From NCBI GenBank assembly GCA_041615815.1, contig JBFJCP010000018.1, positions 1-64,000 of the forward strand: DNA of 64,000 nt. Direction: 5' to 3'. Every line of letters starts with the position of its first letter. Position 1 is the first letter of the stretch. The notes below the pieces were generated by a model. That model was not told where the DNA came from, did not search any database, and saw nothing but the letters and a program-made list of their open reading frames with translations. A program made the position numbers and the translations under genes. This document shows, piece after piece, positions 1 to 64,000 of the stretch. This stretch comes from Gemmatimonadales bacterium (GTDB lineage: Bacteria; Gemmatimonadota; Gemmatimonadetes; Gemmatimonadales; GWC2-71-9).

Positions 1-106
1 CGGCGGAGCGTACGCGACGCGAAGCGCGGTCGAGCGGCCCGTGGCCGCTCACCCCGGGCCTACCCCCGCGGGGGTAGGCCATCACCCCTTACTTGCGGAG
101 GCAGAC

Positions 107-280
107 ATGCCGACCAGGAAAAGGACACGTCGCGCAACGAGCAAAAGCGCGAAAGCCCCCAAGAGGCGTCGCCGCACGGCGCGCCGTCGCACGACCGCCA
201 AGGCCGCCAAGCGGACCACCAAGCGTCGTGCTACCCGGAAGAAGGCAACGAAAAAAGCGGCCCGCCGGAAAAAACGCTAG
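107..280 (+). CDS. Protamine/histone H1-like basic protein (57 aa)
   Basis: ATG at 107 with GGAGG at 97-101; 31 of 57 residues are K/R, no acidic residues; followed by a strong terminator. Confidence 0.75.
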   Translation: MPTRKRTRRATSKSAKAPKRRRRTARRRTTAKAAKRTTKRRATRKKATKKAARRKKR

Positions 281-300
281 CCGCAGGACTTCTTCTCGTT

Positions 301-345
301 ACGTTGCACCCTGGGGTCGGCACGCTGCCGACCCCGCAACGTTTT
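301..345 (+). terminator. Intrinsic terminator hairpin between convergent genes
   Basis: ACGTTGC-accct-GGGGTCGGCA-cgc-TGCCGACCCC-GCAACGT followed by T-run. Confidence 0.7.
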
Positions 346-349
346 CGGG

Positions 350-1153
350 TCAGGGTTTCACGGCCAGAAACCACCCGGGGCTGCTTCCCCCACGACTGAT
401 TTCCACCTGCCAATCGTGGTACTGACGCCGGAGCGTGTCGAAGGAAAGCGGCGCGTCCGCTCGTCCACGCCCTTGGAGGAGGATGAGGTGCATGCCGCTG
501 CGTGGGGTACGGTGTTGGAGGGTCTCGATAAACCGCTCGCGGGCCGTCCGGGTCAGGGTGGTAATCGTCGTCGGATCCACCACGGCGAGGCTGGGCTCGA
601 CATCCGGGAACCACTCTCCCAGGTTGACGACCAAGGCCTGGAAATCGCGCGACAACGCCTCGGCCGCCGCTCGCGTCTCGGTGGACTCGACCGATGAGAG
701 CTGCCGGTCGATGAAGACGACGGGCCAATCGTGGGCGGCCAGATAGAAGCACGCCGGGGCCGCGCCAGCGCCGACCACGAGTGCCACATCGGTGCCTGCC
801 GCCGCCGCGAGCCCCGCCAGCGGCGTGTTCCGATCCAACCCCCAGTGCGTGGGCTCCCGTTGCGCTCGCCGAAGCCGGAGGTGCCGCTCGCGCCAGCGGC
901 GAAACGGCGGCAGGTTGAGGCGTCGCATGATCAGTCGATCGACGTGCTCGAGCATGAGCACCTCGGTCAAGACGAGCTGGCCCTCGGGCCCGACCTCGAG
1001 CTCGCGCACGGCCTCGTCCGCGAGATTGAGAAGCTCCTCCCGCGACAGCTGGTTCTTGAATTCCTCGATGCGCTCGAGGATGAACTCCCCATACTCCTGT
1101 CGGAGGGATTGTTGGCGCTCAGCGCGGCGACGGTACCGTGGCTCGGTCAGCAC
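350..1153 (-). CDS. Hypothetical protein: helical N-terminal domain plus degenerate class I SAM-methyltransferase-like fold
   Basis: 267-aa ORF overlapping the stop of the upstream CDF gene; ALVVGAGA...YLA...VVFID resembles motif I/II of Rossmann methyltransferases. Confidence 0.6.
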   Translation of the reverse strand: MLTEPRYRRRAERQQSLRQEYGEFILERIEEFKNQLSREELLNLADEAVRELEVGPEGQLVLTEVLMLEHVDRLIMRRLNLPPFRRWRERHLRLRRAQREPTHWGLDRNTPLAGLAAAAGTDVALVVGAGAAPACFYLAAHDWPVVFIDRQLSSVESTETRAAAEALSRDFQALVVNLGEWFPDVEPSLAVVDPTTITTLTRTARERFIETLQHRTPRSGMHLILLQGRGRADAPLSFDTLRRQYHDWQVEISRGGSSPGWFLAVKP

Positions 1154-2025
1154 GGTTCGATATGCACGATCACTTGATGCAGGCGGAGCTCCTGCCGCAG
1201 CTGTAGCTCGACGGCGTCCGCAATGCGGTGCGCCGATTCGACGCTGGCATTGCCATCCACGGCGATGGTCAATTCCGCGAACCGTTGATCGTGAGATTCG
1301 CGCGACCGAATGTCATATGCCTGTACCACCCCCGGAATGTGCTCGGCGACCGCCTGGATGTCGGGCGATGGGACCGCGTGCCGATCCACGAGCACCGGGA
1401 CCGACCGGGCGACGATTCCATATGCCAACCAGACGATGACGCCGGCCACCACCATTGCCACGATTGGATCAGCATACCAGTACCCCCCTCGGGCGAGGAG
1501 GACCCCCGCAAGGACCCCAGTCGTAATGAACACGTCCGCCTTGGTATGGGCGGCGTCGGCGAGGAGGATCTCGCTGTTGAGCTGGCGGCCGCGCCGCGAT
1601 TCGTAGGTGGCGACGAACGTGTTGACAACGAGCGTGCCCGCGAGCACGGCGATTTGCGTGCTGCTGATCTCCAAGGGACGGGGTCCCGCGGCAAGCCGGG
1701 TCACCGCGCCCTTCACGAGCTCGAACCCACTCACCGACAGAAAGACGACGATCGCGAGGGCGCCGAGGGTCTCGAACTTCCCGTGTCCGTAAGGATGATC
1801 CTCATCCGGCTCGCGCGCCGCGACCCACATCACGGCCAACGCGAGGACGTTGTTCATCGCGTCCACCGCGGAATGGACCCCGTCGCCCAGCACGGCCAGC
1901 GACCCCGTGGCAGTGCCGATCAGGAACTTGGCTCCGACGACCGCGACGTTGGCGACGAGGATGCCAACCAGAACACGCTGGATCCGAGCAGAACGGTCGC
2001 GCCCCTGGGCGCGGGCGAGGGACAT
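1147..2025 (-). CDS. Cation diffusion facilitator (FieF-like) transporter
   Basis: SLAVLGDGVHSAVD, PDEDHPYGHGKFE, ADAAHTKAD motifs; 6 TM segments; C-terminal dimerisation domain ending HIEP. Confidence 0.93.
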   Translation of the reverse strand: MSLARAQGRDRSARIQRVLVGILVANVAVVGAKFLIGTATGSLAVLGDGVHSAVDAMNNVLALAVMWVAAREPDEDHPYGHGKFETLGALAIVVFLSVSGFELVKGAVTRLAAGPRPLEISSTQIAVLAGTLVVNTFVATYESRRGRQLNSEILLADAAHTKADVFITTGVLAGVLLARGGYWYADPIVAMVVAGVIVWLAYGIVARSVPVLVDRHAVPSPDIQAVAEHIPGVVQAYDIRSRESHDQRFAELTIAVDGNASVESAHRIADAVELQLRQELRLHQVIVHIEPC

Positions 2026-2079
2026 GATGGTGCAAGCTCGCGACGCCCGATGAGCGTGTCAACAGTCCCGGAAGTGTTT

Positions 2080-2240
2080 GTGGCACAACGAGCTGAGGCC
2101 ATCGCGCGTTGGGCGACCCGACGAGACGCCGGATTCTCGAGCTCCTTGCGACCGGGATCTCACGGCCGGTGAGATCGCCAGTCAATTCCCGATCGCGTGC
2201 GCCTCGGTGGCACACCACCTGGGGGTGCTCCGCGCCGCCC
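2080..2240 (+). pseudogene. Frameshifted, truncated ArsR/SmtB (SdpR-like) HTH remnant
   Basis: Joining frames gives ALGDPTRRRILELL/xDRDLTAGEIASQFPIACASVAHHLGVLRAA; frameshift near 2147; no wing or C-terminal helix before the rlmI-like stop at 2258. Confidence 0.7.
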
Positions 2241-2257
2241 TCCCGGGCAGACCTGAA

Positions 2258-3417
2258 TCACGTTGCCCGGACGAGCGCACCCTTGAGATAGCCGGTTTCC
2301 GGAATCGTCAGCACCTCCGGGTGATCGCGGCCTTGGCCCACCAATCGCTCGAGTGTCAATACGCGCCGGCTGTCCGCGGCGGCATCGCGCAGCATGTCGA
2401 CAAACCGCGCGCGGGTCATGTGGAACGAGCAAGAGCAGGTCAGGAGGGTTCCACCGGGTCGAAGCAGTCTTCCCGCCCTGAGGTTCAGCTCTTTGTACGC
2501 GCCCAGAGCCCGAGCTACGGCGCCCCGCTGTTTGGCAAAGGCCGGGGATCGAGGACGATCGTATCGAATCGCTCGTCGGTTCGCTCCAGCTCCCGCACGA
2601 GATCAAACACATTCCCCTCCAGCCACTCGACGTTTGTTCGTCCGTTGAGTGCCGCATTCTCCCGTGCCATCTGGAGTGCCGGACCGCTCGAGTCCACGGC
2701 GAGCACGTGTTCGGTTCGATGGGCCATGTGGAGTGCGAATAGTCCTTGATAGGTGAAGAGATCGAGGGCTCGGCCACGAGCCACCTCCGCCATCAAGTGG
2801 CGGTTCTCCCGTTGATCCAGAAAGGCCCCCGTTTTCTGTCCCTCCCGGAGGTTCACGCGGTACCGAACGGATCCTTCCCGGACCTCCACGGAGTCTGGCA
2901 CGGTCCCGACGACCTCTTCGACGTCCAGCGACAGGGCTTCATGGCGTCGTACGGACGCATCGTTGCGCAACAGCACGCCTCGGGGCTGCAGCACGGCTTC
3001 CAGGGCGGCGAGGACATTCCCCCGATGCGCCTCCAATCCGGCTGAGAGGAACTGCGCGACCACGTATTCGCCGTAGCGGTCCACGACCAACGAGGGCAGC
3101 CCATCGGCTTCCCCGTGAACCACGCGGTAGGCGGTGGCATCGATGCCGAGGTTGTAGCGGCGGTCCGCGGCGCGCTGAATCGCTGATTCCCACCACGAGC
3201 GATCGATGGAAACGTCTGCGCCGGTGAGAAACCGAAGTCGGATTTCCGAGGACGGGCTCCACAACGCACAACCCAGGAACCGGCCGCGCTCGTCGCAAAC
3301 CCGCACGATATCGGGAGGCAATGCGGCATCGTCCACGTCGGACCGATATATCCACGGGTGACCGCCGCGCCAACGCTTTGCTCCACGGCTCGATATGGTG
3401 ACCGCGCAATCCGTCAT
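2258..3417 (-). CDS. rlmI: RlmI-like class I SAM-dependent rRNA methyltransferase, with a 1-nt frameshift at about 2544-2547
   Basis: PUA-like GHPWIY, GEADGLPSLVVDRY, GQKTGAFLDQRENR; after IVLDP the other frame continues PAFAK...YKELN...TCSCSFH...DHPEVLTIPETGYLK to TGA at 2258; start ATG overlaps the aroH stop. Confidence 0.85.
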
Positions 3418-3770
3418 CGATCGGGGCGCAGCGTTTGGGCGTCGCGCAAATACACATGCCTGATTTGGGTGGACCGGCGCTCGGTGTTGATGTGGACCAG
3501 CGCGCGTATGCAGCGGGGAAGCCCGTGCGGCACGGCCATCTCGGTGGCCCCGAGGAGTGCGACCTCGGTCCACCCGAGGTCGCGGGCGGCACGGGCGGGA
3601 TACTCGCTGGTGATGTCTGGTGTTACCGTCAAGATGACGCTGGCGATATCCTTCACCTGAATGTCGTTGGCGGCGACCATGGCCTCCAGGAGCTCACGCG
3701 TGGCGGCACGGACGAGCTCTGGACGGTCCTCCGCGACTACCGTCGCTCCGCGTATTCCCCGAACGGGCAT
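3414..3770 (-). CDS. aroH: Chorismate mutase, AroH (Bacillus-type) class
   Basis: VRGIRGAT, T.DI..xYPARAAR, EM.VP.GLPRCIR, HVYL..A..LRPD motifs. Confidence 0.93.
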   Translation of the reverse strand: MPVRGIRGATVVAEDRPELVRAATRELLEAMVAANDIQVKDIASVILTVTPDITSEYPARAARDLGWTEVALLGATEMAVPHGLPRCIRALVHINTERRSTQIRHVYLRDAQTLRPDR

Positions 3771-3782
3771 CGATCACGTCTC

Positions 3783-4409
3783 ATGTCAGTGGATGTTGCG
3801 CTGTTGGCGATTGCCGGTCCCCCGGTCCTCCCGGAAACGGAACTAGTCGCTGCGTGTCGGGCGGCGGCTGCCGGGGGTGTGACCGCCATCCAAGTGCGTC
3901 ACAAGGCCGCATCGGCATCCGCGCTTCTCCGGGTTACCCAGGAAATCTGTCGGGCGGTCTCACTTCCCGTCTACGTCAACGACCGCGCCGATGTGGCGCT
4001 CGCCGCGTCCGCGGCCGGCGTGCATCTGGGTCCGGAGGACGTTCCGGCAAGGATCGTCCGCTACTTCGCTCCCAGACCGTTTCGGATCGGCGTATCGGTG
4101 GGCACGCCGGAAGAAGCGCGCCTCGTACACGATGCAGACGTTGATTATTGGAGCATCGGGTCCGTGTACGCCACCGACACCAAACTGGACGCAGGCCAGC
4201 CCATCGGCGTGGATGGTTTTCAGAAGTTAGCCGCGCTCGCGCCTCCGGGTATGCCCACGATCGCCATCGGTGGGATTACTCCCAAGAATGCGGCGGGAAT
4301 CCTGAGCGCCGGAGCCAGCGGCATCGCCGTCAGCCGCGCCGTTTTTGGTGCTACCGACATCGAAGGTGCGGCTCGAGCGCTGTCAGAGATCGTGCGGTCC
4401 CACCACTGA
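3783..4409 (+). CDS. thiE: Thiamine phosphate synthase
   Basis: IQVRHK, VNDRADVA, GVHLGPED, IGVS, Y.T.TK, IAIGGIT, GIAVSRA motifs; probable ATG at 3783. Confidence 0.9.
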   Translation: MSVDVALLAIAGPPVLPETELVAACRAAAAGGVTAIQVRHKAASASALLRVTQEICRAVSLPVYVNDRADVALAASAAGVHLGPEDVPARIVRYFAPRPFRIGVSVGTPEEARLVHDADVDYWSIGSVYATDTKLDAGQPIGVDGFQKLAALAPPGMPTIAIGGITPKNAAGILSAGASGIAVSRAVFGATDIEGAARALSEIVRSHH

Positions 4410-4457
4410 TGCCTGCCCGCGACCGGTGACGGTCACCGTTCGGGGGGTCGGGTGGTC

Positions 4458-5429
4458 CTATCCCTGCCGATTTTCCAACCGTCGGACTTCTCGGACGGCG
4501 GCATTGTGTTCCCTGAGCGTGCGCGAGAAGACGTGTTTCCCATCGGGGCGAGCCACGAAATACAGGAAGTTGGTCTCCGCCGGATACAGCGCGGCGGACA
4601 AGCTCTCCGTGGACGGTTGGCTAATGGGTCCTGGTGGGAGTCCGTTGATCAGGTATGTGTTGTACGGCGACACCGTCTCGTAGTCACGTTCAAACAGGCG
4701 TCGGCGTCGGCCCAGAGCATAGATGACGGTGGGGTCTGCCTGCAGCCGCATCCCCCGGCGGAGACGGTTGTGGTAGACGGACGAAACGAACTGCCGGTCG
4801 GGGGCGTACCGCACTTCCCCTTCGATGATCGATGCGAGAATCACCAGCTCGGCTCGCGTCATCCCCAACGAGTCGAGGCGCGAGTTCCACCGAGGCTCCC
4901 AACGGGCTTCGAACTCGTCCACCATGCGTCTGACCACATCCAGGGCGGACGCGTTCACGGGAACGCGGTACGTACTCGGGTAGAGATATCCCTCGAGCGT
5001 GGGCGCCGTGGCCCCCACCCGATGGCGGAGGACACTGTCCGCAGCAGCCGCCAGCAGGCTCTCAGCCGGGATGCCGAGCTGCCGCTCCACCGAGGCCGCA
5101 ACCTCGGCTAGCATGAGTCCCTCCGGCAGCAGGAGACGCTCTTCGACTACGCGCCCATGGACCAGGATGTCCAGGACGCGCCGAACGCTGGCGCCTTCGG
5201 GAACTTCGAAGGTCCCGGCTTGAATCCGCCGCTCCCGGCCGGATGCCTTGGCGTAGAATCGAAAGAGTGCGGCTGACCTGACGAGATCCCGGGCGGCCAG
5301 CGTGTCGGCCACGGCGCCGAGGCCAGCTCCCCGCGGAATCGTGATCCGGTGGCGGTCGCCAGACACCTCCGGTGCTTTGCAGGCCAGGATCCCGGGAGCA
5401 GCGAGCAAGAGGAGGGCGGCGCGCCTCAT
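4458..5429 (-). CDS. mltG: Endolytic transglycosylase MltG (YceG)
   Basis: LEGYLYPSTY, ASIIEGE (catalytic Glu), NRL..GM.LQADPT, SPYNTY..GLPPGPI, YFVA. Confidence 0.93.
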   Translation of the reverse strand: MRRAALLLLAAPGILACKAPEVSGDRHRITIPRGAGLGAVADTLAARDLVRSAALFRFYAKASGRERRIQAGTFEVPEGASVRRVLDILVHGRVVEERLLLPEGLMLAEVAASVERQLGIPAESLLAAAADSVLRHRVGATAPTLEGYLYPSTYRVPVNASALDVVRRMVDEFEARWEPRWNSRLDSLGMTRAELVILASIIEGEVRYAPDRQFVSSVYHNRLRRGMRLQADPTVIYALGRRRRLFERDYETVSPYNTYLINGLPPGPISQPSTESLSAALYPAETNFLYFVARPDGKHVFSRTLREHNAAVREVRRLENRQG

Positions 5430-5926
5430 CGGCGCCGCGCGTCGAGATAGGTCTGGAGCAGGACCACGGCCGCCAGCTGGTCCACATCCCCTTCACGGCC
5501 TCGGCGGCGCCCGCCAAGCTCGCGCATGGCGCCCAACGCCCGCGCCGTCGTCATGCGTTCGTCGTACAATGCCACGGGGAGTCCGGTAACTGTGGCGATC
5601 AGGTGGCCAAGCGCCCGGACGGCATCGGTGGCCGGGGTCTCTCCTCCCTCCCCGCTGAGCGGAAGTCCGACGACGATGCCGGTGGGCTGGTGCTCCTCGA
5701 GGTGCTTGCGGAACTGTCGCATGGGGAATCGCTTGCCGGCTCGTCGCGTGAGGGTCGCGAGCGGCTGCGCGATGTGTTGGGAAGGGTCGGAAATGGCCAG
5801 ACCGATGCGCTTGGTGCCCCAGTCCACGGCCAACAGGCGGCCGATGGTAGGAAGGTCGAATGTTGGAAGGTCGGTGGACCGAACTGACTGACCTTCCGTT
5901 TGTCCGTCCTTCCCTCGTGTACTCAC
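5426..5926 (-). CDS. ruvX: YqgF/RuvX pre-16S rRNA nuclease
   Basis: [44 protein letters not shown] overlaps the rho stop, true start uncertain. Confidence 0.92.
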
Positions 5927-7173
5927 CCCTGCTGCATCGTTGCGAAGAACTCTTTGTTGTTCTTCGTCCGCTTCATTCGCTCGAGGAGGAATTCGATGGC
6001 CTCGACGGGCGGCATGTCGGCGAGGAAGTTGCGGAGGAGATAGACTTTGTTCAACTCCTCCTTATCGAGCAGCAGCTCCTCCTTCCGGGTGGAGCTCCGT
6101 TGGACATCGATGGCCGGGTAGATGCGCCGGTCTGCGATCCGCCGATCCAGCACCAGCTCCATGTTTCCCGTTCCCTTGAACTCCTCGAAGATGACCTCGT
6201 CCATGCGGCTCCCAGTCTCAATGAGCGCGGTGGCGATGATCGTGAGCGAACCGCCGCTTTCGATGTTCCGGGCCGCTCCAAAAAAGCGCTTGGGTTTCTG
6301 CAGCGCGTTCGCATCCACTCCGCCGGACAGGATCTTGCCCGAATGCGGCACGACGACGTTGTGGGCCCTGGCGAGACGGGTGATGGAATCCAGCAGAATG
6401 ACGACGTCCCGCTTGTGTTCGACGAGACGGCGGGCTTTTTCGATGACCATGTCCGCCACCTGGACGTGTCGGTCTGCCGGCTCGTCGAAGGTCGAGGAGA
6501 TCACCTCGGCCTGGACGTTCTCCTCCATGTCGGTCACTTCTTCGGGTCGCTCGTCGATGAGGAGGACGATGAGGACGGCGTCCGGGTGGTTTTCGGTGAT
6601 CGAATTCGCGATCTTCTGAAGGAGGATGGTCTTCCCGGCCTTTGGCGGTGCGACGATCAATCCGCGCTGCCCAAACCCCAGAGGGGTCAGAAGGTCCATC
6701 ACCCGCATCGACAGATCGGCGTCTTCGCGTTCCATGCGAACGCGACGATCGGGGTAGCGGGGGCGGAGGTTGTCGAAGGCGATCCGGTGTTTCGCCTTGT
6801 CCGGCTCCTCGAAGTTGACCTTCTCGACCTTGAGGAGAGCTAAATAGCGCTCACCCTCTTTCGGGGGTCGAACCTGGCCGAGCACGGTGTCGCCGGTACG
6901 CAGGTCGAACCGCTTGATCTGGCTCGGACTCACGTAGATGTCGTCCGGGCCATACAGGTAGTTCCAGTCCTGACTGCGCAGGAACCCGTACCCTTCGGGG
7001 AGGATCTCGAGCACGCCCTCGCCCCGAAGCACCGTATCGGAGTCGAGCAGGGATTGTTCGATGCGGAAAATGAGGTCCTGCTTCCGAAGACCGGAGTAGT
7101 TGGTGATGTTCAACTCCTCGGCCATTCGGTGGAGTTCCTTGACAGATTTCTTCTTCAGCTCAGCGATGTCCAC
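5923..7173 (-). CDS. rho: Transcription termination factor Rho
   Basis: [60 protein letters not shown]. Confidence 0.99.
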
Positions 7174-7315
7174 GGGACTGGGACTCCATTACGACGGAGG
7201 GTTGGTTGAAAATCGACGGCGGTGTGGCCCGGACCTGGGGCGCACGGAATGTGCGATCGATATGATTGCGCGAGTTGGCTTTCTGGGATTAGGCAGATGT
7301 GCAGTTGTAAGGGGC

Positions 7316-7344
7316 ATATTATCGTGAGCAGCCGGAACCGTCAA
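7316..7344 (-). promoter_or_regulatory. Sigma70-type promoter of the rho operon
   Basis: Minus strand TTGACG (7344-7339), 17-nt spacer, TAATAT (7321-7316). Confidence 0.65.
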
Positions 7345-7352
7345 GTGGGACC

Positions 7353-8474
7353 ATGAGCTCGCTCGCCAAGTACTTCACGTTCTGGCGTACTACCGTGGTC
7401 CGCGATCGGGAGATCGTGGACGCCGTCGTCCACCCCGACCACCGGGGGCCTTCACCCGAGCTCGAGGCCGCGCTCGAGTCGTGGCCCGGGGCTCGATACT
7501 GGGCGGAGGGGGATGGGGCGGGGCGCTTGATCCTCATTCGGACCCTGGCACGGCCCGCTCCCGAGCGGTGGTGGCTGCATGTGGCCCTCTTCGCCGCCAC
7601 CTTTCTCACCGTGTGGGTGGGTGGCGCGATCATCGCCGGAGCCGTGCCTCCCACGCTTCCCCCCATCGGCAGCGTGCTTTCTCCCGGACCCGGGCTCATG
7701 GATTGGCTGTCCGATCTCCGTCCGGGGCTGGGATTCGCCGGCGGGCTCATGGCCATCCTGTTGGTCCACGAGCTGGGGCACTACGTGCGGGCCAAGCGCT
7801 ACGGAATCGACACGTCTCCTCCTTACTTCCTACCCTGGCCCCCCTACCTATTCCTCAATCTCATCGGCACGTTTGGCGCGTTCATCCGGCTGCGAAGCCC
7901 CATCGTGGATCGGCGGCAATTAGTGGATATCGCGGCCGCCGGACCGTGGGCGGGGTTCGTGACGGCGCTCGTGGTCCTGGCCATCGGGCTCCCCCTCTCC
8001 GAGGTGACGCACGTCTCCGGTCCCACCCCGCAGGTCTTGATCTTGGCGCCGGGGCTCGGCGAGGTGTACCTGGGAGATTCGCCTGTCATGTACCTCATGC
8101 GGTGGTTGTTCGTCGGGGAGGGCACCGTGGAGCTCCATCCGATCGCCTTCGCCGGATGGTTTGGAATCTTCGTCACGATGCTCAACCTGATGCCCCTGGG
8201 TCAGCTAGATGGCGGGCACGTGCTCTACGCGATCTTCGGGGATCGGCATCGCACGATAGCGCCCCTGCTCTTTCTGGGGGTGGTGCTCCTGGCGGTCGCC
8301 TGGCGTTTTTGGCTGCTCTGGGCGCTCCTGGTGCTCATCCTCGGGCGGGGCCGGCTCTCCCACCCCCCGGTGCTGGATCGGCATCGGCCGCTGTCCACCC
8401 GTCGCAGGCTGCTCGGCTGGGCCACGGTGCTGCTCCTGGCGGCCACCTTTAGCCCCACGCCGCTCCACTGGTAG
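7353..8474 (+). CDS. Site-2 protease (peptidase M50) family membrane metalloprotease
   Basis: HELGH, IGTFGAFIR, IAAAGP, NLMPLGQLDGGH motifs; multiple TM segments. Confidence 0.92.
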   Translation: MSSLAKYFTFWRTTVVRDREIVDAVVHPDHRGPSPELEAALESWPGARYWAEGDGAGRLILIRTLARPAPERWWLHVALFAATFLTVWVGGAIIAGAVPPTLPPIGSVLSPGPGLMDWLSDLRPGLGFAGGLMAILLVHELGHYVRAKRYGIDTSPPYFLPWPPYLFLNLIGTFGAFIRLRSPIVDRRQLVDIAAAGPWAGFVTALVVLAIGLPLSEVTHVSGPTPQVLILAPGLGEVYLGDSPVMYLMRWLFVGEGTVELHPIAFAGWFGIFVTMLNLMPLGQLDGGHVLYAIFGDRHRTIAPLLFLGVVLLAVAWRFWLLWALLVLILGRGRLSHPPVLDRHRPLSTRRRLLGWATVLLLAATFSPTPLHW

Positions 8475-8476
8475 TA

Positions 8477-8512
8477 TTGCATAAGTCATAGACCCCTTTA
8501 TATTTGCGCAAA
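8477..8512 (+). promoter_or_regulatory. Sigma70-like promoter with overlapping palindrome
   Basis: TTGCAT (8477-8482), 16 nt, TATATT (8499-8504); perfect palindrome TTTGCGCAAA at 8503-8512. Confidence 0.5.
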
Positions 8513-8529
8513 CTTGCGGGGAGCCTCGC

Positions 8530-8817
8530 ATGCCTGGGAGCCCGGTCCGCTACGGCGCGACCGAACCGGGACAACCTGTTCTTCATGAACTCCCGCCGCT
8601 CCAGTACCAGGGGCAGGCGGTGGCCGTATTCGTGGAGGTCAGGCGCGGCCAAGATGGGACGTGGCGGGGTCGTCTGATCTTCGGGGCGGCGGATGACGCC
8701 TCGGCGCCCGCTACGGCGGAGATCTTCTGTGCGGCCACCGAACCCGAGTTCTGGGAGGCGGTCCGCGACCTCCGTGACCATCATCAACGTGATCTTTACC
8801 GGTCGATCGTCGAATGA
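8530..8817 (+). CDS. Hypothetical protein (95 aa)
   Basis: GGGAG RBS; protein-like composition; ATGA overlap with the next gene. Confidence 0.7.
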   Translation: MPGSPVRYGATEPGQPVLHELPPLQYQGQAVAVFVEVRRGQDGTWRGRLIFGAADDASAPATAEIFCAATEPEFWEAVRDLRDHHQRDLYRSIVE

Positions 8818-9014
8818 GCTCCGAGACCGCTGAACGCTTCCGCAAGTTCCGGCACGACATCTCGAATCCCCTGTCCGCCCTCCTAGCCGAAACGCAGCTG
8901 CTGCTTCTCCGCGCCGACAGCCTGGACGAGGAGACCGTGACCTCGCTCAAGGAGATCGAGTCGCTGGCACGGCGCATGCGGGATATGTTGCAGCAGCAGC
9001 AGGCACTGATGTAG
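8814..9014 (+). CDS. Stand-alone HisKA (dimerisation/phospho-acceptor) domain protein (66 aa)
   Basis: FRHDISNPLSALL H-box followed by a second helix; no HATPase domain. Confidence 0.75.
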   Translation: MSSETAERFRKFRHDISNPLSALLAETQLLLLRADSLDEETVTSLKEIESLARRMRDMLQQQQALM

Positions 9015-9103
9015 CGCTGCTCTCGAACACGCTCGAGGTCGGGTTGACGGCACCCGAGCCGAGACCCAACGTAGAGGTTCCTGCCGCAATTCTGGAGTTA
9101 GGC

Positions 9104-10483
9104 ATGTCGCGACGCCCCATGCCCATGGCTCGCTCTCCCAAGGCGGTGACGCTGGCGCTTGCGCTGGGGACCGCCGCGTGCGGAGTGGGCGTGGGTGCCC
9201 CAACGCCGGTCTCACCGGCCGAAATCCCAGAGCTCGAACAACGGCTCTCGCAGGATCCGCAGGACGGCGCGATCCTGGCCCGCTATGCGGCGGCGTTGTA
9301 TGCCGCCGGTCGCTGTGACACCGCCAAAGTGGTGGCGAGAGTGGCGTGGTCGGTTCGCCCCAGCGACGCCACCGCACCCTTGGTCATCGGTGAATGCGCC
9401 GAGCGTGACGAGGACTACGATCAGGCGCTGCAGGCCTACCGGGATTTTCTCGAGCGCAATCCTCAGGGAGCCGGTGTGCCGGCCGTGCGAGCGCGGGAGA
9501 TGATGGCCACTCGGGCACGCGCCGGTCTTCGAGCCCGCCAGGCATTGGAGCAGGAAGCCGTGCTGGCAGGGCGGGCGCCGAATCCCGAGGCGGTGGCGGT
9601 GTTGCCGCTCGAGATCAGCGGCGATTCGAGCTATCAGCCGTTGTCTCGCGGGCTCGCGCAGATGATAACGTCGGATCTCGCGTTACTGCGGCGTTTCCCA
9701 CTCGTCGAGCGGCTCGAGTTGGGGGCCCTCCTGGATGAGATGGCGCTCGCGCAGACGGAGCGAGTCGACTCGGCTAGTGCGGTCCGCGTCGGGTACCTCG
9801 TGCAGGCGGGTCGTTTGGTCCAGGGGCTCGCGGCCATCCCACCCACCGGCGATATGCGGCTGGAAGCGGGTGTCGTGCAGTCCACCGGGGAGGTCTTGGA
9901 CCCGGCGGGCGCGACGGGCCGGTTCGAGGATCTGATGCAACTCGAGAAGGCAATCGTTCTGATTCTCGCCCGCCGTCTCGGCTATCAGCTTTCTGAAGCC
10001 GAGCGGCAGTTGATCCTCGAGAACGGGACGCAGAACCTGGCCGCGTTCCTCGCGTATTCGCGCGGTTTGCTCGAGGAGGATCGCGGGAATTACGAAGCCG
10101 CCGCGGGCCATTACGCCGCGGCCGCGCAGGCAGATCCCAATTTCCGAGCTGCCCGAGAGCGGCACCAGGCGACGACCGCCGCGCCCATGGCGCAGCAATT
10201 CTCGGCCTCGCAGTTGCCAGTGCTCGCCGCCCTCACCGTGGACGATCCCACGGGCGTCGGCGATGCGGCCGAGGAGGCGCTGGGACCAACGAGCACGACG
10301 AGTGCCGTGGCCACGGGTTTCGGTGACCTCGGATCGACGTTTGCGGAGCAGACGGCTCCGGCCGGCGCCGAACAGACCACGCAGCAAATCTCCAACACTC
10401 CCATCTCCCAGCCGCCACCGACGGCGGTGCAGTTCTCCGGTGGGATCGTGGGCACCATTCGCATCATCATTCGGATCCCATGA
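9104..10483 (+). CDS. Lipoprotein with TPR repeats and a CsgG/HfaB/TolB-N-like domain
   Basis: GGAG RBS at 9094; lipobox TAAC; TPR helices; AVAVLPL...GLAQMITSDL...LVER.ELGALLDE...AVRVG.LV.A signature. Confidence 0.7.
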   Translation: MSRRPMPMARSPKAVTLALALGTAACGVGVGAPTPVSPAEIPELEQRLSQDPQDGAILARYAAALYAAGRCDTAKVVARVAWSVRPSDATAPLVIGECAERDEDYDQALQAYRDFLERNPQGAGVPAVRAREMMATRARAGLRARQALEQEAVLAGRAPNPEAVAVLPLEISGDSSYQPLSRGLAQMITSDLALLRRFPLVERLELGALLDEMALAQTERVDSASAVRVGYLVQAGRLVQGLAAIPPTGDMRLEAGVVQSTGEVLDPAGATGRFEDLMQLEKAIVLILARRLGYQLSEAERQLILENGTQNLAAFLAYSRGLLEEDRGNYEAAAGHYAAAAQADPNFRAARERHQATTAAPMAQQFSASQLPVLAALTVDDPTGVGDAAEEALGPTSTTSAVATGFGDLGSTFAEQTAPAGAEQTTQQISNTPISQPPPTAVQFSGGIVGTIRIIIRIP

Positions 10484-11613
10484 CACGCGCGAACTGGATT
10501 ACCGCCACCGTCCTCCTCGCGGCCACGCCGTTGGCGGCCCAGCAGGGGCCGGTGGGACGGACAGCAGTCGTCGTCGAGGCATACAGCTTCGACGCAGGCC
10601 TCGACTTGGGTGATGTCATTCAACTGACCGTTCCGGTGGGCGTGAGCATCCCGCTTCACCGATTCGTAGACTTTTCGGTGGCTGGTGGGTTCACGACCGT
10701 GCACATCCTGCCGTCGGACGACAGCGACGATCTGTCGGTCTCGGGCGCTCTGGATACCGAGCTCCGTCTCTCATGGCAGGCGGTGCCGGGCAATCTGATC
10801 GTCTTCGTCAACGGCGCGATCCCGACCGGCGTGGACGCCGTCGACCAGGAAGATCTGTCTGTGGTGAGCATCCTGGCGAGTGACCTCATCGGGTTTACCG
10901 CGAACACCCTCGGTACGGGGGGCAACCTGGGGTTCGGTTTTGCGGGGGCGGTGCCACTGGGACGGTGGGCATTCGGTCTCGGCGGCACCTTCCGCGAGCC
11001 GTTGTCCTACAACCCGGTCGCGGGACAGCCAGAGACGCTCAAACCCGGGCGCGAGATCCGGCTACGCGGCGGGTTGGAGGGACCGCTGGGAGCGCGTTCG
11101 TACATGCGGCTCGCCGGGATCGCGGCGTTCAGGGCCAAGGACGAAGTGGCGGAAGCGACCGCGAACGGCGTGGGCAATCGCTACATGGGGTACCTCTCCA
11201 TCGATCAGGGCGTGGCCAACGCGACGGTCACGCTGTACCTGTTCGACGTGTTCCGCTCGGACCCCAGGGTAGAAGAAACGGCATTGGGTGCCGCCCTGCT
11301 TCCACGCAGCAACCTGCTGGCGACCGGTGCGCGGTTCGCCATTCCGCTTGGCGCCAGCACGACGTTCGTGCCGCGTGTGGAGTTCCGGAACTCATGGGCG
11401 GCCGCGGACACGGCTGACGCTGCACTCGAAAACGTGGGCCGAACCTTTCGCGTTGGGGCCGATCTCCGTCAGATGGTGGGTCAGCACTTCGGCCTCGTGT
11501 TGCAGGGAGGCGCATTGTTTGGATCGGTCCAGCAGCTCGGTGGTATCCCAACTGGGACGGATGTGGACGTTCGAGGTTTCCGCGGGGGTCTCCACTTCGA
11601 GGTGTATCGATAG
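10480..11613 (+). CDS. Putative outer-membrane beta-barrel protein
   Basis: Signal peptide; many alternating amphipathic strands; ends GGLHFEVYR; ATGA-coupled to the TPR gene. Confidence 0.6.
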   Translation: MTRANWITATVLLAATPLAAQQGPVGRTAVVVEAYSFDAGLDLGDVIQLTVPVGVSIPLHRFVDFSVAGGFTTVHILPSDDSDDLSVSGALDTELRLSWQAVPGNLIVFVNGAIPTGVDAVDQEDLSVVSILASDLIGFTANTLGTGGNLGFGFAGAVPLGRWAFGLGGTFREPLSYNPVAGQPETLKPGREIRLRGGLEGPLGARSYMRLAGIAAFRAKDEVAEATANGVGNRYMGYLSIDQGVANATVTLYLFDVFRSDPRVEETALGAALLPRSNLLATGARFAIPLGASTTFVPRVEFRNSWAAADTADAALENVGRTFRVGADLRQMVGQHFGLVLQGGALFGSVQQLGGIPTGTDVDVRGFRGGLHFEVYR

Positions 11614-11695
11614 TCGAGGATTCTCACGGGTAACCGGCTTGCACCCAGAGGCCCGCCACGTGTTGCGGGCCTTCGGTCTTCTAGCATCGGGCGTT

Positions 11696-12685
11696 ATGAC
11701 GAACGGTCTCCTCCACATCACCAATGGAGATGCCGCAGGCGACAGAATCCGCGCTCGGGTTCCCGGTCGCGTGTTACCGTGGGCCGATGTCCTCCATGAG
11801 GGTCCCGTGCCGGCCCATCTGACGCTGGAAGCGATGAGCGCCGTCCGTGCGCGCTACCTAACCGAGGTTGGATGGGCGACCCGGGATGCCGCCGTCAATA
11901 CATTCGCGACGCGCGATGCCACGCTCCGTGCGAGCGGTGCGTGCGACGAGGTCGTGCTCTGGTTCGAGCACGATTTGTACGATCAGCTTCAGCTTCTGCA
12001 GGTCTTGAGTTGGTTCGCCGCTGCGGCGCCCGGCAGCCCACCGCTCTCGACGATCGACGCGCCGGACTATCTGGGGCACATGGCGGAGGAGCGTTTCCCC
12101 GAACTGTTCGAGGCCCGGCGTCGCGTCTCGGCTGCCGAGCTGTCGCTGGGAGCTCGCGGGTGGGAGGCGTTTTGCTCGGCCGATCCCAGCGCCATCGTGG
12201 TGCTATTGGAACAAGACCTTGGAGCATTGCCACACCTCCACCAGGCGTTGGTCCGACACCTGCAAGAATTTCCCGACGTCCAGAGCGGGCTCTCGCGTTC
12301 CGAGCGACAGATCCTCGAAGCTCTGTCGAGCGGGCCGATGATGCCCAAGCGCCTCTTTCAGGCAGCACACCACGAGCGCGAAGAGCGTGTCTACCTCGGC
12401 GATAGCGTCTTCGCGATGTACGTGGAACGGCTCGGCCGGCCAGCCAGCGCGCTCCTGCGGGACTCCGGGGGCCACGCGCCGCAGGCACGGCGGCCATCGC
12501 GCGATGACCGGCGGTTCTGGAACACGCCGGTGTTGCTGACGGCGCTCGGGCAGGAAGTGCTGGGGGGGCAGCGTGACTGGGCGTCCGTGGCCGGGATCGA
12601 CCGCTGGCTCGGCGGTGTGCATCTCCAGGGATCCTCACCGAAATGGCGATGGGATCGCTCCGGGCGAAGACTCGTGGTGGCTTGA
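11696..12685 (+). CDS. DUF1835-like protein
   Basis: LHITNGD, W.DVLHEGP, VLWFEHDLYDQLQL, GLSRSERQIL, DRWLGG motifs. Confidence 0.8.
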   Translation: MTNGLLHITNGDAAGDRIRARVPGRVLPWADVLHEGPVPAHLTLEAMSAVRARYLTEVGWATRDAAVNTFATRDATLRASGACDEVVLWFEHDLYDQLQLLQVLSWFAAAAPGSPPLSTIDAPDYLGHMAEERFPELFEARRRVSAAELSLGARGWEAFCSADPSAIVVLLEQDLGALPHLHQALVRHLQEFPDVQSGLSRSERQILEALSSGPMMPKRLFQAAHHEREERVYLGDSVFAMYVERLGRPASALLRDSGGHAPQARRPSRDDRRFWNTPVLLTALGQEVLGGQRDWASVAGIDRWLGGVHLQGSSPKWRWDRSGRRLVVA

Positions 12686-12696
12686 CACCCCATTGC

Positions 12697-13671
12697 TCAC
12701 TGAGCCATGCCGGCCTGCTGCCGCACGTATTCCGCCACGTCGCGGTGCGTCGCCCACCACACGTTCGGTTTTTGGCGAATGTGCTCGATCAGCCCCTGGA
12801 GGATGACCATCCTCGAGCGGTGACCGATGTAATGCGGATGCATCGTGAGGAGGAACATCGTTCCTTCGGCGTACGCCAGGTCGAACTCGTCGATGTACAC
12901 CTGGAGAACTTCCCGGGGAGTGCTGTACCGATCGCCGCGGGGGTTGAGGAGTGGCGCGTCATCCAGGATCCACTCTACGGGGAGCTCCACGATTCCCGTG
13001 GGCTCGCCGTGAGACAACAGCTCGTAGGGGCGATCGTCCGACATCAATGAGCTCTCGTACAGGAAACCGAGATCCCGAATGATGTCCAAGGTGTTGGAGC
13101 TGAAGTTCCACGACGGCGCGCGGTAGCCCACAGGGCGTTGGCCCGTGAGTTGCGTCAGCTCGTCGATGGCCCGTACGAGGAGCTCGCGTTCCATCTCCCC
13201 AGAAAGCGACGTATTGAGTTCGTGAATCCAGCCGTGGACGCCGAACTCGTGCCTGCCGGACCGGTTAATCACATCCGCCATCCCGGGGTTGATACGCAAA
13301 CTCATGGAAGGGATGAAGAACGTGGCGGGAATCCCGTATCGATCCAAGAGATTCACCACGCGTCCTAGGCCCACACGAGCACCGTACTCTCCTTGCGACA
13401 ATGCACCGATACTTGGCTCACCATATCGGAGGGCGATGGTTTCATTGTCGACGTCGAAGGAGAGCAGGACGGCGACCCGTGCACCATCAGGCCATGCATC
13501 AGGCTGGAGCGTTCGTCCTGCCCGGACCTCATTGACAGTGGCGAAGATTCGCTCTTCAGACCATTCCCAGCCCGGCACCGGCAGGGCGTCACTGTCACCA
13601 GAGGGGCACCCGGTGAGGCCCAGCGGTATCACCGCGGTGGCCAACAAGGCGATGCGCGACGTACCCGTCAT
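12697..13671 (-). CDS. Polysaccharide deacetylase (CE4, PuuE/PgdA-like) lipoprotein
   Basis: Lipobox LTGC; SFDVD, ATFFIP, HGWIHE, GYRAPSW, TMHP. Confidence 0.87.
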   Translation of the reverse strand: MTGTSRIALLATAVIPLGLTGCPSGDSDALPVPGWEWSEERIFATVNEVRAGRTLQPDAWPDGARVAVLLSFDVDNETIALRYGEPSIGALSQGEYGARVGLGRVVNLLDRYGIPATFFIPSMSLRINPGMADVINRSGRHEFGVHGWIHELNTSLSGEMERELLVRAIDELTQLTGQRPVGYRAPSWNFSSNTLDIIRDLGFLYESSLMSDDRPYELLSHGEPTGIVELPVEWILDDAPLLNPRGDRYSTPREVLQVYIDEFDLAYAEGTMFLLTMHPHYIGHRSRMVILQGLIEHIRQKPNVWWATHRDVAEYVRQQAGMAQ

Positions 13672-14711
13672 GCGGACGCTCCTGTTGCAGGATGGACCGG
13701 TTGTGTAGACGATGAAAAGCGATAGTGGGCGACGAGCCACTCCAACCCCTGACGATATCCGAACAGCTCCTCGCAAGCGAGGAAGAAGAGCCGCCACCGC
13801 TGGAACCAACGCGCGGCGGCTTCGTCACCATAGACCGTTCTGAGGATGGGTATGACCGCGTCCTCGGCACCTTCGAGATTGCGTCGCCACGCCTGCGCAG
13901 TCCGGGCGTAGTGCCGGCCATTGACCAACCAGCGGGATTCCAGGACGAGTGCGTCTTGGAACTGTAAGACGAGATCCGCGGAGGGCATCAGGCCTGCGGT
14001 GAAGAAATATCTCCCCATCCAATTGGCCGGTCCTTCGGTCTCGAAGAAATACGCGTAGCGTCGATGGCAAAACACATGCACGAACAGCTTTCCTCCCGGT
14101 CGGAGCCAGCCGGCAAGACGTTGCATCAAGAGCCGATGGTTCCTCAAGTGCTCGAACATCTCGACGCTGACGACCCGATCGAATCGTCGCTCGGTATCGA
14201 ACTCGTTGATGTCTGCGGTGACGACCTCGAGGTTACTCGGTCGGTGCTCCTCGATGTAGTGCCGTTGCGGTGTCGAGTTGGAGAGTGCGAGGATCTGACT
14301 CCGCGGGAACCGTTTTGCCATGTGTAGGGACAGAGATCCCCAACCACACCCCAGGTCCAAAATGTGCTGGCCGTCTTCGAGCTGCGCGCGCAAACAGGTC
14401 AGGTCCAACATAGCGGCTTCGGCCTCTTGCAGGTTCGTCGTGCCCATGGGCCACAACGCGCTGCTGTATTTCAGGCGTGGCCCGAGGACCAGCTGAAAGA
14501 ACTTGGACGGGAGCTCATAATGCTGCTGATTGGGTTTGTCAGGTCGAAGGGCGATGGGTCCCGCGGTCATGTGGTCGAGAACCCGAAGACGTCGATCGTG
14601 CCGTTCGAGCCCGCGCAGCCGGCGGGTGAGCAGGCGGCGGACGCCGCGACGGGTGAGGGCCAAGGGCAGCCGCCCTCGCTCGGCGAGTGCCAGGCCGGCC
14701 CGAACGATCAC
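13668..14711 (-). CDS. Cfa/coclaurine-N-methyltransferase-like SAM-dependent methyltransferase
   Basis: NQQHYELP, LG..LKYSS, ILDLGCGWGS, SVEMFEH, WRLFFLAC.ELFG. Confidence 0.9.
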   Translation of the reverse strand: MIVRAGLALAERGRLPLALTRRGVRRLLTRRLRGLERHDRRLRVLDHMTAGPIALRPDKPNQQHYELPSKFFQLVLGPRLKYSSALWPMGTTNLQEAEAAMLDLTCLRAQLEDGQHILDLGCGWGSLSLHMAKRFPRSQILALSNSTPQRHYIEEHRPSNLEVVTADINEFDTERRFDRVVSVEMFEHLRNHRLLMQRLAGWLRPGGKLFVHVFCHRRYAYFFETEGPANWMGRYFFTAGLMPSADLVLQFQDALVLESRWLVNGRHYARTAQAWRRNLEGAEDAVIPILRTVYGDEAAARWFQRWRLFFLACEELFGYRQGLEWLVAHYRFSSSTQPVHPATGASA

Positions 14712-14856
14712 GAGACGCGCCGAAAGATCGTAAACCGCCTGTCATCGGGGGTCGTCAGAAGCACCTCCGGGCATCAGGTCGGGCCGAATGCATACCCGCG
14801 CAGCCACGGGCCGCGACGTCTCGTACCGCGCGTCGGTGCGCAACCCAGCGGCAGGG

Positions 14857-15318
14857 TCAGACAGACCCATGGATGTGGATGAGGGCCAGGGCAACGACGA
14901 GTCTCGCGCTCCAACCGCTCGTGCGGATCCAATTACTCGTGGTGAGCCATCGCACCCCCTCGGGATCGTACGCTCGTGCGAGGCGTCGGTGGATTGGAGC
15001 CTGCACGAGCCAGGTGGACGCCCAGATGAGCCCGAGGCACGCGAGACCGGCCCACGCCAGCGGAGCGGCTCCCGATGGTGGCGTGATCACGAGCCAGGCG
15101 GCGAGCCCGAGCTCGGTGAGCATGGCCGGGACAACCAGCCATGAGGTCCGACGCTGATGTTCCCGTTCATAATGAAGGAAGTGATCGCCATCCACCGCGG
15201 CCATGAGGGGATAGTGGACCACCTGCACGAACCAGATGATCCCGGCCATGAGTCCCGTCGCGGCGACATGGGCCAAGAGGACGAAGGTCTGAACCTGGAT
15301 CAAACCCGCGGTGTTCAT
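14857..15318 (-). CDS. Conserved 4-TM membrane protein (GLIW.VQ.VHYP type)
   Basis: AGIIWFVQVVHYPL, LVVPAML.E, ST..VQ.P.H, NWIRT motifs. Confidence 0.75.
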   Translation of the reverse strand: MNTAGLIQVQTFVLLAHVAATGLMAGIIWFVQVVHYPLMAAVDGDHFLHYEREHQRRTSWLVVPAMLTELGLAAWLVITPPSGAAPLAWAGLACLGLIWASTWLVQAPIHRRLARAYDPEGVRWLTTSNWIRTSGWSARLVVALALIHIHGSV

Positions 15319-15352
15319 CGTCTTTCCACACGAGAACGGCGTGATGCGAAAC

Positions 15353-15433
15353 TGTCAAAAATAAACCCCGCGAGGCACCATCTGTCAAGCTATTGTCTAA
15401 TATTTAAGCTGCATCGAGGGAATATTTGTCTAA
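15353..15433 (-). promoter_or_regulatory. AT-rich promoter/operator with TnGACA direct repeats
   Basis: Minus-strand TTGACA/TAGACA at plus-strand TGTC positions 15353, 15383, 15394, 15427; the last three share an 11-bp phase. Confidence 0.5.
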
Positions 15434-16200
15434 CTTTCACGGGTCGGTCCCTGCGTGGCCGGGATGCTCCGGATATCGTCGTCGGAGCTCCCGATCCGGC
15501 CCTTGAGCAGGTACACGCCGGCATAGAAGAACGGGGTGTCGAAGAGGGCAAAGGCGAACTTGAATGCGTAGGAGCTGAGCATGAGTGGCAGGAGCTTCCC
15601 GAGGGAATCGACATCGGGTCCCAAGCCTGCCGACGCGTAGAGGATGGAGAGGATGAGCCCGGTATCGATGAGCTGGCTGAAGACCGTCGAGGCGTTGTTT
15701 CTGAGCCAGAGGTGTTTGCCCCCGGTCAGCTTTTTCCAGAAGTGAAAGGCTTGGACGTCCACTGATTGCGCTACGAGATAGGCGATCATGGACGCCACGA
15801 CGTTGGGCTTCATATAGGAGTAGACGGTATCGAAGGTCGTTGCGGCGCCGGATACCCCTGCCGCGTCTGGCAGCGTGTGCCCCAGCCACATCAGCGAGAG
15901 CATGAAGACGTTCATGGCGAATCCGACCCATACCAGCGATTGTGCTCGCCGGCGTCCGTAGAGCTCGCTGATCAAGTCGGTGGCCAGGAAGGTCACGGGG
16001 TAGGCGAGGAGGCCGGCTGGGATGATGAAGAGACCGAGATCGACGAACTTAGTGACGCCGACGATATTGCCGAGCGTGAGGGACGTGAGGAAGATGCCCG
16101 CGAGTAGCGTGTAGAAAACCTCACGCCTGTGGTGAACCGGCTCCTTGGGTGGAGAGGTCACAGCGCTCGTCGGTGGGGGTAGGTGCCCGGCATGGCTCAA
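15430..16200 (-). CDS. Queuosine precursor transporter (YhhQ/VUT family)
   Basis: YPVTFLATDLISELYG, ASMIAYLVAQ.VD, HLWLRNNAST..SQLIDT, K..FALFDTP. Confidence 0.92.
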   Translation of the reverse strand: MSHAGHLPPPTSAVTSPPKEPVHHRREVFYTLLAGIFLTSLTLGNIVGVTKFVDLGLFIIPAGLLAYPVTFLATDLISELYGRRRAQSLVWVGFAMNVFMLSLMWLGHTLPDAAGVSGAATTFDTVYSYMKPNVVASMIAYLVAQSVDVQAFHFWKKLTGGKHLWLRNNASTVFSQLIDTGLILSILYASAGLGPDVDSLGKLLPLMLSSYAFKFAFALFDTPFFYAGVYLLKGRIGSSDDDIRSIPATQGPTRES

Positions 16201-16320
16201 GTGTAGCGCACCGTTTGTACAGACTTCAACTGGACCGCGGCGAGGCCTCCGTGACGCTCCTCACCTCGGCACGTGCCGTGTCTCGGTATCCTCTTATGTG
16301 GCTCCACTGAGGAATCCATC

Positions 16321-16905
16321 ATGCGAACGCCCTTCTCGACCGTCGCCAGCCTTGGGTTCATGCTTCCCACCGTGCTCTGGGCGCAGGTGCCGATGCCTCC
16401 CCAGCAGGAGATCGTCATCAACAGTGCCGTGGTCACCGCGGCGGAGATCCAGGCCGTGCAGCAGCGGATGGGCATCCCGGCGGGGGCCCCAATCCCGTCC
16501 GGACGCTACTGGTACGATCCCACGTCCGGTCTCTGGGGCATGGAAGGCGGCCCCACCATGGGGCAGATCCTGCCCGATTTGTTGCTCGGTGGAGCGCTTC
16601 GAGCCGATGCCTCGGGTGGTGGAACGGGTGTGTTCATCAACGGCCGTGAAATTCACCCACTGGAAGCGGCGTACCTCAGGGGCCTGTACGGCTACGTCGT
16701 CCCGGGCCGGTATTGGCTGAATTGGCAGGGGATCGGCGGGTTCGAGGGTGGACCGGCGCTGTTCAACCTGATGGCGGCGGCCGCGTCCGCGGGTGGTGGA
16801 GGATACAGTGGCTACACGCGGCGGACGCCGTTTGGGGGCATCGGCGGCGCCGGGAACTGTTCCTACTATCTGCACCCCAGCGGATCGAGCGTGATGAACT
16901 GCTGA
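16321..16905 (+). CDS. Exported hypothetical protein with duplicated GRYW....G..G.EGGP motif
   Basis: GAGGA RBS, signal peptide (LWA-Q), internal repeat, two C-terminal Cys. Confidence 0.75.
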   Translation: MRTPFSTVASLGFMLPTVLWAQVPMPPQQEIVINSAVVTAAEIQAVQQRMGIPAGAPIPSGRYWYDPTSGLWGMEGGPTMGQILPDLLLGGALRADASGGGTGVFINGREIHPLEAAYLRGLYGYVVPGRYWLNWQGIGGFEGGPALFNLMAAAASAGGGGYSGYTRRTPFGGIGGAGNCSYYLHPSGSSVMNC

Positions 16906-17072
16906 TCACGCGCGTCCGCTGATGGGACGCGTGCGCTCGCACATCGGCGAGGCCACGGGGGCCCGAGCGAGGGCTTTTCCTCTCCTCCCTGGCCTGGGTA
17001 ACGTTCCCCCAATCCGGCCGGTACCTCTCGATTCCGCGCCGGCACACTCGGCGCCCAGAGCAGGAGCGATCG

Positions 17073-17543
17073 ATGGCTGTTGTGGAGGGAAAAGCCGCAC
17101 CGAAGTTTGCGCTATCGGACCAGGGTGGTCGGCGCGTCTCCCTCGACGATTTTCGGGGTCGCGACGTCATCATCTACTTCTATCCCAAGGACGATACCCC
17201 GGGCTGCACCAAGGAGGCGTGCGGTTTTCGCGATGCATGGAGCGATTTGCGGGCGCGCGGGACCGTCGTGTTGGGCATATCTCCCGACGATCCCACATCC
17301 CACGAGCGTTTCCGAAAAAAGTACGACCTTCCGTTCACGCTGTTGTCCGACCCCGATCGGAAGGTGATGGGCCGCTACGGCGCCTACGGAGCAAAGACGA
17401 TGTACGGCAAGAAGACGGTTGGTGTGATCCGCTCTACCGTGTGGGTTGGGCCGGATGGAACCGTGCGGAAGCACTGGGCGCGGGTCACGAATGCGGCGAA
17501 ACACCCGACACATGTCCTCCGAGCCCTCGAGGAATCGACATGA
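17073..17543 (+). CDS. bcp: Thioredoxin-dependent peroxiredoxin BCP/PrxQ
   Basis: YFYPKDDTPGCTKEACGFRD, GIS.D....H..F, FTLLSD. Confidence 0.95.
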   Translation: MAVVEGKAAPKFALSDQGGRRVSLDDFRGRDVIIYFYPKDDTPGCTKEACGFRDAWSDLRARGTVVLGISPDDPTSHERFRKKYDLPFTLLSDPDRKVMGRYGAYGAKTMYGKKTVGVIRSTVWVGPDGTVRKHWARVTNAAKHPTHVLRALEEST

Positions 17544-18082
17544 CGCGCCGCGGCGCTCTGCTCCACGCCCCCATTCCGGGGGCGCCGCAGACCTCGGAGT
17601 ATCCTGAACCGTACGCGGGTTATGTCTCGCACGTCGAGGGCGATGTGCTGCAGGTATTGGCGCAACAGATCGATGACACGGTCACACTCTTGCGCGAGGT
17701 GCCCCCGGATCGCGCCGATCATGCCTATGCGCCGGGTAAATGGACCGTGAAGGAGGTTGTGGGTCACGTGAACGACGTGGAGCGGGTGTTCTGCTATCGA
17801 GCCATGTGTTTCGCGCGCGGCGAGACCCAGCCACAGCCGGGCTTCGATCAGGACGCTTACGTGACGGCAGGCCAGTTTCAACACCGACCGTTGGAGCAAC
17901 TCCTCGACGAATTTGCCGCGGTGCGTGCTGCCACGGTCGCGTTGTTCCACGGCTTCGGGCGGGCGGAGTGGATGCGGGGTGGTATTGCGAACGATGCGGA
18001 GTTCACGGTGCGCGCCGTTGCGTATATCCTCGCCGGACACGAACGGCACCACCTCGCGGTGCTTCGGGAGCGATATCTCTGA
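17540..18082 (+). CDS. DinB family protein
   Basis: YAPGKWTVKEVVGH..D.ER, PGFDQDAY, AGHERHH. Confidence 0.88.
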   Translation: MTRRGALLHAPIPGAPQTSEYPEPYAGYVSHVEGDVLQVLAQQIDDTVTLLREVPPDRADHAYAPGKWTVKEVVGHVNDVERVFCYRAMCFARGETQPQPGFDQDAYVTAGQFQHRPLEQLLDEFAAVRAATVALFHGFGRAEWMRGGIANDAEFTVRAVAYILAGHERHHLAVLRERYL

Positions 18083-18128
18083 CGGTCAACGAGGGCTCAT
18101 CAGGCGAATTATGGGGTATGCTCGTTCC

Positions 18129-18743
18129 ATGAAGAAGCTCGTCGTTCCTACAACACTGATAGCCGCGGGGTCGATGGTTGCGGGGGTCTTGCACGCGCAG
18201 GTGCCGTTTGGGGATTCCCTGACGACGGCCGGTATCTACCGTGCGTCCGCGGTGGTCGATTCCGTGTTCGTTGATCGCACGCTTCCGTACTCGACGGTTG
18301 GCAGCGGGGATTTTGCGTCGTACCTGATGGCACGCCTCGGTGTGATCCCCATTCCGCACGACCTCGGTTTTCGAGTCTCGATCGACAGCACGGCCATCAT
18401 CCTGAACGGGCGCGCGCGAGACCTCCCGGAACAGGCGCGGGCGGAGCTGGGACCGCTGCTTTCCATGATGCCCGCGGAAACACCCGTCGTGGCCAAGGTG
18501 GAATTGCTGCCCGCGGGACCTCGGGCCGTCCGCTTCCGGCTCGCGGCCGTGAGTCTCGGGGGAGTCCAGGTACCGGACGCGCTGTTGGCAACGGTGATGT
18601 CCCATGTGGGTCAACGCTATTCCGCCCTGACCAAGACCGGACGGGATCTCTACGTCAGGATCCCGGAAACCGCAGAGGTCGCGCTGGTCTCAGGAGGTGT
18701 CCATCTCGTTGGTCCCGCCGCGCGGATGGGCGGTACGCCCTGA
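18129..18743 (+). CDS. Exported hypothetical protein
   Basis: MKKL... signal peptide ending LHA-Q; in operon orientation. Confidence 0.65.
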   Translation: MKKLVVPTTLIAAGSMVAGVLHAQVPFGDSLTTAGIYRASAVVDSVFVDRTLPYSTVGSGDFASYLMARLGVIPIPHDLGFRVSIDSTAIILNGRARDLPEQARAELGPLLSMMPAETPVVAKVELLPAGPRAVRFRLAAVSLGGVQVPDALLATVMSHVGQRYSALTKTGRDLYVRIPETAEVALVSGGVHLVGPAARMGGTP

Positions 18744-18771
18744 CCCGGGGCCGCGCCCGCTCGAGCCTTCC

Positions 18772-19296
18772 GTGTCCCTCGATCTCGACCATGCCGTCGC
18801 TGTTCTGAAGCGCACGCCGCGCGTGCTGTCGAGCCTGTTGCACGGGCTTCCCGATCGGTGGGTCCGCGGGAGGGAAGGGGACGAGAGCTGGAGCCCGTTC
18901 GACGTTGTCGGACACCTTATTCATGGAGAGCGCACCGATTGGATTCCGCGGACGCGCGCGATTCTCGAGCACGGTCCCGACGTGACGTTCGAGCCCTTCG
19001 ATCGTTTTGCGATGTTCGAGGCGAGTCGGGGAAAATCACTCGAGGCGTTGCTGACGGAATTTGCCACGCTTCGAGCCGCAAACCTCACGACGCTCGCTGC
19101 CTTCGAGATCACCGCGGAGGCTCTCGGCAAGACCGGTCGGCATCCCGAGCTCGGCGTGGTGACGCTCCGAGAGCTCTTGGCCACATGGGTCGCGCACGAC
19201 CTCAGCCACCTGGGACAGATTGCGCGGGTCATGGCAAAGCAGTGCGCCGGCGACGTGGGGCCGTGGAGCGCCTACCTTCCCATCCTCCGCCGGTAG
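18772..19296 (+). CDS. DinB family protein
   Basis: WSPFDVVGHLIHGE..DWIPR, HPELG.VTL.ELLATWVAHDL.H..QI; GTG start inferred. Confidence 0.87.
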   Translation: MSLDLDHAVAVLKRTPRVLSSLLHGLPDRWVRGREGDESWSPFDVVGHLIHGERTDWIPRTRAILEHGPDVTFEPFDRFAMFEASRGKSLEALLTEFATLRAANLTTLAAFEITAEALGKTGRHPELGVVTLRELLATWVAHDLSHLGQIARVMAKQCAGDVGPWSAYLPILRR

Positions 19297-19352
19297 CGCC
19301 ATGCGCCCGAGGTGACCGAGGCCTCGGGTACCTCGCAGGAGACCGTCGCGCG

Positions 19353-20276
19353 TTATTGCTGTCTGGTTTCGGGGCTACGCTCCACCGGCGGCTCCGGCCG
19401 GCCGCTCCAGTCCTCGAACGACCCGTCGTACAGACGGGCGTCGTACCCCAAGTAGTCTGCCACGAAGTAGAGGAGACTCGCCTGCATGCCCAGGTGACAG
19501 TACGTCACGACGCGCTTGCCGGGCGTGGCCCCGGCGACGGTCAGCATCCGCCGTAACGTCGCCTCGTCTCTGAAGCGCCCCGATTCGTCGGTGAGGCTGG
19601 TGAAGGGCACATTGCCGGCACCGGGGATGTGGCCGGGGCGTGCCGCATGCATGGTGACGCCGGCCGCACCGGTGTAGAACTCGTCCGTTCTCGCATCGAG
19701 CACGGCCAGCGTCGGATCCTCGAAGCGCGCCCGCATCCAATCGAAGTGCACCACGACATCGTCCCGCGGCTGCACGTCCAACGTTCCGCGCACGACGGCC
19801 GGCATCTCGGTCGTGACCGGCCGACCCTCCGCCCGCCAGAGATCAAGGCCCCCGTCCAACATCGCCGTTCGGTGCGCCAGCCCGAGATACGCAAGCGTGA
19901 CGTACAAGCGCCCCGCCGCCGTCGGATGCCCCCGCGGGCTATAGAGCACGATTGAAGACTCGTTGGAGACGCCGATGCTTTCCAACGCCTGGCGAAGCGT
20001 CTCCGCGGCCGGTAATTCCGCGTAGAGCCGTCCCTGACGCTCGGTGAACGCTTCCCAAGCCAGCAATCGCGCGCCGGGAATATGCGCTGCGGCGTACTGA
20101 CGCTCGTTTGCCACGTGCACGATGACGATCGACGGATCATCGAGTCGGTCCTCCAACCACACGGTCGAGACGATCTGAGGGATCGAGCGAGCGATCTGGC
20201 TCTCGAGCGCGGGAGCCATCCCCAAGGACAGGACCAAGCCCGCCGTGAATGTGCGATGTGGCCAACTGGATCTCAT
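19353..20276 (-). CDS. Exported tandem-rhodanese sulfurtransferase
   Basis: HIPGA, LDGG...W, LDAR...FY.G, GHIPGA, active-site YCHLGMQA, YDGSF.DW; N-terminal signal. Confidence 0.9.
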   Translation of the reverse strand: MRSSWPHRTFTAGLVLSLGMAPALESQIARSIPQIVSTVWLEDRLDDPSIVIVHVANERQYAAAHIPGARLLAWEAFTERQGRLYAELPAAETLRQALESIGVSNESSIVLYSPRGHPTAAGRLYVTLAYLGLAHRTAMLDGGLDLWRAEGRPVTTEMPAVVRGTLDVQPRDDVVVHFDWMRARFEDPTLAVLDARTDEFYTGAAGVTMHAARPGHIPGAGNVPFTSLTDESGRFRDEATLRRMLTVAGATPGKRVVTYCHLGMQASLLYFVADYLGYDARLYDGSFEDWSGRPEPPVERSPETRQQ

Positions 20277-20329
20277 GGTAAGACTCCTGCTCAGCTCGCG
20301 GGGAGTGCAGTGCGACCTGCATTTTCCGG

Positions 20330-20451
20330 AAGACGCCCTGCTCTCGGTACGCCTCCGTGAGCATGTCGCGATGGAACGCGATCTCGGCGTCCGCCTCGCG
20401 ACGGATGGGTGAAAAAGGCGGGGCGAACCAGACGCTGCACGTGTGGCTCAA
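20330..20451 (-). pseudogene. Remnant of the N-terminal prefix of an ADOP/MacB-like ABC permease
   Basis: IRREADAEIAFHRDMLTEAYREQG directly downstream of an acidobacterial-type PadR; the rest of the permease is absent. Confidence 0.55.
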
Positions 20452-20460
20452 GCGTGATGT

Positions 20461-20793
20461 TCAGGACCGGGCCGTGTGCAGAGCGGCACTCACGGCGTCG
20501 GTGTACCGCCGCCAGCGGGCCATCTCGGCTTGAAGCTGTTTGCGGCCGGTGGCGGTCAGCGTATAAAACTTGGCCTCGCGCCCGGTGTCACTGCGACCCC
20601 ATTCCTCCGAAAGCCAGTCCTTGCGTTCGAGCCGATGGAGTGCCGGGTACAGTGCGCCCTCCTTCGCCTCGAGGACCCCATCCGTCGCGTCCCGGATCCA
20701 CCTCCCAATCGCGTAGCCGTGCTTGGGTCCCCAACTCAGGGCCTTGAGTATCAACGTGTCCAGTGTTCCGGTGTACAGATCACTACCTGGCAA
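20461..20793 (-). CDS. PadR family transcriptional regulator (acidobacterial type)
   Basis: GTLDTLILKAL..GP.HGY.I, EGALYPALHRLE, W..S..GR.AKFY.LT..GR; TTG start with GGAG RBS. Confidence 0.92.
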   Translation of the reverse strand: MPGSDLYTGTLDTLILKALSWGPKHGYAIGRWIRDATDGVLEAKEGALYPALHRLERKDWLSEEWGRSDTGREAKFYTLTATGRKQLQAEMARWRRYTDAVSAALHTARS

Positions 20794-20975
20794 GACGTTG
20801 CTCCGAGCACGGTGAGGCGATGAATATGATACGAGATACCTAAGTGAGCAAGGGATCAATGACCGATGTGCGGAATAGATCACGGAAATGCGCCGAGGGG
20901 AGGGAGACACTGAGATCGTCGCGGGCCGGGCATGTCGCGGCCGGAACCAACGGAGCGTCGGGTCTTGGAGGAGCA

Positions 20976-21410
20976 ATGTCAGAAAAGACGTTCAAGCTCA
21001 CCGGTTGGAAGGCCGTCGTGCTCCTCGTGATGATCGGAGCGTTTCTCGGCTTCCAGTTTTTCACGAAGGCATCCACGTTGGATACGGAGGGTCGTGAAGT
21101 CTTGGTGACCTGGCTCCAGGCCGAGTACGCCCGCGCCGCGCTCGCGTCCCTTCCGCAGGACGGGTCTGCGGATCCCGCGGAGCTCGAGGCGCTTGGCGCT
21201 GAACTGTTGGAGGAGCAGCAGGTCGAACTCACCCAGATCCGGGCCCGAGGCGTTGGCGACACCGTGCTCGTGCGCGTAACGGTGGCGGTGGCTGGGCGCC
21301 CACCGGTTGATGGCCGGCCCAAGCGCTATTACATGATGAGTCATTCGATGCTCACCGGATGGCGCGTGCTCCGCGAGACCACGGCACTGCGCTACTACCT
21401 GCAGTTGTAG
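20976..21410 (+). CDS. Membrane-anchored hypothetical protein
   Basis: GGAGGAG RBS; single N-terminal TM helix. Confidence 0.7.
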   Translation: MSEKTFKLTGWKAVVLLVMIGAFLGFQFFTKASTLDTEGREVLVTWLQAEYARAALASLPQDGSADPAELEALGAELLEEQQVELTQIRARGVGDTVLVRVTVAVAGRPPVDGRPKRYYMMSHSMLTGWRVLRETTALRYYLQL

Positions 21411-21498
21411 GGTCCGTCCACCCGCTCGACGGTGGCGGGGCGCCGCGACATATTCATCGGGTCCACGATCCCGACTCGCGCCCGCCGGAGAGCTGACT

Positions 21499-22368
21499 GT
21501 GAACCGTAAAGCCGTCATAGGCCTTGGTGTGACCGCGGCGCTCGTGGCCGGATTTTTTGCCGTCCGGGCCTTCGTCAGCGCTCGTGCCGAGCGTGTCTTG
21601 ATTGCGCCGGCGGCGATGGGGCAGGCCACACCCTCGGATCTCGGCATTCCCTATTCTGCGTTCACCATTGCCAGCGGCGACCGTGAGCTCCACGCGTGGC
21701 TCGTCCGACCACCGGATTCGGTGTCGCTGCGTGCCGCCGTGCTGGTGTTCCATGGCAATCGGACGAGTCTCGCCGAGCAGGTGGGTATTCAGCTCGCGCT
21801 GTACGAGCATGGCATCGCGTCAATGGTTTTCGACTACAGCGGCTTTGGCAACAGCACCGGCACGCCATCTGTGCGGCATTTGCGGGAGGATGCCGTGGCC
21901 GCATTTGGCACGTTTGTCGACAGCGTGGGTCGGGGCGCGCGCAAGTTCGTCTTGGGGACGTCGCTTGGCGCAGCGGTCCTCCTCGACGCCATCCAGGATC
22001 TGCAGCTGGGCGTGGAGGGCGTAATCCTGGTGGGCACGTTCGCGTCGAGTCGCCGGACAGCCGTTCGACAGGGTCGGGTCCCAGGACTGCTCTCTTTCGT
22101 GCTGTGGAACCATTACGACAACGTGAAGCAAGTACGCCAATTGCGGCGCCCGCTCTTGGTGGTGCACAGTCAATCTGACGAGCTGTTTCCCATGGCCGAT
22201 GCCGAGGCCCTCGTGGACGCGGCAGGTGGCTCGGCGCAGCTCGTGCGTTTGTCCGGTGTCGCACATGACGCCTACCTCACTGCTCGACCTCACTGGGAAC
22301 CGGTCATTGCGTTTATTACTCAGCGAACCGCCGCGCCCCAGCCCTTAGAGGGAGAATCGATCCCGTAA
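21499..22368 (+). CDS. Alpha/beta hydrolase (ABHD/BEM46-like)
   Basis: FHGN, FDYSGFG.S.G, GTSLG nucleophile elbow, HS..DE, H near C-terminus. Confidence 0.88.
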   Translation: MNRKAVIGLGVTAALVAGFFAVRAFVSARAERVLIAPAAMGQATPSDLGIPYSAFTIASGDRELHAWLVRPPDSVSLRAAVLVFHGNRTSLAEQVGIQLALYEHGIASMVFDYSGFGNSTGTPSVRHLREDAVAAFGTFVDSVGRGARKFVLGTSLGAAVLLDAIQDLQLGVEGVILVGTFASSRRTAVRQGRVPGLLSFVLWNHYDNVKQVRQLRRPLLVVHSQSDELFPMADAEALVDAAGGSAQLVRLSGVAHDAYLTARPHWEPVIAFITQRTAAPQPLEGESIP

Positions 22369-22589
22369 GCTCCCGCGTCCCGCGGCGTTGTAAACCTGCT
22401 TCGTCCCTTTGCCCGCGACCCGTGTGTTTGCCGAACGCGGTGGAGCGGTGTGCGGACCCCAAGTCGGGATCATGAACCAGCGTCAGCGCCGTGGAGGGTC
22501 GTGTCGGCAATTGAGCGTGTCGGGGTGGGTGGCAAAACCTCGGGTTGGGGATAACTTCGCAGCTTCACGTGAACATTGGGATTGGTAAC

Positions 22590-24056
22590 GTGCTGAAAAG
22601 AGTTGGCTTGGCGCTGATCGCGGTGATCGGCCTTCTGGTCGCGATCGTGTTGATTCGGGGACTGACCTTTCGGTCTCCGCAAGTGGACGTTCCACCGGTG
22701 TCCGATATCGTGATCGATACAGACGGTGCGGCTGGGCGTCTGGCCGGGGCGCTACGGTACCGCACGATTTCGTATCAGGACAGTGCGGACATGGATGGCG
22801 ATGAGTTTCGGCGCTTTCATGCGTATCTGGACAGCGCCTTTCCCCGGGTGCATGCGCTCTTGGAGCGGGAAACGGTCAACGAGTACAGTCTCCTGTACCG
22901 ATGGGAAGGTGCGGATCCGTCGATGGATCCAATCGTGTTGATGGCACACATGGACGCGGTACCGGTTGAGCCCGGAACCGAACGCGACTGGTCGCGCGAT
23001 CCATTCAGCGGCGACATCGTGGATGGTTATGTCTGGGGCCGCGGGGCGATGGACGACAAGGGAAGTCTCATCGCGATCATGGAGGCGGCTGAGATGTTGC
23101 TCGATCAGGGCTTTCAGCCCCAGCGGACGGTGTACTTCGCCTTTGGACATGACGAGGAAGTGGGAGGGCAGCTTGGCGCCGTGGCGATAGCGGCGCAGCT
23201 CGCGGACCGGAGCGTCCTGCCTGCGTTCGTGGTGGATGAGGGAGGGGTGCTGGCGGATGCCCTCATTCCGAATATCGATCAGTCAGTCGCGCTCGTGGGG
23301 ATTGCGGAGAAGGGCTATCTGACCATTGAGCTCACGGCAACATCCGGCGGCGGACACTCTTCCATGCCCCCGCCGCGCACGACGATCGGGGTCCTGAGTA
23401 CGGCTATCGATCGTCTGCAGCGGCGTCCCATGCCTGGGGGGATCCGAGGTCCCACCGAGATCATGTTCGACTACGTGGGACCGGAATTACCGTTCCTCAG
23501 CCGCACCGCGGTGGCCAACCGGTGGCTGCTCGGGTGGCTCGTGGAGGCGGAGTTTGGCCGATCTCCGGAGGGGCGCTCGTTACTCGGGACCACCATGGCG
23601 CCCACGATCTTCGAGGCTGGGGTGAAGGAGAACGTGCTACCGTCATCCGCCCGTGCCGTCGTGAATATTCGGATCCTGCCGGGGGACAGCAGCGCGTCGG
23701 TCCTGGCGCACGTCCGCCGCACCATTCGCAACCCTGCCATCGAGGTGCGTACCATCGGATTCGTGAGCGAGCCATCTCCGGTGTCCGACGTCGAGTCTCT
23801 CGGGTTCCGCACGGTGGAGCGAACCATTCGGGAGCTCCACCCCGACGCCCTCGTTGTTCCTTGGTTGGTGGTAGGGGGGACCGATTCGCGTCACTTTGCC
23901 CGTCTCACGAGCCAGATCATTCGGTTCTCCGGTGCCCGGGTGGGACCGGACGACCTGCGCCGGGTTCATGGGACTGACGAACGTGTCGGCGTGGAGGTCT
24001 ACGCTGACATGGTCCGATTCTATCTGCAGCTGCTGCGTAACGCGGCCGGCAGCTAA
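22590..24056 (+). CDS. M20 peptidase (carboxypeptidase S/PM20D1-like), membrane-anchored
   Basis: AHMDAVP, WGRGAMDDKG, FGHDEE, DEGG, AEKG, GGHSS.PP, GGTDSRHF, HG.DE. Confidence 0.92.
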   Translation: MLKRVGLALIAVIGLLVAIVLIRGLTFRSPQVDVPPVSDIVIDTDGAAGRLAGALRYRTISYQDSADMDGDEFRRFHAYLDSAFPRVHALLERETVNEYSLLYRWEGADPSMDPIVLMAHMDAVPVEPGTERDWSRDPFSGDIVDGYVWGRGAMDDKGSLIAIMEAAEMLLDQGFQPQRTVYFAFGHDEEVGGQLGAVAIAAQLADRSVLPAFVVDEGGVLADALIPNIDQSVALVGIAEKGYLTIELTATSGGGHSSMPPPRTTIGVLSTAIDRLQRRPMPGGIRGPTEIMFDYVGPELPFLSRTAVANRWLLGWLVEAEFGRSPEGRSLLGTTMAPTIFEAGVKENVLPSSARAVVNIRILPGDSSASVLAHVRRTIRNPAIEVRTIGFVSEPSPVSDVESLGFRTVERTIRELHPDALVVPWLVVGGTDSRHFARLTSQIIRFSGARVGPDDLRRVHGTDERVGVEVYADMVRFYLQLLRNAAGS

Positions 24057-24262
24057 CCAGTTGCCCCGCGCGCTCGAAGTGGGCTCGCCCAGTCTGGGGG
24101 CATTGGGGTAACTGGGCCGTTCGCATCTGCACATGGGCAAATGAGGTGAGGGAATCACGCTGCTCGATGCTCAACCCCCGTCGAGCGTGCCCCTTGCCGC
24201 TCCGCTGTTTGCGGGCGCCGTCCCGCACCTCTAATCTAGATATTGGTTTTTGAGCCGTCCGG

Positions 24263-26716
24263 ATGAGTCAAGACACTCTCGAGCGCCTTCAAGCCGCTCT
24301 CCCAGAGCGTTACACCATCGTGCGCTTCCTTGCCCGTGGTGGTGCGGCGACGGTCTATCAGGCGCGTGAGCACCATCCCAAACGTGACGTGGCCATCAAG
24401 GTCCTCCATCCGGACCTCGCCGCTCGCTTGGGACGCGAGCGCTTCCTTCGAGAAGTCGACCTGGGCTCGAATCTGACGCATCCGCACATCGTGCCCATCT
24501 TTGCCGCCGGCGAGGCCGGGGGACTCCTGTATTACGTCATGCCTTATGTATCCGGTGAGAGTCTGGAGCAGCGGCTGCAACGGGAAGGCAAGCTGCCGGT
24601 GAATGACGCGGTCCGGATCAGCGTGGATGTCGCCGAAGCGCTCGAGTATGCTCATCAGCGCAACGTGGTGCATCGGGACATCAAGCCTGGAAACATCTTG
24701 CTTCACGAGGGACATGCACTCGTTGCGGACTTTGGAATTGCCCGCGCGATCAGCGCGTCCGAGACGGAGCGTCCCATTACCGAGATCGGTCTGACCCTGG
24801 GAACGCCGGCATATATGAGCCCGGAACAGGCGACGGCGGATCCGCGCATCGATGGGCGGGCGGATGTGTACGCACTCGCGTGTGTGCTCTACGAAATGCT
24901 CAGCGGTGCCCCGCCGTTTGACGGTGAGAGTTCCCGGGTGGTGCTCACGCGCCAAGTGCTCGATCCCATGCCACCGCTCGGGGAGGTGCTCGATCCGGCC
25001 GGCCTGGAGGTAGAGGAGGTGCTGCAGCGAGCCCTGGCCAAGGCACCGGAGGACCGCTTCGCCACCGCTGGGGCGTTCGCCGACGCCCTGATGACCGCAC
25101 GGGGCTACGCTCCTGGGGCGAGGTCCGCGTCTGCACCCAAACTCGAGCCCGCAACACCCCGCAGGCGCGTCCACCTGATCGTCGGGGCGGCAGGGGTGGC
25201 GGTGGCGGCCATCGTGGCCCTGCGGCTCGTCCTGACGGGACCTGAATCCCCGATCCCCGCCGCAACCGGGCCGTACGTGGAATCCGTGGCGGTGATGCCG
25301 TTCGACAACCTCACGGGGGATTCCAGCTACGACCATGTTAGCACGGGGATCGCCGACGAGGTGATTACCCACTTGGCAAGGGTGGCACCACTCAAGGTCA
25401 TCTCCCGGCATTCCGTGGAAGCGCTCAAGGGCAAGGGACTGACCGCGAGCCAGCTCGCCGAGACCCTCGGCGTGAGCCACATCCTGGAGGGTGCTCTCCG
25501 CGTGGACGAAGAAAGCATTCGGGTCACGGTGCAACACGTGGATAAGAGCGATGTCCTTCTCGGTGCCAAGACGTACGGGGCGAGCTTCGGCAGCCTCGTG
25601 CGGGCACAAGAGACGATTGCGCAGCAGGTGAGCGAAGATTTCGTCCAGAAGGTTGGGATCGCTCCGGCGGTTGTGGAAACGCACGGGGGGCACGGTCCCG
25701 GGCACGAGGCATACCTGCTCGGGACCTGGTGGCTCGGGAGGCGGACCCCCGATGGACTTCGTCGGGCGATCGCAGCGTTTGGAGAGGCGATCGCGGCAGA
25801 TTCCGCATATGCGCCGGCTTTTGCGGGTCTTTCGGCCGCCTACGCTCTTGCCCTGACGTATCGATATGCGATCGGTCTCGATGGGTTCAGCGCGGCCGGG
25901 ATGTCCTTAGCCGCCGCCAATCGCGCTATCGTCCTGGATTCCGCGCTCGCCGCGGCGTGGGCGGCCCGTGGCTACATTGGCGCATTGAGTGGAGCTCCGC
26001 CGGAGTTGGGTGTGTCGGACTTCGAACGCGCACGGGCACTCCAACCCAACGCGCCGAACATCCCGAGCTGGTCGGCACGCGTCCTGGCCCAAACGGGTGA
26101 GATCGAGTCGGCCTTCCGCGAGGCCCAGCGGGCCGTTGCACTCGATCCGTTGGCTTCGGGGAGACGCATCGCGGTCGCCTACCTGGCACTGCACCTCGGT
26201 CGGTACGAGCTCGCGGTGACCGAGGCGCGGCGAGCCAGGGAACTGGAGCCGGAACTCATGTTGGCTCGGGCGATCGAGGGCCGGGCGTTGTTGTTGAATC
26301 ATCGGGCTGGGGAGTGTACGGGCCTACAACTGGGGCCGCACGAGATCGTGCGGGCTATGTGTCTCCACGATCTCGGCCACGTGCGGGAGGGGCGAGCGAT
26401 CGTGGATTCTGTCGAGGCGGAGCTGTCCAGTGGAGCCCATTCGGATTCCGTCTTTACGACCGTGTTACGCGCCGAGGATGTCGCGAGCTACTACGCTTGG
26501 GTAGGTGAGCCGGACCGTGCCCTGACTTGGGTCCGCTATGCGTACGCGGCCTCACCGATCGGGATCGACGTGCGCATTCTGGAGTCGGGCCTGTTCACCA
26601 AGGCGCGTGAATCGCCAGTTTTTTCTCGCGAGGTGCGGCGCATCCGGAGTAGCCTATGGAGTCGCGTGGTAGCGGAGAGCCTCACCGCCCTGAAAGGAGT
26701 CGAGCGTTCGACATGA
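24263..26716 (+). CDS. Hanks-type Ser/Thr kinase with TM segment, TolB-like domain and TPR repeats
   Basis: RGG.ATVY, VAIK, HRDIKPGN, DFGIA, GTPAYMSPEQ; SVAVMPFDNL; C-terminal TPRs. Confidence 0.93.
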   Translation: MSQDTLERLQAALPERYTIVRFLARGGAATVYQAREHHPKRDVAIKVLHPDLAARLGRERFLREVDLGSNLTHPHIVPIFAAGEAGGLLYYVMPYVSGESLEQRLQREGKLPVNDAVRISVDVAEALEYAHQRNVVHRDIKPGNILLHEGHALVADFGIARAISASETERPITEIGLTLGTPAYMSPEQATADPRIDGRADVYALACVLYEMLSGAPPFDGESSRVVLTRQVLDPMPPLGEVLDPAGLEVEEVLQRALAKAPEDRFATAGAFADALMTARGYAPGARSASAPKLEPATPRRRVHLIVGAAGVAVAAIVALRLVLTGPESPIPAATGPYVESVAVMPFDNLTGDSSYDHVSTGIADEVITHLARVAPLKVISRHSVEALKGKGLTASQLAETLGVSHILEGALRVDEESIRVTVQHVDKSDVLLGAKTYGASFGSLVRAQETIAQQVSEDFVQKVGIAPAVVETHGGHGPGHEAYLLGTWWLGRRTPDGLRRAIAAFGEAIAADSAYAPAFAGLSAAYALALTYRYAIGLDGFSAAGMSLAAANRAIVLDSALAAAWAARGYIGALSGAPPELGVSDFERARALQPNAPNIPSWSARVLAQTGEIESAFREAQRAVALDPLASGRRIAVAYLALHLGRYELAVTEARRARELEPELMLARAIEGRALLLNHRAGECTGLQLGPHEIVRAMCLHDLGHVREGRAIVDSVEAELSSGAHSDSVFTTVLRAEDVASYYAWVGEPDRALTWVRYAYAASPIGIDVRILESGLFTKARESPVFSREVRRIRSSLWSRVVAESLTALKGVERST

Positions 26717-27531
26717 GATGGTCCACTCTTGCACGCTCCGGTGTCATCATCGCCGGCCTTGGTGTGGCGGCCTCCCTCGCGGCCGCGCACGATCTCTACA
26801 TCAAGTTCGACACCTATTTCTTGGCGCCGGAAACACGAGTACGGGTTCCCGTCCTCAATGGAACGTTCGTCAAGAGCGAGGGCGCGGTGACTGCAGACCG
26901 CGTGAGCGATCTGAGCGTGGTCTCCGCAGGCCGTCGCGCGCGCCTCTCCACGACGCTCTGGACCCCCAGTGGGGATACCACCGTGCTGACCCTTCGGACT
27001 GGGGAAGCGGGAACGTACGTCGTGGGGGCTTCCACCAGGCCACGCGAGCTTGCTCTGAGCGCCACGGACTTCAACGAGTATCTGGAACATGACGGTATCC
27101 CCGACGTGTTGGCAGCGAGGCGACGCGATGGACAGTTGGCAACCGACGTGGTCGAACGCTATCACAAGCACGTGAAGGCCGTCTTCCAGGTGGGTGATCG
27201 TCGGACCGACGATTTCGGCACGGTGCTCGGGTACCCCGCGGAGATCATTCCACTCGAGAATCCCTACGCCGTGCGGGTCGGCGCGGCGCTCCCGGTGCGA
27301 GTGCTGGTCGATGGTGTTGCGGTGGCCAATCAGGTCGTCGTCGCGGGCGGACATGGCTCGGGTGGCGCCATCCGCGAACGATCGACCCGAGCCGATGATG
27401 AAGGAATCGCGCGTGTGTCGTTGGACGCGGCGGGACGCTGGTACGTGAAGTTCATCTATATGGAACGGTCCCCTGACGCCGGAATCGATTACGAGTCCAA
27501 GTGGGCAACGTTGACATTCGAGGTGCGCTGA
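26713..27531 (+). CDS. DUF4198 family exported protein
   Basis: Signal then AHD; FNEYL..DG, EIIPL.NPY, YES.WATLTF. Confidence 0.85.
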   Translation: MRWSTLARSGVIIAGLGVAASLAAAHDLYIKFDTYFLAPETRVRVPVLNGTFVKSEGAVTADRVSDLSVVSAGRRARLSTTLWTPSGDTTVLTLRTGEAGTYVVGASTRPRELALSATDFNEYLEHDGIPDVLAARRRDGQLATDVVERYHKHVKAVFQVGDRRTDDFGTVLGYPAEIIPLENPYAVRVGAALPVRVLVDGVAVANQVVVAGGHGSGGAIRERSTRADDEGIARVSLDAAGRWYVKFIYMERSPDAGIDYESKWATLTFEVR

Positions 27532-27561
27532 GCAGCACGATCTCGCGGCGGGCGTGGCTCG

Positions 27562-29346
27562 TCATCGATCGGCTTCCCGCGCCACGTACGCACGAACCTG
27601 AGTCTCGAGCACGTCGAGTGGCACGGTCCCGTTTTGCAGCACGACGTCGTGAAATGCGCGGACGTCGAACCGTTGACCGAGGGCGTCCTCTGCCTCCCGG
27701 CGTAGGCGACGGATCGTGAGCTCTCCCATCTTGTATGCCAACGCTTGTCCCGGCCACGAGATGTATCGATCCGTTTCGGTTCGCACTTCGTGCAGTGACA
27801 GGGCGGTATTTGCAGCCATGTACTGCATGGCCCGTTCTCGGCTCCACCCGAAGGCGTGGATACCCGTGTCCACCACCAGGCGGCAAGCGCGCCACATCTC
27901 ATACGTGAGTCGTCCAAAGCGACTGTAAGCATCGTCGTAGATACCGGCCTCGAGACCGAGCCACTCCGCGTATAGACCCCACCCCTCACCAAACGCGTTC
28001 ACATAGGCAAAGCGGCGAAACGGCGGCAGGTGACCCTGTTCTTGCGCGAGCGCGAACTGAAGATGGTGTCCAGGGACCGCCTCGTGCAGGGTCAGCGCGG
28101 GCAACGTGTAGAGTGGGCGACTCTCGAGTGCGTAGGTGTTCACCCAGTAATATCCGGGTTGGGTACTGCCGGGCGGAGCACTGATATACCGCCCGCCGGT
28201 GTATTTGGGCGCGAGATGCTCCGGGACTGGGGCCACGCCGTACGGCAGTCGCGGGAGCTTTCCGAACAAAGAGGGGAGCTTCCCGTCCATCCGCTTCGCG
28301 ATGTATGCGGCCTCTCGCAGCAAGGCCTCCGGCGTATCTGCATAAAACCGTAGGTCGGTCCTCAGGAAGTCGAGGAAGGCGGTGAAATCCCCTTGAAACT
28401 CCACTTCTTCGATGATGCGGGTCATCTCATTCTTGATACGGGTGACCTCGGCCAGTCCGAGTTCGTGAATGGCCTGGGGGCTTCGCTCCAAGGTCGTGAA
28501 ATGCCGAACGAGGTACTCGTAGTACGCCGCGCCGTTCGGGAGATCGGAGGCTCCAATCGAGGTCCGTGCGGCCGCGATATACTCGCCGGCCATGAAATCG
28601 AGGAAGGATCGATACCCAGGGACCACGCCCTCGCGGATGGCGACACGGCCTGCTTGCTCGAGCCGGGCCCGGGTTTCCGCAGGGACGGCCCGCGGGAATG
28701 CCTTGAACGGCGCGTAGAAGACGCTCAAGGTCGGATCGTCGACAAGATGCGAGCTGATCGTGAGGTCGTATCCGTCCAGAACGACCCGAGGCATGGTGAA
28801 CCCCCGGGCCATTCCGCTCTTCATGTTTGCCACATGGTCGTCGACGTATCGTGGAAATGCCTGCAGCCGTGCGATGTAATGCTCGTAGTCCTGCACGGTT
28901 TCGAAGGGCATTTCATTGGGGAGCCGAGCGAACGCGATGTGGAATCCATCGTCCACGAGAATCGGGATTTCGTACGCGGCAAACTCGTACGCGGTGATCG
29001 CGTCTTGGAGTTGTCGCGCCTGCATGTCGTAACTCACTTGATCGGCGGAACCCAGACGCGCACGGTCGATAGCTCGGAGGCGCCGGAGGAACTCGCGGCG
29101 TACCGTCGCACGGCGACCGTGATCGGCGGCCGTGACGGTCGGCAGACGGTCGTTGTAACGATTCTCGCCAACCGATGTGGCGAGGATGGGATCCTCCTCC
29201 AACTCGAAGGCCCAAGCCTCATCAAACAGCTGATGGAGGCGAGCCGACGGATCCTGACCGTGCAGGACCGGGGTCGTCGCGAGGATTGCGAGTGCCACAG
29301 GAACCGCACCCAACCCGTGGCGGTGGAAGGGTTGACGCAAGGACAT
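27562..29346 (-). CDS. DUF885 family exported protein (putative metallopeptidase)
   Basis: HEAVPGHHLQ, EGWGLYAE, RACRLVVDTGIH, RYI.WPGQA.AYKMG. Confidence 0.92.
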   Translation of the reverse strand: MSLRQPFHRHGLGAVPVALAILATTPVLHGQDPSARLHQLFDEAWAFELEEDPILATSVGENRYNDRLPTVTAADHGRRATVRREFLRRLRAIDRARLGSADQVSYDMQARQLQDAITAYEFAAYEIPILVDDGFHIAFARLPNEMPFETVQDYEHYIARLQAFPRYVDDHVANMKSGMARGFTMPRVVLDGYDLTISSHLVDDPTLSVFYAPFKAFPRAVPAETRARLEQAGRVAIREGVVPGYRSFLDFMAGEYIAAARTSIGASDLPNGAAYYEYLVRHFTTLERSPQAIHELGLAEVTRIKNEMTRIIEEVEFQGDFTAFLDFLRTDLRFYADTPEALLREAAYIAKRMDGKLPSLFGKLPRLPYGVAPVPEHLAPKYTGGRYISAPPGSTQPGYYWVNTYALESRPLYTLPALTLHEAVPGHHLQFALAQEQGHLPPFRRFAYVNAFGEGWGLYAEWLGLEAGIYDDAYSRFGRLTYEMWRACRLVVDTGIHAFGWSRERAMQYMAANTALSLHEVRTETDRYISWPGQALAYKMGELTIRRLRREAEDALGQRFDVRAFHDVVLQNGTVPLDVLETQVRAYVAREADR

Positions 29347-29436
29347 GCCAGGGCCTCGTGGTGAGTTCGTTGATCGGTAGTGGGCGAAGGGCATAAGATA
29401 GGATCACACGGCGCAGCTTGGGAATTGGGAGGTACC

Positions 29437-30501
29437 ATGCGTCTCCCCGAGATCATCACGGCCGTCGACTGCCACGCCGGCGGCGAGCCGGGACGGGTGA
29501 TTGTCGACGGTGTCGCTGCTATCCCCGGTGACACGATGTTCGAGAAGAAGGTCTACCTCGAGCAACACGGAGACCAACTTCGGCAGCTCATGTTACGAGA
29601 GCCACGGGGCTATCCCGCGCTCTGCTGCAATCTCATCGTGCCCCCAACGCGTGACGAGGCGGATGCTGGGTTCATCATCATGGAGCAGACGGAGTATCCA
29701 CCCATGTCGGGCAGCAATACGATCTGCGTCGTCACGGTGCTTCTCGAAATGGGGATCGTGCCGCCCCGCGAACCGGTCACCCAGCTCGTGCTCGAAGCCC
29801 CCGCGGGTCTCATTCCCGTGACTGCCCATGTATCCAACGGCAAAGTGACGAGCGTAACCTTCGAGAACGTCCCCGCGTTCGCCGTCCACCTCGACGCCAC
29901 CGTGGAGGTGCCGACGCTCGGAGCAGTCACCGTCGATGTGGCGTACGGCGGGATGTTTTATGTCATGGCCGACGCCGAACCCCTGGGCCTGCGACTGACA
30001 GCGGACGAGGGTCGGGAGATCGTGCGGGTCGGTGAGATGATCAAGCGCGCCGCGCGAGAGCAGCTTCCGGTGGTCCATCCGGAGAATCCCGACATTGCTG
30101 GCGTGACGATCGCGCAGTTGTCAGGGCCTCCCACCCGGCGCGACGCGACGCGAAAGAACGTCGTGATCGTCTCGACCGGAGAACTCGACTGGGACCGGCC
30201 GGAAACGTGGACCGGCTCGATCGATCGGTCACCCTGCGGAACCGGAACATGCGCCAAGATGGCGGCGCTCTACGCCAAGGGCGAACTTGGGCTTGATGAA
30301 GGCTTCCACCACGAAGGGATTTTGGGAACGGTCTTTTCGGGGCGACTGCTCGAGGAAGCGCAAGTGGGTCCTTATCGTGCGGTGAGATCTACCCTCGCGG
30401 GAAGCGCATGGATCACGGGAAGGGCGCAGTACACCTTGGATCCGACAGACCCTTTTCCCAACGGCTTCACGGTGGGGGATCTTTGGGGCCGCGTGCCGTG
30501 A
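29437..30501 (+). CDS. Proline racemase superfamily protein (Ser/Cys catalytic pair)
   Basis: H..GEPGR, EPRG, PMSGSNTIC, DVAYGG, DRSPCGTGT; GGAGG RBS. Confidence 0.92.
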   Translation: MRLPEIITAVDCHAGGEPGRVIVDGVAAIPGDTMFEKKVYLEQHGDQLRQLMLREPRGYPALCCNLIVPPTRDEADAGFIIMEQTEYPPMSGSNTICVVTVLLEMGIVPPREPVTQLVLEAPAGLIPVTAHVSNGKVTSVTFENVPAFAVHLDATVEVPTLGAVTVDVAYGGMFYVMADAEPLGLRLTADEGREIVRVGEMIKRAAREQLPVVHPENPDIAGVTIAQLSGPPTRRDATRKNVVIVSTGELDWDRPETWTGSIDRSPCGTGTCAKMAALYAKGELGLDEGFHHEGILGTVFSGRLLEEAQVGPYRAVRSTLAGSAWITGRAQYTLDPTDPFPNGFTVGDLWGRVP

Positions 30502-30508
30502 AACGAAA

Positions 30509-32758
30509 CTAGGAGACCACGTCCTGTTGGCAGCGCATGATGGCGCGCATCCGCGCGGCCAAGGCTCGGGCGCGGAACGGCTTGGTGAGAAAGTCGTCAG
30601 CCCCCATCTCGAAAACCCGAACCTCGTTGTCCTCGTCGCCTTTGGCGGTGAGGACCAGGACGGGAATGTCCGCTGTCCGTGGGCGGCTGCGCAGCCCCGA
30701 GAGGACCCCATAGCCGTCGAGACCGGGCAGATTGAGGTCCAGGACAATGATATCGGGGGCATGGCGGTCCACCTTCTCCATGGCCTCGGCCCCGTCTTTT
30801 GCCTCGATGATCTCGAATCCCTCCCGCTCGAGGAGATCGGTGACGACTCGGCGGAACTGATCCTCATCGTCGACCAACAAGACCTTGTATGTCGGGTGTT
30901 GGGAAGGCACCGGGTCGAGCAGTTCGAAATCCATCGCGCTCGTCAAAAAGGACGGTAGCGCATCGACTTGCTTTACTAGGTCCGCGCTCCGCTTGCGCCC
31001 CCGGCGTCGCGCCGCCGCCGCCTTGGGCTCTGGTTTCGTCGTGTCGAGCGTCCGAGCGCCGTCTTCAACAGGGATGTCGACGACGCGAAGCAACTCGTCT
31101 ATGGTAGACTCACCGTTCAGCACGTGCTGCACGCCGCTATCCCACAGGGTACGCATGCCTCCCTCTCGCGCCGCCTCGGCGATCCGATCAGCGGTTTGCG
31201 CACTGGCAATGCGCCGCTCGACTTCCGGCGTGACCTTCAGGACTTCCAAGATGGCGTATCGGCCACGGTAGCCGGTCATGGCACAATCCTCGCACCCCAC
31301 AGCCCGGTACAGCGGCGTGTCGGCGGGAATCCACCGGTGGAGCTTGGCGGGGATCTCTTCGACCCAGGGCTCCTTACATACCGGACAGAGTCGACGCATG
31401 AGCCGCTGCGCTATCACCCCCCGCAGTGCGCTGGCGATCTTGTAGCTCTCCACCCCGATATCCACCAGCCGCGTCACCGCGTTCGGCGCATCGTTGGTGT
31501 GCAGAGTGGACAGGACTAAATGCCCTGTCAGTGATGCCTGGACCGCGATCTGGCCCGTTTCCCGGTCTCGAATCTCCCCCACGAGGACCACGTCCGGATC
31601 CTGTCGCAGAATCGATCGCAAGGCCGAGGCAAACGTCAGCCCCGCTTTCTCATGCACCTGCACCTGGACGATTCCCTGCATCCGGTATTCCACCGGATCT
31701 TCGACCGTCACGATGTTCACGCCCTCGCTTTGGATGTGTCGAATAGCCGAGTACAGCGTCGTCGTCTTCCCCGATCCTGTGGGCCCCGTCACGAGAATGA
31801 CGCCGTCGCGGTTGTCCAGAAGGTCTCGAATGGCGGCACCTTCATACTCGGGAAGCCCGAGGGCGTCGAGGGAGAGCACGGTCTTCGAGGAATCCAACAC
31901 TCGCACCACCACCTTCTCACCGAGGGCGGCAGGCAGAGTCGAGACGCGGAGGTCGACGGGAATCCCGTTCACCGCCACCCGGGCCCGGCCGTCCTGGGGC
32001 CGGAGGCGGTCCGCGATGTCCATGCCGGACATGATCTTGATCCTGGAAATCGCCGGCAGTCCCACACCCCGCGGCAAGGTCATGGCTTGCCGCAGCACGC
32101 CGTCCACCCGGTATCGGACGGCGACCCCGCGTTGTTCGGGCTCGATGTGGATGTCACTGGCTGCGCCGGAGATGCCTTGCGAAAGGATAAGGTCAACGAG
32201 CCGTACCACGGGGCGCTCCGACGCCTGCTCGGCCGACACGATCAACTCGTCGAGCGTATCGTCCTCGACTTGCATGATCTGAGCATTGGAGCTCATACCT
32301 TCGAGCAGCTGCTCGATGACGTTTTCGGGTTCGACTTCCTCCTGATAGACCCGGTCCAATGCCTCGGCAATGCACCGTGGGCTCGCCAGGAACGACCGGA
32401 CCGCGCGCCCAGTGGCGAAGCTCAACTTGGTCTCGCAGTCGAAATCGAACGGATTGGCCGTCGCGATTTCGAGATGGGAATCACTGAGCCGAAGCGGAAC
32501 GATCTGGAAGCGACGCGCCACTACCTCGGGCACCAGCTCCCGCGCGAGCGCCTGACTGTGTGCGAGGTCGGCGCGCTCGATATGAAACCGATTCGAGAGC
32601 AAGCTCATGATCTCGTCGTCGGTCACGACACCACTGACCACGGCCGCTTCCCAGAGCGAGTCGGTCTCCAACGCGGATTCCCGAAGCGCAGTGAGTTTGT
32701 CCGTTCCGACGAGGTCGGCAAGGGTCTTACTGAGCCATTCGTCCCGAAAATCTGTCAT
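30509..32758 (-). CDS. GspE/PilB-family secretion ATPase fused to a C-terminal response-regulator receiver domain
   Basis: ASDIHIEP, PQDGR, Walker A GPTGSGKTT, TVEDPVE, LRQDPD..LVGEIRD, GHLVLSTLHTN, CxxC..CxxC; REC VLLVDDE..IVLDLNLPGLDG..LTA..FLTKPF. Confidence 0.95.
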   Translation of the reverse strand: MTDFRDEWLSKTLADLVGTDKLTALRESALETDSLWEAAVVSGVVTDDEIMSLLSNRFHIERADLAHSQALARELVPEVVARRFQIVPLRLSDSHLEIATANPFDFDCETKLSFATGRAVRSFLASPRCIAEALDRVYQEEVEPENVIEQLLEGMSSNAQIMQVEDDTLDELIVSAEQASERPVVRLVDLILSQGISGAASDIHIEPEQRGVAVRYRVDGVLRQAMTLPRGVGLPAISRIKIMSGMDIADRLRPQDGRARVAVNGIPVDLRVSTLPAALGEKVVVRVLDSSKTVLSLDALGLPEYEGAAIRDLLDNRDGVILVTGPTGSGKTTTLYSAIRHIQSEGVNIVTVEDPVEYRMQGIVQVQVHEKAGLTFASALRSILRQDPDVVLVGEIRDRETGQIAVQASLTGHLVLSTLHTNDAPNAVTRLVDIGVESYKIASALRGVIAQRLMRRLCPVCKEPWVEEIPAKLHRWIPADTPLYRAVGCEDCAMTGYRGRYAILEVLKVTPEVERRIASAQTADRIAEAAREGGMRTLWDSGVQHVLNGESTIDELLRVVDIPVEDGARTLDTTKPEPKAAAARRRGRKRSADLVKQVDALPSFLTSAMDFELLDPVPSQHPTYKVLLVDDEDQFRRVVTDLLEREGFEIIEAKDGAEAMEKVDRHAPDIIVLDLNLPGLDGYGVLSGLRSRPRTADIPVLVLTAKGDEDNEVRVFEMGADDFLTKPFRARALAARMRAIMRCQQDVVS

Positions 32759-32809
32759 TCCTCTGTCTCCTCAGGGCTGGCCGGCTTTACAGCGGCCCAC
32801 GAGCAAAAC

Positions 32810-32825
32810 AGCAAGACCGATGCCC
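32810..32825 (-). promoter_or_regulatory. Sigma54 (-24/-12) promoter of the GspE-REC gene
   Basis: Minus strand GGGCATCGGTCTTGCT = GG-N10-GC ending TTGCT, about 50 nt upstream of the start. Confidence 0.55.
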
Positions 32826-32879
32826 CGACGCCCGAATGGTGCTGGGGGCCTAACGTGAAGTGTCTCAAGCGGTTTGAAA

Positions 32880-32899
32880 GGTGTGATACATGTCACACC
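32880..32899. promoter_or_regulatory. CRP/FNR-like (or bEBP UAS) palindrome
   Basis: GGTGTGA-TACATG-TCACACC, containing exact TGTGA-N6-TCACA. Confidence 0.6.
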
Positions 32900-32946
32900 G
32901 GGTGCCAAGCTGGTGAACTGCGAGGCGCGGCATCACAGTGCGACGA

Positions 32947-33007
32947 GGGACGGGGTGAGGGTTAGGGGCTAGGGGCTAGCGCCGGTGGGTGGATCGGGGG
33001 GTGGGGG
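32947..33007 (+). repeat. G-tract/short tandem repeat region (TAGGGGC-like), G-quadruplex-capable
   Basis: GGGACGGGGTGAGGGTTAGGGGCTAGGGG plus further G-runs. Confidence 0.5.
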
Positions 33008-33043
33008 CTGCGGTCCCACGATGGTCCAGGCTTCGTCGGAACC

Positions 33044-34570
33044 TCAGGGGTCTCCGCGGCGGATGACCCGTCCGGGCCTCGCACCAGTCACGATGCCATC
33101 CCGATACACTTCCACGCCGTTTACCCACACACGGGCAATGCCCACCGAGGTCCGGTGGGGGTCGTCGGGCGTGGCACGGTCGGTAATCACCTGCGGATCG
33201 AACAGGACCATGTCCGCGCGGGCGCCCGGACGGAGCACACCGCGGTTGACAATCCCCACGTGTTCCGCGGAGAGACCGGTCATCTTGTGAATGGCCGTCG
33301 CGAGAGACAGGACGTCGCGCGCTCGGACATAGCGCGCCAAGATTCGTGGAAACGCTCCGAATCCACGTGGGTGGCGTCCGTGGAGCGCGCCGTCGGACGA
33401 GATATTGCTATGCTCCCACGCGAGGAAGCGGCTCACGTCACCTTCGTCCATGCTGGTTCCCAGCATGCTCTCGTCCGCCCCGACCCGTTGTGCCTCGGCG
33501 ATCAAGGTCATGAACGTGGTGACGGGATCCCGGCCTTGCAGCGCCGCAACCTCGGAAAGGGTCTTGCCTTCGAGCTCCGGATCGAGCTGGTAACGGGCAA
33601 TGCGCACCCCTTCCGGCGGCACGATCTCGTCGAGCACGAACGTGACGGCCTCGCGGTTGTCCCAATCCCGCTCGGGAAACAAGACGGTCATGGTGGATTG
33701 CCAAAAGGTGTAGGAGTAGACGTCAGCAGTGATCGCGATGCCACGGGACCGCGCCTCGTCGAGCCGGCTGAGGAGCCGTCCAGCGTCGCCCCAGAGCCCG
33801 CGCATGGCCAGTTTCATGTGGGAGATCTGAACCGGGATCTTGGCGGTACGGCCGATCTCGATGATTTCTTCGATTGCCTCCCACACATAGCGGTCCTCAC
33901 TGCGGATGTGGCTGATATAGCGACCACCGGCGCGCGCGGTGGCCTGCGCGAGGTCGATGACTTCCGCGGTGGTGGAATAAATCCCCGGGTCGTACTCGAG
34001 GCCCGTGGAAAGTCCCAGGGCCCCCGCCGCCAGTTCGTGCTCGAGCAGGAGGCGCATGTACGCCGTTTCGGCTGCCGTGGCCGGACGGTGGAACTGGGTA
34101 GCCATGACTCGCCCGCGCAGCGTATTGTGACCCGCGTAGGCCGCCACGTTGACGCTCGGCGGGGCTCGCTCGAGGCCTTGGAAAAAGTCGGCAAGTGGAA
34201 ACGGAGAACTGCCGTCCTGACCCACGACGATGGTCGTGATGCCCTGACTCACCGCGGCGAGCGCATCGCGGAGCGTATCGAGCCCCCAGTCGTGATGACT
34301 GTGGGTGTCGATGAATCCAGGTGACAGCACGAGGCCGCCCGCTTCCACCACCGGCTCTCCCGTTGTGGGCTGCAGGTTTCCGACCTCGACGATCCAGCCG
34401 TCTCGAATACGCACCGCGGCCGGGCGCGGTGGAGCCCCTGTGCCATCGACAACCGTGGCTCCGGTAATCAGCCAGGCGCCGGACACGTCGCTTTGTTGTG
34501 CACCGGCGGGTGTCCAGCTGAGCGCGGCAAGCGCCACGAGCATGAGTGCCGGTACGGGATTCGACTTCAT
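33044..34570 (-). CDS. Exported N-acyl-D-amino-acid deacylase (D-aminoacylase family)
   Basis: PGFIDTHSH, QGITT..GQDG, GLSTGLEY.PG, SHIRSE, ISHMK, SSDG, HPRGFGAF. Confidence 0.9.
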   Translation of the reverse strand: MKSNPVPALMLVALAALSWTPAGAQQSDVSGAWLITGATVVDGTGAPPRPAAVRIRDGWIVEVGNLQPTTGEPVVEAGGLVLSPGFIDTHSHHDWGLDTLRDALAAVSQGITTIVVGQDGSSPFPLADFFQGLERAPPSVNVAAYAGHNTLRGRVMATQFHRPATAAETAYMRLLLEHELAAGALGLSTGLEYDPGIYSTTAEVIDLAQATARAGGRYISHIRSEDRYVWEAIEEIIEIGRTAKIPVQISHMKLAMRGLWGDAGRLLSRLDEARSRGIAITADVYSYTFWQSTMTVLFPERDWDNREAVTFVLDEIVPPEGVRIARYQLDPELEGKTLSEVAALQGRDPVTTFMTLIAEAQRVGADESMLGTSMDEGDVSRFLAWEHSNISSDGALHGRHPRGFGAFPRILARYVRARDVLSLATAIHKMTGLSAEHVGIVNRGVLRPGARADMVLFDPQVITDRATPDDPHRTSVGIARVWVNGVEVYRDGIVTGARPGRVIRRGDP

Positions 34571-34673
34571 GCGCGGATCTCTTCGAGAGCAGCAGGATGA
34601 GAGAGCTTCATCTCACGGGCCGTGGCCTGTCAAGCAACTAGCGCATTCCGGTAGCGGGTTTCATCGTTCCATC

Positions 34674-35822
34674 ATGCTTGCTTGTCAGAGAGATGCGTTC
34701 TCGCTTCCCCAAGGCAGCCATTATCTGAACTGTGCCTATATGTCACCGCTGTCTCGGCGGGTGGTAGCGATTGGGCTCGAAGCGGTTCAACGCAAGGCTG
34801 TCCCATTTACGATCCGTCCACGCGACTTCTTTCAGGACGTAGATCGGTCGCGAGCGCTGTTTGCCCAACTCGTGCACGTGCCGGCGCCTGAGCGCATCGC
34901 GGTGATTCCCTCCGTCTCGTACGGCCTTGCGCAGGTGGCCAGGAATACCGCGGTCGAGCGGGGGCAGGAAATACTGCTCGCGGACGAGCAGTTCCCGTCC
35001 AACGTCTACATCTGGCATCGCATCGCTGCCGAGCGCGGCGGCCGAGTAGTCGTGGTGAAACCACCAGTGGCTGGTCGGCGCCGGGCCGCGACGTGGAACG
35101 AAGCCATCTTGGAGGCGATCAGCGGAAAGACGGCGGTGGTGGCCCTCGCGCACGTCCATTGGACAGATGGCACTCGCTTCGATCTCGAGGCTGTGCGGCG
35201 TCGCGCGGACGACGTGGGTGCGGCCCTCGTCGTGGACGGCACGCAGTCCGTGGGTGCGATGCCGTTCGATGTCCAGACGATCCGTCCGGATGCCCTCGTG
35301 TGCGCGGCATACAAGTGGCTGATGGGGCCCTACTCGGTGGGCGTCGCCTACTTTGGCCCTCGCTATGACGACGGGGTACCTCTCGAGGAGACATGGATCG
35401 GGCGTGAGGGCAGCGACGACTTTTCCGGACTCGTCCATCATCAGGCGCGCTACCGAGGAGGGGCCATTCGATACGACATGGGTGAGGTCAGCAACTTCGC
35501 TCTGATGCCCATGTTCGTCGCGGCGCTCGAACAGGTATTGGCGTGGGGTCCCGAACGGATCCAGGCGTACGGACACGCGCTCAGTGGCGATCTGATCGCG
35601 GCACTCGAGGCCCGGGGGCTCGAGATTACCGACGTGGCATGGCGAGGCGGTCACCTGTTTGGGATTCGACTTCCCCCCGGGATGGACCCAAGGGTGCTGA
35701 AGGAGCGGTTGGAATCGCGACAAGTGTACGTGTCGGTCCGGGGAAGCGCAGTCCGCGTATCCCTTCATGTGTTCAACGATACGGCGGACGTCGACGCCCT
35801 CGGCGCGGTGCTCCTGGATTGA
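34674..35822 (+). CDS. Class V PLP-dependent aminotransferase/cysteine desulfurase-like protein
   Basis: YLNCAYMSP, QFPSN, VDGTQSVG, AAYKWLMGP (PLP Lys), RVS.H.FN. Confidence 0.9.
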   Translation: MLACQRDAFSLPQGSHYLNCAYMSPLSRRVVAIGLEAVQRKAVPFTIRPRDFFQDVDRSRALFAQLVHVPAPERIAVIPSVSYGLAQVARNTAVERGQEILLADEQFPSNVYIWHRIAAERGGRVVVVKPPVAGRRRAATWNEAILEAISGKTAVVALAHVHWTDGTRFDLEAVRRRADDVGAALVVDGTQSVGAMPFDVQTIRPDALVCAAYKWLMGPYSVGVAYFGPRYDDGVPLEETWIGREGSDDFSGLVHHQARYRGGAIRYDMGEVSNFALMPMFVAALEQVLAWGPERIQAYGHALSGDLIAALEARGLEITDVAWRGGHLFGIRLPPGMDPRVLKERLESRQVYVSVRGSAVRVSLHVFNDTADVDALGAVLLD

Positions 35823-35828
35823 CGATCG

Positions 35829-36377
35829 TCAGGTTGGAGGAAACCGTTGGAGGATTTGCTTCACGGCGTCTCGGATCCGGCGGTCCATCTTTTCCTGGCT
35901 CAGCGTCCAGTCGACCTCGTCGCGCGCGGACCCCCGCCAAATCACCCGCTCCGTCGACGGCTCGATCATATCGATCACCAAGGTACCGACATCGAACTCG
36001 CGGGCGTAGCGATTGCCCGGGCCGATGCTCACCAAGTCCGTGTCCGCCTCTCCTGGGTGCATCTGGGCCAGCGCCTGTACCATCCGGTGCTCGAGAATGG
36101 CGTGATAGTCGATCAGGAAGTTCGGCGCCGTCGTGTCCTGCTCGTATCCCTTGGCCCACAGCTCCGATTGGACGGCGTCCCGGATCGTGGCATTGATATG
36201 TGCCGTGTCGAGACGAGTGTCGGCAACACCGAGGGTCGCCACCTCCGTCCACCGGTAGGTCTGTTGGGCGGCCCAATCCGTGTCGGGGGCGTACTCCGTG
36301 TCGACGGTCATCGTGCCACACGCGAGGACGGCTGCCAACAGGGATGCAGTGGGCAATGCGAGAGTTCGTAGCCTCAT
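35829..36377 (-). CDS. DUF4136 family lipoprotein
   Basis: Lipobox LAC; TY.W, GTLVIDMI....VIWRG.A, ends FPP. Confidence 0.85.
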   Translation of the reverse strand: MRLRTLALPTASLLAAVLACGTMTVDTEYAPDTDWAAQQTYRWTEVATLGVADTRLDTAHINATIRDAVQSELWAKGYEQDTTAPNFLIDYHAILEHRMVQALAQMHPGEADTDLVSIGPGNRYAREFDVGTLVIDMIEPSTERVIWRGSARDEVDWTLSQEKMDRRIRDAVKQILQRFPPT

Positions 36378-36574
36378 GGCGTCCACCGTCCGCAAGGTGG
36401 CGGATGCGACGTGAATTCTCGGTGAAGCAGCCCCGAATGCTCCTATTTCTGGTTCCCAATGGAACGCGGTCATCACCGCGTGTTTGACGCCTCGCGGCGA
36501 TACCGCGCATATTCCTTTCTTAGCCCTCCGATGGCGGCCATCATGCCCGAGCCTCGGCTCGCACGCGATACCTT

Positions 36575-37216
36575 ATGACTCCGGCCAAGCGCCAACAGCG
36601 CACTGCCGGGGCCTTCCTGCGCCCACCTCTCCCGCCCGATGAACCGGAGCGGCTCGAGGCCTTGTCGAGTTATGAGATACTCGATACGCCTGCCGAGGAG
36701 GCATTCGACGATCTCACCCTCCTTGCGGCCCACATCTGTCAAACTCCCGTGGCGCTGGTGAGCCTCATCGATCGCGAGCGTCAGTGGTTCAAGTCCCGCG
36801 TGGGCACCGACATCACCGAGACACCCAGGGACCTGGCATTTTGCGCCCACGCGGTGGCAGCTCGCGAGACGCTCATCGTCCCCGACACGTTGCAGGACGA
36901 GCGGTTCGCCAACCATCCCCTCGTCCAGGACGATCCCAGGGTCCGCTTCTATGCCGGTGCACCACTGCGCGCAGACAACGGACACTGTCTCGGGACGCTC
37001 TGTGTCATCGACCGGGTCCCACGAGAGTTCACCGAGGGCCAACGCGCGGCTCTGGAAGCGCTCTCCAGACAGGTGATGGCGCAGATGGAGCTCCGCAAGC
37101 AGCTGGCGGAGGTGAAGCGACTGGGTGGAATGCTGCCGTACTGTTCCTCTTGCGGTAAACTCCGTCTCGATCTGGGAGACGTCTGTCCCGACTGTCTTCG
37201 CGAACAAGAAAACTGA
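36575..37216 (+). CDS. GAF domain protein with C-terminal CxxC...CxxC motif
   Basis: E.ERL.AL..Y.ILDT..E..FD.LT, QWFKS, FCAHA, RFYAGAPL, LGTLCVID; tail LPYCSSCGK...CPDC. Confidence 0.88.
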   Translation: MTPAKRQQRTAGAFLRPPLPPDEPERLEALSSYEILDTPAEEAFDDLTLLAAHICQTPVALVSLIDRERQWFKSRVGTDITETPRDLAFCAHAVAARETLIVPDTLQDERFANHPLVQDDPRVRFYAGAPLRADNGHCLGTLCVIDRVPREFTEGQRAALEALSRQVMAQMELRKQLAEVKRLGGMLPYCSSCGKLRLDLGDVCPDCLREQEN

Positions 37217-37220
37217 CGCA

Positions 37221-38936
37221 GTGCGGAATCCATTGACCCGGCCCGCCCGCCCGGCCGGGCGCCGGCGGAATCACTACCTCGCGCTCGCCCTCCCATGGTT
37301 TTTGGGGGTGGCAGGGTGCGCCCGTCTTCCTCCAGCTCCGGAGCCGGCGTTTGGCGGCGTCGTGGCCGCGGCGAGTCCCGAGGCGGTGTTGGCCGGCATA
37401 TCCGTGCTCGAGGCCGGCGGGAACGCGGTGGACGCGGCCGTGGCCGTGTCTTTCACCCTGGCCGTGACGGAGCCGGCGATGTCAGGGTTGGGAGGACAGA
37501 CCCAGTTGTTGCTCGCCTTTCCCGACGGCCGAACCGCGGTCATCAATGGCACGTCCTTCTCGCCGCGGGGCACGCCGACGGATGCTGCACGGGAGACGAT
37601 TACCGGCCACCGCGCTACCACGGTGCCGACGACGGTTCGCGCACTGGACTACGCCTGGCGCCGCTACGGAAGTGGGAGCCAGGCTTGGGCATCACTCCTC
37701 CGACCGGCTATCACCTATGCCGAGGCCGGCTTTGGCGTCGGGCCGTTTCGACACAAGGTCTGGCGACGGCACGAGGCAGATTTGCGTGCGGACCCCGTCG
37801 TTGCCGGTCTCTTCCTCACGTCTGGGGGCACCTCCCCAATCGAGGGCGAGCGGTTTCGTCAACCGGTGCTCGCGGCCACCCTCCGTGGTCTGGCAGATCG
37901 GGGTGCCGACGATTTCTATCGCGGGGAGATCGCTCAACGAATCGCAGCGGACATGCGCGCGAATGGTGGATGGATCACCCGGGAAGATCTGGAGTCGCTG
38001 CCTGAGCCACGCGAGCTCGCGCCGCTCCAGGGGACGTTTCGGAACGCGGAGATCCTCACGCTGCCGCCCCCCGGTGGGGGATGGGTGGCGCTCCAGATTC
38101 TCAATCTTCTCGAGCTGTCCTCACCGAGCGAGCTCGCGCCGGGATCGTCCACGCGGGTCGTCCGGCTGGCAGAGGCGTTGCGGATAGCCCATCGGAGCCG
38201 TCGGCGCGATCCCGTGACAGATCTTCGCAATTACGATCGCGAGGTCCGCCAACGGATCGGCAAAGCCACAGCGGCGCGGTTGCTGGCCGAGGAACGCGAG
38301 AGCCGTGCGCAGACTGAGGGGGAAACGACCCACTTCACTATTGTCGATGGTGATGGCATGGTGGTGAGCGTCACGGCGAGCATCAACGCTTACTTCGGAT
38401 CGCGCACGGCGAGCCCGGATCTCGGGTTCCTCTATAACAGCTACATGCATGAATTCGAGCTCGGGCAGCCCGATCATCCGTTTGCGCTACGGGGGTCGGC
38501 GATGCCGTACTCATCCATGAGCCCCACGGTGGTGCGGATGGATGGACGCCCCGTGCTCGGCCTTGGGAGCCCGGGAAGCTCTCGCATCATTTCAGCCGTT
38601 GCGCAGGTGGTGCAGCGTTGGGTGGACGAAGGAGGGGGGATCGCTCGCGCGGTGGCGGCGCCGCGCATCCACGTGGTGCCGGATAGCTCCCTATATGCGG
38701 AGCTCCAATCTGTTCCGCTGGCCACAGCGAACGAGCTCGCGCGGCTCGGTTTCGTGTTCCGCCAGCCGAGTCTCGATCTCGCCCAGCAGGACCGTAACGC
38801 GTACTTCGGTGGTGTCCACGCCGTAGCGCTGGAGGCCGGTGTGTGGGTGGGCGCGGCGGACCCCCGTCGAGACGGGACCGTAGGACGGGCGGTGCGCCTG
38901 GATCCGGTGGTCGCCGCCGCGGTGGGGATGAATTGA
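37221..38936 (+). CDS. ggt: Gamma-glutamyltransferase family protein (lipoprotein)
   Basis: GGNAVDAA, EP.MSGLGG, FY.G.IA, ETTHF (nucleophile Thr), SSMSP, GSPG..RI, ADPRR; start uncertain. Confidence 0.9.
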   Translation: MRNPLTRPARPAGRRRNHYLALALPWFLGVAGCARLPPAPEPAFGGVVAAASPEAVLAGISVLEAGGNAVDAAVAVSFTLAVTEPAMSGLGGQTQLLLAFPDGRTAVINGTSFSPRGTPTDAARETITGHRATTVPTTVRALDYAWRRYGSGSQAWASLLRPAITYAEAGFGVGPFRHKVWRRHEADLRADPVVAGLFLTSGGTSPIEGERFRQPVLAATLRGLADRGADDFYRGEIAQRIAADMRANGGWITREDLESLPEPRELAPLQGTFRNAEILTLPPPGGGWVALQILNLLELSSPSELAPGSSTRVVRLAEALRIAHRSRRRDPVTDLRNYDREVRQRIGKATAARLLAEERESRAQTEGETTHFTIVDGDGMVVSVTASINAYFGSRTASPDLGFLYNSYMHEFELGQPDHPFALRGSAMPYSSMSPTVVRMDGRPVLGLGSPGSSRIISAVAQVVQRWVDEGGGIARAVAAPRIHVVPDSSLYAELQSVPLATANELARLGFVFRQPSLDLAQQDRNAYFGGVHAVALEAGVWVGAADPRRDGTVGRAVRLDPVVAAAVGMN

Positions 38937-38976
38937 TGGGTTCCTGAGTTGCGCGGGCGGGGTGCCACCTCCCTGT

Positions 38977-39630
38977 TCAGGGAGCCACGCGTGTCACTTC
39001 CCAGCCACTCTCCTGTCGTCGATATACCAGCCGATCGTGCAGCCGGTTCAAGCGGCCTTGCCAGAACTCCATGCGTCGCGGCGTGAGACGGTAGCCGCCC
39101 CAGAAGGGTGGCAGGGGGACCTCATGGTTCGCAAATTTTGCTTCGTACTCTTTCACCCGTGCGATGAGCTCGTCGCGGCTGGCGAGTGGTGAACTCTGCT
39201 CGGAGGCCCACGCGCCGATCTGGCTTCCGCGGGGACGGGTGCGAAAGTACGCGCGCGATTCGTCGGTCGTCTGGCGAGTGACGCGGCCCTCGATCCGAAC
39301 CTGTCGTTCCAGCACGGCCCAGTAGAAGGTGAGCGAAGCCCGAGGGTTTTCGTCCAGCTCGCTCGCCTTTCGGCTGCCGTAGTTCGTGTAGAAGAGAAAC
39401 CCGTCAGGTCCGAATCCCTTCAACAGCATCATCCGCGACGAGGGAGTCCCGTCCTTGGTGGCCGTGGCCACCGCCATCGCTTCAGGATGTAGCATCCCGG
39501 ACGATCGGGCGTCCTCGAACCACTTGCCGAAAAAGGCGATCGGATCGTCCGCCACGTCGAGCTCGGTGAAACCCTTGGTGACACCCACGCCCATCGTGAG
39601 AATGGTTTTCAGTTTGGCCGTGATGGACAT
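38977..39630 (-). CDS. pdxH: Pyridoxamine 5'-phosphate oxidase
   Basis: R.MLLK, FYTNY.SRK, RQVRIEG, YF..RP..SQIGAWAS.QS, WGGYR, EFWQG...RLHDR. Confidence 0.96.
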   Translation of the reverse strand: MSITAKLKTILTMGVGVTKGFTELDVADDPIAFFGKWFEDARSSGMLHPEAMAVATATKDGTPSSRMMLLKGFGPDGFLFYTNYGSRKASELDENPRASLTFYWAVLERQVRIEGRVTRQTTDESRAYFRTRPRGSQIGAWASEQSSPLASRDELIARVKEYEAKFANHEVPLPPFWGGYRLTPRRMEFWQGRLNRLHDRLVYRRQESGWEVTRVAP

Positions 39631-39675
39631 GCACGCTCGCCGGTTTGCGTCGTTGTGAGAGATAGCGTTGGGACG

Positions 39676-40758
39676 TTAGACCATCAACTCGAGACGTCGC
39701 ACGGTCGGCTCGTCGGGGCTCGGTTCGGCCTCCCCGCGCTCGGCTCGTCGCAGCAGGCGCCAGATTTCACGACCCAGGACGTCCACATCGGTGGACATGA
39801 ACTGCTCGCCGCCAAACCGTCGAATCGCGTCGGTTTGGCGCTCGAGAATCTCGGCGTCCTGTCGGAAGATTCGCATCGCGAGAGGGGTGAGAAACAGCTT
39901 GACGAGCCGACTGGGAAGGCGGAGTCGGAAACTGATCACGGCAATCATCCGAGTGTCGAAATCCGACACGGGCGTCATGGCTGTCGTGACGAGGATGTGG
40001 TTCTCGGGGCCCAGTCGATACTCGACCTGGGCAACGGACGGGAGATAAAAGCGATCCCAGTGTTCTACGGTGCCGCCACTGGGCGAGAGCAGCCGCCCCA
40101 CGAGTCCGGGTGGCCGAGGCTCACCCACGTATTCCGCTTCGACCCGATCGTGCCAGCGCCGCACGACGGCCTCGATCTTGTTACGGGTGCCCGATCGAAA
40201 GAGGCCCCTATGCAGGTACGCTGTATGGGGGACATCCAGCGCATTCTCCGCCGCCGCATGGACGCTAGCGGTCACGGAGACCTCTCGGACCACCGTTGTG
40301 TATTCGCGCTGCGACACGAGTGGCAAGGAGAAAGGTTCTCGCTGGGGCGCGGCGTCGGGAGTAGGGTAAACCCAAATCAGACCATCTTGTTCCCGGACCG
40401 GGAACCCCTCGGCCCGGCGTCCCTTGGCCTCACTTGGCCCACAGAGTCCCGGCACGAGCTTGCAGAGGCCGGTGACATCGAACTGCCAACCGTGGTATCG
40501 GCATTCGAGATAGCCCGTCTCGAGGACCTTGCCTTCGGATAACGGGACGTTCCGATGGGGACACCGGTCCAGCAGCGCCCCGATCTGCCCTTGGCCATTG
40601 CGGAAGAGGGCGATCGGGATCCCGAGGATCGTGCGCCGTGTGGGCTGGGTACCCAGTTCCCGCGATTGGCACGCGACGTACCAAAACGCGGGGAGCCGCG
40701 CCACGGAGGTATGGCCGCGCGTGGCCGGTGGGGTGAGGCGGGGCTCGAGTTCCGTCAT
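39676..40758 (-). CDS. Rieske non-heme iron oxygenase alpha subunit (VanA/KshA-like)
   Basis: CPHR...C.YHGW Rieske motif; EN.LD..H..YLH mononuclear iron motif; QD..IL. Confidence 0.92.
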   Translation of the reverse strand: MTELEPRLTPPATRGHTSVARLPAFWYVACQSRELGTQPTRRTILGIPIALFRNGQGQIGALLDRCPHRNVPLSEGKVLETGYLECRYHGWQFDVTGLCKLVPGLCGPSEAKGRRAEGFPVREQDGLIWVYPTPDAAPQREPFSLPLVSQREYTTVVREVSVTASVHAAAENALDVPHTAYLHRGLFRSGTRNKIEAVVRRWHDRVEAEYVGEPRPPGLVGRLLSPSGGTVEHWDRFYLPSVAQVEYRLGPENHILVTTAMTPVSDFDTRMIAVISFRLRLPSRLVKLFLTPLAMRIFRQDAEILERQTDAIRRFGGEQFMSTDVDVLGREIWRLLRRAERGEAEPSPDEPTVRRLELMV

Positions 40759-40855
40759 GGTTCGAATTGTACCGGCACGATTACGCCACGATCAAGCGCC
40801 GACTTGCGGTTCCCCTTTCCTCGGCCAATACCTGGGGTAGAGGAGTACGAGATCC

Positions 40856-41197
40856 ATGCGCATTGTGAGTCTCAGATCACGACTGGGCGTCGTGAGCGCG
40901 ATGATCCTGCAAGGCTGCGCCATGGCTGCCGCCAACACCGGTGAAGGGGATGTGAATCCCGAATGCCGCCAGTGGAGACTGGAAGTTGCCAACACGTCGT
41001 CAGAACGCGTACGTGTGTCCGTCAGCGGCGAGGGTGGGGAAGAGTTCCTCGGCGTCCTGGGACCCCGAGAAAGCCGAATCTGGGTGCTCTCGACCGAGCC
41101 GGAACGGGTGATGGTGCTGGATGAACTCCGTGGTGCCGCGACGGGTGTGGAAGTGCGCCAGCGCTGTCTGAGTGCGTCCGCGGGAGGCGCGGCGTGA
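40856..41197 (+). CDS. Small hypothetical lipoprotein
   Basis: GAGGAG RBS; lipobox LQGC; two further Cys. Confidence 0.55.
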   Translation: MRIVSLRSRLGVVSAMILQGCAMAAANTGEGDVNPECRQWRLEVANTSSERVRVSVSGEGGEEFLGVLGPRESRIWVLSTEPERVMVLDELRGAATGVEVRQRCLSASAGGAA

Positions 41198-41218
41198 GCC
41201 CCCAACCGGGATTCCGCG

Positions 41219-42427
41219 ATGGCCGCTAAATCGACCGGCGGGGACGCGCGCATACGACAGTTCCCCCTCGGTGCCCGGGTCCGGCTCGCCGACCTCACGA
41301 TCGATCCCTACCCCATTCTGCATCGGCTTCGGGAGCATGAGCCGGTCTCCTGGGTGCCCGAAGTGAACATGTGGTTCGTCACTCGCCGGGCGGATGTGCT
41401 CTCGGTGTTGGGAGATTTCGAGACGTATACCGTCGATTCGCCCCACTCGATCATCGCCGAGATGTTCGGCCGGCACATGATGACCGTGGACGGTCCGGAA
41501 CAGATCCGGCACAAGCGGGCGTGCATGCCACCGTTCCGGCCGCGAGAACTCAGCACCCAGGTGACTCCCGTCGTGACTGCCAAGGTGGAGTCGCTCGTGA
41601 AGGCATTCGGAGATCCAGCCGAGATCCGGTTGGGCCTCGCGAAGCCCACGGCAATCCACACGGTGTGCGCGATCCTCGGGATTCCGGAGTCCAAGACCGA
41701 CCAAATTCGTGGTTGGTACGATCGGTTTGCCCGGGCGTTGGCAAACTTCCAGGGGCAACCTGAGATCCGGAAACGTGGCCACGAGGCTGCAAGCCACTTC
41801 AGCACGCTGGTGACAGAGTTGCTGCGAACGTTCGAGACGGCCCCTGGCGTGGGACTCTTGTCCGACCTCGCACGGGCCACGCCGCGGTTTTCAGACGAGG
41901 AGATCGTGTCCAATGCGCTCATCATTCTGTTTGGCGGAATCGAGACTACCGAAGCGGCGATCTGCAATGCCGTCTGGGCCTTGCTGCGGCACCCAGAACA
42001 GCTGGCGTTGCTTCGGAGTGAGCCCTCACTCCTCAGGAACGCCATCGATGAGACGTTGCGGTGGGAACCGGCCGTCCAGTCGTGCACCCGTCACGCCACG
42101 AGACCCGCGGTGATCGGCGGGGTCGAGATCCGCGAGGGTGAGGTGATCCAATGCATGCTCGGCGCCGCCAATCGCGACGCCGCATACTTCGAGGCTCCCG
42201 CCCGGTTCGATATCCGCCGCCCTAATGCCAAGGATCATGTTTCGTTCGGGGCCGGCCGGCACTATTGTCTTGGAGCGTCGCTCGCTCTGCTCGAGATGGA
42301 AACGGTGCTGCGCGTTCTCCTCGAGCGATTCCCGGAGCTTTCCTTCGATCCCGAGCGTCTCAGCGCGCCGCGCGGATACGAGTTCCGCAAACCACCAGCG
42401 TTGTGGGTGCAGCTGCGCTCCGGCTGA
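41219..42427 (+). CDS. Cytochrome P450
   Basis: I-helix GGIETT, ETLR (ExxR), AANRD, heme motif FGAGRHYCLG. Confidence 0.95.
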   Translation: MAAKSTGGDARIRQFPLGARVRLADLTIDPYPILHRLREHEPVSWVPEVNMWFVTRRADVLSVLGDFETYTVDSPHSIIAEMFGRHMMTVDGPEQIRHKRACMPPFRPRELSTQVTPVVTAKVESLVKAFGDPAEIRLGLAKPTAIHTVCAILGIPESKTDQIRGWYDRFARALANFQGQPEIRKRGHEAASHFSTLVTELLRTFETAPGVGLLSDLARATPRFSDEEIVSNALIILFGGIETTEAAICNAVWALLRHPEQLALLRSEPSLLRNAIDETLRWEPAVQSCTRHATRPAVIGGVEIREGEVIQCMLGAANRDAAYFEAPARFDIRRPNAKDHVSFGAGRHYCLGASLALLEMETVLRVLLERFPELSFDPERLSAPRGYEFRKPPALWVQLRSG

Positions 42428-42485
42428 CCCGCACGAGACTCCTCGGGCGGACCGCGGGACGCAGTCCAGCCCACGCGGGCCGTCG

Positions 42486-42501
42486 TGGCATCCGGCTTGC
42501 G
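42486..42501 (+). promoter_or_regulatory. Sigma54 (-24/-12) promoter
   Basis: TGGCATCCGGCTTGCG = TGGCA-N6-TTGC, about 85 nt upstream of the DUF4212 start. Confidence 0.65.
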
Positions 42502-42584
42502 TAACGCTTTCACTTCGAGAACTTGGGGCGCACGTCGCGTCCCCGCGGCGTCGCCGCGCCCCTCAACGTTGGCGAGGACGGTCG

Positions 42585-42854
42585 ATGACGAACGACAGTC
42601 ACCGTAGGTATTGGAGGGCCAATCTCCGTTACGTCGCCATGTTGCTCGCCATCTGGTTCGTGGTGTCGTATGGCGCGGGGATCCTGTTCGTCGAACAGCT
42701 GAATCAAATCCGAATCGGTGGCTTCCAGCTGGGTTTCTGGTTCGCTCAGCAAGGGGCCATCTACGTCTTCGTCGCGCTGATCTTTGTGTATGTCGGCCTC
42801 ATGAACCGATTGGATCGGGCATATGAAGTGGACGAGCGCGAGGACGGGCGATGA
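42585..42854 (+). CDS. DUF4212 small membrane subunit of a sodium:solute symporter
   Basis: YW..NL, LLAIWF.VS, GF.LGFWFAQQG.I..F, MNRLD. Confidence 0.9.
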   Translation: MTNDSHRRYWRANLRYVAMLLAIWFVVSYGAGILFVEQLNQIRIGGFQLGFWFAQQGAIYVFVALIFVYVGLMNRLDRAYEVDEREDGR

Positions 42855-44557
42855 ACGTTCAAGCGTGGACCTTTTTGATGGTCGCGGTCTCGTTCGCGAT
42901 CTACATCGGCGTGGCGATGTGGTCGCGAGCCCGCTCCACGGGAGAGTTCTACGTCGCCGCGGCTCGAGTCCCGCCGGTGCTCAATGGGATGGCCACCGCT
43001 GCGGATTGGATGAGCGCGGCGTCGTTCATTTCCATGGCGGGGCTGATCGCGTTCATGGGACGGGATGGATCGGTCTATCTCATGGGATGGACCGGCGGTT
43101 ACGTGCTGCTCGCGCTGCTGCTGGCGCCGTACCTGCGAAAGTTCGGCAAGTACACCGTGCCCGACTTTGTGGGTGACCGGTATTATTCGCAAACCGCGCG
43201 AGTGGTGGCCGTCGTGTGCGCGATATTCGTGTCGTTCACTTACGTCGCGGGACAGATGCGGGGTGTGGGCATCGTGTTCTCCCGATTCTTGGGTGTCGGG
43301 ATCAACGAGGGCGTCCTGATCGGCATGGCCATCGTGTTCTTCTATGCGGTATTGGGAGGCATGAAGGGGATCACCTATACGCAGGTGGCCCAGTACTGCG
43401 TGCTCATCTTCGCCTACCTCGTTCCCGCGATCTTCATCTCGCTGCTCATGACCGGCGTCGCGGTTCCGCAGCTCGGATTTGGTGGGACGTTGTCAGACGG
43501 GTCGGGGATGTTTCTCCTCGATCGGTTGGACGGTCTTAGCGAAGAATTGGGGTTCGGTCGGTACACCAACGGGACCAAGGCCACGCTGGACGTCTTCTTC
43601 ATCACGGCAGCACTCATGGTGGGCACGGCAGGGCTTCCGCACGTGATCGTGCGGTTTTACACGGTGCCCAAGGTCCGCGCGGCCAGGAGCTCGGCGGGTT
43701 GGGCGCTGTTGTTCATCGCGCTGCTCTATACGACGGCGCCGGCCGTCGCTGCGTTCGCACGGACGAACTTCTTGAACACCGTGTCCGACGCTCCCTACGA
43801 GACGGTGCCCACCTGGTTCACGAATTGGGAGAGCACGGGACTAATCGCGTTCGACGATAAGAATGGTGATGGAATCATTCAGTATCGTGGACCGGCCTCC
43901 GAAGTGCCGAACGAGCTCACGATCGATCGCGACATCATGGTGCTGGCCAACCCGGAGATTGCCAGGCTCCCGGCGTGGGTAGTGGGTCTCGTGGCAGCTG
44001 GAGGACTGGCCGCCGCGTTGTCCACGGCCGCCGGGCTTCTGCTCGTGATCTCGACCTCGGTCGCGCACGATCTCCTGAAGAAAGCGATCCTGCCGTCCAT
44101 CACCGAACACCGAGAGCTTCTGACGGCACGGGTCGCCGCGGGGCTGGCGGTGGTGGTGGCTGGATACTTTGGGATCAATCCCCCGGGGTTCGTGGCCGAG
44201 GTGGTGGCGCTCGCCTTTGGGCTGGCGGCGGCATCCTTCTTCCCAGCCATCATTCTCGGCATCTTCTCAAAGCGCATGAACAAGTACGGTGCGGTGAGCG
44301 GGATGGTGGCGGGAATTACGTTTACGGCCGCCTACATCATCTACTTCAAGCTCCTCCATCCCGAGCTCAACACCGCCGCCAACTGGTGGCTTGGGATCTC
44401 GCCCGAGGGCATCGGCACACTGGGGATGCTGCTCAACGTCGGCGTCGCGCTCGCCGTTTCGAGCTACACGCCTGCACCCCCGGTCATCATCCAACAACTC
44501 GTAGAAGACATTCGGGTGCCACGTGGCGCCGGTCCAGGACACGAACTGACCGCGTAG
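42851..44557 (+). CDS. Sodium:solute symporter (ActP/VC_2705-like)
   Basis: NGMATAADWMSAASF, GWTGGY, GGMKG.TYTQVAQY, GTAGLPH...RF.T, AALSTA.GLL. Confidence 0.93.
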   Translation: MNVQAWTFLMVAVSFAIYIGVAMWSRARSTGEFYVAAARVPPVLNGMATAADWMSAASFISMAGLIAFMGRDGSVYLMGWTGGYVLLALLLAPYLRKFGKYTVPDFVGDRYYSQTARVVAVVCAIFVSFTYVAGQMRGVGIVFSRFLGVGINEGVLIGMAIVFFYAVLGGMKGITYTQVAQYCVLIFAYLVPAIFISLLMTGVAVPQLGFGGTLSDGSGMFLLDRLDGLSEELGFGRYTNGTKATLDVFFITAALMVGTAGLPHVIVRFYTVPKVRAARSSAGWALLFIALLYTTAPAVAAFARTNFLNTVSDAPYETVPTWFTNWESTGLIAFDDKNGDGIIQYRGPASEVPNELTIDRDIMVLANPEIARLPAWVVGLVAAGGLAAALSTAAGLLLVISTSVAHDLLKKAILPSITEHRELLTARVAAGLAVVVAGYFGINPPGFVAEVVALAFGLAAASFFPAIILGIFSKRMNKYGAVSGMVAGITFTAAYIIYFKLLHPELNTAANWWLGISPEGIGTLGMLLNVGVALAVSSYTPAPPVIIQQLVEDIRVPRGAGPGHELTA

Positions 44558-44635
44558 CGCCAGGGCTTCGCCACGGACCCTCGCGGCCGTGGTTGTCGAG
44601 CGGCATCTTACAGCGACCCCGTCCGGAGTCTCTGC

Positions 44636-47275
44636 ATGGTCAGAGTGGCATCGCTCCGCGTCCGAAACATCCTCACAGTTTTTTGGGCGTGCGGGCTGGC
44701 CGTTCCCGGGCCCGCGCTCTCCCAGGGCACGGTTCCCCATCCGCGTGACTTCCTCGGCTTTACCCCGGGCGACGATTTTCGGATTGCGGACTTCGGGCAG
44801 CTCCGTGGCTACTACGAGGCACTTGCCAAGGCATCGCCACGCGTGAGGCTTTCGAGCGCCGGAAAGACACGCGCGGGAAACGACATCCTCGTACTCATCA
44901 TCTCGTCGGTCCAGAACCTGGAGCGGGTGGAGCGTTACCGCGAGATCGCCCATCGCATGGCTCGTCCGCGAGGGCTTTCACCCACCGACGCACGGACGCT
45001 CGCACGTGAAGGACGAGCCATCGTATGGATCGACGCCGGTCTGCATGCTGCCGAAACCGCGCATGCCCAGCACGCACCGCTCCTGGCATTCAAAGTGGCA
45101 ACCGGGGAATCGGACGAGATGCGGTGGATCCGAGACAACGTGATTCTCGTGTTGCTGCCCTGCGTGAACCCCGACGGCCTCAATCTCGTGGCGGATTGGT
45201 ACCGACAAACGGTACACACGCCACATCAGGACAGCCCCATGCCCTGGCTGTTCAACGAATACGTAGGGTACGAGAACAATAGGGACTTCTTCGCGCAGAC
45301 GCAGCTCGAGACCCAGATCGTGAGCGAGCTGCTGTACGGCGAATGGCTCCCCCAGGTGATGTACAATCACCATCAGGGTTTCTATCCCACGCGGATCTTC
45401 GTCCCGCCGTTTCCCGATCCATTCAATCCGAATATCGATCCCGGTGTGATTCGCGGGATCGAGCTCGTCGGTGCGGTGATGCAGCATCGTTTCGAGCGTG
45501 AGGGCAAAGACGGGGTCATCTCTCGATACGGGTTCTCGTCTTGGTACAACGGGTCGCTCCGCACCACGACGTACTTCCACAACATGGTCGGCATCCTCAC
45601 GGAGACGACGCACGACACCCCGTCTCCGTTTGACTACGATCCTGCAGCGATGCCGGAACAGCTGAGTAATGGCTGGTCCACTCGCCATCCATCCACCAAC
45701 TACTCCCGCCCATGGAGGGGCGGAACGCTTCGTTTTCGGGATGCCATCGACTACATGCTGACCGGGTCCATGGGGGTGCTCGAGGCCAGTGCCAAGTTCC
45801 GTGAGGAGCTCCTGTATGGCATGTATCAGATGGCCAGCCGCCAGATCGCGTTGGGAGAGTCGGAAGCACCGGTGGCGTATGTGATTCCGCAAGCGCAGCA
45901 CGATGGGCCGGTGGCGGCCAAGTTTCTGGAGATTCTGATGCGTGGTGGGGTGGAGGTGCACCGCGCAGAGGAATCGTTCACGGCCGACGGTCGGCGCTTC
46001 CCGGCCGGCACCCACGTGGTGTTGCTCGCCCAACCGTTTCGCCCGTTCGTCAAGGATCTGCTCGAGCCGCAACGCTATCCCGACATCCGGGCGTATCCCG
46101 GTGGACCGCCGGTGCCGCCCTACGACAATGCCGGTTGGACGCTGTCCTATCAGATGGGGGTGGAAGCTGTTCCTATCGAGACGTCGTTCGAAGCCAAATT
46201 GACGCTGCTTGAGGAATTCCCCACACGGTCAGGCGTCGCAACCGGGACCCCTGAGTTCGGATGGGTGCTGGATCCACGAACCAACAACACGTTTGTGGCG
46301 GTAAATCGTCTTCTGCAAGCCGGCGCGCGCGTCTCCCGATCTCCTGATTCGTTGCGACTAGGGGGCACCACGGTCCCCCCGGGCGCCTTTCTCGTGGAAT
46401 CCGCCAATCGGGAGCATATGCGTGGCCTCATCACTGAACTGGGTGTCGATGCTCGTGGCTTGGCGCGGCGACCGCAGGGGAGACTGCACGAGGTCACGCG
46501 GCCACGGATTGGCGTCTACCAGAGTTGGGTCGTCGAGTGGGTGGACGGCTGGACAGCCGCCGAGGGTTGGACCCGGTTCGTGTTGGACACGCACGAGTTC
46601 ACGTACGAGCGCATCCACAATCGCGACGTGCGGGCCGGCGATCTCAGAACAAAATTCGACGTGATCGTAATTCCCAATCAGGATGTCGGCGACATCGTCG
46701 GTGGATATCGTGCCGGCCGACGGCAGTTCGGGGTGGCGCACCAGAATCTGCCACCACCCGAGTATCAGGGGGGGATCGAGGAGGACGGCGTGGCCGCGCT
46801 CAGGACGTTCGTCGACGAGGGGGGAACGCTGTTGCTCGTGGATCGAGCTGCTGACCTCGCGACCCGGTACTTCGACCTTCCGGTTCAGGAGGTGCTCAAA
46901 GGCATTCCGGAGAATGAGTTTTTCGGACCCGGGAGCATCGTGACGATCGAGACGGATGTCGCGCATCCCGTAGCCTGGGGAATGACGGGAAGCGGAGCCG
47001 GGTATTTCCGGAAGAGCAGGGCGTACGAGTCGGACGATCCCCGGGTGCAGACGGTCGTGCGCTACGGGACGGGCGATCTCTTGATGAGTGGATGGTTGCT
47101 GGGAGCGGAGCACATGGTCGGCAAGGCGGCGGTGATCGATGTGAAACTCGGGAAGGGGCGTGTCGTGCTCTACGGTTTTTCACCCACCTTCCGGGCTTGG
47201 CCTCACGGCACCTTCAAGCTCTTTTTCAACGCGCTCATGCCCGCCAATTCCCGTGCACGGAGAGCGATGGAATGA
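44636..47275 (+). CDS. Exported M14 zinc carboxypeptidase-like protein with C-terminal glutamine-amidotransferase-like domain
   Basis: IDAGLHAAE (HxxE), NPDG, NNRD, HHQ; EGWTRFV, FR...HGTFKLFFN. Confidence 0.88.
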   Translation: MVRVASLRVRNILTVFWACGLAVPGPALSQGTVPHPRDFLGFTPGDDFRIADFGQLRGYYEALAKASPRVRLSSAGKTRAGNDILVLIISSVQNLERVERYREIAHRMARPRGLSPTDARTLAREGRAIVWIDAGLHAAETAHAQHAPLLAFKVATGESDEMRWIRDNVILVLLPCVNPDGLNLVADWYRQTVHTPHQDSPMPWLFNEYVGYENNRDFFAQTQLETQIVSELLYGEWLPQVMYNHHQGFYPTRIFVPPFPDPFNPNIDPGVIRGIELVGAVMQHRFEREGKDGVISRYGFSSWYNGSLRTTTYFHNMVGILTETTHDTPSPFDYDPAAMPEQLSNGWSTRHPSTNYSRPWRGGTLRFRDAIDYMLTGSMGVLEASAKFREELLYGMYQMASRQIALGESEAPVAYVIPQAQHDGPVAAKFLEILMRGGVEVHRAEESFTADGRRFPAGTHVVLLAQPFRPFVKDLLEPQRYPDIRAYPGGPPVPPYDNAGWTLSYQMGVEAVPIETSFEAKLTLLEEFPTRSGVATGTPEFGWVLDPRTNNTFVAVNRLLQAGARVSRSPDSLRLGGTTVPPGAFLVESANREHMRGLITELGVDARGLARRPQGRLHEVTRPRIGVYQSWVVEWVDGWTAAEGWTRFVLDTHEFTYERIHNRDVRAGDLRTKFDVIVIPNQDVGDIVGGYRAGRRQFGVAHQNLPPPEYQGGIEEDGVAALRTFVDEGGTLLLVDRAADLATRYFDLPVQEVLKGIPENEFFGPGSIVTIETDVAHPVAWGMTGSGAGYFRKSRAYESDDPRVQTVVRYGTGDLLMSGWLLGAEHMVGKAAVIDVKLGKGRVVLYGFSPTFRAWPHGTFKLFFNALMPANSRARRAME

Positions 47276-47345
47276 TCGCGCTCTCCCGTCCGAGCTGAGC
47301 GAGTACACGCCTGTTCTCTTCACCGATTTCACCTCGGGAGGTTGC

Positions 47346-49466
47346 ATGCTGTCGCGTTTTCGATCGTTGGTTGTCGCGCTCACGGTTGCCATCCTCTCAG
47401 GACAGACGGCATGCACGGGAGCACCTGAGCCCCTGGAGGCGCGCATTCGTCGAGTGACCACCGCCATCGATGACGCGCGCTTGACCACAGCGGATCGTGA
47501 CACGGCCAATTGGCTCACGTACGGGCGGACGTACGACGAGCGTCGTCACAGCCCGCTGGATCAGATCAGCGACACCAACGTGGATCAGTTGGGTCTCCTC
47601 TGGAGTCTCGAACTGGGCACCAAGCGGGGACTCGAGGCCACGCCCATCGTCGTGGACGGGGTCATGTTCTTCACGGGAACGTGGAGCGTGGTGCACGCGG
47701 TCGACGCCCGCACCGGAAGTCTCATCTGGCGGCATGATCCGGGTGTTCCCCGCGACAAAGCAAAGTATTTCTGCTGTGATGTGGTGAACCGTGGTGTGGC
47801 CGTGTACAAGGGCAAGGTCTACAGCGGTGTGCTCGACGGGCGGATGATTGCGTTGGATGCAGCCACGGGGGCTCCCGTATGGAGCGTGTGGACCGTCGAC
47901 ACGACCATGCACTATTCGATTACGGGTGCGCCACGCATTGTGAAGGGAAGGGTCGTCATCGGCAATGGAGGCGCCGAGTACGGCGTGCGGGGCTATGTAT
48001 CGGCATACGATGCAGAGACTGGAAAGCTCGAGTGGCGGGTCTACACCGTCCCCGGCGATCCGTCACGAGGGTTCGAATCGCCGGCGTTGGAGACGGCGGC
48101 CAGCACCTGGAGCGGCGAGTGGTGGACGGCGGGTGGTGGGGGGACGGCGTGGGACGCCATCGTCTACGATCCGGAACTGGATCTCCTTTATATAGGGACC
48201 GGCAACGGCTCCCCTTGGAACCGCCACGTCCGAAGCCCCGGAGGTGGGGACAACCTCTATCTGGCCTCGATCCTGGCGCTCAACCCGGACGACGGGACGC
48301 TCGTCTGGCATTATCAGACCACGCCAGGAGACAACTGGGACTATACGGCCACACAGCCGCTCATGCTGGCCGACCTCGCGATCGACGGGGAGATGCGCCA
48401 AGTGATCATGCAGGCGCCCAAGAACGGGTTCTTCTTTGTCCTCGATCGAAAGACCGGGGAGTTTCTCTCGGCTAGGCCCTATGTCGATGTGACGTGGGCC
48501 ACGGGGATCGACATGGCGGGCCGTCCCCTGGAGAATCCCGCCGCGACGGTGACCGAGGCGTTCTTGGTATCGCCGGGACCGGGAGGGGCGCACAACTGGA
48601 TGCCGATGTCGTTCGATCCTGCGTCGGGGCTGGTGTTCTTCCCAGCTCGCGAGGAATGGTTCGTGCACAATCCCGATTCGAACTGGACCTACGATTCCCG
48701 CACGTGGAACATGGGGATCGACGTCGGCATCTTCGTGGACCTCCCCGAACATTTGGTCCCACCCGATCCCACCGAGGAGTTGGTAGCGTGGGATCCCGTT
48801 GCACAGGAGGCCCGTTGGCGCGTGCCGATGGATGCGCCGTGGAATGGCGGTACCCTCTCCACGGCCGGGAACCTCGTGTTCCACGGAACGGCCACCGGCA
48901 AGCTCGTGGCGTACCGTACCACCGATGGTGAGAAGCTGTGGGAGGGCGACACGGGGACCGGAATCATCGCAGCACCAGTCACCTATCTCGTAGACGGTGA
49001 GCAATATGTGTCGGTGCTGGCAGGGTGGGGTGGCCCGCCGCTTCTGTTCAACGAGCCGGCGTTTCGGATCGCGGCAAAGCGCGGCGGACGCCTCGTGACC
49101 TTTGCGTTGGGCGGAATGGCAGCGTTGAATCTCCCTCCCAAAGTCGAGCGTCCGCCGCCGGTTCCGGCCATCGAGGTCGCGGCGACGCCGGATGAGATCA
49201 AAGAAGGGAACCGGCTGTATGGGTACCACTGCATCGTGTGCCACGGGATGGATGCGGTGAGTGGTGGTGCGGTGCCCGACTTGCGCTACGCGTCCAAAGA
49301 GACGCACGAGCGGTTCGAAGACATCGTGCTCGGTGGTGCGCTCAGGACCAACGGGATGCCACCATTTGCACGGCAACTGAGTTCCGAAGACGTGCGGTTG
49401 ATCCAGAAATTCGTGCTCGCTAAGGCCACGGCGGCGCAAAGGGATGCCACGGCCGCCTCGCCGTGA
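47346..49466 (+). CDS. Type II quinohemoprotein (PQQ + heme c) alcohol dehydrogenase
   Basis: EATPIV.DG, vicinal CCDVVNRG, GAP, WHYQTTP.D.WDYT, QAPKNG, HNW.PM; C-terminal CIVCH; GGGAGG RBS; probable lipobox TAC. Confidence 0.93.
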   Translation: MLSRFRSLVVALTVAILSGQTACTGAPEPLEARIRRVTTAIDDARLTTADRDTANWLTYGRTYDERRHSPLDQISDTNVDQLGLLWSLELGTKRGLEATPIVVDGVMFFTGTWSVVHAVDARTGSLIWRHDPGVPRDKAKYFCCDVVNRGVAVYKGKVYSGVLDGRMIALDAATGAPVWSVWTVDTTMHYSITGAPRIVKGRVVIGNGGAEYGVRGYVSAYDAETGKLEWRVYTVPGDPSRGFESPALETAASTWSGEWWTAGGGGTAWDAIVYDPELDLLYIGTGNGSPWNRHVRSPGGGDNLYLASILALNPDDGTLVWHYQTTPGDNWDYTATQPLMLADLAIDGEMRQVIMQAPKNGFFFVLDRKTGEFLSARPYVDVTWATGIDMAGRPLENPAATVTEAFLVSPGPGGAHNWMPMSFDPASGLVFFPAREEWFVHNPDSNWTYDSRTWNMGIDVGIFVDLPEHLVPPDPTEELVAWDPVAQEARWRVPMDAPWNGGTLSTAGNLVFHGTATGKLVAYRTTDGEKLWEGDTGTGIIAAPVTYLVDGEQYVSVLAGWGGPPLLFNEPAFRIAAKRGGRLVTFALGGMAALNLPPKVERPPPVPAIEVAATPDEIKEGNRLYGYHCIVCHGMDAVSGGAVPDLRYASKETHERFEDIVLGGALRTNGMPPFARQLSSEDVRLIQKFVLAKATAAQRDATAASP

Positions 49467-49470
49467 TTCT

Positions 49471-49497
49471 GTAATTTGTTGTTGTACAAGTATTTAC
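49471..49497. promoter_or_regulatory. AT-rich imperfect inverted repeat (two opposed IHF-like CAA-N4-TTA half sites)
   Basis: GTAAtttgTTGttgtaCAAgtatTTAC in an otherwise GC-rich background. Confidence 0.4.
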
Positions 49498-49620
49498 GAC
49501 CAAGGCCGTCCCACGAGGCGCCGATCGCGAACCCGGGCCTTCTAGTCGCGGGCGTGCCCGCGTTCCATCTTAGAACGTTCGTCGATTCGTTCCGATCACT
49601 CATCCTTCAGAGGAGGAACC

Positions 49621-49941
49621 ATGGAGAAGATCGGTCAGTGGGCGTTCATTGGCGGGCTCGGCATCGCCGTGTTGGCGGGGTTCGGGCTCGAAGCGAGCTG
49701 GTTCGTGTGGGTGCTGGCGATCCTCGGTCTCATCGTGGGGTTCATGAACGTGACGGGCGAGGAGACGCAGGGATTCCTGCTCGCGGCCATTGGACTCATG
49801 CTCTCTGCGACGGCCGTGCGGTCGCTGCCGTTTCTGGGCGATCTCGTGACGCGTATCATGTCCAATGTCGTGCTGTTCATTGCGCCCGCGGTCCTCATCG
49901 TCGCACTGAAGGCGTTGTTCCAGACCGCCAAGCGCGCCTGA
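49621..49941 (+). CDS. Small 4-TM membrane protein (106 aa)
   Basis: GAGGAGG RBS; four hydrophobic helices; GLIVGFMN...E...FL..A and PA..IVALK motifs. Confidence 0.85.
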   Translation: MEKIGQWAFIGGLGIAVLAGFGLEASWFVWVLAILGLIVGFMNVTGEETQGFLLAAIGLMLSATAVRSLPFLGDLVTRIMSNVVLFIAPAVLIVALKALFQTAKRA

Positions 49942-50512
49942 CAGCGCGGCCGTCAGGCGGCCGCTGACTCCGCCGGCTGCCTGCCCGCCAGTCCGCGGGG
50001 CACCATCGCGCCGTACGCCATGGAGGGGTTTCACTACGAGATCCGGACGTTTCCGGTCCAGTAGAAGTCGCGTCTGTCCCATCGCCGGTCTGGGGCGTAC
50101 CCTGTCGCTGGCAGCGTAGCCGTCTGCATCCTGATCTTTCGGGCGGCTGGACTCGTACGGGTTGACCTGCTCGCGACGAGCGGTCGCGCGCCGATGGTGC
50201 TTCGCGCATCTCCGTCGCTCGCGTCTGAACATCGCGTGGGCGCTCGCGACCACGTGTGCTGGGTCCTATCTTGAGCACATAGTGTGAAACGGCACGAGGA
50301 GTTGGAGGCGAAGGCGACGGATGAGCGAGATCGGGACTCGCCTCTCAACCGTCTCTGGCTCCCGCCACGAAACAGCGCGCCAGCTCGGGCCCGGACTCGC
50401 GCAAACCCCCTCCACGCTGCATCTTAGAGGGGTCTCCAAGACTCGAGCTGTCCATTGTGATCCAGGCGGGGTATTGCGTCCCTCCCCGCCGTCTCCCGTA
50501 TCGGCGCCCTGC

Positions 50513-51082
50513 ATGATCGAAGAAATCCGTGAACGCCTCTCCAAAGAGGTCCAGCAACTGAATCACGAGCTCCACGTGGTCCTCCCCGAGGTGCTCCAAA
50601 AAGCCCGGGAACTCGGCGACCTCCGGGAGAACGCGGATTTCCAGGCGGCAATCGAGCGCCAACAGTTCATTCAAGCCCGCTTGAGCCACTTGCGGGACCG
50701 GCTCGGCAGACTCTCGTCCATCGACACCAACAAGATCCCGCGTGACCGTGTGGGGCTCGGGTCCATTGTGACGGTGCTGGATTTGGAGACCCAGGACCGC
50801 GAGGTGTTCGAGCTGGTGATTCCGGATGCCATGGATGTGGATGCAGGACATATCTCCGTGTCGTCACCCCTGGGTCAGGCACTCTTGGGACTGCAGCAGG
50901 GCGAAGAGGCGGGTGTCCAGCTTCCCTTCGGCACGCGGCGTCTCAAGATCGAGCGGATTCAAACGATCCACGTCCAGCTCGAGAACAACCGAGCCGGATC
51001 GGCGCCCGCGGAGGTGAAGAAGCCGTCGAAAGGGAAAACGTCGAAGGGGAAAAGGAAGAAAGCGAAGAAGAAGAAGGACTAA
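50513..51082 (+). CDS. greA: GreA/GreB family transcript cleavage factor with Lys-rich tail
   Basis: ARELGDLRENADFQAA acidic finger; V.LGS.V, ISV.SPLG.ALLG, V.LP.G. Confidence 0.88.
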   Translation: MIEEIRERLSKEVQQLNHELHVVLPEVLQKARELGDLRENADFQAAIERQQFIQARLSHLRDRLGRLSSIDTNKIPRDRVGLGSIVTVLDLETQDREVFELVIPDAMDVDAGHISVSSPLGQALLGLQQGEEAGVQLPFGTRRLKIERIQTIHVQLENNRAGSAPAEVKKPSKGKTSKGKRKKAKKKKD

Positions 51083-52095
51083 CGCGTCTCCATTCCCCTG
51101 ATCGCTCCCTTGATCAGGTTGTACGCTGCCTGCCGCGATCGGCCCTCGGGATCTCGTTCCCCCGCAGGTGTCGACGCGATCCCAAGACCCGCTACCTTTT
51201 CGTACCGGAACATCTCCGTCAGTGCTGCTGCCAGTTCCAAGCTCGTTGGGCCATCGGGCACGGTGAGCGGATGACCGGCTACCTCCGCGGGATCCAGCAC
51301 ATCCATATCCACGTGCACGTAGATCATGTCCACTAGCTCCGACAGACGGCGCATCTGGGCGTGGAGGTTCTCCGAACGGCGGCGAATGTCCTGCACGGTG
51401 ATCATCTCGATCTCGGAGCGATCCACCAGATCGGCCTCGAGCGGATCCAGGTCCCGCACGGCGCCCAGTACGATATGGCGGGTGGGAATGGCCGGCTCGA
51501 GTCCCGATCTCAATCGGAGGTTGGTGAGCGCCATTCCCGCCGCCACGGCCACCGGCATCCCCCCGAGCATCCCGCTCAACGTGGTTTCGGGAGTGTTGAA
51601 ATCGCCGTGTGCGTCGATGAACACCATGCCCACCTTGAGGGGACGCCGTGTGGGGCCTGAATGCTGCAAGCCGCCGAGCGTTCCAATGAGGGACGTGCAG
51701 TTGGCGAGGAGACCAACATGCAGGTACCCGAGCTTGCGGTTGGCTGCCACCATATCCGCGAGGTGACCGTTGGCGAGTCCCATGCGGTGCCACGCGCCGT
51801 AGTCTCGCTCTTCTTCGGGCAAGAGGCGCACGGTCTCGATCGGTTTGACCCCTACACCCATGGCCCGCAGGGTGTCGGCGATACCACCCTGCTCCAGATA
51901 GTCCGGGACGATCGAGAGCTCGGGAACGTTCCGCGCCCCCGAATACGGCATCTTGATCAGCGCAACCTTGACCGTGTGGTCTTCCTGTGCCGCGACCGGC
52001 GGTGTGAGGGAGAGCACCGCCAGCGAAGGGATCCCGACGATGAGCAACAGGGTAAGACGCACGAGCGACCTCGCTGGACCCACGAAGAATATCAT
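51079..52095 (-). CDS. Exported arginase/ureohydrolase-family protein
   Basis: FIDAHGDFNTP..T.SG..GGMP, G.RDLDP.E, HVDMDVLDP, P.GP; signal peptide. Confidence 0.88.
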   Translation of the reverse strand: MIFFVGPARSLVRLTLLLIVGIPSLAVLSLTPPVAAQEDHTVKVALIKMPYSGARNVPELSIVPDYLEQGGIADTLRAMGVGVKPIETVRLLPEEERDYGAWHRMGLANGHLADMVAANRKLGYLHVGLLANCTSLIGTLGGLQHSGPTRRPLKVGMVFIDAHGDFNTPETTLSGMLGGMPVAVAAGMALTNLRLRSGLEPAIPTRHIVLGAVRDLDPLEADLVDRSEIEMITVQDIRRRSENLHAQMRRLSELVDMIYVHVDMDVLDPAEVAGHPLTVPDGPTSLELAAALTEMFRYEKVAGLGIASTPAGERDPEGRSRQAAYNLIKGAIRGMETR

Positions 52096-52198
52096 TCGCT
52101 AAGAAACGCCCCTTCGGGAGCCTTGGCTAGTCTCTCATGCATCCGCGCGCTATAGTTCGCGAACCCCGAATCGTCGTTCCCTTCACCGGACGTACCCT

Positions 52199-54613
52199 AT
52201 GCAACGCGTTCTTCCGGCCTCGGTGATTATCCTCGCGCTGGCCATCCTCACGCTTCCCGCGACCGCCCAAGATCGGTTTGGTGGTGCCGTCGCAGCCGAC
52301 GACGGCATGGTGTATGTACTCAAACCGTCGCTGGGCCGCGGCCCGGCCGCCGTGTACGTCTACCGTCTGACGGACGACGGGACGTGGCAGCCAGGACCGC
52401 AGCTGCTGGTTCCTGCTGGAGATCGAACCGGTGAGGGTTTTGGCCAGTCCATCGCGACGAGCGGCGACATGTTGTTTGTGGCGAGTGGAGATCCTCAGGT
52501 CCGAATCGGTGCCCACCTTTTCCGTCGGACGTCGGAAGGGAGCTGGAACGCGACGGCGAGCATCGTTCTGCCGGGAGCCGAAGGCGCCGCGGGCCTTCCT
52601 CCAGAGGCGACCCTAGACTTCGCTGCCATCTTGCGCATCATGCAGCCGCCGCCACGCGTTGTTGCGGCCCACGGCCAATGGGCGATCGTGTCGGTACCTG
52701 GCGGCCCCGCGCCAACCCGCGGTGTGTGGGTGCTGGAACGACGATCCGACGAGTGGGCCGAAGTCGCGAAGCTGGAAGGCCAGGACCTCGGAGCCAACGA
52801 TCTCTACGGTGCTGCCGTGATGATCCGTGACGACCTGGCCGTCGTCGGGGCGCCGCGGCACGGGACCGCCGGTGCCGTCTATGTCTTCGCGCGCCACACG
52901 GCGGGCGAGTGGCACCAGACGGGAAAGCTCGAACCCGATTCCGCGGCTGCCGTCCCCCGGGGTAGCGCATTCGGCAGCGCGCTTGCGATCGACGGTGAGA
53001 CAATTCTGGTGGGCGTCCCCGGCGCGCGGCAGACGACGGGCCAAGTCCTCCTGTTCGCCAGAAACACCGACGGCAGTTGGCTTCGTCGAGGCAGCCTCGC
53101 TCCCTCGAGCGGCACTGCGGGTGACGGCTTTGGCAGCTCGCTTGCCCTGCATGGTGATGAGTTGTGGATTGGCGCCCCGCGGGCCGACGAATTCCGCGGG
53201 CGGCTATATCGATATGGTCGCACGGAAGCCGGTGAGTGGAGCGGCGGTGAGTCGTTTGCGCTCGAGGGTGCCGAGCCGCGTTTTGGCGTCGGCGCATCCG
53301 TTGCGTTGAGCGCACAAGTAGCCGTCGTGGGAGCGCCGTTTGCGGATGGTGGTTTGGGGCGCGCGGTGGTGTTCGCGCGGCGGTCAGACCGCACGTGGGG
53401 AGAGCCAACGTGGTTGAGTCCCGGGACTATCCTCGAACGCGTGGTGGGGCGGGAGGTCCGGTGCGCCGAGGGCAAGGCTGAGGGCTTCTCCTGCCAGAAC
53501 GTCGATTTGCTGGCGTTCCTTCCCATTCGCGCCATCGGTGGTGGGCCAGGCGAGGGCGTGAGCGACTTGTGGGGGTGGACCGATCCCCATACGAAGAAGG
53601 AATACGCCCTGGTGGGGCGCTCCGGTGGCGTGGCCATCGTGGATATCACGAGTCCCACGGGGCCGCGCTACCTCGGCGTGATCCCCGGAAACCGCAGCGG
53701 TGCGCGCGACATCAAGGTCTACAAGGATTACCTCTTCTTCACGGGTGACGGGGCGGGGAATCATGGCTTGCTGGTGTTCGATCTCACCCGTCTGCGCACG
53801 GTCGAGAATCCGCCAGTCACCTTCGAGCCTGACGCCCGGTACGATGAGATCGCAAGCGCGCACAACTTGATCATCGATACGGAGAGCGGTTTTGCGTTCA
53901 CAGTGGGCAACCGCGACGGCGGCAACACCTGCGGTGGCGGACTCCACATGGTGGACATACGCGATCCGTTGCATCCGACGTTTGCTGGGTGCTACACGGA
54001 CACCGAAGGACTTATTTGGCCGGGACGTACCCACGATGCCCAATGCGTCGTCTACCACGGACCTGATGAGCAATACCACGGCCGCCAGATTTGTCTCGCC
54101 GCCAATGAGACCGCCCTCCGAATCGTGGATGTGACAGACAAGGAAAACCCCATTCCCATCGCGGCCGCCACCTATCCGGGGATCAGCTATGTGCATCAGG
54201 GCTGGCTCACCGACGACCAACGTTATTTCTACTTGGACGACGAGCTCGATGAGCTGGTAGGCAGGACAGATCGTACGCGCACGCTGGTGTGGGATATCGC
54301 AGACTTGGACGATCCGGTGCTCGTTGGCCAGCACCTGGGGAGCACGGGCGCCACGGATCATAATCTGTATGTGAAGGGCAATCGCATGTACCAGGCCAAC
54401 TACTACGCCGGCCTACGCGTGCTGGACATCAGCGATCCGAAGAATCCCGTGGAGATCGGACACTTCGATACCACACCGTATGAAGGGAACCCTCCGGGGT
54501 TTGGCGGTGCATGGACGGCCTTCCCGTTCTTCGAAAGCGGCACCGTGATCGTTTCGAGCATGCACGAGGGCCTATTTGTGTTGAAGCCCAGGATGCAGGA
54601 GTTGTTGCCCTAG
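52199..54613 (+). CDS. Choice-of-anchor B family exported protein (FG-GAP repeats plus LVIVD-like propeller)
   Basis: Repeated FG.S/ALA...L.VGAP; F.C.NVDL, D.WGWTDP...EYA, RDIKVY, HDAQC, Y.HQGW, DHN.Y, GAW..FPFF.SG. Confidence 0.88.
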   Translation: MQRVLPASVIILALAILTLPATAQDRFGGAVAADDGMVYVLKPSLGRGPAAVYVYRLTDDGTWQPGPQLLVPAGDRTGEGFGQSIATSGDMLFVASGDPQVRIGAHLFRRTSEGSWNATASIVLPGAEGAAGLPPEATLDFAAILRIMQPPPRVVAAHGQWAIVSVPGGPAPTRGVWVLERRSDEWAEVAKLEGQDLGANDLYGAAVMIRDDLAVVGAPRHGTAGAVYVFARHTAGEWHQTGKLEPDSAAAVPRGSAFGSALAIDGETILVGVPGARQTTGQVLLFARNTDGSWLRRGSLAPSSGTAGDGFGSSLALHGDELWIGAPRADEFRGRLYRYGRTEAGEWSGGESFALEGAEPRFGVGASVALSAQVAVVGAPFADGGLGRAVVFARRSDRTWGEPTWLSPGTILERVVGREVRCAEGKAEGFSCQNVDLLAFLPIRAIGGGPGEGVSDLWGWTDPHTKKEYALVGRSGGVAIVDITSPTGPRYLGVIPGNRSGARDIKVYKDYLFFTGDGAGNHGLLVFDLTRLRTVENPPVTFEPDARYDEIASAHNLIIDTESGFAFTVGNRDGGNTCGGGLHMVDIRDPLHPTFAGCYTDTEGLIWPGRTHDAQCVVYHGPDEQYHGRQICLAANETALRIVDVTDKENPIPIAAATYPGISYVHQGWLTDDQRYFYLDDELDELVGRTDRTRTLVWDIADLDDPVLVGQHLGSTGATDHNLYVKGNRMYQANYYAGLRVLDISDPKNPVEIGHFDTTPYEGNPPGFGGAWTAFPFFESGTVIVSSMHEGLFVLKPRMQELLP

Positions 54614-54693
54614 CGCGGTGGTGAGCCGGTGTTGCAGGGACAGAAGGTGATAAGGCCGATCTTGAATGTACTAGGCCGGTCTGCGAGGACAGT

Positions 54694-55542
54694 TTGGACT
54701 CACAGCTGAACGCGTTGATCGCTCTCTTGGAAAATCATCGATCGGTGGTCCTCGCCGGAGCTGGCTGTTCTACCGAGTCGGGGATTCCCGACTATGGTGG
54801 ACTCGGCGCCAAACGCCGACGCCGTTTGGTGCAGTACCGCGCGTTCGTGGACGATCCGAGCATTCGGGTGCGGTACTGGGCCCGAAGTACCGTGGGGTGG
54901 CAGCGGGTAGCGCGCGCCAGACCCAATCCGGCGCATGCAGCCCTGGCGGCGCTGGAGCGCATGGGTTTGCTATCTGGCGTGATCACCCAAAATGTGGACG
55001 GCCTGCATCACCGCGCCGGCAATCGGCGAATCGTCGAGTTGCACGGCTCGCTGTCCAGAGTCCGCTGTCTGCATTGTCGTGGAATCGAGCCCCGTGTCCG
55101 GATGCAGGAGCGATTGCTCGCGATGAATCCGGATTTCGGCCACGAGCAGGCGCCATTCGCACCGGACGGAGACGCCGAGGTTTCCCATGGACGCTTCGGA
55201 ACCTTCAAAGTCCCGGATTGCGTGACTTGCTGTGGGATCCTCAAACCCGACGTCGTCTTCTTCGGCGAGAATGTTCCCAAGGAGCGCCTGGCAGAAGCCT
55301 GGAGGCTGTACGAGGATGCCGACGCGCTGCTGGTCGTGGGCTCTTCGCTCGCCGTCTTCTCGGGGTACCGCTTCGTCCTGCGGGCGACCGAGGATCGACG
55401 GCCCGTCGCCATCGTGAACGTGGGACCAACCAGGGGTGACGAACAGGCCACGGTGAAAATCGAGGAGCGGGTGGGAACGGTGCTTCCCCAACTCGCGAAC
55501 CGGTTGCGCGAACCCCGATCAAGGGGACGGCGAGCGGTCTGA
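54694..55542 (+). CDS. NAD-dependent protein deacylase, sirtuin class II (SIRT4-like)
   Basis: [61 protein letters not shown]. Confidence 0.93.
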
Positions 55543-56345
55543 TGGGCGGGATCGGGTTCTTTCGAACACCGCTGCCCGTGATCGGCGTCGTCCACTGCCC
55601 CCCGCTTTTGGGCGCGCCTGGCCAGTGTCTCGACGTCGCAGATATCGAAGCGTGGGTCCTGCGAGATGTCGAGGCGTTGGTCGCTGGTGGTGTGGACGGG
55701 ATGATTGTCGAGAATTTTGGTGACGCGCCCTTTTATCCAAGTCGCGTACCACCAGAGACCGTGGCCCACATGACGATGATTGCGCACCGTGTGCGTTCAA
55801 CCACGGACGTGCCCTTGGGTATCAACGTTCTTCGCAACGATGGCTTCTCGGCGTTGGCCATTGCCGTTGCGGTCCACGCCCAGTTCGTGCGGGTCAACGT
55901 CTTTACCGGCGCACGACTCACCGATCAGGGGATCGTGGAAGGCGAGGCGCACGGACTGCTGCGGTACCGTAAGGCGCTTGGTCATGACGTCGCGATTCTC
56001 GCGGATGTGGCGGTGAAGCACTCGGCCTCGCTGGATCGACGGCCTCTCGCGACACAGGTCGAGGATACGATCCGGCGCGGCAAAGCCGATGCGGTGATCG
56101 TGTCCGGCGAAGGGACTGGTAAACCCGTAGCCGTCGAGACCGTACGGGAGGCGAAGCGAGCAGCGTCCGCGACCCCGGTAGTCGTGGGTAGTGGAGTGAC
56201 GGTGTCCACCATCGATACCTTGGCAACGATCGCCGACGGGTTCATTGTGGGAACGGCATTCAAACACGACGGTGATGTCATGAATCCCGTCAGCACTTCC
56301 CGTGTCCGGGAGATCGTGAGCCGGGTGAGCGCGTACAGAGCATGA
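55542..56345 (+). CDS. BtpA/SgcQ family TIM-barrel protein
   Basis: IGVVH..PL.GAP, VENFGD.PF, GINVLRND, DQG..EG, ADV.VKH, IVSG..TG, VGSG, IVGT..K. Confidence 0.93.
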   Translation: MGGIGFFRTPLPVIGVVHCPPLLGAPGQCLDVADIEAWVLRDVEALVAGGVDGMIVENFGDAPFYPSRVPPETVAHMTMIAHRVRSTTDVPLGINVLRNDGFSALAIAVAVHAQFVRVNVFTGARLTDQGIVEGEAHGLLRYRKALGHDVAILADVAVKHSASLDRRPLATQVEDTIRRGKADAVIVSGEGTGKPVAVETVREAKRAASATPVVVGSGVTVSTIDTLATIADGFIVGTAFKHDGDVMNPVSTSRVREIVSRVSAYRA

Positions 56346-57430
56346 AAATCTGCACTATCCTGCTGATCGTCGGCACGTCGAGTCCCTGGCTGCCTCTTGT
56401 GTCTCAGGAAATCTCATTCGAGAGCTACGAGCCCCGATCTACGCTCGTGGTCCCCGCGCATCCAGTGTCTCGCGCGAGATTCCCATTCATCGATGTCCAC
56501 GCCCATCCTGACGGGCGCATGCCACCGGACTCGCTCGATCAACTGATCCGGGACATGGACGGACTCAACATGGCGGTCATGGTGAATCTCAGCGGCCGGA
56601 GCGGCGATCGGCTGCGCGAGATCGTGGAGAACATGAAGGGCCGGTATCCCGGTCGTTTCGTGGTTTTTTCCAACGTGAGTTTCGAGGACGTGGACGAGCC
56701 AACGTTTGGAAGGCGTGCGGCGCAGCAACTCGAAGATGATGTCCGAAGTGGGGCCAGTGGGCTCAAGATCTTCAAGAGTCTGGGGATGTGGATCACTGAC
56801 CGCGACAGTAATCGCGTACGCACCGACGATCCACGACTCGATCCCATTTGGGCCAAGTGTGCGGAGTTGGGGATCCCCGTGCTGATTCATACCGGAGATC
56901 CTGCACCGTTCTGGGAGCCCCACGATCGATTCAACGAGCGGTGGCTGGAGCTCAAGGAGCGACCGCGGCGTAAACGCCCGCCCGAGCCCAGTTGGGAAAC
57001 GATCATGCAGGAGCAGTGGAACGTGATTCACCGGCATCCGCGAACCACGTTCATCTCTGCGCATCTTTCCTGGCTCGGGAACGATCTGGGCCGGCTCGGG
57101 GCGCTGCTCGATTCGCTTCCCAACATGAACGTGGAGATCGGCGCGGTCCTGGCGGAGCTGGGCCGCCAACCCCGGTTTGCCAGGGATTTCTTGATTCGCT
57201 ACCAGGACCGGGTGCTGTTTGGGAAAGACGCTTGGGAGCCCAGCGAATATCACGTGTATTTTCGGACCCTGGAGACGGCGGACGAATACTTCGACTACTA
57301 CCGGCGGCGGCACGCCTTCTGGCAGCTCTATGGCCTGGAACTCCCGGACGAGGTTCTCCGCAAGCTGTATTACGGGAACGCGATACGACTCATCCCGGGG
57401 ATCGACACCAGCCGTTTTACGGCGCCATGA
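56342..57430 (+). CDS. Exported amidohydrolase (Amidohydro_2 type)
   Basis: IDVHAH, GLKIFK, VLIHTGDP, FISAH, ELGRQPR, LFGKD. Confidence 0.88.
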   Translation: MKICTILLIVGTSSPWLPLVSQEISFESYEPRSTLVVPAHPVSRARFPFIDVHAHPDGRMPPDSLDQLIRDMDGLNMAVMVNLSGRSGDRLREIVENMKGRYPGRFVVFSNVSFEDVDEPTFGRRAAQQLEDDVRSGASGLKIFKSLGMWITDRDSNRVRTDDPRLDPIWAKCAELGIPVLIHTGDPAPFWEPHDRFNERWLELKERPRRKRPPEPSWETIMQEQWNVIHRHPRTTFISAHLSWLGNDLGRLGALLDSLPNMNVEIGAVLAELGRQPRFARDFLIRYQDRVLFGKDAWEPSEYHVYFRTLETADEYFDYYRRRHAFWQLYGLELPDEVLRKLYYGNAIRLIPGIDTSRFTAP

Positions 57431-59136
57431 AGCGGCCGTTTGCAGGGAAAAGGACGTTCGAGACGCGGACCCCGATGAGGCTCTGCATCGTCGCAAGCGT
57501 TGCGGTCGCGGCTCTCTTCGCGATAGAGCTTTCTGCCCAAACGCCCACACCCGAGATCCGTGCGGCCGAGTCCATCGTCGGTGATGGCATTCGCGGTCAT
57601 ATGGAGTTCCTCGCTAGCGACCTCTTGGAAGGACGAGGGACGGGGAGCCGCGGATACCTGATAGCTGCGCATTATGTAGCTGCGGAGTTCATGGCGTTGG
57701 GTTTCGAGCCGGCAGGTCCGGAGGCGAGTTACTTCCAACACGTCCCCTTACGGAAATCGACGGTGGTACCGGAGGGCACTACACTCGCGTGGACACAAGC
57801 GTCGGGGACCACGACACTTACCTACGGCGAGCATTACCTAGGCTCGGCGGGATTCTGGGAAGAAGAGAGTGCGATCACAGCACCGGCCGTCTTCGTCGGT
57901 TATGGCATCACCGCACCCGAGTTCGGTTACGACGACTATGATGGCATCGACGCCTCTGGCAAGATCGTAGTGGCCTTGGCCGGAGCGCCGCCTTCGCTTG
58001 GGCCCAACCCGGCAGCGCACTATTCCGGGGGAATCGCCAAGGCAGAGATCGCCGTAACCCACGGTGCCGTGGGCTTCCTGTCCATCTGGACGCCCAGCTA
58101 TGCGCAGCGACTGCCGTGGCTGGTGCTGCAGCGGCTCGTGCGTACCGGCTCGATGCGTTGGGTCGATCGGGAAGGTGCCCCCGCTCACGCACCATCCGAG
58201 CTACGGGGAGGCGCCACCTTGAACATGGCCGGTGCCGAGATGTTGTTCGACGGTGCTCCACAGCCGTTGCGCACGGTCCTCGAAGCGGCGCGAGACGGGA
58301 CGCCCGGATCGTTCGGACTCCCAGGACAGGTGACCCTCCGTGTAACGAGCCGTCACGAGGATGTCTCGAGTCCCAACGTCCTCGCGGTACTCAATGGCTC
58401 AGATCCTTCCCTCCGCAACGAGTATGTGGTCTTCACCGCGCATCTCGACCACGAAGGTATTGGCGAGCCCATGGACGGCGATTCCATCTACAATGGTGCG
58501 TACGACAACGCCTCGGGGATCGCGGCCCTGCTCGAGGTTGCGAAAGCCTTTGCCAGACTTGCGGACCCGCCGCGGCGCTCCGTGATCTTCGTGGCCACGG
58601 CTGCCGAAGAGAAAGGACTCTTGGGCGCCGATTACTTCGTCGAGTATCCAACGGTGCCGCGCGAACGTATCGTCGCGAACCTCAACATCGACGGCAATCT
58701 GATGTTGTTCCCCACGGATGATCTCCTCGCCTTGGGTGATCGGCATTCGACGCTCGGCGAGGCGGCGAAGTGGGGAGCGGCTCGTGTGGGGAGAACCGTC
58801 AGTACCGATCCCATGCCCGAGCAGACGCTGTTCATTAGGAGTGACCAGTATCCATTCGTAAAGCGAGGCATCCCAGCACTGTTCTTCATCAATGGATTCG
58901 AGAGCACCGACCCATCGGTGAACGGCCTCGTCACCGTGCAGCGGTGGCTGGGTACCGCCTACCACACACCGAAGGACGATATGAGCCAGCCCATGCACTT
59001 CGACTCCGGTGCGGTCTTCAGTCGAGCGGTCTTTCTCATTGGGTACGCGGTGGCCAACGATCCCGAGCGGCCACGCTGGCACCCGGGTGATTTCTTTGGC
59101 GAGACCTTCGGTCGTCAGGCCGAGGCGAGGCCGTAG
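57427..59136 (+). CDS. Exported M28 metallopeptidase with PA domain
   Basis: LASD.LEGR, VFVGYG, TAHLDH, NGAYDNASG, AEEKGL.G, RSD..PF, YH.P.D; alternative start 57475. Confidence 0.92.
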   Translation: MKRPFAGKRTFETRTPMRLCIVASVAVAALFAIELSAQTPTPEIRAAESIVGDGIRGHMEFLASDLLEGRGTGSRGYLIAAHYVAAEFMALGFEPAGPEASYFQHVPLRKSTVVPEGTTLAWTQASGTTTLTYGEHYLGSAGFWEEESAITAPAVFVGYGITAPEFGYDDYDGIDASGKIVVALAGAPPSLGPNPAAHYSGGIAKAEIAVTHGAVGFLSIWTPSYAQRLPWLVLQRLVRTGSMRWVDREGAPAHAPSELRGGATLNMAGAEMLFDGAPQPLRTVLEAARDGTPGSFGLPGQVTLRVTSRHEDVSSPNVLAVLNGSDPSLRNEYVVFTAHLDHEGIGEPMDGDSIYNGAYDNASGIAALLEVAKAFARLADPPRRSVIFVATAAEEKGLLGADYFVEYPTVPRERIVANLNIDGNLMLFPTDDLLALGDRHSTLGEAAKWGAARVGRTVSTDPMPEQTLFIRSDQYPFVKRGIPALFFINGFESTDPSVNGLVTVQRWLGTAYHTPKDDMSQPMHFDSGAVFSRAVFLIGYAVANDPERPRWHPGDFFGETFGRQAEARP

Positions 59137-59139
59137 CGC

Positions 59140-60219
59140 ATGGCTACGCGACGCGAGTTCGTCCGCGCAGGAGCAGCGGCGGCGCTGACCGGGGTCATCC
59201 CTTGGGGATCTTCGCGCCGCCGGCAGGATCGAGCCATCATCATCGACGGTCTCGGTGAGATTCGTATCGATTATGAGATGGAGCTTCTCGACGAGATTCG
59301 TGCCACGGGCATGCGCGGCTGTGTCGTCACAGTGGGGAATCCCGCGCTGCATGGCTCCAAAGCCTTCCTGGATATGCGCCAGGAGATCGAGGCCTACGAT
59401 CGCCATATCGCGCAACATCCGGATCGGCTGGCACGGGCCACGTCCACCGCTGGTTTTGATCAGGCAGCGAAAGACGACACAATCGCCCTTCTGTACTACA
59501 CGCAGAACGCAACGCCTATTGAAGACGATCTAGCGCGACTCGAGATTCTGTACGATCTGAACGTTCGGATCGTTCAACTCACGTACAACACGAGAAACCT
59601 GCTTGGCGACGGGGCTCTGGAACGCACCAATGCGGGGCTCAGCAAGTTTGGGATCGAGGTCGTCGAGCGGCTGAACGAGCTACGGATGTTGGTCGACGTG
59701 TCACACTGCGGCGAGGCCACGACGCTCGACGGAATCCGGTTCTCCAGACAACCGGCAGCAGTAACGCACGCGGGGTGCAAGGCAGTCTACGACCATCCAA
59801 GAAACAAGACGGATGAAGCGCTGCGGGCCCTAGCGGACAAAGGTGGCGTCATCGGTATCTATCAGATCAATCCGTATCTTGGAGCCAAGGAGCGAAACGA
59901 CCTGGATGATTATCTGATGCATCTGGACCATGCGATCAACGTGGCAGGGATCGACCACGTGGGAGTTGGGAGCGACCGGGAACACCGACGGATTCCGGAT
60001 ACCGCAGAAGAAAAGCAGAAGCTCATTGACGAGCTGGCAGAGCTCCGGCCAGTTACAGCGGCCACGTTTCGCTGGCCGTTTTTCCTTGCGGAACTCAATG
60101 GCCCGCGGCGCATGGAGACCATTCGCAGGGCGCTGGATCGCAGGGGACGCTCCCCTACCGAAATCGCAAAAATCCTCGGTGGAAATTTCTACCGGCTGTT
60201 CAAGGAGACGATCGGATGA
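59140..60219 (+). CDS. Tat-exported membrane dipeptidase (M19)-like protein
   Basis: TRREFV Tat motif; QLTYN.RN, GLS.FG, VDVSH, THA......HPRN..DE, GIDHVG.GSD, ILGGN. Confidence 0.88.
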   Translation: MATRREFVRAGAAAALTGVIPWGSSRRRQDRAIIIDGLGEIRIDYEMELLDEIRATGMRGCVVTVGNPALHGSKAFLDMRQEIEAYDRHIAQHPDRLARATSTAGFDQAAKDDTIALLYYTQNATPIEDDLARLEILYDLNVRIVQLTYNTRNLLGDGALERTNAGLSKFGIEVVERLNELRMLVDVSHCGEATTLDGIRFSRQPAAVTHAGCKAVYDHPRNKTDEALRALADKGGVIGIYQINPYLGAKERNDLDDYLMHLDHAINVAGIDHVGVGSDREHRRIPDTAEEKQKLIDELAELRPVTAATFRWPFFLAELNGPRRMETIRRALDRRGRSPTEIAKILGGNFYRLFKETIG

Positions 60220-61451
60220 ACACGAGTGTGACGAGAATGTTGCTGATCGCCGGCAGCGTGTGCATCGGATCGTCGGGCACGGCCCAAGAAGCAACGGATA
60301 CGGTCGCGCTCGTGGGTGCCACAGTGGTCGATCCGGGGCGCGGTCGATCGCTGGCGAACGCCACGGTGCTGGTGGCCCATGGAAAGATCCTGCGTGTCAC
60401 CGACACGCCGGGTGCGCCTCCCGCGGGAGTGCGTGTGATCCGTCTGGACGGCCGCTACCTCGTACCCGGACTCGTTGATGGGCACGTGCACATCACCGAT
60501 TTCGCAAGTGCTCGCCGGGCGCTGCACTCCGGCGTTACCACCGCCCGGAGCATGGGGGTCTCCCACTTTGCGGACGTGGGGCTGCGGGAGCTTGCGCGGG
60601 CTGGCGTCGTGGAGTCGCCGGAGATCCTCGCTGCCGGGTATCACGTCCGTCCGGAACCGGCAGAAGCGCTGTTTCTCGACGAACCCATGTTGGCGGATCT
60701 CATGCAAACAGGCGTCCACGGTGAGCTCGCCATGCGCCGGATGGGGCGGGTGATGATCGAGCGCGGGGTCGATTTCATCAAGACGAATGCCACCGAACGG
60801 GCAGGTCTTCCCGAGACGGATCCGCGGAAGCCGTTCTACAATGAAGCAGAATTGCGAGCGTTGGTGGAAGAGGCGCGGGCGGCGGAGATCCCGGTGGCTG
60901 CGCATGCCCACGGCGACGCCGGTGGCCGCGCGGCGGTGTTGGCGGGCGTCCGCAGTATCGAACACGGGACGTACCTGAGCAGCGAAACGCTCACGCTCAT
61001 GGCGGAGCGGGGGACCTATCTGGTCCCCACGATCGCCGTGGTCTCGGATCTGACGGTGCCAGGCGGTGATTACGACAATCCGGTGCTCAATATCCGCGGC
61101 CGACATATGCTCCCGAGGGTGCGCGAGATGGCGGCACAGGCACACCGACGCCGCGTTCGGATCGTGGCGGCTACGGACACCGGGTACGGGCCGGGGAGCG
61201 TTCTGCGCCTGAGCCACGAGTTGATCGAGCTCGTGGGGATTGGCATGTCGCCCATGGAAGCCATCCAGTCGGCCACGACCGTGGCCGCGGAGTTGCTCGG
61301 TGTCGCGGACCATACCGGGCGCATCGCGCGCGGCTTGGACGCGGATCTCCTCGTCTTGGAGCGCAACCCGCTCGAGGACATTGGTGCTTATCAAGACGTG
61401 CTGATGGTGATCAACGACGGGAAGATCGTGGTCGATCGAACGTCATGGTGA
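60216..61451 (+). CDS. Exported metal-dependent amidohydrolase (prolidase-like subgroup)
   Basis: PGLVDGHVH, GVTT.R, DFIK, AHAHG, SIEHG, ATD.G, G..ADL. Confidence 0.9.
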   Translation: MNTSVTRMLLIAGSVCIGSSGTAQEATDTVALVGATVVDPGRGRSLANATVLVAHGKILRVTDTPGAPPAGVRVIRLDGRYLVPGLVDGHVHITDFASARRALHSGVTTARSMGVSHFADVGLRELARAGVVESPEILAAGYHVRPEPAEALFLDEPMLADLMQTGVHGELAMRRMGRVMIERGVDFIKTNATERAGLPETDPRKPFYNEAELRALVEEARAAEIPVAAHAHGDAGGRAAVLAGVRSIEHGTYLSSETLTLMAERGTYLVPTIAVVSDLTVPGGDYDNPVLNIRGRHMLPRVREMAAQAHRRRVRIVAATDTGYGPGSVLRLSHELIELVGIGMSPMEAIQSATTVAAELLGVADHTGRIARGLDADLLVLERNPLEDIGAYQDVLMVINDGKIVVDRTSW

Positions 61452-61574
61452 CCAAATGGGCAGAGGGCAGAGAGCGGTACGGATGTGAGTAGATGGCACA
61501 GGGTGAAGAATGCCGGTGAGAGGGCCGAGCCGCGCAGTGAGAGCTCGGAGTGCTGAAGTCAGGACCTTGTACGC

Positions 61575-61604
61575 AGAAGAAGAAAGCGCCGGCTCCCCGG
61601 CGCT
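61575..61604 (-). terminator. Intrinsic terminator of the second GspE-like gene
   Basis: Minus strand AGCGCCGG-GGAG-CCGGCGCT followed by TTCTTCTTCT. Confidence 0.75.
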
Positions 61605-61649
61605 CGGTGCATGAGAAAACGGTAGTCCCTGTGGCCTGTGCTCTCGACG

Positions 61650-64000
61650 CTAGGCCTTCGCTCGCCGGTCCGATGTGTCGCGGCGTTCGATTCCACTCCG
61701 GCGGCTGACACCGCGACGCCGCTCGCCACGGCGACGATCCCGTGCCGCTCGCCGCTCGAAGGCCACTGGCTCGGCCAAACGGCGGCGATCGAGGTAGCGG
61801 CGATCTTCGCCGGCTCGCCGATCCCGTCCCGCCCGCCGATCGGACCGTACACCCCAGGACGACAATTTGCGCCGTTGAGCGACGCGCCGCTCTCGCTGCT
61901 GTGTGTTCGTCGTGCCGTTCATACCGTCGTTCCGTTGGTCGGAAGGAGGTGTGGGCGGCGCCACGTGCTGTCGCGCGTGCCCGGCGAGACCGTTGGCGCC
62001 GTTTGCATGCCCGTTCACTGGCGCACCATGCCCGTTCACTGGCTTGGTCGTACCACCGGCGGCGGACGGTCCCGCATGCCCGTTCGCTGGAGGAGCGTAC
62101 CCACTGGCGGGTGGGACGTGCCCATTGGCCGGAGGGGCATGCCCATTGGCAGGGGCAGCGTGACCGTTGATGTGGCCACCGTTCGGTGCCGGATGCCCAT
62201 TGACCGGTTTCATTTGGCTCTTGATGCCATTTGGCCCTGCAGCGGGGGGCGGGTGGCTCGCACCGTTCACGATGGGGCCGCCATTGGGATGCCCATTGGG
62301 GTGGGCCACACCATTCGCTTTCGGTGACCACGAAGATGCCCCCTTGGACGGTGCTGTAGCGCCGTTCACGTCGGCACTCGGTCCCGCGGGTGCGGGCGGT
62401 CGCGTGTCGCTCGGCGGGGGCGAGGTGCTCTGGGAGTGCCAATCCGGCGGCGCGTGGTACGGCGTGGTTGGCGCCGCTGGCGGGGTGTTGCCTCCCGCTC
62501 CTTGCTGCGGCCATGCCGGACCGCTACTGGGTGCACCCTGATACCCGGTGCCGGCGGCAACGGGTTGCTGAACCGGCTGTCGCGGCTGCGCGGGCGGTTG
62601 GGGCGGGGGTGCCGCCGCCTGTGGCGCCGGCTGGTACGTGTAATTCACACTCGGGCCGTGGGGTCCCCACGGACTTGGCGTCTGGAAGGGAGAGGGCGCC
62701 TGGTACGGAGCGCTAAACCCGCTGGGACCCCAGGCCGGAGGTGTATGATAGACCGGGCCCGTCCCCACCGGCGGCCAGACCTGGGGAGCGTACTGGAACA
62801 CGCCCGGATAGTGTCCCGGTAGTGGTGTTGGTTGATAGAAGACGGCGTGGCTGTACTGCGCCGCCACTTGCGGTGGCTGGTACATCTGCGGCATCACCGC
62901 TTGGCCGTACGCGTACGGATACATCTGTGGGGGCATCGGCGGGCCACCATGCTGCCCCTCGACGACGACCACCATCACTTTGACGTCCGGCGGCACCTGA
63001 ATGTTCTTGACACCGTGACCGGAGTCGAGGCGTACCTCCATTGTCCCGGGATCGTGTCCCGAGGGTCCAATGTGAATGTTGCCGTGGCCGGGACCGTCCT
63101 GCGGCTGTCGCGGCGGTTCTTCCGGCGGCTGCTGGAACCGGCCCCCCTGGTATCCACTGGGCGGCTGCTGTGGTTCGCGCGGCGGGTGGTACGCCGCCGC
63201 GGAAGGATCTGTCGATCCTGCCGGCCCGTGGACATATCCCGATGGCTGTTGATGGGGCGGTGCCGGCTGTTGGGACTGCGCCGGTTGCTCGTATTGCGGC
63301 GCCGGCTGCTGGTATGGTGGTGCCGGCGGTTGGTACGGCGGCGCCGGCTGGTCTTGTGGCGCGTGGTGCTGGTACTCGGGCGCGGGCTGCTGATACGGCG
63401 GCACCGGCTCGCGATACTCGGGAACCGGCTGCTCGTACGGCTCGGGCTGCTCGTAGCGCTCGGGCTCGGGTGCCGGCTCGGGCGCCTGGTAGTGCACGGC
63501 CGGTGCCGGCTCGACGGGTTCGGCCGGAAATGCGACGGGGCTCGGGGCGGCGAGTGGTGGTGACGTGGCCGGCTCGGCAGCCGATGGAGCTGCCATTTCC
63601 AGCGGCGCGTCCACAACGCGGAGCAACTCGTCGATCGTCGACTCACCGCGGAGGACGTGCGCCAAGCCACTCTCCCACAGAGAGTGCATTCCGCCCCGCC
63701 GCGCCGCCTGGGCGATCTTGTCCACCGTCTCTCCGGTCGCGATGAGGTGTTCCAATTCGGGTGTAACCGTCAACACCTCGAGGATTGCGAACCGGCCTCG
63801 GTAGCCGGTCATCGCGCACTTGGGACACCCCACGGCACGGTAGAGCGGTGTGTCGGTCTGAATCCACTGCTGAAGCTTGGGCGGTGCGGGTTCGAGCGCC
63901 ACGTCTTTGCAGGCGGGACAGAGTTTACGCATCAAGCGTTGCGCCAGCACACCTCGCACCGCGGTCGCGATCTTGTAGCTCTCGATGCCGATGTCCATAA
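61650..64000 (-). CDS. GspE/PilB-family ATPase paralog (5' part outside the window) with ~650-aa low-complexity C-terminal extension
   Basis: DIG.ESYKIA.A.RGV.AQRLMR.LCP.C...GC..C.MTGYRGR..ILEVL...GESTIDELLRVVD, closely matching 30509..32758; frame stays open to TAG at 61650, followed by a terminator. Confidence 0.85.
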   Translation of the reverse strand, partial: MDIGIESYKIATAVRGVLAQRLMRKLCPACKDVALEPAPPKLQQWIQTDTPLYRAVGCPKCAMTGYRGRFAILEVLTVTPELEHLIATGETVDKIAQAARRGGMHSLWESGLAHVLRGESTIDELLRVVDAPLEMAAPSAAEPATSPPLAAPSPVAFPAEPVEPAPAVHYQAPEPAPEPERYEQPEPYEQPVPEYREPVPPYQQPAPEYQHHAPQDQPAPPYQPPAPPYQQPAPQYEQPAQSQQPAPPHQQPSGYVHGPAGSTDPSAAAYHPPREPQQPPSGYQGGRFQQPPEEPPRQPQDGPGHGNIHIGPSGHDPGTMEVRLDSGHGVKNIQVPPDVKVMVVVVEGQHGGPPMPPQMYPYAYGQAVMPQMYQPPQVAAQYSHAVFYQPTPLPGHYPGVFQYAPQVWPPVGTGPVYHTPPAWGPSGFSAPYQAPSPFQTPSPWGPHGPSVNYTYQPAPQAAAPPPQPPAQPRQPVQQPVAAGTGYQGAPSSGPAWPQQGAGGNTPPAAPTTPYHAPPDWHSQSTSPPPSDTRPPAPAGPSADVNGATAPSKGASSWSPKANGVAHPNGHPNGGPIVNGASHPPPAAGPNGIKSQMKPVNGHPAPNGGHINGHAAPANGHAPPANGHVPPASGYAPPANGHAGPSAAGGTTKPVNGHGAPVNGHANGANGLAGHARQHVAPPTPPSDQRNDGMNGTTNTQQRERRVAQRRKLSSWGVRSDRRAGRDRRAGEDRRYLDRRRLAEPVAFERRAARDRRRGERRRGVSRRSGIERRDTSDRRAKA

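Follow-up and report, generated by a model that had tools for sequence, protein, structure and literature searches.

A PilB/GspE-type ATPase of one Gemmatimonadales genus carries a long, mostly disordered tail with conserved islands in place of a receiver domain

The window considered here is the whole 64,000-nt stretch of DNA that was analysed (C18:1-64000 of the source genome, G000), and the genus is further represented by two congeners, G001 and G002. On the minus strand, an open frame at 61650-63998 enters the window within the core of a secretion ATPase and continues to a stop at 61650. The initial annotation had seen this gene only as far as position 64000; retrieved in full, it occupies C18:65477-61650 (minus strand), has its ATG at C18:65477, outside the window, and encodes 1275 aa, a translation that matches a protein-database sequence exactly. 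Read from its start, the gene encodes an N-terminal extension (aa 1-110), an MshEN_C-like domain (aa 124-206) and a T2SSE domain (aa 241-620). The features within the window are the following.

63609..64000, minus strand: last part of the ATPase core (aa ~493-623), which includes the CxxC...CxxC zinc motif
63084..63608, minus strand: linker 1 (aa 624-798), acidic P/Q/E/Y repeats with 21/60-bp tandem repeats
62958..63083, minus strand: beta island (aa 799-840, 42 aa)
62868..62957, minus strand: linker 2 (aa 841-870), uncharged P/Q/Y, variable
62718..62867, minus strand: Y/P/G island (aa 871-920, 50 aa)
61902..62717, minus strand: linker 3 with NG repeats (aa 921-1192)
61650..61901, minus strand: terminal [DE]RR module (aa 1193-1275 and the stop codon), with ten [DE]RR units
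61584..61605, minus strand: terminator-like hairpin 3' of the stop; the adjoining gene is convergent
30509..32758, minus strand: paralogue that keeps the ancestral architecture of degenerate MshEN, ATPase and REC, 71% identical to the tailed ATPase over the core

Several features first described from the window were borne out by the complete gene. The frame does stay open for about 650 codons beyond the core (652 aa after RVVD), and the tail consists of ordered blocks as described, namely P/Q/Y/E (aa 624-798), beta (799-840), Y/P/Q/G (841-920), NG-rich (921-1192) and Arg-rich (1193-1275), except that the conserved repeat is NG, with 14-23 copies per tail, and not NGH (0-8). A terminator-like hairpin does follow the stop (61605-61584); it is one found against 1.3 expected by chance, but hairpins are also present 3' of the stop in both congeners. 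A crude screen covered 1629 likely-coding frames 400 aa or more in length, and among them the tailed ATPase was the richest in low-hydrophobicity windows, with 542 where the runner-up had 329. Although the source assembly is fragmented and no single contig from other studies spans the whole gene, the chance that the long frame is an assembly artefact or a neutral read-through is negligible: the same fusion occurs in three species and in a fourth protein, the amino-acid sequence is conserved despite saturated synonymous sites, and the core-tail junction is bridged by contigs from two other studies (98-100% identical). The junction contigs and the orthologues with the same fusion rule out the misjoin that the initial annotation had named among possible refutations.

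The initial annotation had also allowed for degenerate motifs in the part of the gene beyond the window; instead, Walker A, the Asp box, Walker B, the His box and both CxxC pairs are all intact. Pfam domains in the 1275-aa protein are MshEN (124-206) and T2SSE (241-620, E 9e-137), and by this T2SSE domain and its intact motifs the protein is a member of the PilB/GspE secretion ATPase superfamily; judging from what is known of that family, it would hexamerise and hydrolyse ATP. The predicted core fold matches Geobacter PilB (5TSG/5TSH) best by TM-score, with 48% identity and an rmsd of 2.6-3.0. With Geobacter PilB (5TSG, 5TSH, 5ZFR) and Vibrio GspE (4PHT) it has in common the MshEN_C-like and T2SSE domains, the catalytic boxes and the four-Cys zinc site, and the core is 47-48% identical. 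Unlike canonical PilB and GspE, the tailed protein has no MshEN RLG motif, begins with a low-complexity N-terminus of ~110 aa, ends in a tail of 500-650 aa, is encoded by an orphan gene with its own sigma54-type motif and scores below both equivalog cut-offs, namely those of the canonical PilB model TIGR02538 (542 bits against 676, with 784 for a congener's canonical PilB) and of the T2SS GspE model TIGR02533 (563 against 630). The MshEN c-di-GMP receptor motif is a tandem RLGxx(LVI)(LVI)xxG...LxxxLxxQ (PMC5013675); no copy of its RLG motif was found in any of the four tailed proteins or, in full form, in any REC-bearing row of the tree described below, whereas the canonical PilB of the genome has two copies. 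In the tailed proteins a low-complexity stretch whose first 35 residues are conserved has taken the place of the N-terminal MshEN helical subdomain (DEW motif). The core and the MshEN_C-like domain are under strong purifying selection, with an ATPase pN/pS of 0.14-0.16.

Database comparisons place the origin of this protein among ATPases that carry a receiver domain. Of the best 120 of 3059 database matches, 117 carry Response_reg (REC) and the other three are tailed proteins, and identity of the tailed core to the REC-bearing family is 59-73%. Deeper relatives end in REC-GAF, which marks the C-terminal position as a probable slot for signal input. Besides three paralogues ending in REC, the source genome itself has three PilT-like genes and a canonical PilB that is truncated at the end of a contig. 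In a quick maximum-likelihood tree of 50 cores with midpoint root (four partial or off-target rows and one G002 paralogue with an internal stop left out), the four tailed proteins form one clade (SH-aLRT 100) with a stem branch of 0.19, sister to two genus-level REC duplicates (92, 94). This clade lies inside a 35-row clade (95), apart from canonical PilB, and the other 31 rows of that clade have REC in frame (29) or in a shifted frame (2). Since the tailed clade nests among REC-bearing proteins under the midpoint root, loss and replacement of REC is the parsimonious reading. These sequence comparisons demonstrate that the tailed protein descends from a Gemmatimonadota family with degenerate MshEN, ATPase and REC, and that it lost REC and the N-terminal MshEN helical subdomain, kept all catalytic motifs and gained a tail of 500-650 aa. 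The core is common to both; the REC and DEW subdomains of the family have been replaced by disordered extensions with conserved islands.

The tail has no Pfam match at E up to 10, and no C-terminal receiver domain was found. Derivation of the tail from a remnant of REC, frameshifted or antisense, was rejected after a six-frame comparison with five paralogue C-termini gave low-complexity noise only, and an apparent second case of a tail, a 1094-aa PilB frame in the related genome G037, proved to be PilB and PilT joined across an N gap. For this lineage the initial annotation erred in assuming that GspE/PilB proteins normally end shortly after the core, as the family has REC or REC-GAF at its end; the assumption is also countered by cyanobacterial PilB1, which carries a C-terminal Hfq-binding domain (PMC7690835). 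Like the tailed protein, PilB1 has a lineage-specific C-terminal addition on a pilus extension ATPase (PMC7690835), but the addition described here is long, mostly disordered and composed of several modules, and the two are likened by architecture alone. Supplementary Table 4 of Wang et al. 2016 gives REC-MshEN-T2SSE (Gmet_3473) and MshEN-T2SSE-cNMPbind, and MshEN-T2SSE-REC is absent from that table (PMC5013675).

Conservation of the tail in homologues had been put forward as a check on its reality, and both the tail and its block order are kept in the two congeners and in a fourth database protein. In a stricter first look at 41 related genomes, tail matches occurred only in G000, G001 and G002 (the whole sampled genus), in open frames 1288-1330 aa long. 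When the protein database was searched with the tail and 8000 candidates were scored, three clusters emerged: that of the protein itself, a cluster of the G002 type with 9 members, and a fourth type with 4 members and a full length of 1172 aa. Tail lengths in the four proteins are 504, 531, 555 and 652 aa, with identical block order. The beta island is present in all three genomes of the genus; among 301 genomes of the order it had two matches, its own and one over 25 positions at E 8e-4, taken as chance, and the three matches of the Y/P/G island among 401 genomes of the phylum all fell in the same genus. When 1.84 billion representatives were searched with an island profile, one true match emerged, and three short repeat-type matches were judged to be chance. 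No shorter stand-alone form of the islands was found among 22 candidates, none of 181 pattern matches in metagenome contigs was confirmed, and the islands matched no Pfam family. The Atlas search gave no usable match for the beta island and, with the RR module, sub-0.9 leads only, to two Gemmatimonadota hypothetical clusters. By title and abstract, with subscription journals thinly covered, no published account of the tailed architecture or of the Gemmatimonadota ATPase-REC family was found; type IV pilus genes are merely mentioned for the phylum in the relevant passage of one paper (PMC10581226). The suggestion that a mostly disordered tail of ordered blocks on a hexameric-type ATPase is an undescribed architecture is supported.

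Within the tail, conservation is concentrated in three islands. Rough pN/pS values were obtained from pairwise codon counts across the three species, with pS mostly 0.5-0.8, near saturation, and with unreliable alignments in the linkers. Values are 0.10-0.22 for the beta island (83-88% identical among the three species), 0.11-0.23 for the Y/P/G island (74-88%) and 0.29-0.38 for the [DE]RR module (aa 1193-1272), compared with 0.39-1.0 overall for the linkers (0.64-0.76 for linker 1 and 0.39-0.64 for linker 3). By these codon comparisons the beta, Y/P/G and [DE]RR islands are under purifying selection as the linkers drift, and since the islands are conserved as protein, the tail is evidently translated and selected. 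Linker 1 measures 175 aa in the source genome against 64-110 aa in the orthologues; linker 3 is conserved in composition and variable in sequence and length (219-272 aa). Taken together, we regard the architecture, ancestry and selection described here as established with high confidence.

In an AlphaFold2 model of a 1142-aa orthologue the core is folded and the tail has pLDDT <50; exceptions are two short helices at the terminus and the beta island, which reaches 58-72. The beta island is predicted to form a three-stranded beta-meander with a hydrophobic fourth segment, and when modelled alone from three sequences it gave a three-stranded meander with a mean pLDDT of 75. A fold search with it returned a best Z of 4.6 (rmsd 3.2, 50 aligned) and no Foldseek match with E <0.001; a new fold is not implied. 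A CsrA-like swapped dimer was considered on account of a resemblance; no CsrA-like chain was among the fold matches listed, and a homodimer prediction for aa 785-925 scored 0.01, which carries no weight either way. The Y/P/G island is uncharged, contains 10-11 aromatic residues, has no predicted fold and is a candidate docking motif. Charge is laid out along the tail, with linker 1 acidic, the middle uncharged and aromatic, and the C-terminal end basic. A common criterion for Q/N prion domains is about 30 or more Q/N in 80 residues. The tail had been called prion-like, but Q+N reaches at most 17-20 per 80 residues and Pro up to 24-28 per 80, so by this criterion the tail does not qualify as a Q/N prion domain and is better described as disorder rich in Pro. 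At the other end of the protein, a conserved amphipathic N-terminal motif could anchor it to the membrane, although the motif is weak (rank 64 of 1265 windows).

In all four tailed proteins the terminal module contains ten [DE]RR units, placed identically, a number reached in 0 of 10000 residue shuffles. Its 82 residues have a net charge of +17 to +20, and Arg makes up 93-97% of the basic residues. A free-standing mini-protein of ~80 aa, 50-53% identical to the module and with the same lead-in AQRRKL, is encoded in all three genomes of the genus (at C24:340-585 in the source genome), and on this sequence similarity module and mini-protein are homologous. Of 150 genomes of the family, 24 gave matches to small proteins or domains of this kind, although low complexity inflates the scores behind such matches. 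Since the fusion, by contrast, is confined to the genus, recruitment of the module from a mini-protein gene is the likelier direction. Among the neighbours of the mini-protein genes (49 frames scanned of 75 selected, at 27 loci) there was no GGDEF, EAL or pilus gene. Several mini-proteins adjoin Ser/Thr kinase, FHA and YdjM genes.

A parallel for such a module is found in the Cle proteins of Caulobacter. The CleD peptide, solved by NMR, uses DRR and [RK]RxxD set 11 residues apart to bind a dimer of c-di-GMP, and it folds in doing so; D-R-R is the guanine-reading unit of this structure, and single deletions in the spacer loop cut binding 2- to 11-fold (PMC7382256, Table 1). The signature of the Cle family is a tandem [YF]xGP[DE][RK]R (PMC5677366), and such c-di-GMP motifs need experimental proof (PMC10333796). 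The Cle arginine-rich region and the tail module are both short, unfolded, portable C-terminal modules, and they match in part in having DRR followed by RRxxD (PMC5677366, PMC7382256). The tail differs in lacking [YF]xGP, whose tandem signature is absent from the tails, in a spacer of 10 and not 11 residues, in having ten units and not two, and in a long tether to a motor (PMC7382256). The arrangement DRR-x10-RRxxD occurs in all four tails, in 21% of triplet-preserving shuffles as well, and RRxxD is not kept there in three free copies. By analogy, the [DE]RR module may be a c-di-GMP-binding module and is a candidate for one. The genomic context fits c-di-GMP signalling: the source genome has 14 GGDEF matches, PilZ had no match in the three genomes of the genus (91-96% complete), and Gemmatimonas aurantiaca is given among the organisms in which MshEN is the one c-di-GMP receptor known (PMC5013675, supplement).

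The tailed gene is an orphan with conserved synteny in the three species and lies apart from the pilus genes, including pilT and pilC. Upstream is a divergent ECF-sigma-like cluster and downstream a convergent run of hydrolase/peptidase genes, as labelled by sequence inspection. All three genomes have a TGGC-N7-TTGCW motif 129-132 nt upstream of the tailed gene (C18:65624-65609 in the source genome, where it is one of 10 strict sites and RpoN is present), and no strict motif was found within 400 nt of the four other PilB-family genes. The GG-N10-GC motif, its conserved position and RpoN together identify a putative sigma54-type promoter. Each of the three genomes (91-96% complete) has one secretin, with no second one of GspD type, and in the source genome it ends a pilM-led cluster; PilC adjoins the canonical PilB in both congeners, and in the source genome, where the pilB locus is cut, there is a weak PilC-like match only. 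These observations suggest that the client of the tailed motor is likely the cell's single type IVa pilus machine, and they make the T2SS motor that the first description had allowed for unlikely.

Our preferred reading, to which we give a probability of about 0.4, is that the protein is an accessory type IVa pilus extension motor in which a tethered c-di-GMP or docking input replaces phospho-control. The gene would form its own sigma54-dependent transcription unit, and its product would form hexamers, either by itself or mixed with its paralogues, that work on the cell's one type IVa pilus machine. Unfolded when free, the [DE]RR module would fold around c-di-GMP dimers, with Asp and Arg reading the guanines as in the CleD peptide; the linkers would serve as tethers, and the beta and Y/P/G islands would dock or self-associate. 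With the ligand bound, the basic end would be neutralised and the tail would change its docking site, which might be the ring or platform, the acidic linker or a partner at the pole, such that the tailed motor is engaged or released by c-di-GMP while its paralogues respond to phosphorylation. The ligand, the docking and the pilus role are what we infer here. Counting against this reading are the missing [YF]xGP, a spacer one residue shorter than in CleD, the shuffle rate, the lack of c-di-GMP or pilus genes among the 49 scanned neighbours of the mini-proteins, the distance of the tailed gene from the pilus genes, scores under the PilB and GspE cut-offs, and a total of four sequences in a quick tree.

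Three other explanations overlap with one another and could combine. The initial annotation favoured a condensate or self-localising scaffold, in which six tails per ring, with aromatic and Arg stickers, drive phase separation or build a polar hub. The disorder of the tail it relied on stands, and the preponderance of Arg over Lys, the charge layout, an NG composition conserved while the sequence drifts and the possible membrane anchor are all consistent with such a scaffold. The description of the tail as Tyr-rich and Arg-rich is not borne out as it was put: Tyr amounts to 28 of 652 residues (4%) in the source tail and to 17-28 per tail, and Tyr and Arg are clustered in islands. Per 80 residues, Q/N does not exceed 20 whereas Pro reaches 28; each residue of the islands holds its position more strictly than generic stickers would need, an Asp/Glu is obligatory before each Arg pair, and the Arg block also exists as a free protein. 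On these grounds we consider a scaffold rather unlikely; position-conserved Tyr/Arg islands fit binding of a specific ligand or partner better than generic stickers. The basic end might instead bind a polyanion (RNA, incoming DNA, polyphosphate or anionic lipid) or an acidic partner and make the motor base a hub, an idea of similarly low probability. Its high net charge would suit this role, PilB1 offers a precedent in tethering Hfq via its own C-terminal domain (PMC7690835), and the genes adjoining several mini-proteins are those of kinase, FHA and YdjM proteins and not c-di-GMP genes; yet a plain polycation would have no need of 10-13 conserved acidic residues before its Arg pairs, and D-R-R is what reads guanine in CleD (PMC7382256).

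A slightly less probable proposal is that the protein is not a motor of its own, but a modulator that enters hetero-hexamers with the other PilB paralogues, or an ATPase that has been turned to the service of a new client, the tail being a targeting arm. The orphan location, the separate canonical PilB with PilC beside it in both congeners, the sub-threshold equivalog scores, the length of the stem branch and the replaced N-terminal helical subdomain all favour it. Against it stand the strong purifying selection on the core and MshEN_C-like domain, the close identity of the core to the REC-bearing family, and the fact that no other machine lacking a motor was found. Finally, the preferred reading and the scaffold might merge into a ligand-switched motor assembly, which we put lowest of these possibilities: six multivalent [DE]RR c-di-GMP sponges per hexamer, together with the docking islands, would let c-di-GMP mask or unmask Arg stickers and toggle clustering at the pilus base, and in Gemmatimonadota that have no PilZ, the chief family of c-di-GMP receptors or buffers, so far overlooked, would be the free mini-proteins, here grafted onto the motor in place of REC.

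Pilus and secretion motors are known to be controlled via N-terminal MshEN domains or by separate regulators. The narrow range of the tailed protein, with four sequences from one uncultured genus, limits its general reach. Within that genus, a large disordered region with new conserved islands has arisen, and one genome holds a canonical MshEN motor, three REC-fused motors and one tail-swapped motor, a natural series of input swaps on one machine. If binding of c-di-GMP is true, the module would be a new receptor family for a phylum listed as without PilZ receptors, and if the regulatory reading is true, the tail would represent an undescribed way of controlling such a motor.

The terminal [DE]RR module of the tailed ATPase has free-standing homologues of about 80 aa, encoded by one gene in each of the three genus genomes:

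L069:1498-1758, free-standing [DE]RR-repeat gene
L070:340-585 (G000:C24), (-), free-standing [DE]RR-repeat gene
L071:1495-1731, free-standing [DE]RR-repeat gene

One of the three encoded proteins was compared with NCBIfam and had no match there. In several other genera, a [DE]RR mini-gene lies amid Ser/Thr kinase, FHA-domain and YdjM genes (L048, L051, L052, L053, L056, L058, L060, L068). A similar protein to the following three lies in L073. The source genome, G000, also encodes three small proteins combining 7-8 [DE]RR units with a C-terminal CPxC...CxxC zinc-ribbon-like domain:

L041:2584-3015 (G000 C11)
L042:2147-3184 (G000 C2)
L043:2575-3075 (G000 C26)

Near G000:C12 50001 (+), a frame carries ten perfect DRR/REDRR heptad-like repeats, a repeat type differing from the tail module. 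Among the tailed proteins, P0004 of the fourth cluster lacks 16 residues of [DE]RR repeats, reflecting either natural variation or repeat collapse during assembly.

In Gemmatimonadota the degenerate-MshEN/ATPase/REC family has very many members: of 8000 candidates, 3059 matched at E 1e-200. No published account of this family was found in the literature searched. Three paralogues in G000 have a phospho-acceptor that looks intact:

window 30509-32758, (-), MshEN/ATPase/REC paralogue
G000:C19:64276-66600, MshEN/ATPase/REC paralogue
G000:C23:74232-76358, MshEN/ATPase/REC paralogue

REC-family genes L025, L026 and L076 (in G019, G007 and G002) look interrupted, either because the reading frame shifts ahead of REC or because it contains an internal stop, and these interruptions may be assembly errors. 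In another family of the same order, L085:1066-3807 and L086:1093-3840 have an MshEN/ATPase/REC-like/GAF architecture. The paralogue that is sister to the tailed clade (G001:C31 L075:871-1560, (-)) keeps its REC and carries a Y/P/G-rich insertion in the preceding linker, which may mirror an early step in the growth of the tail.
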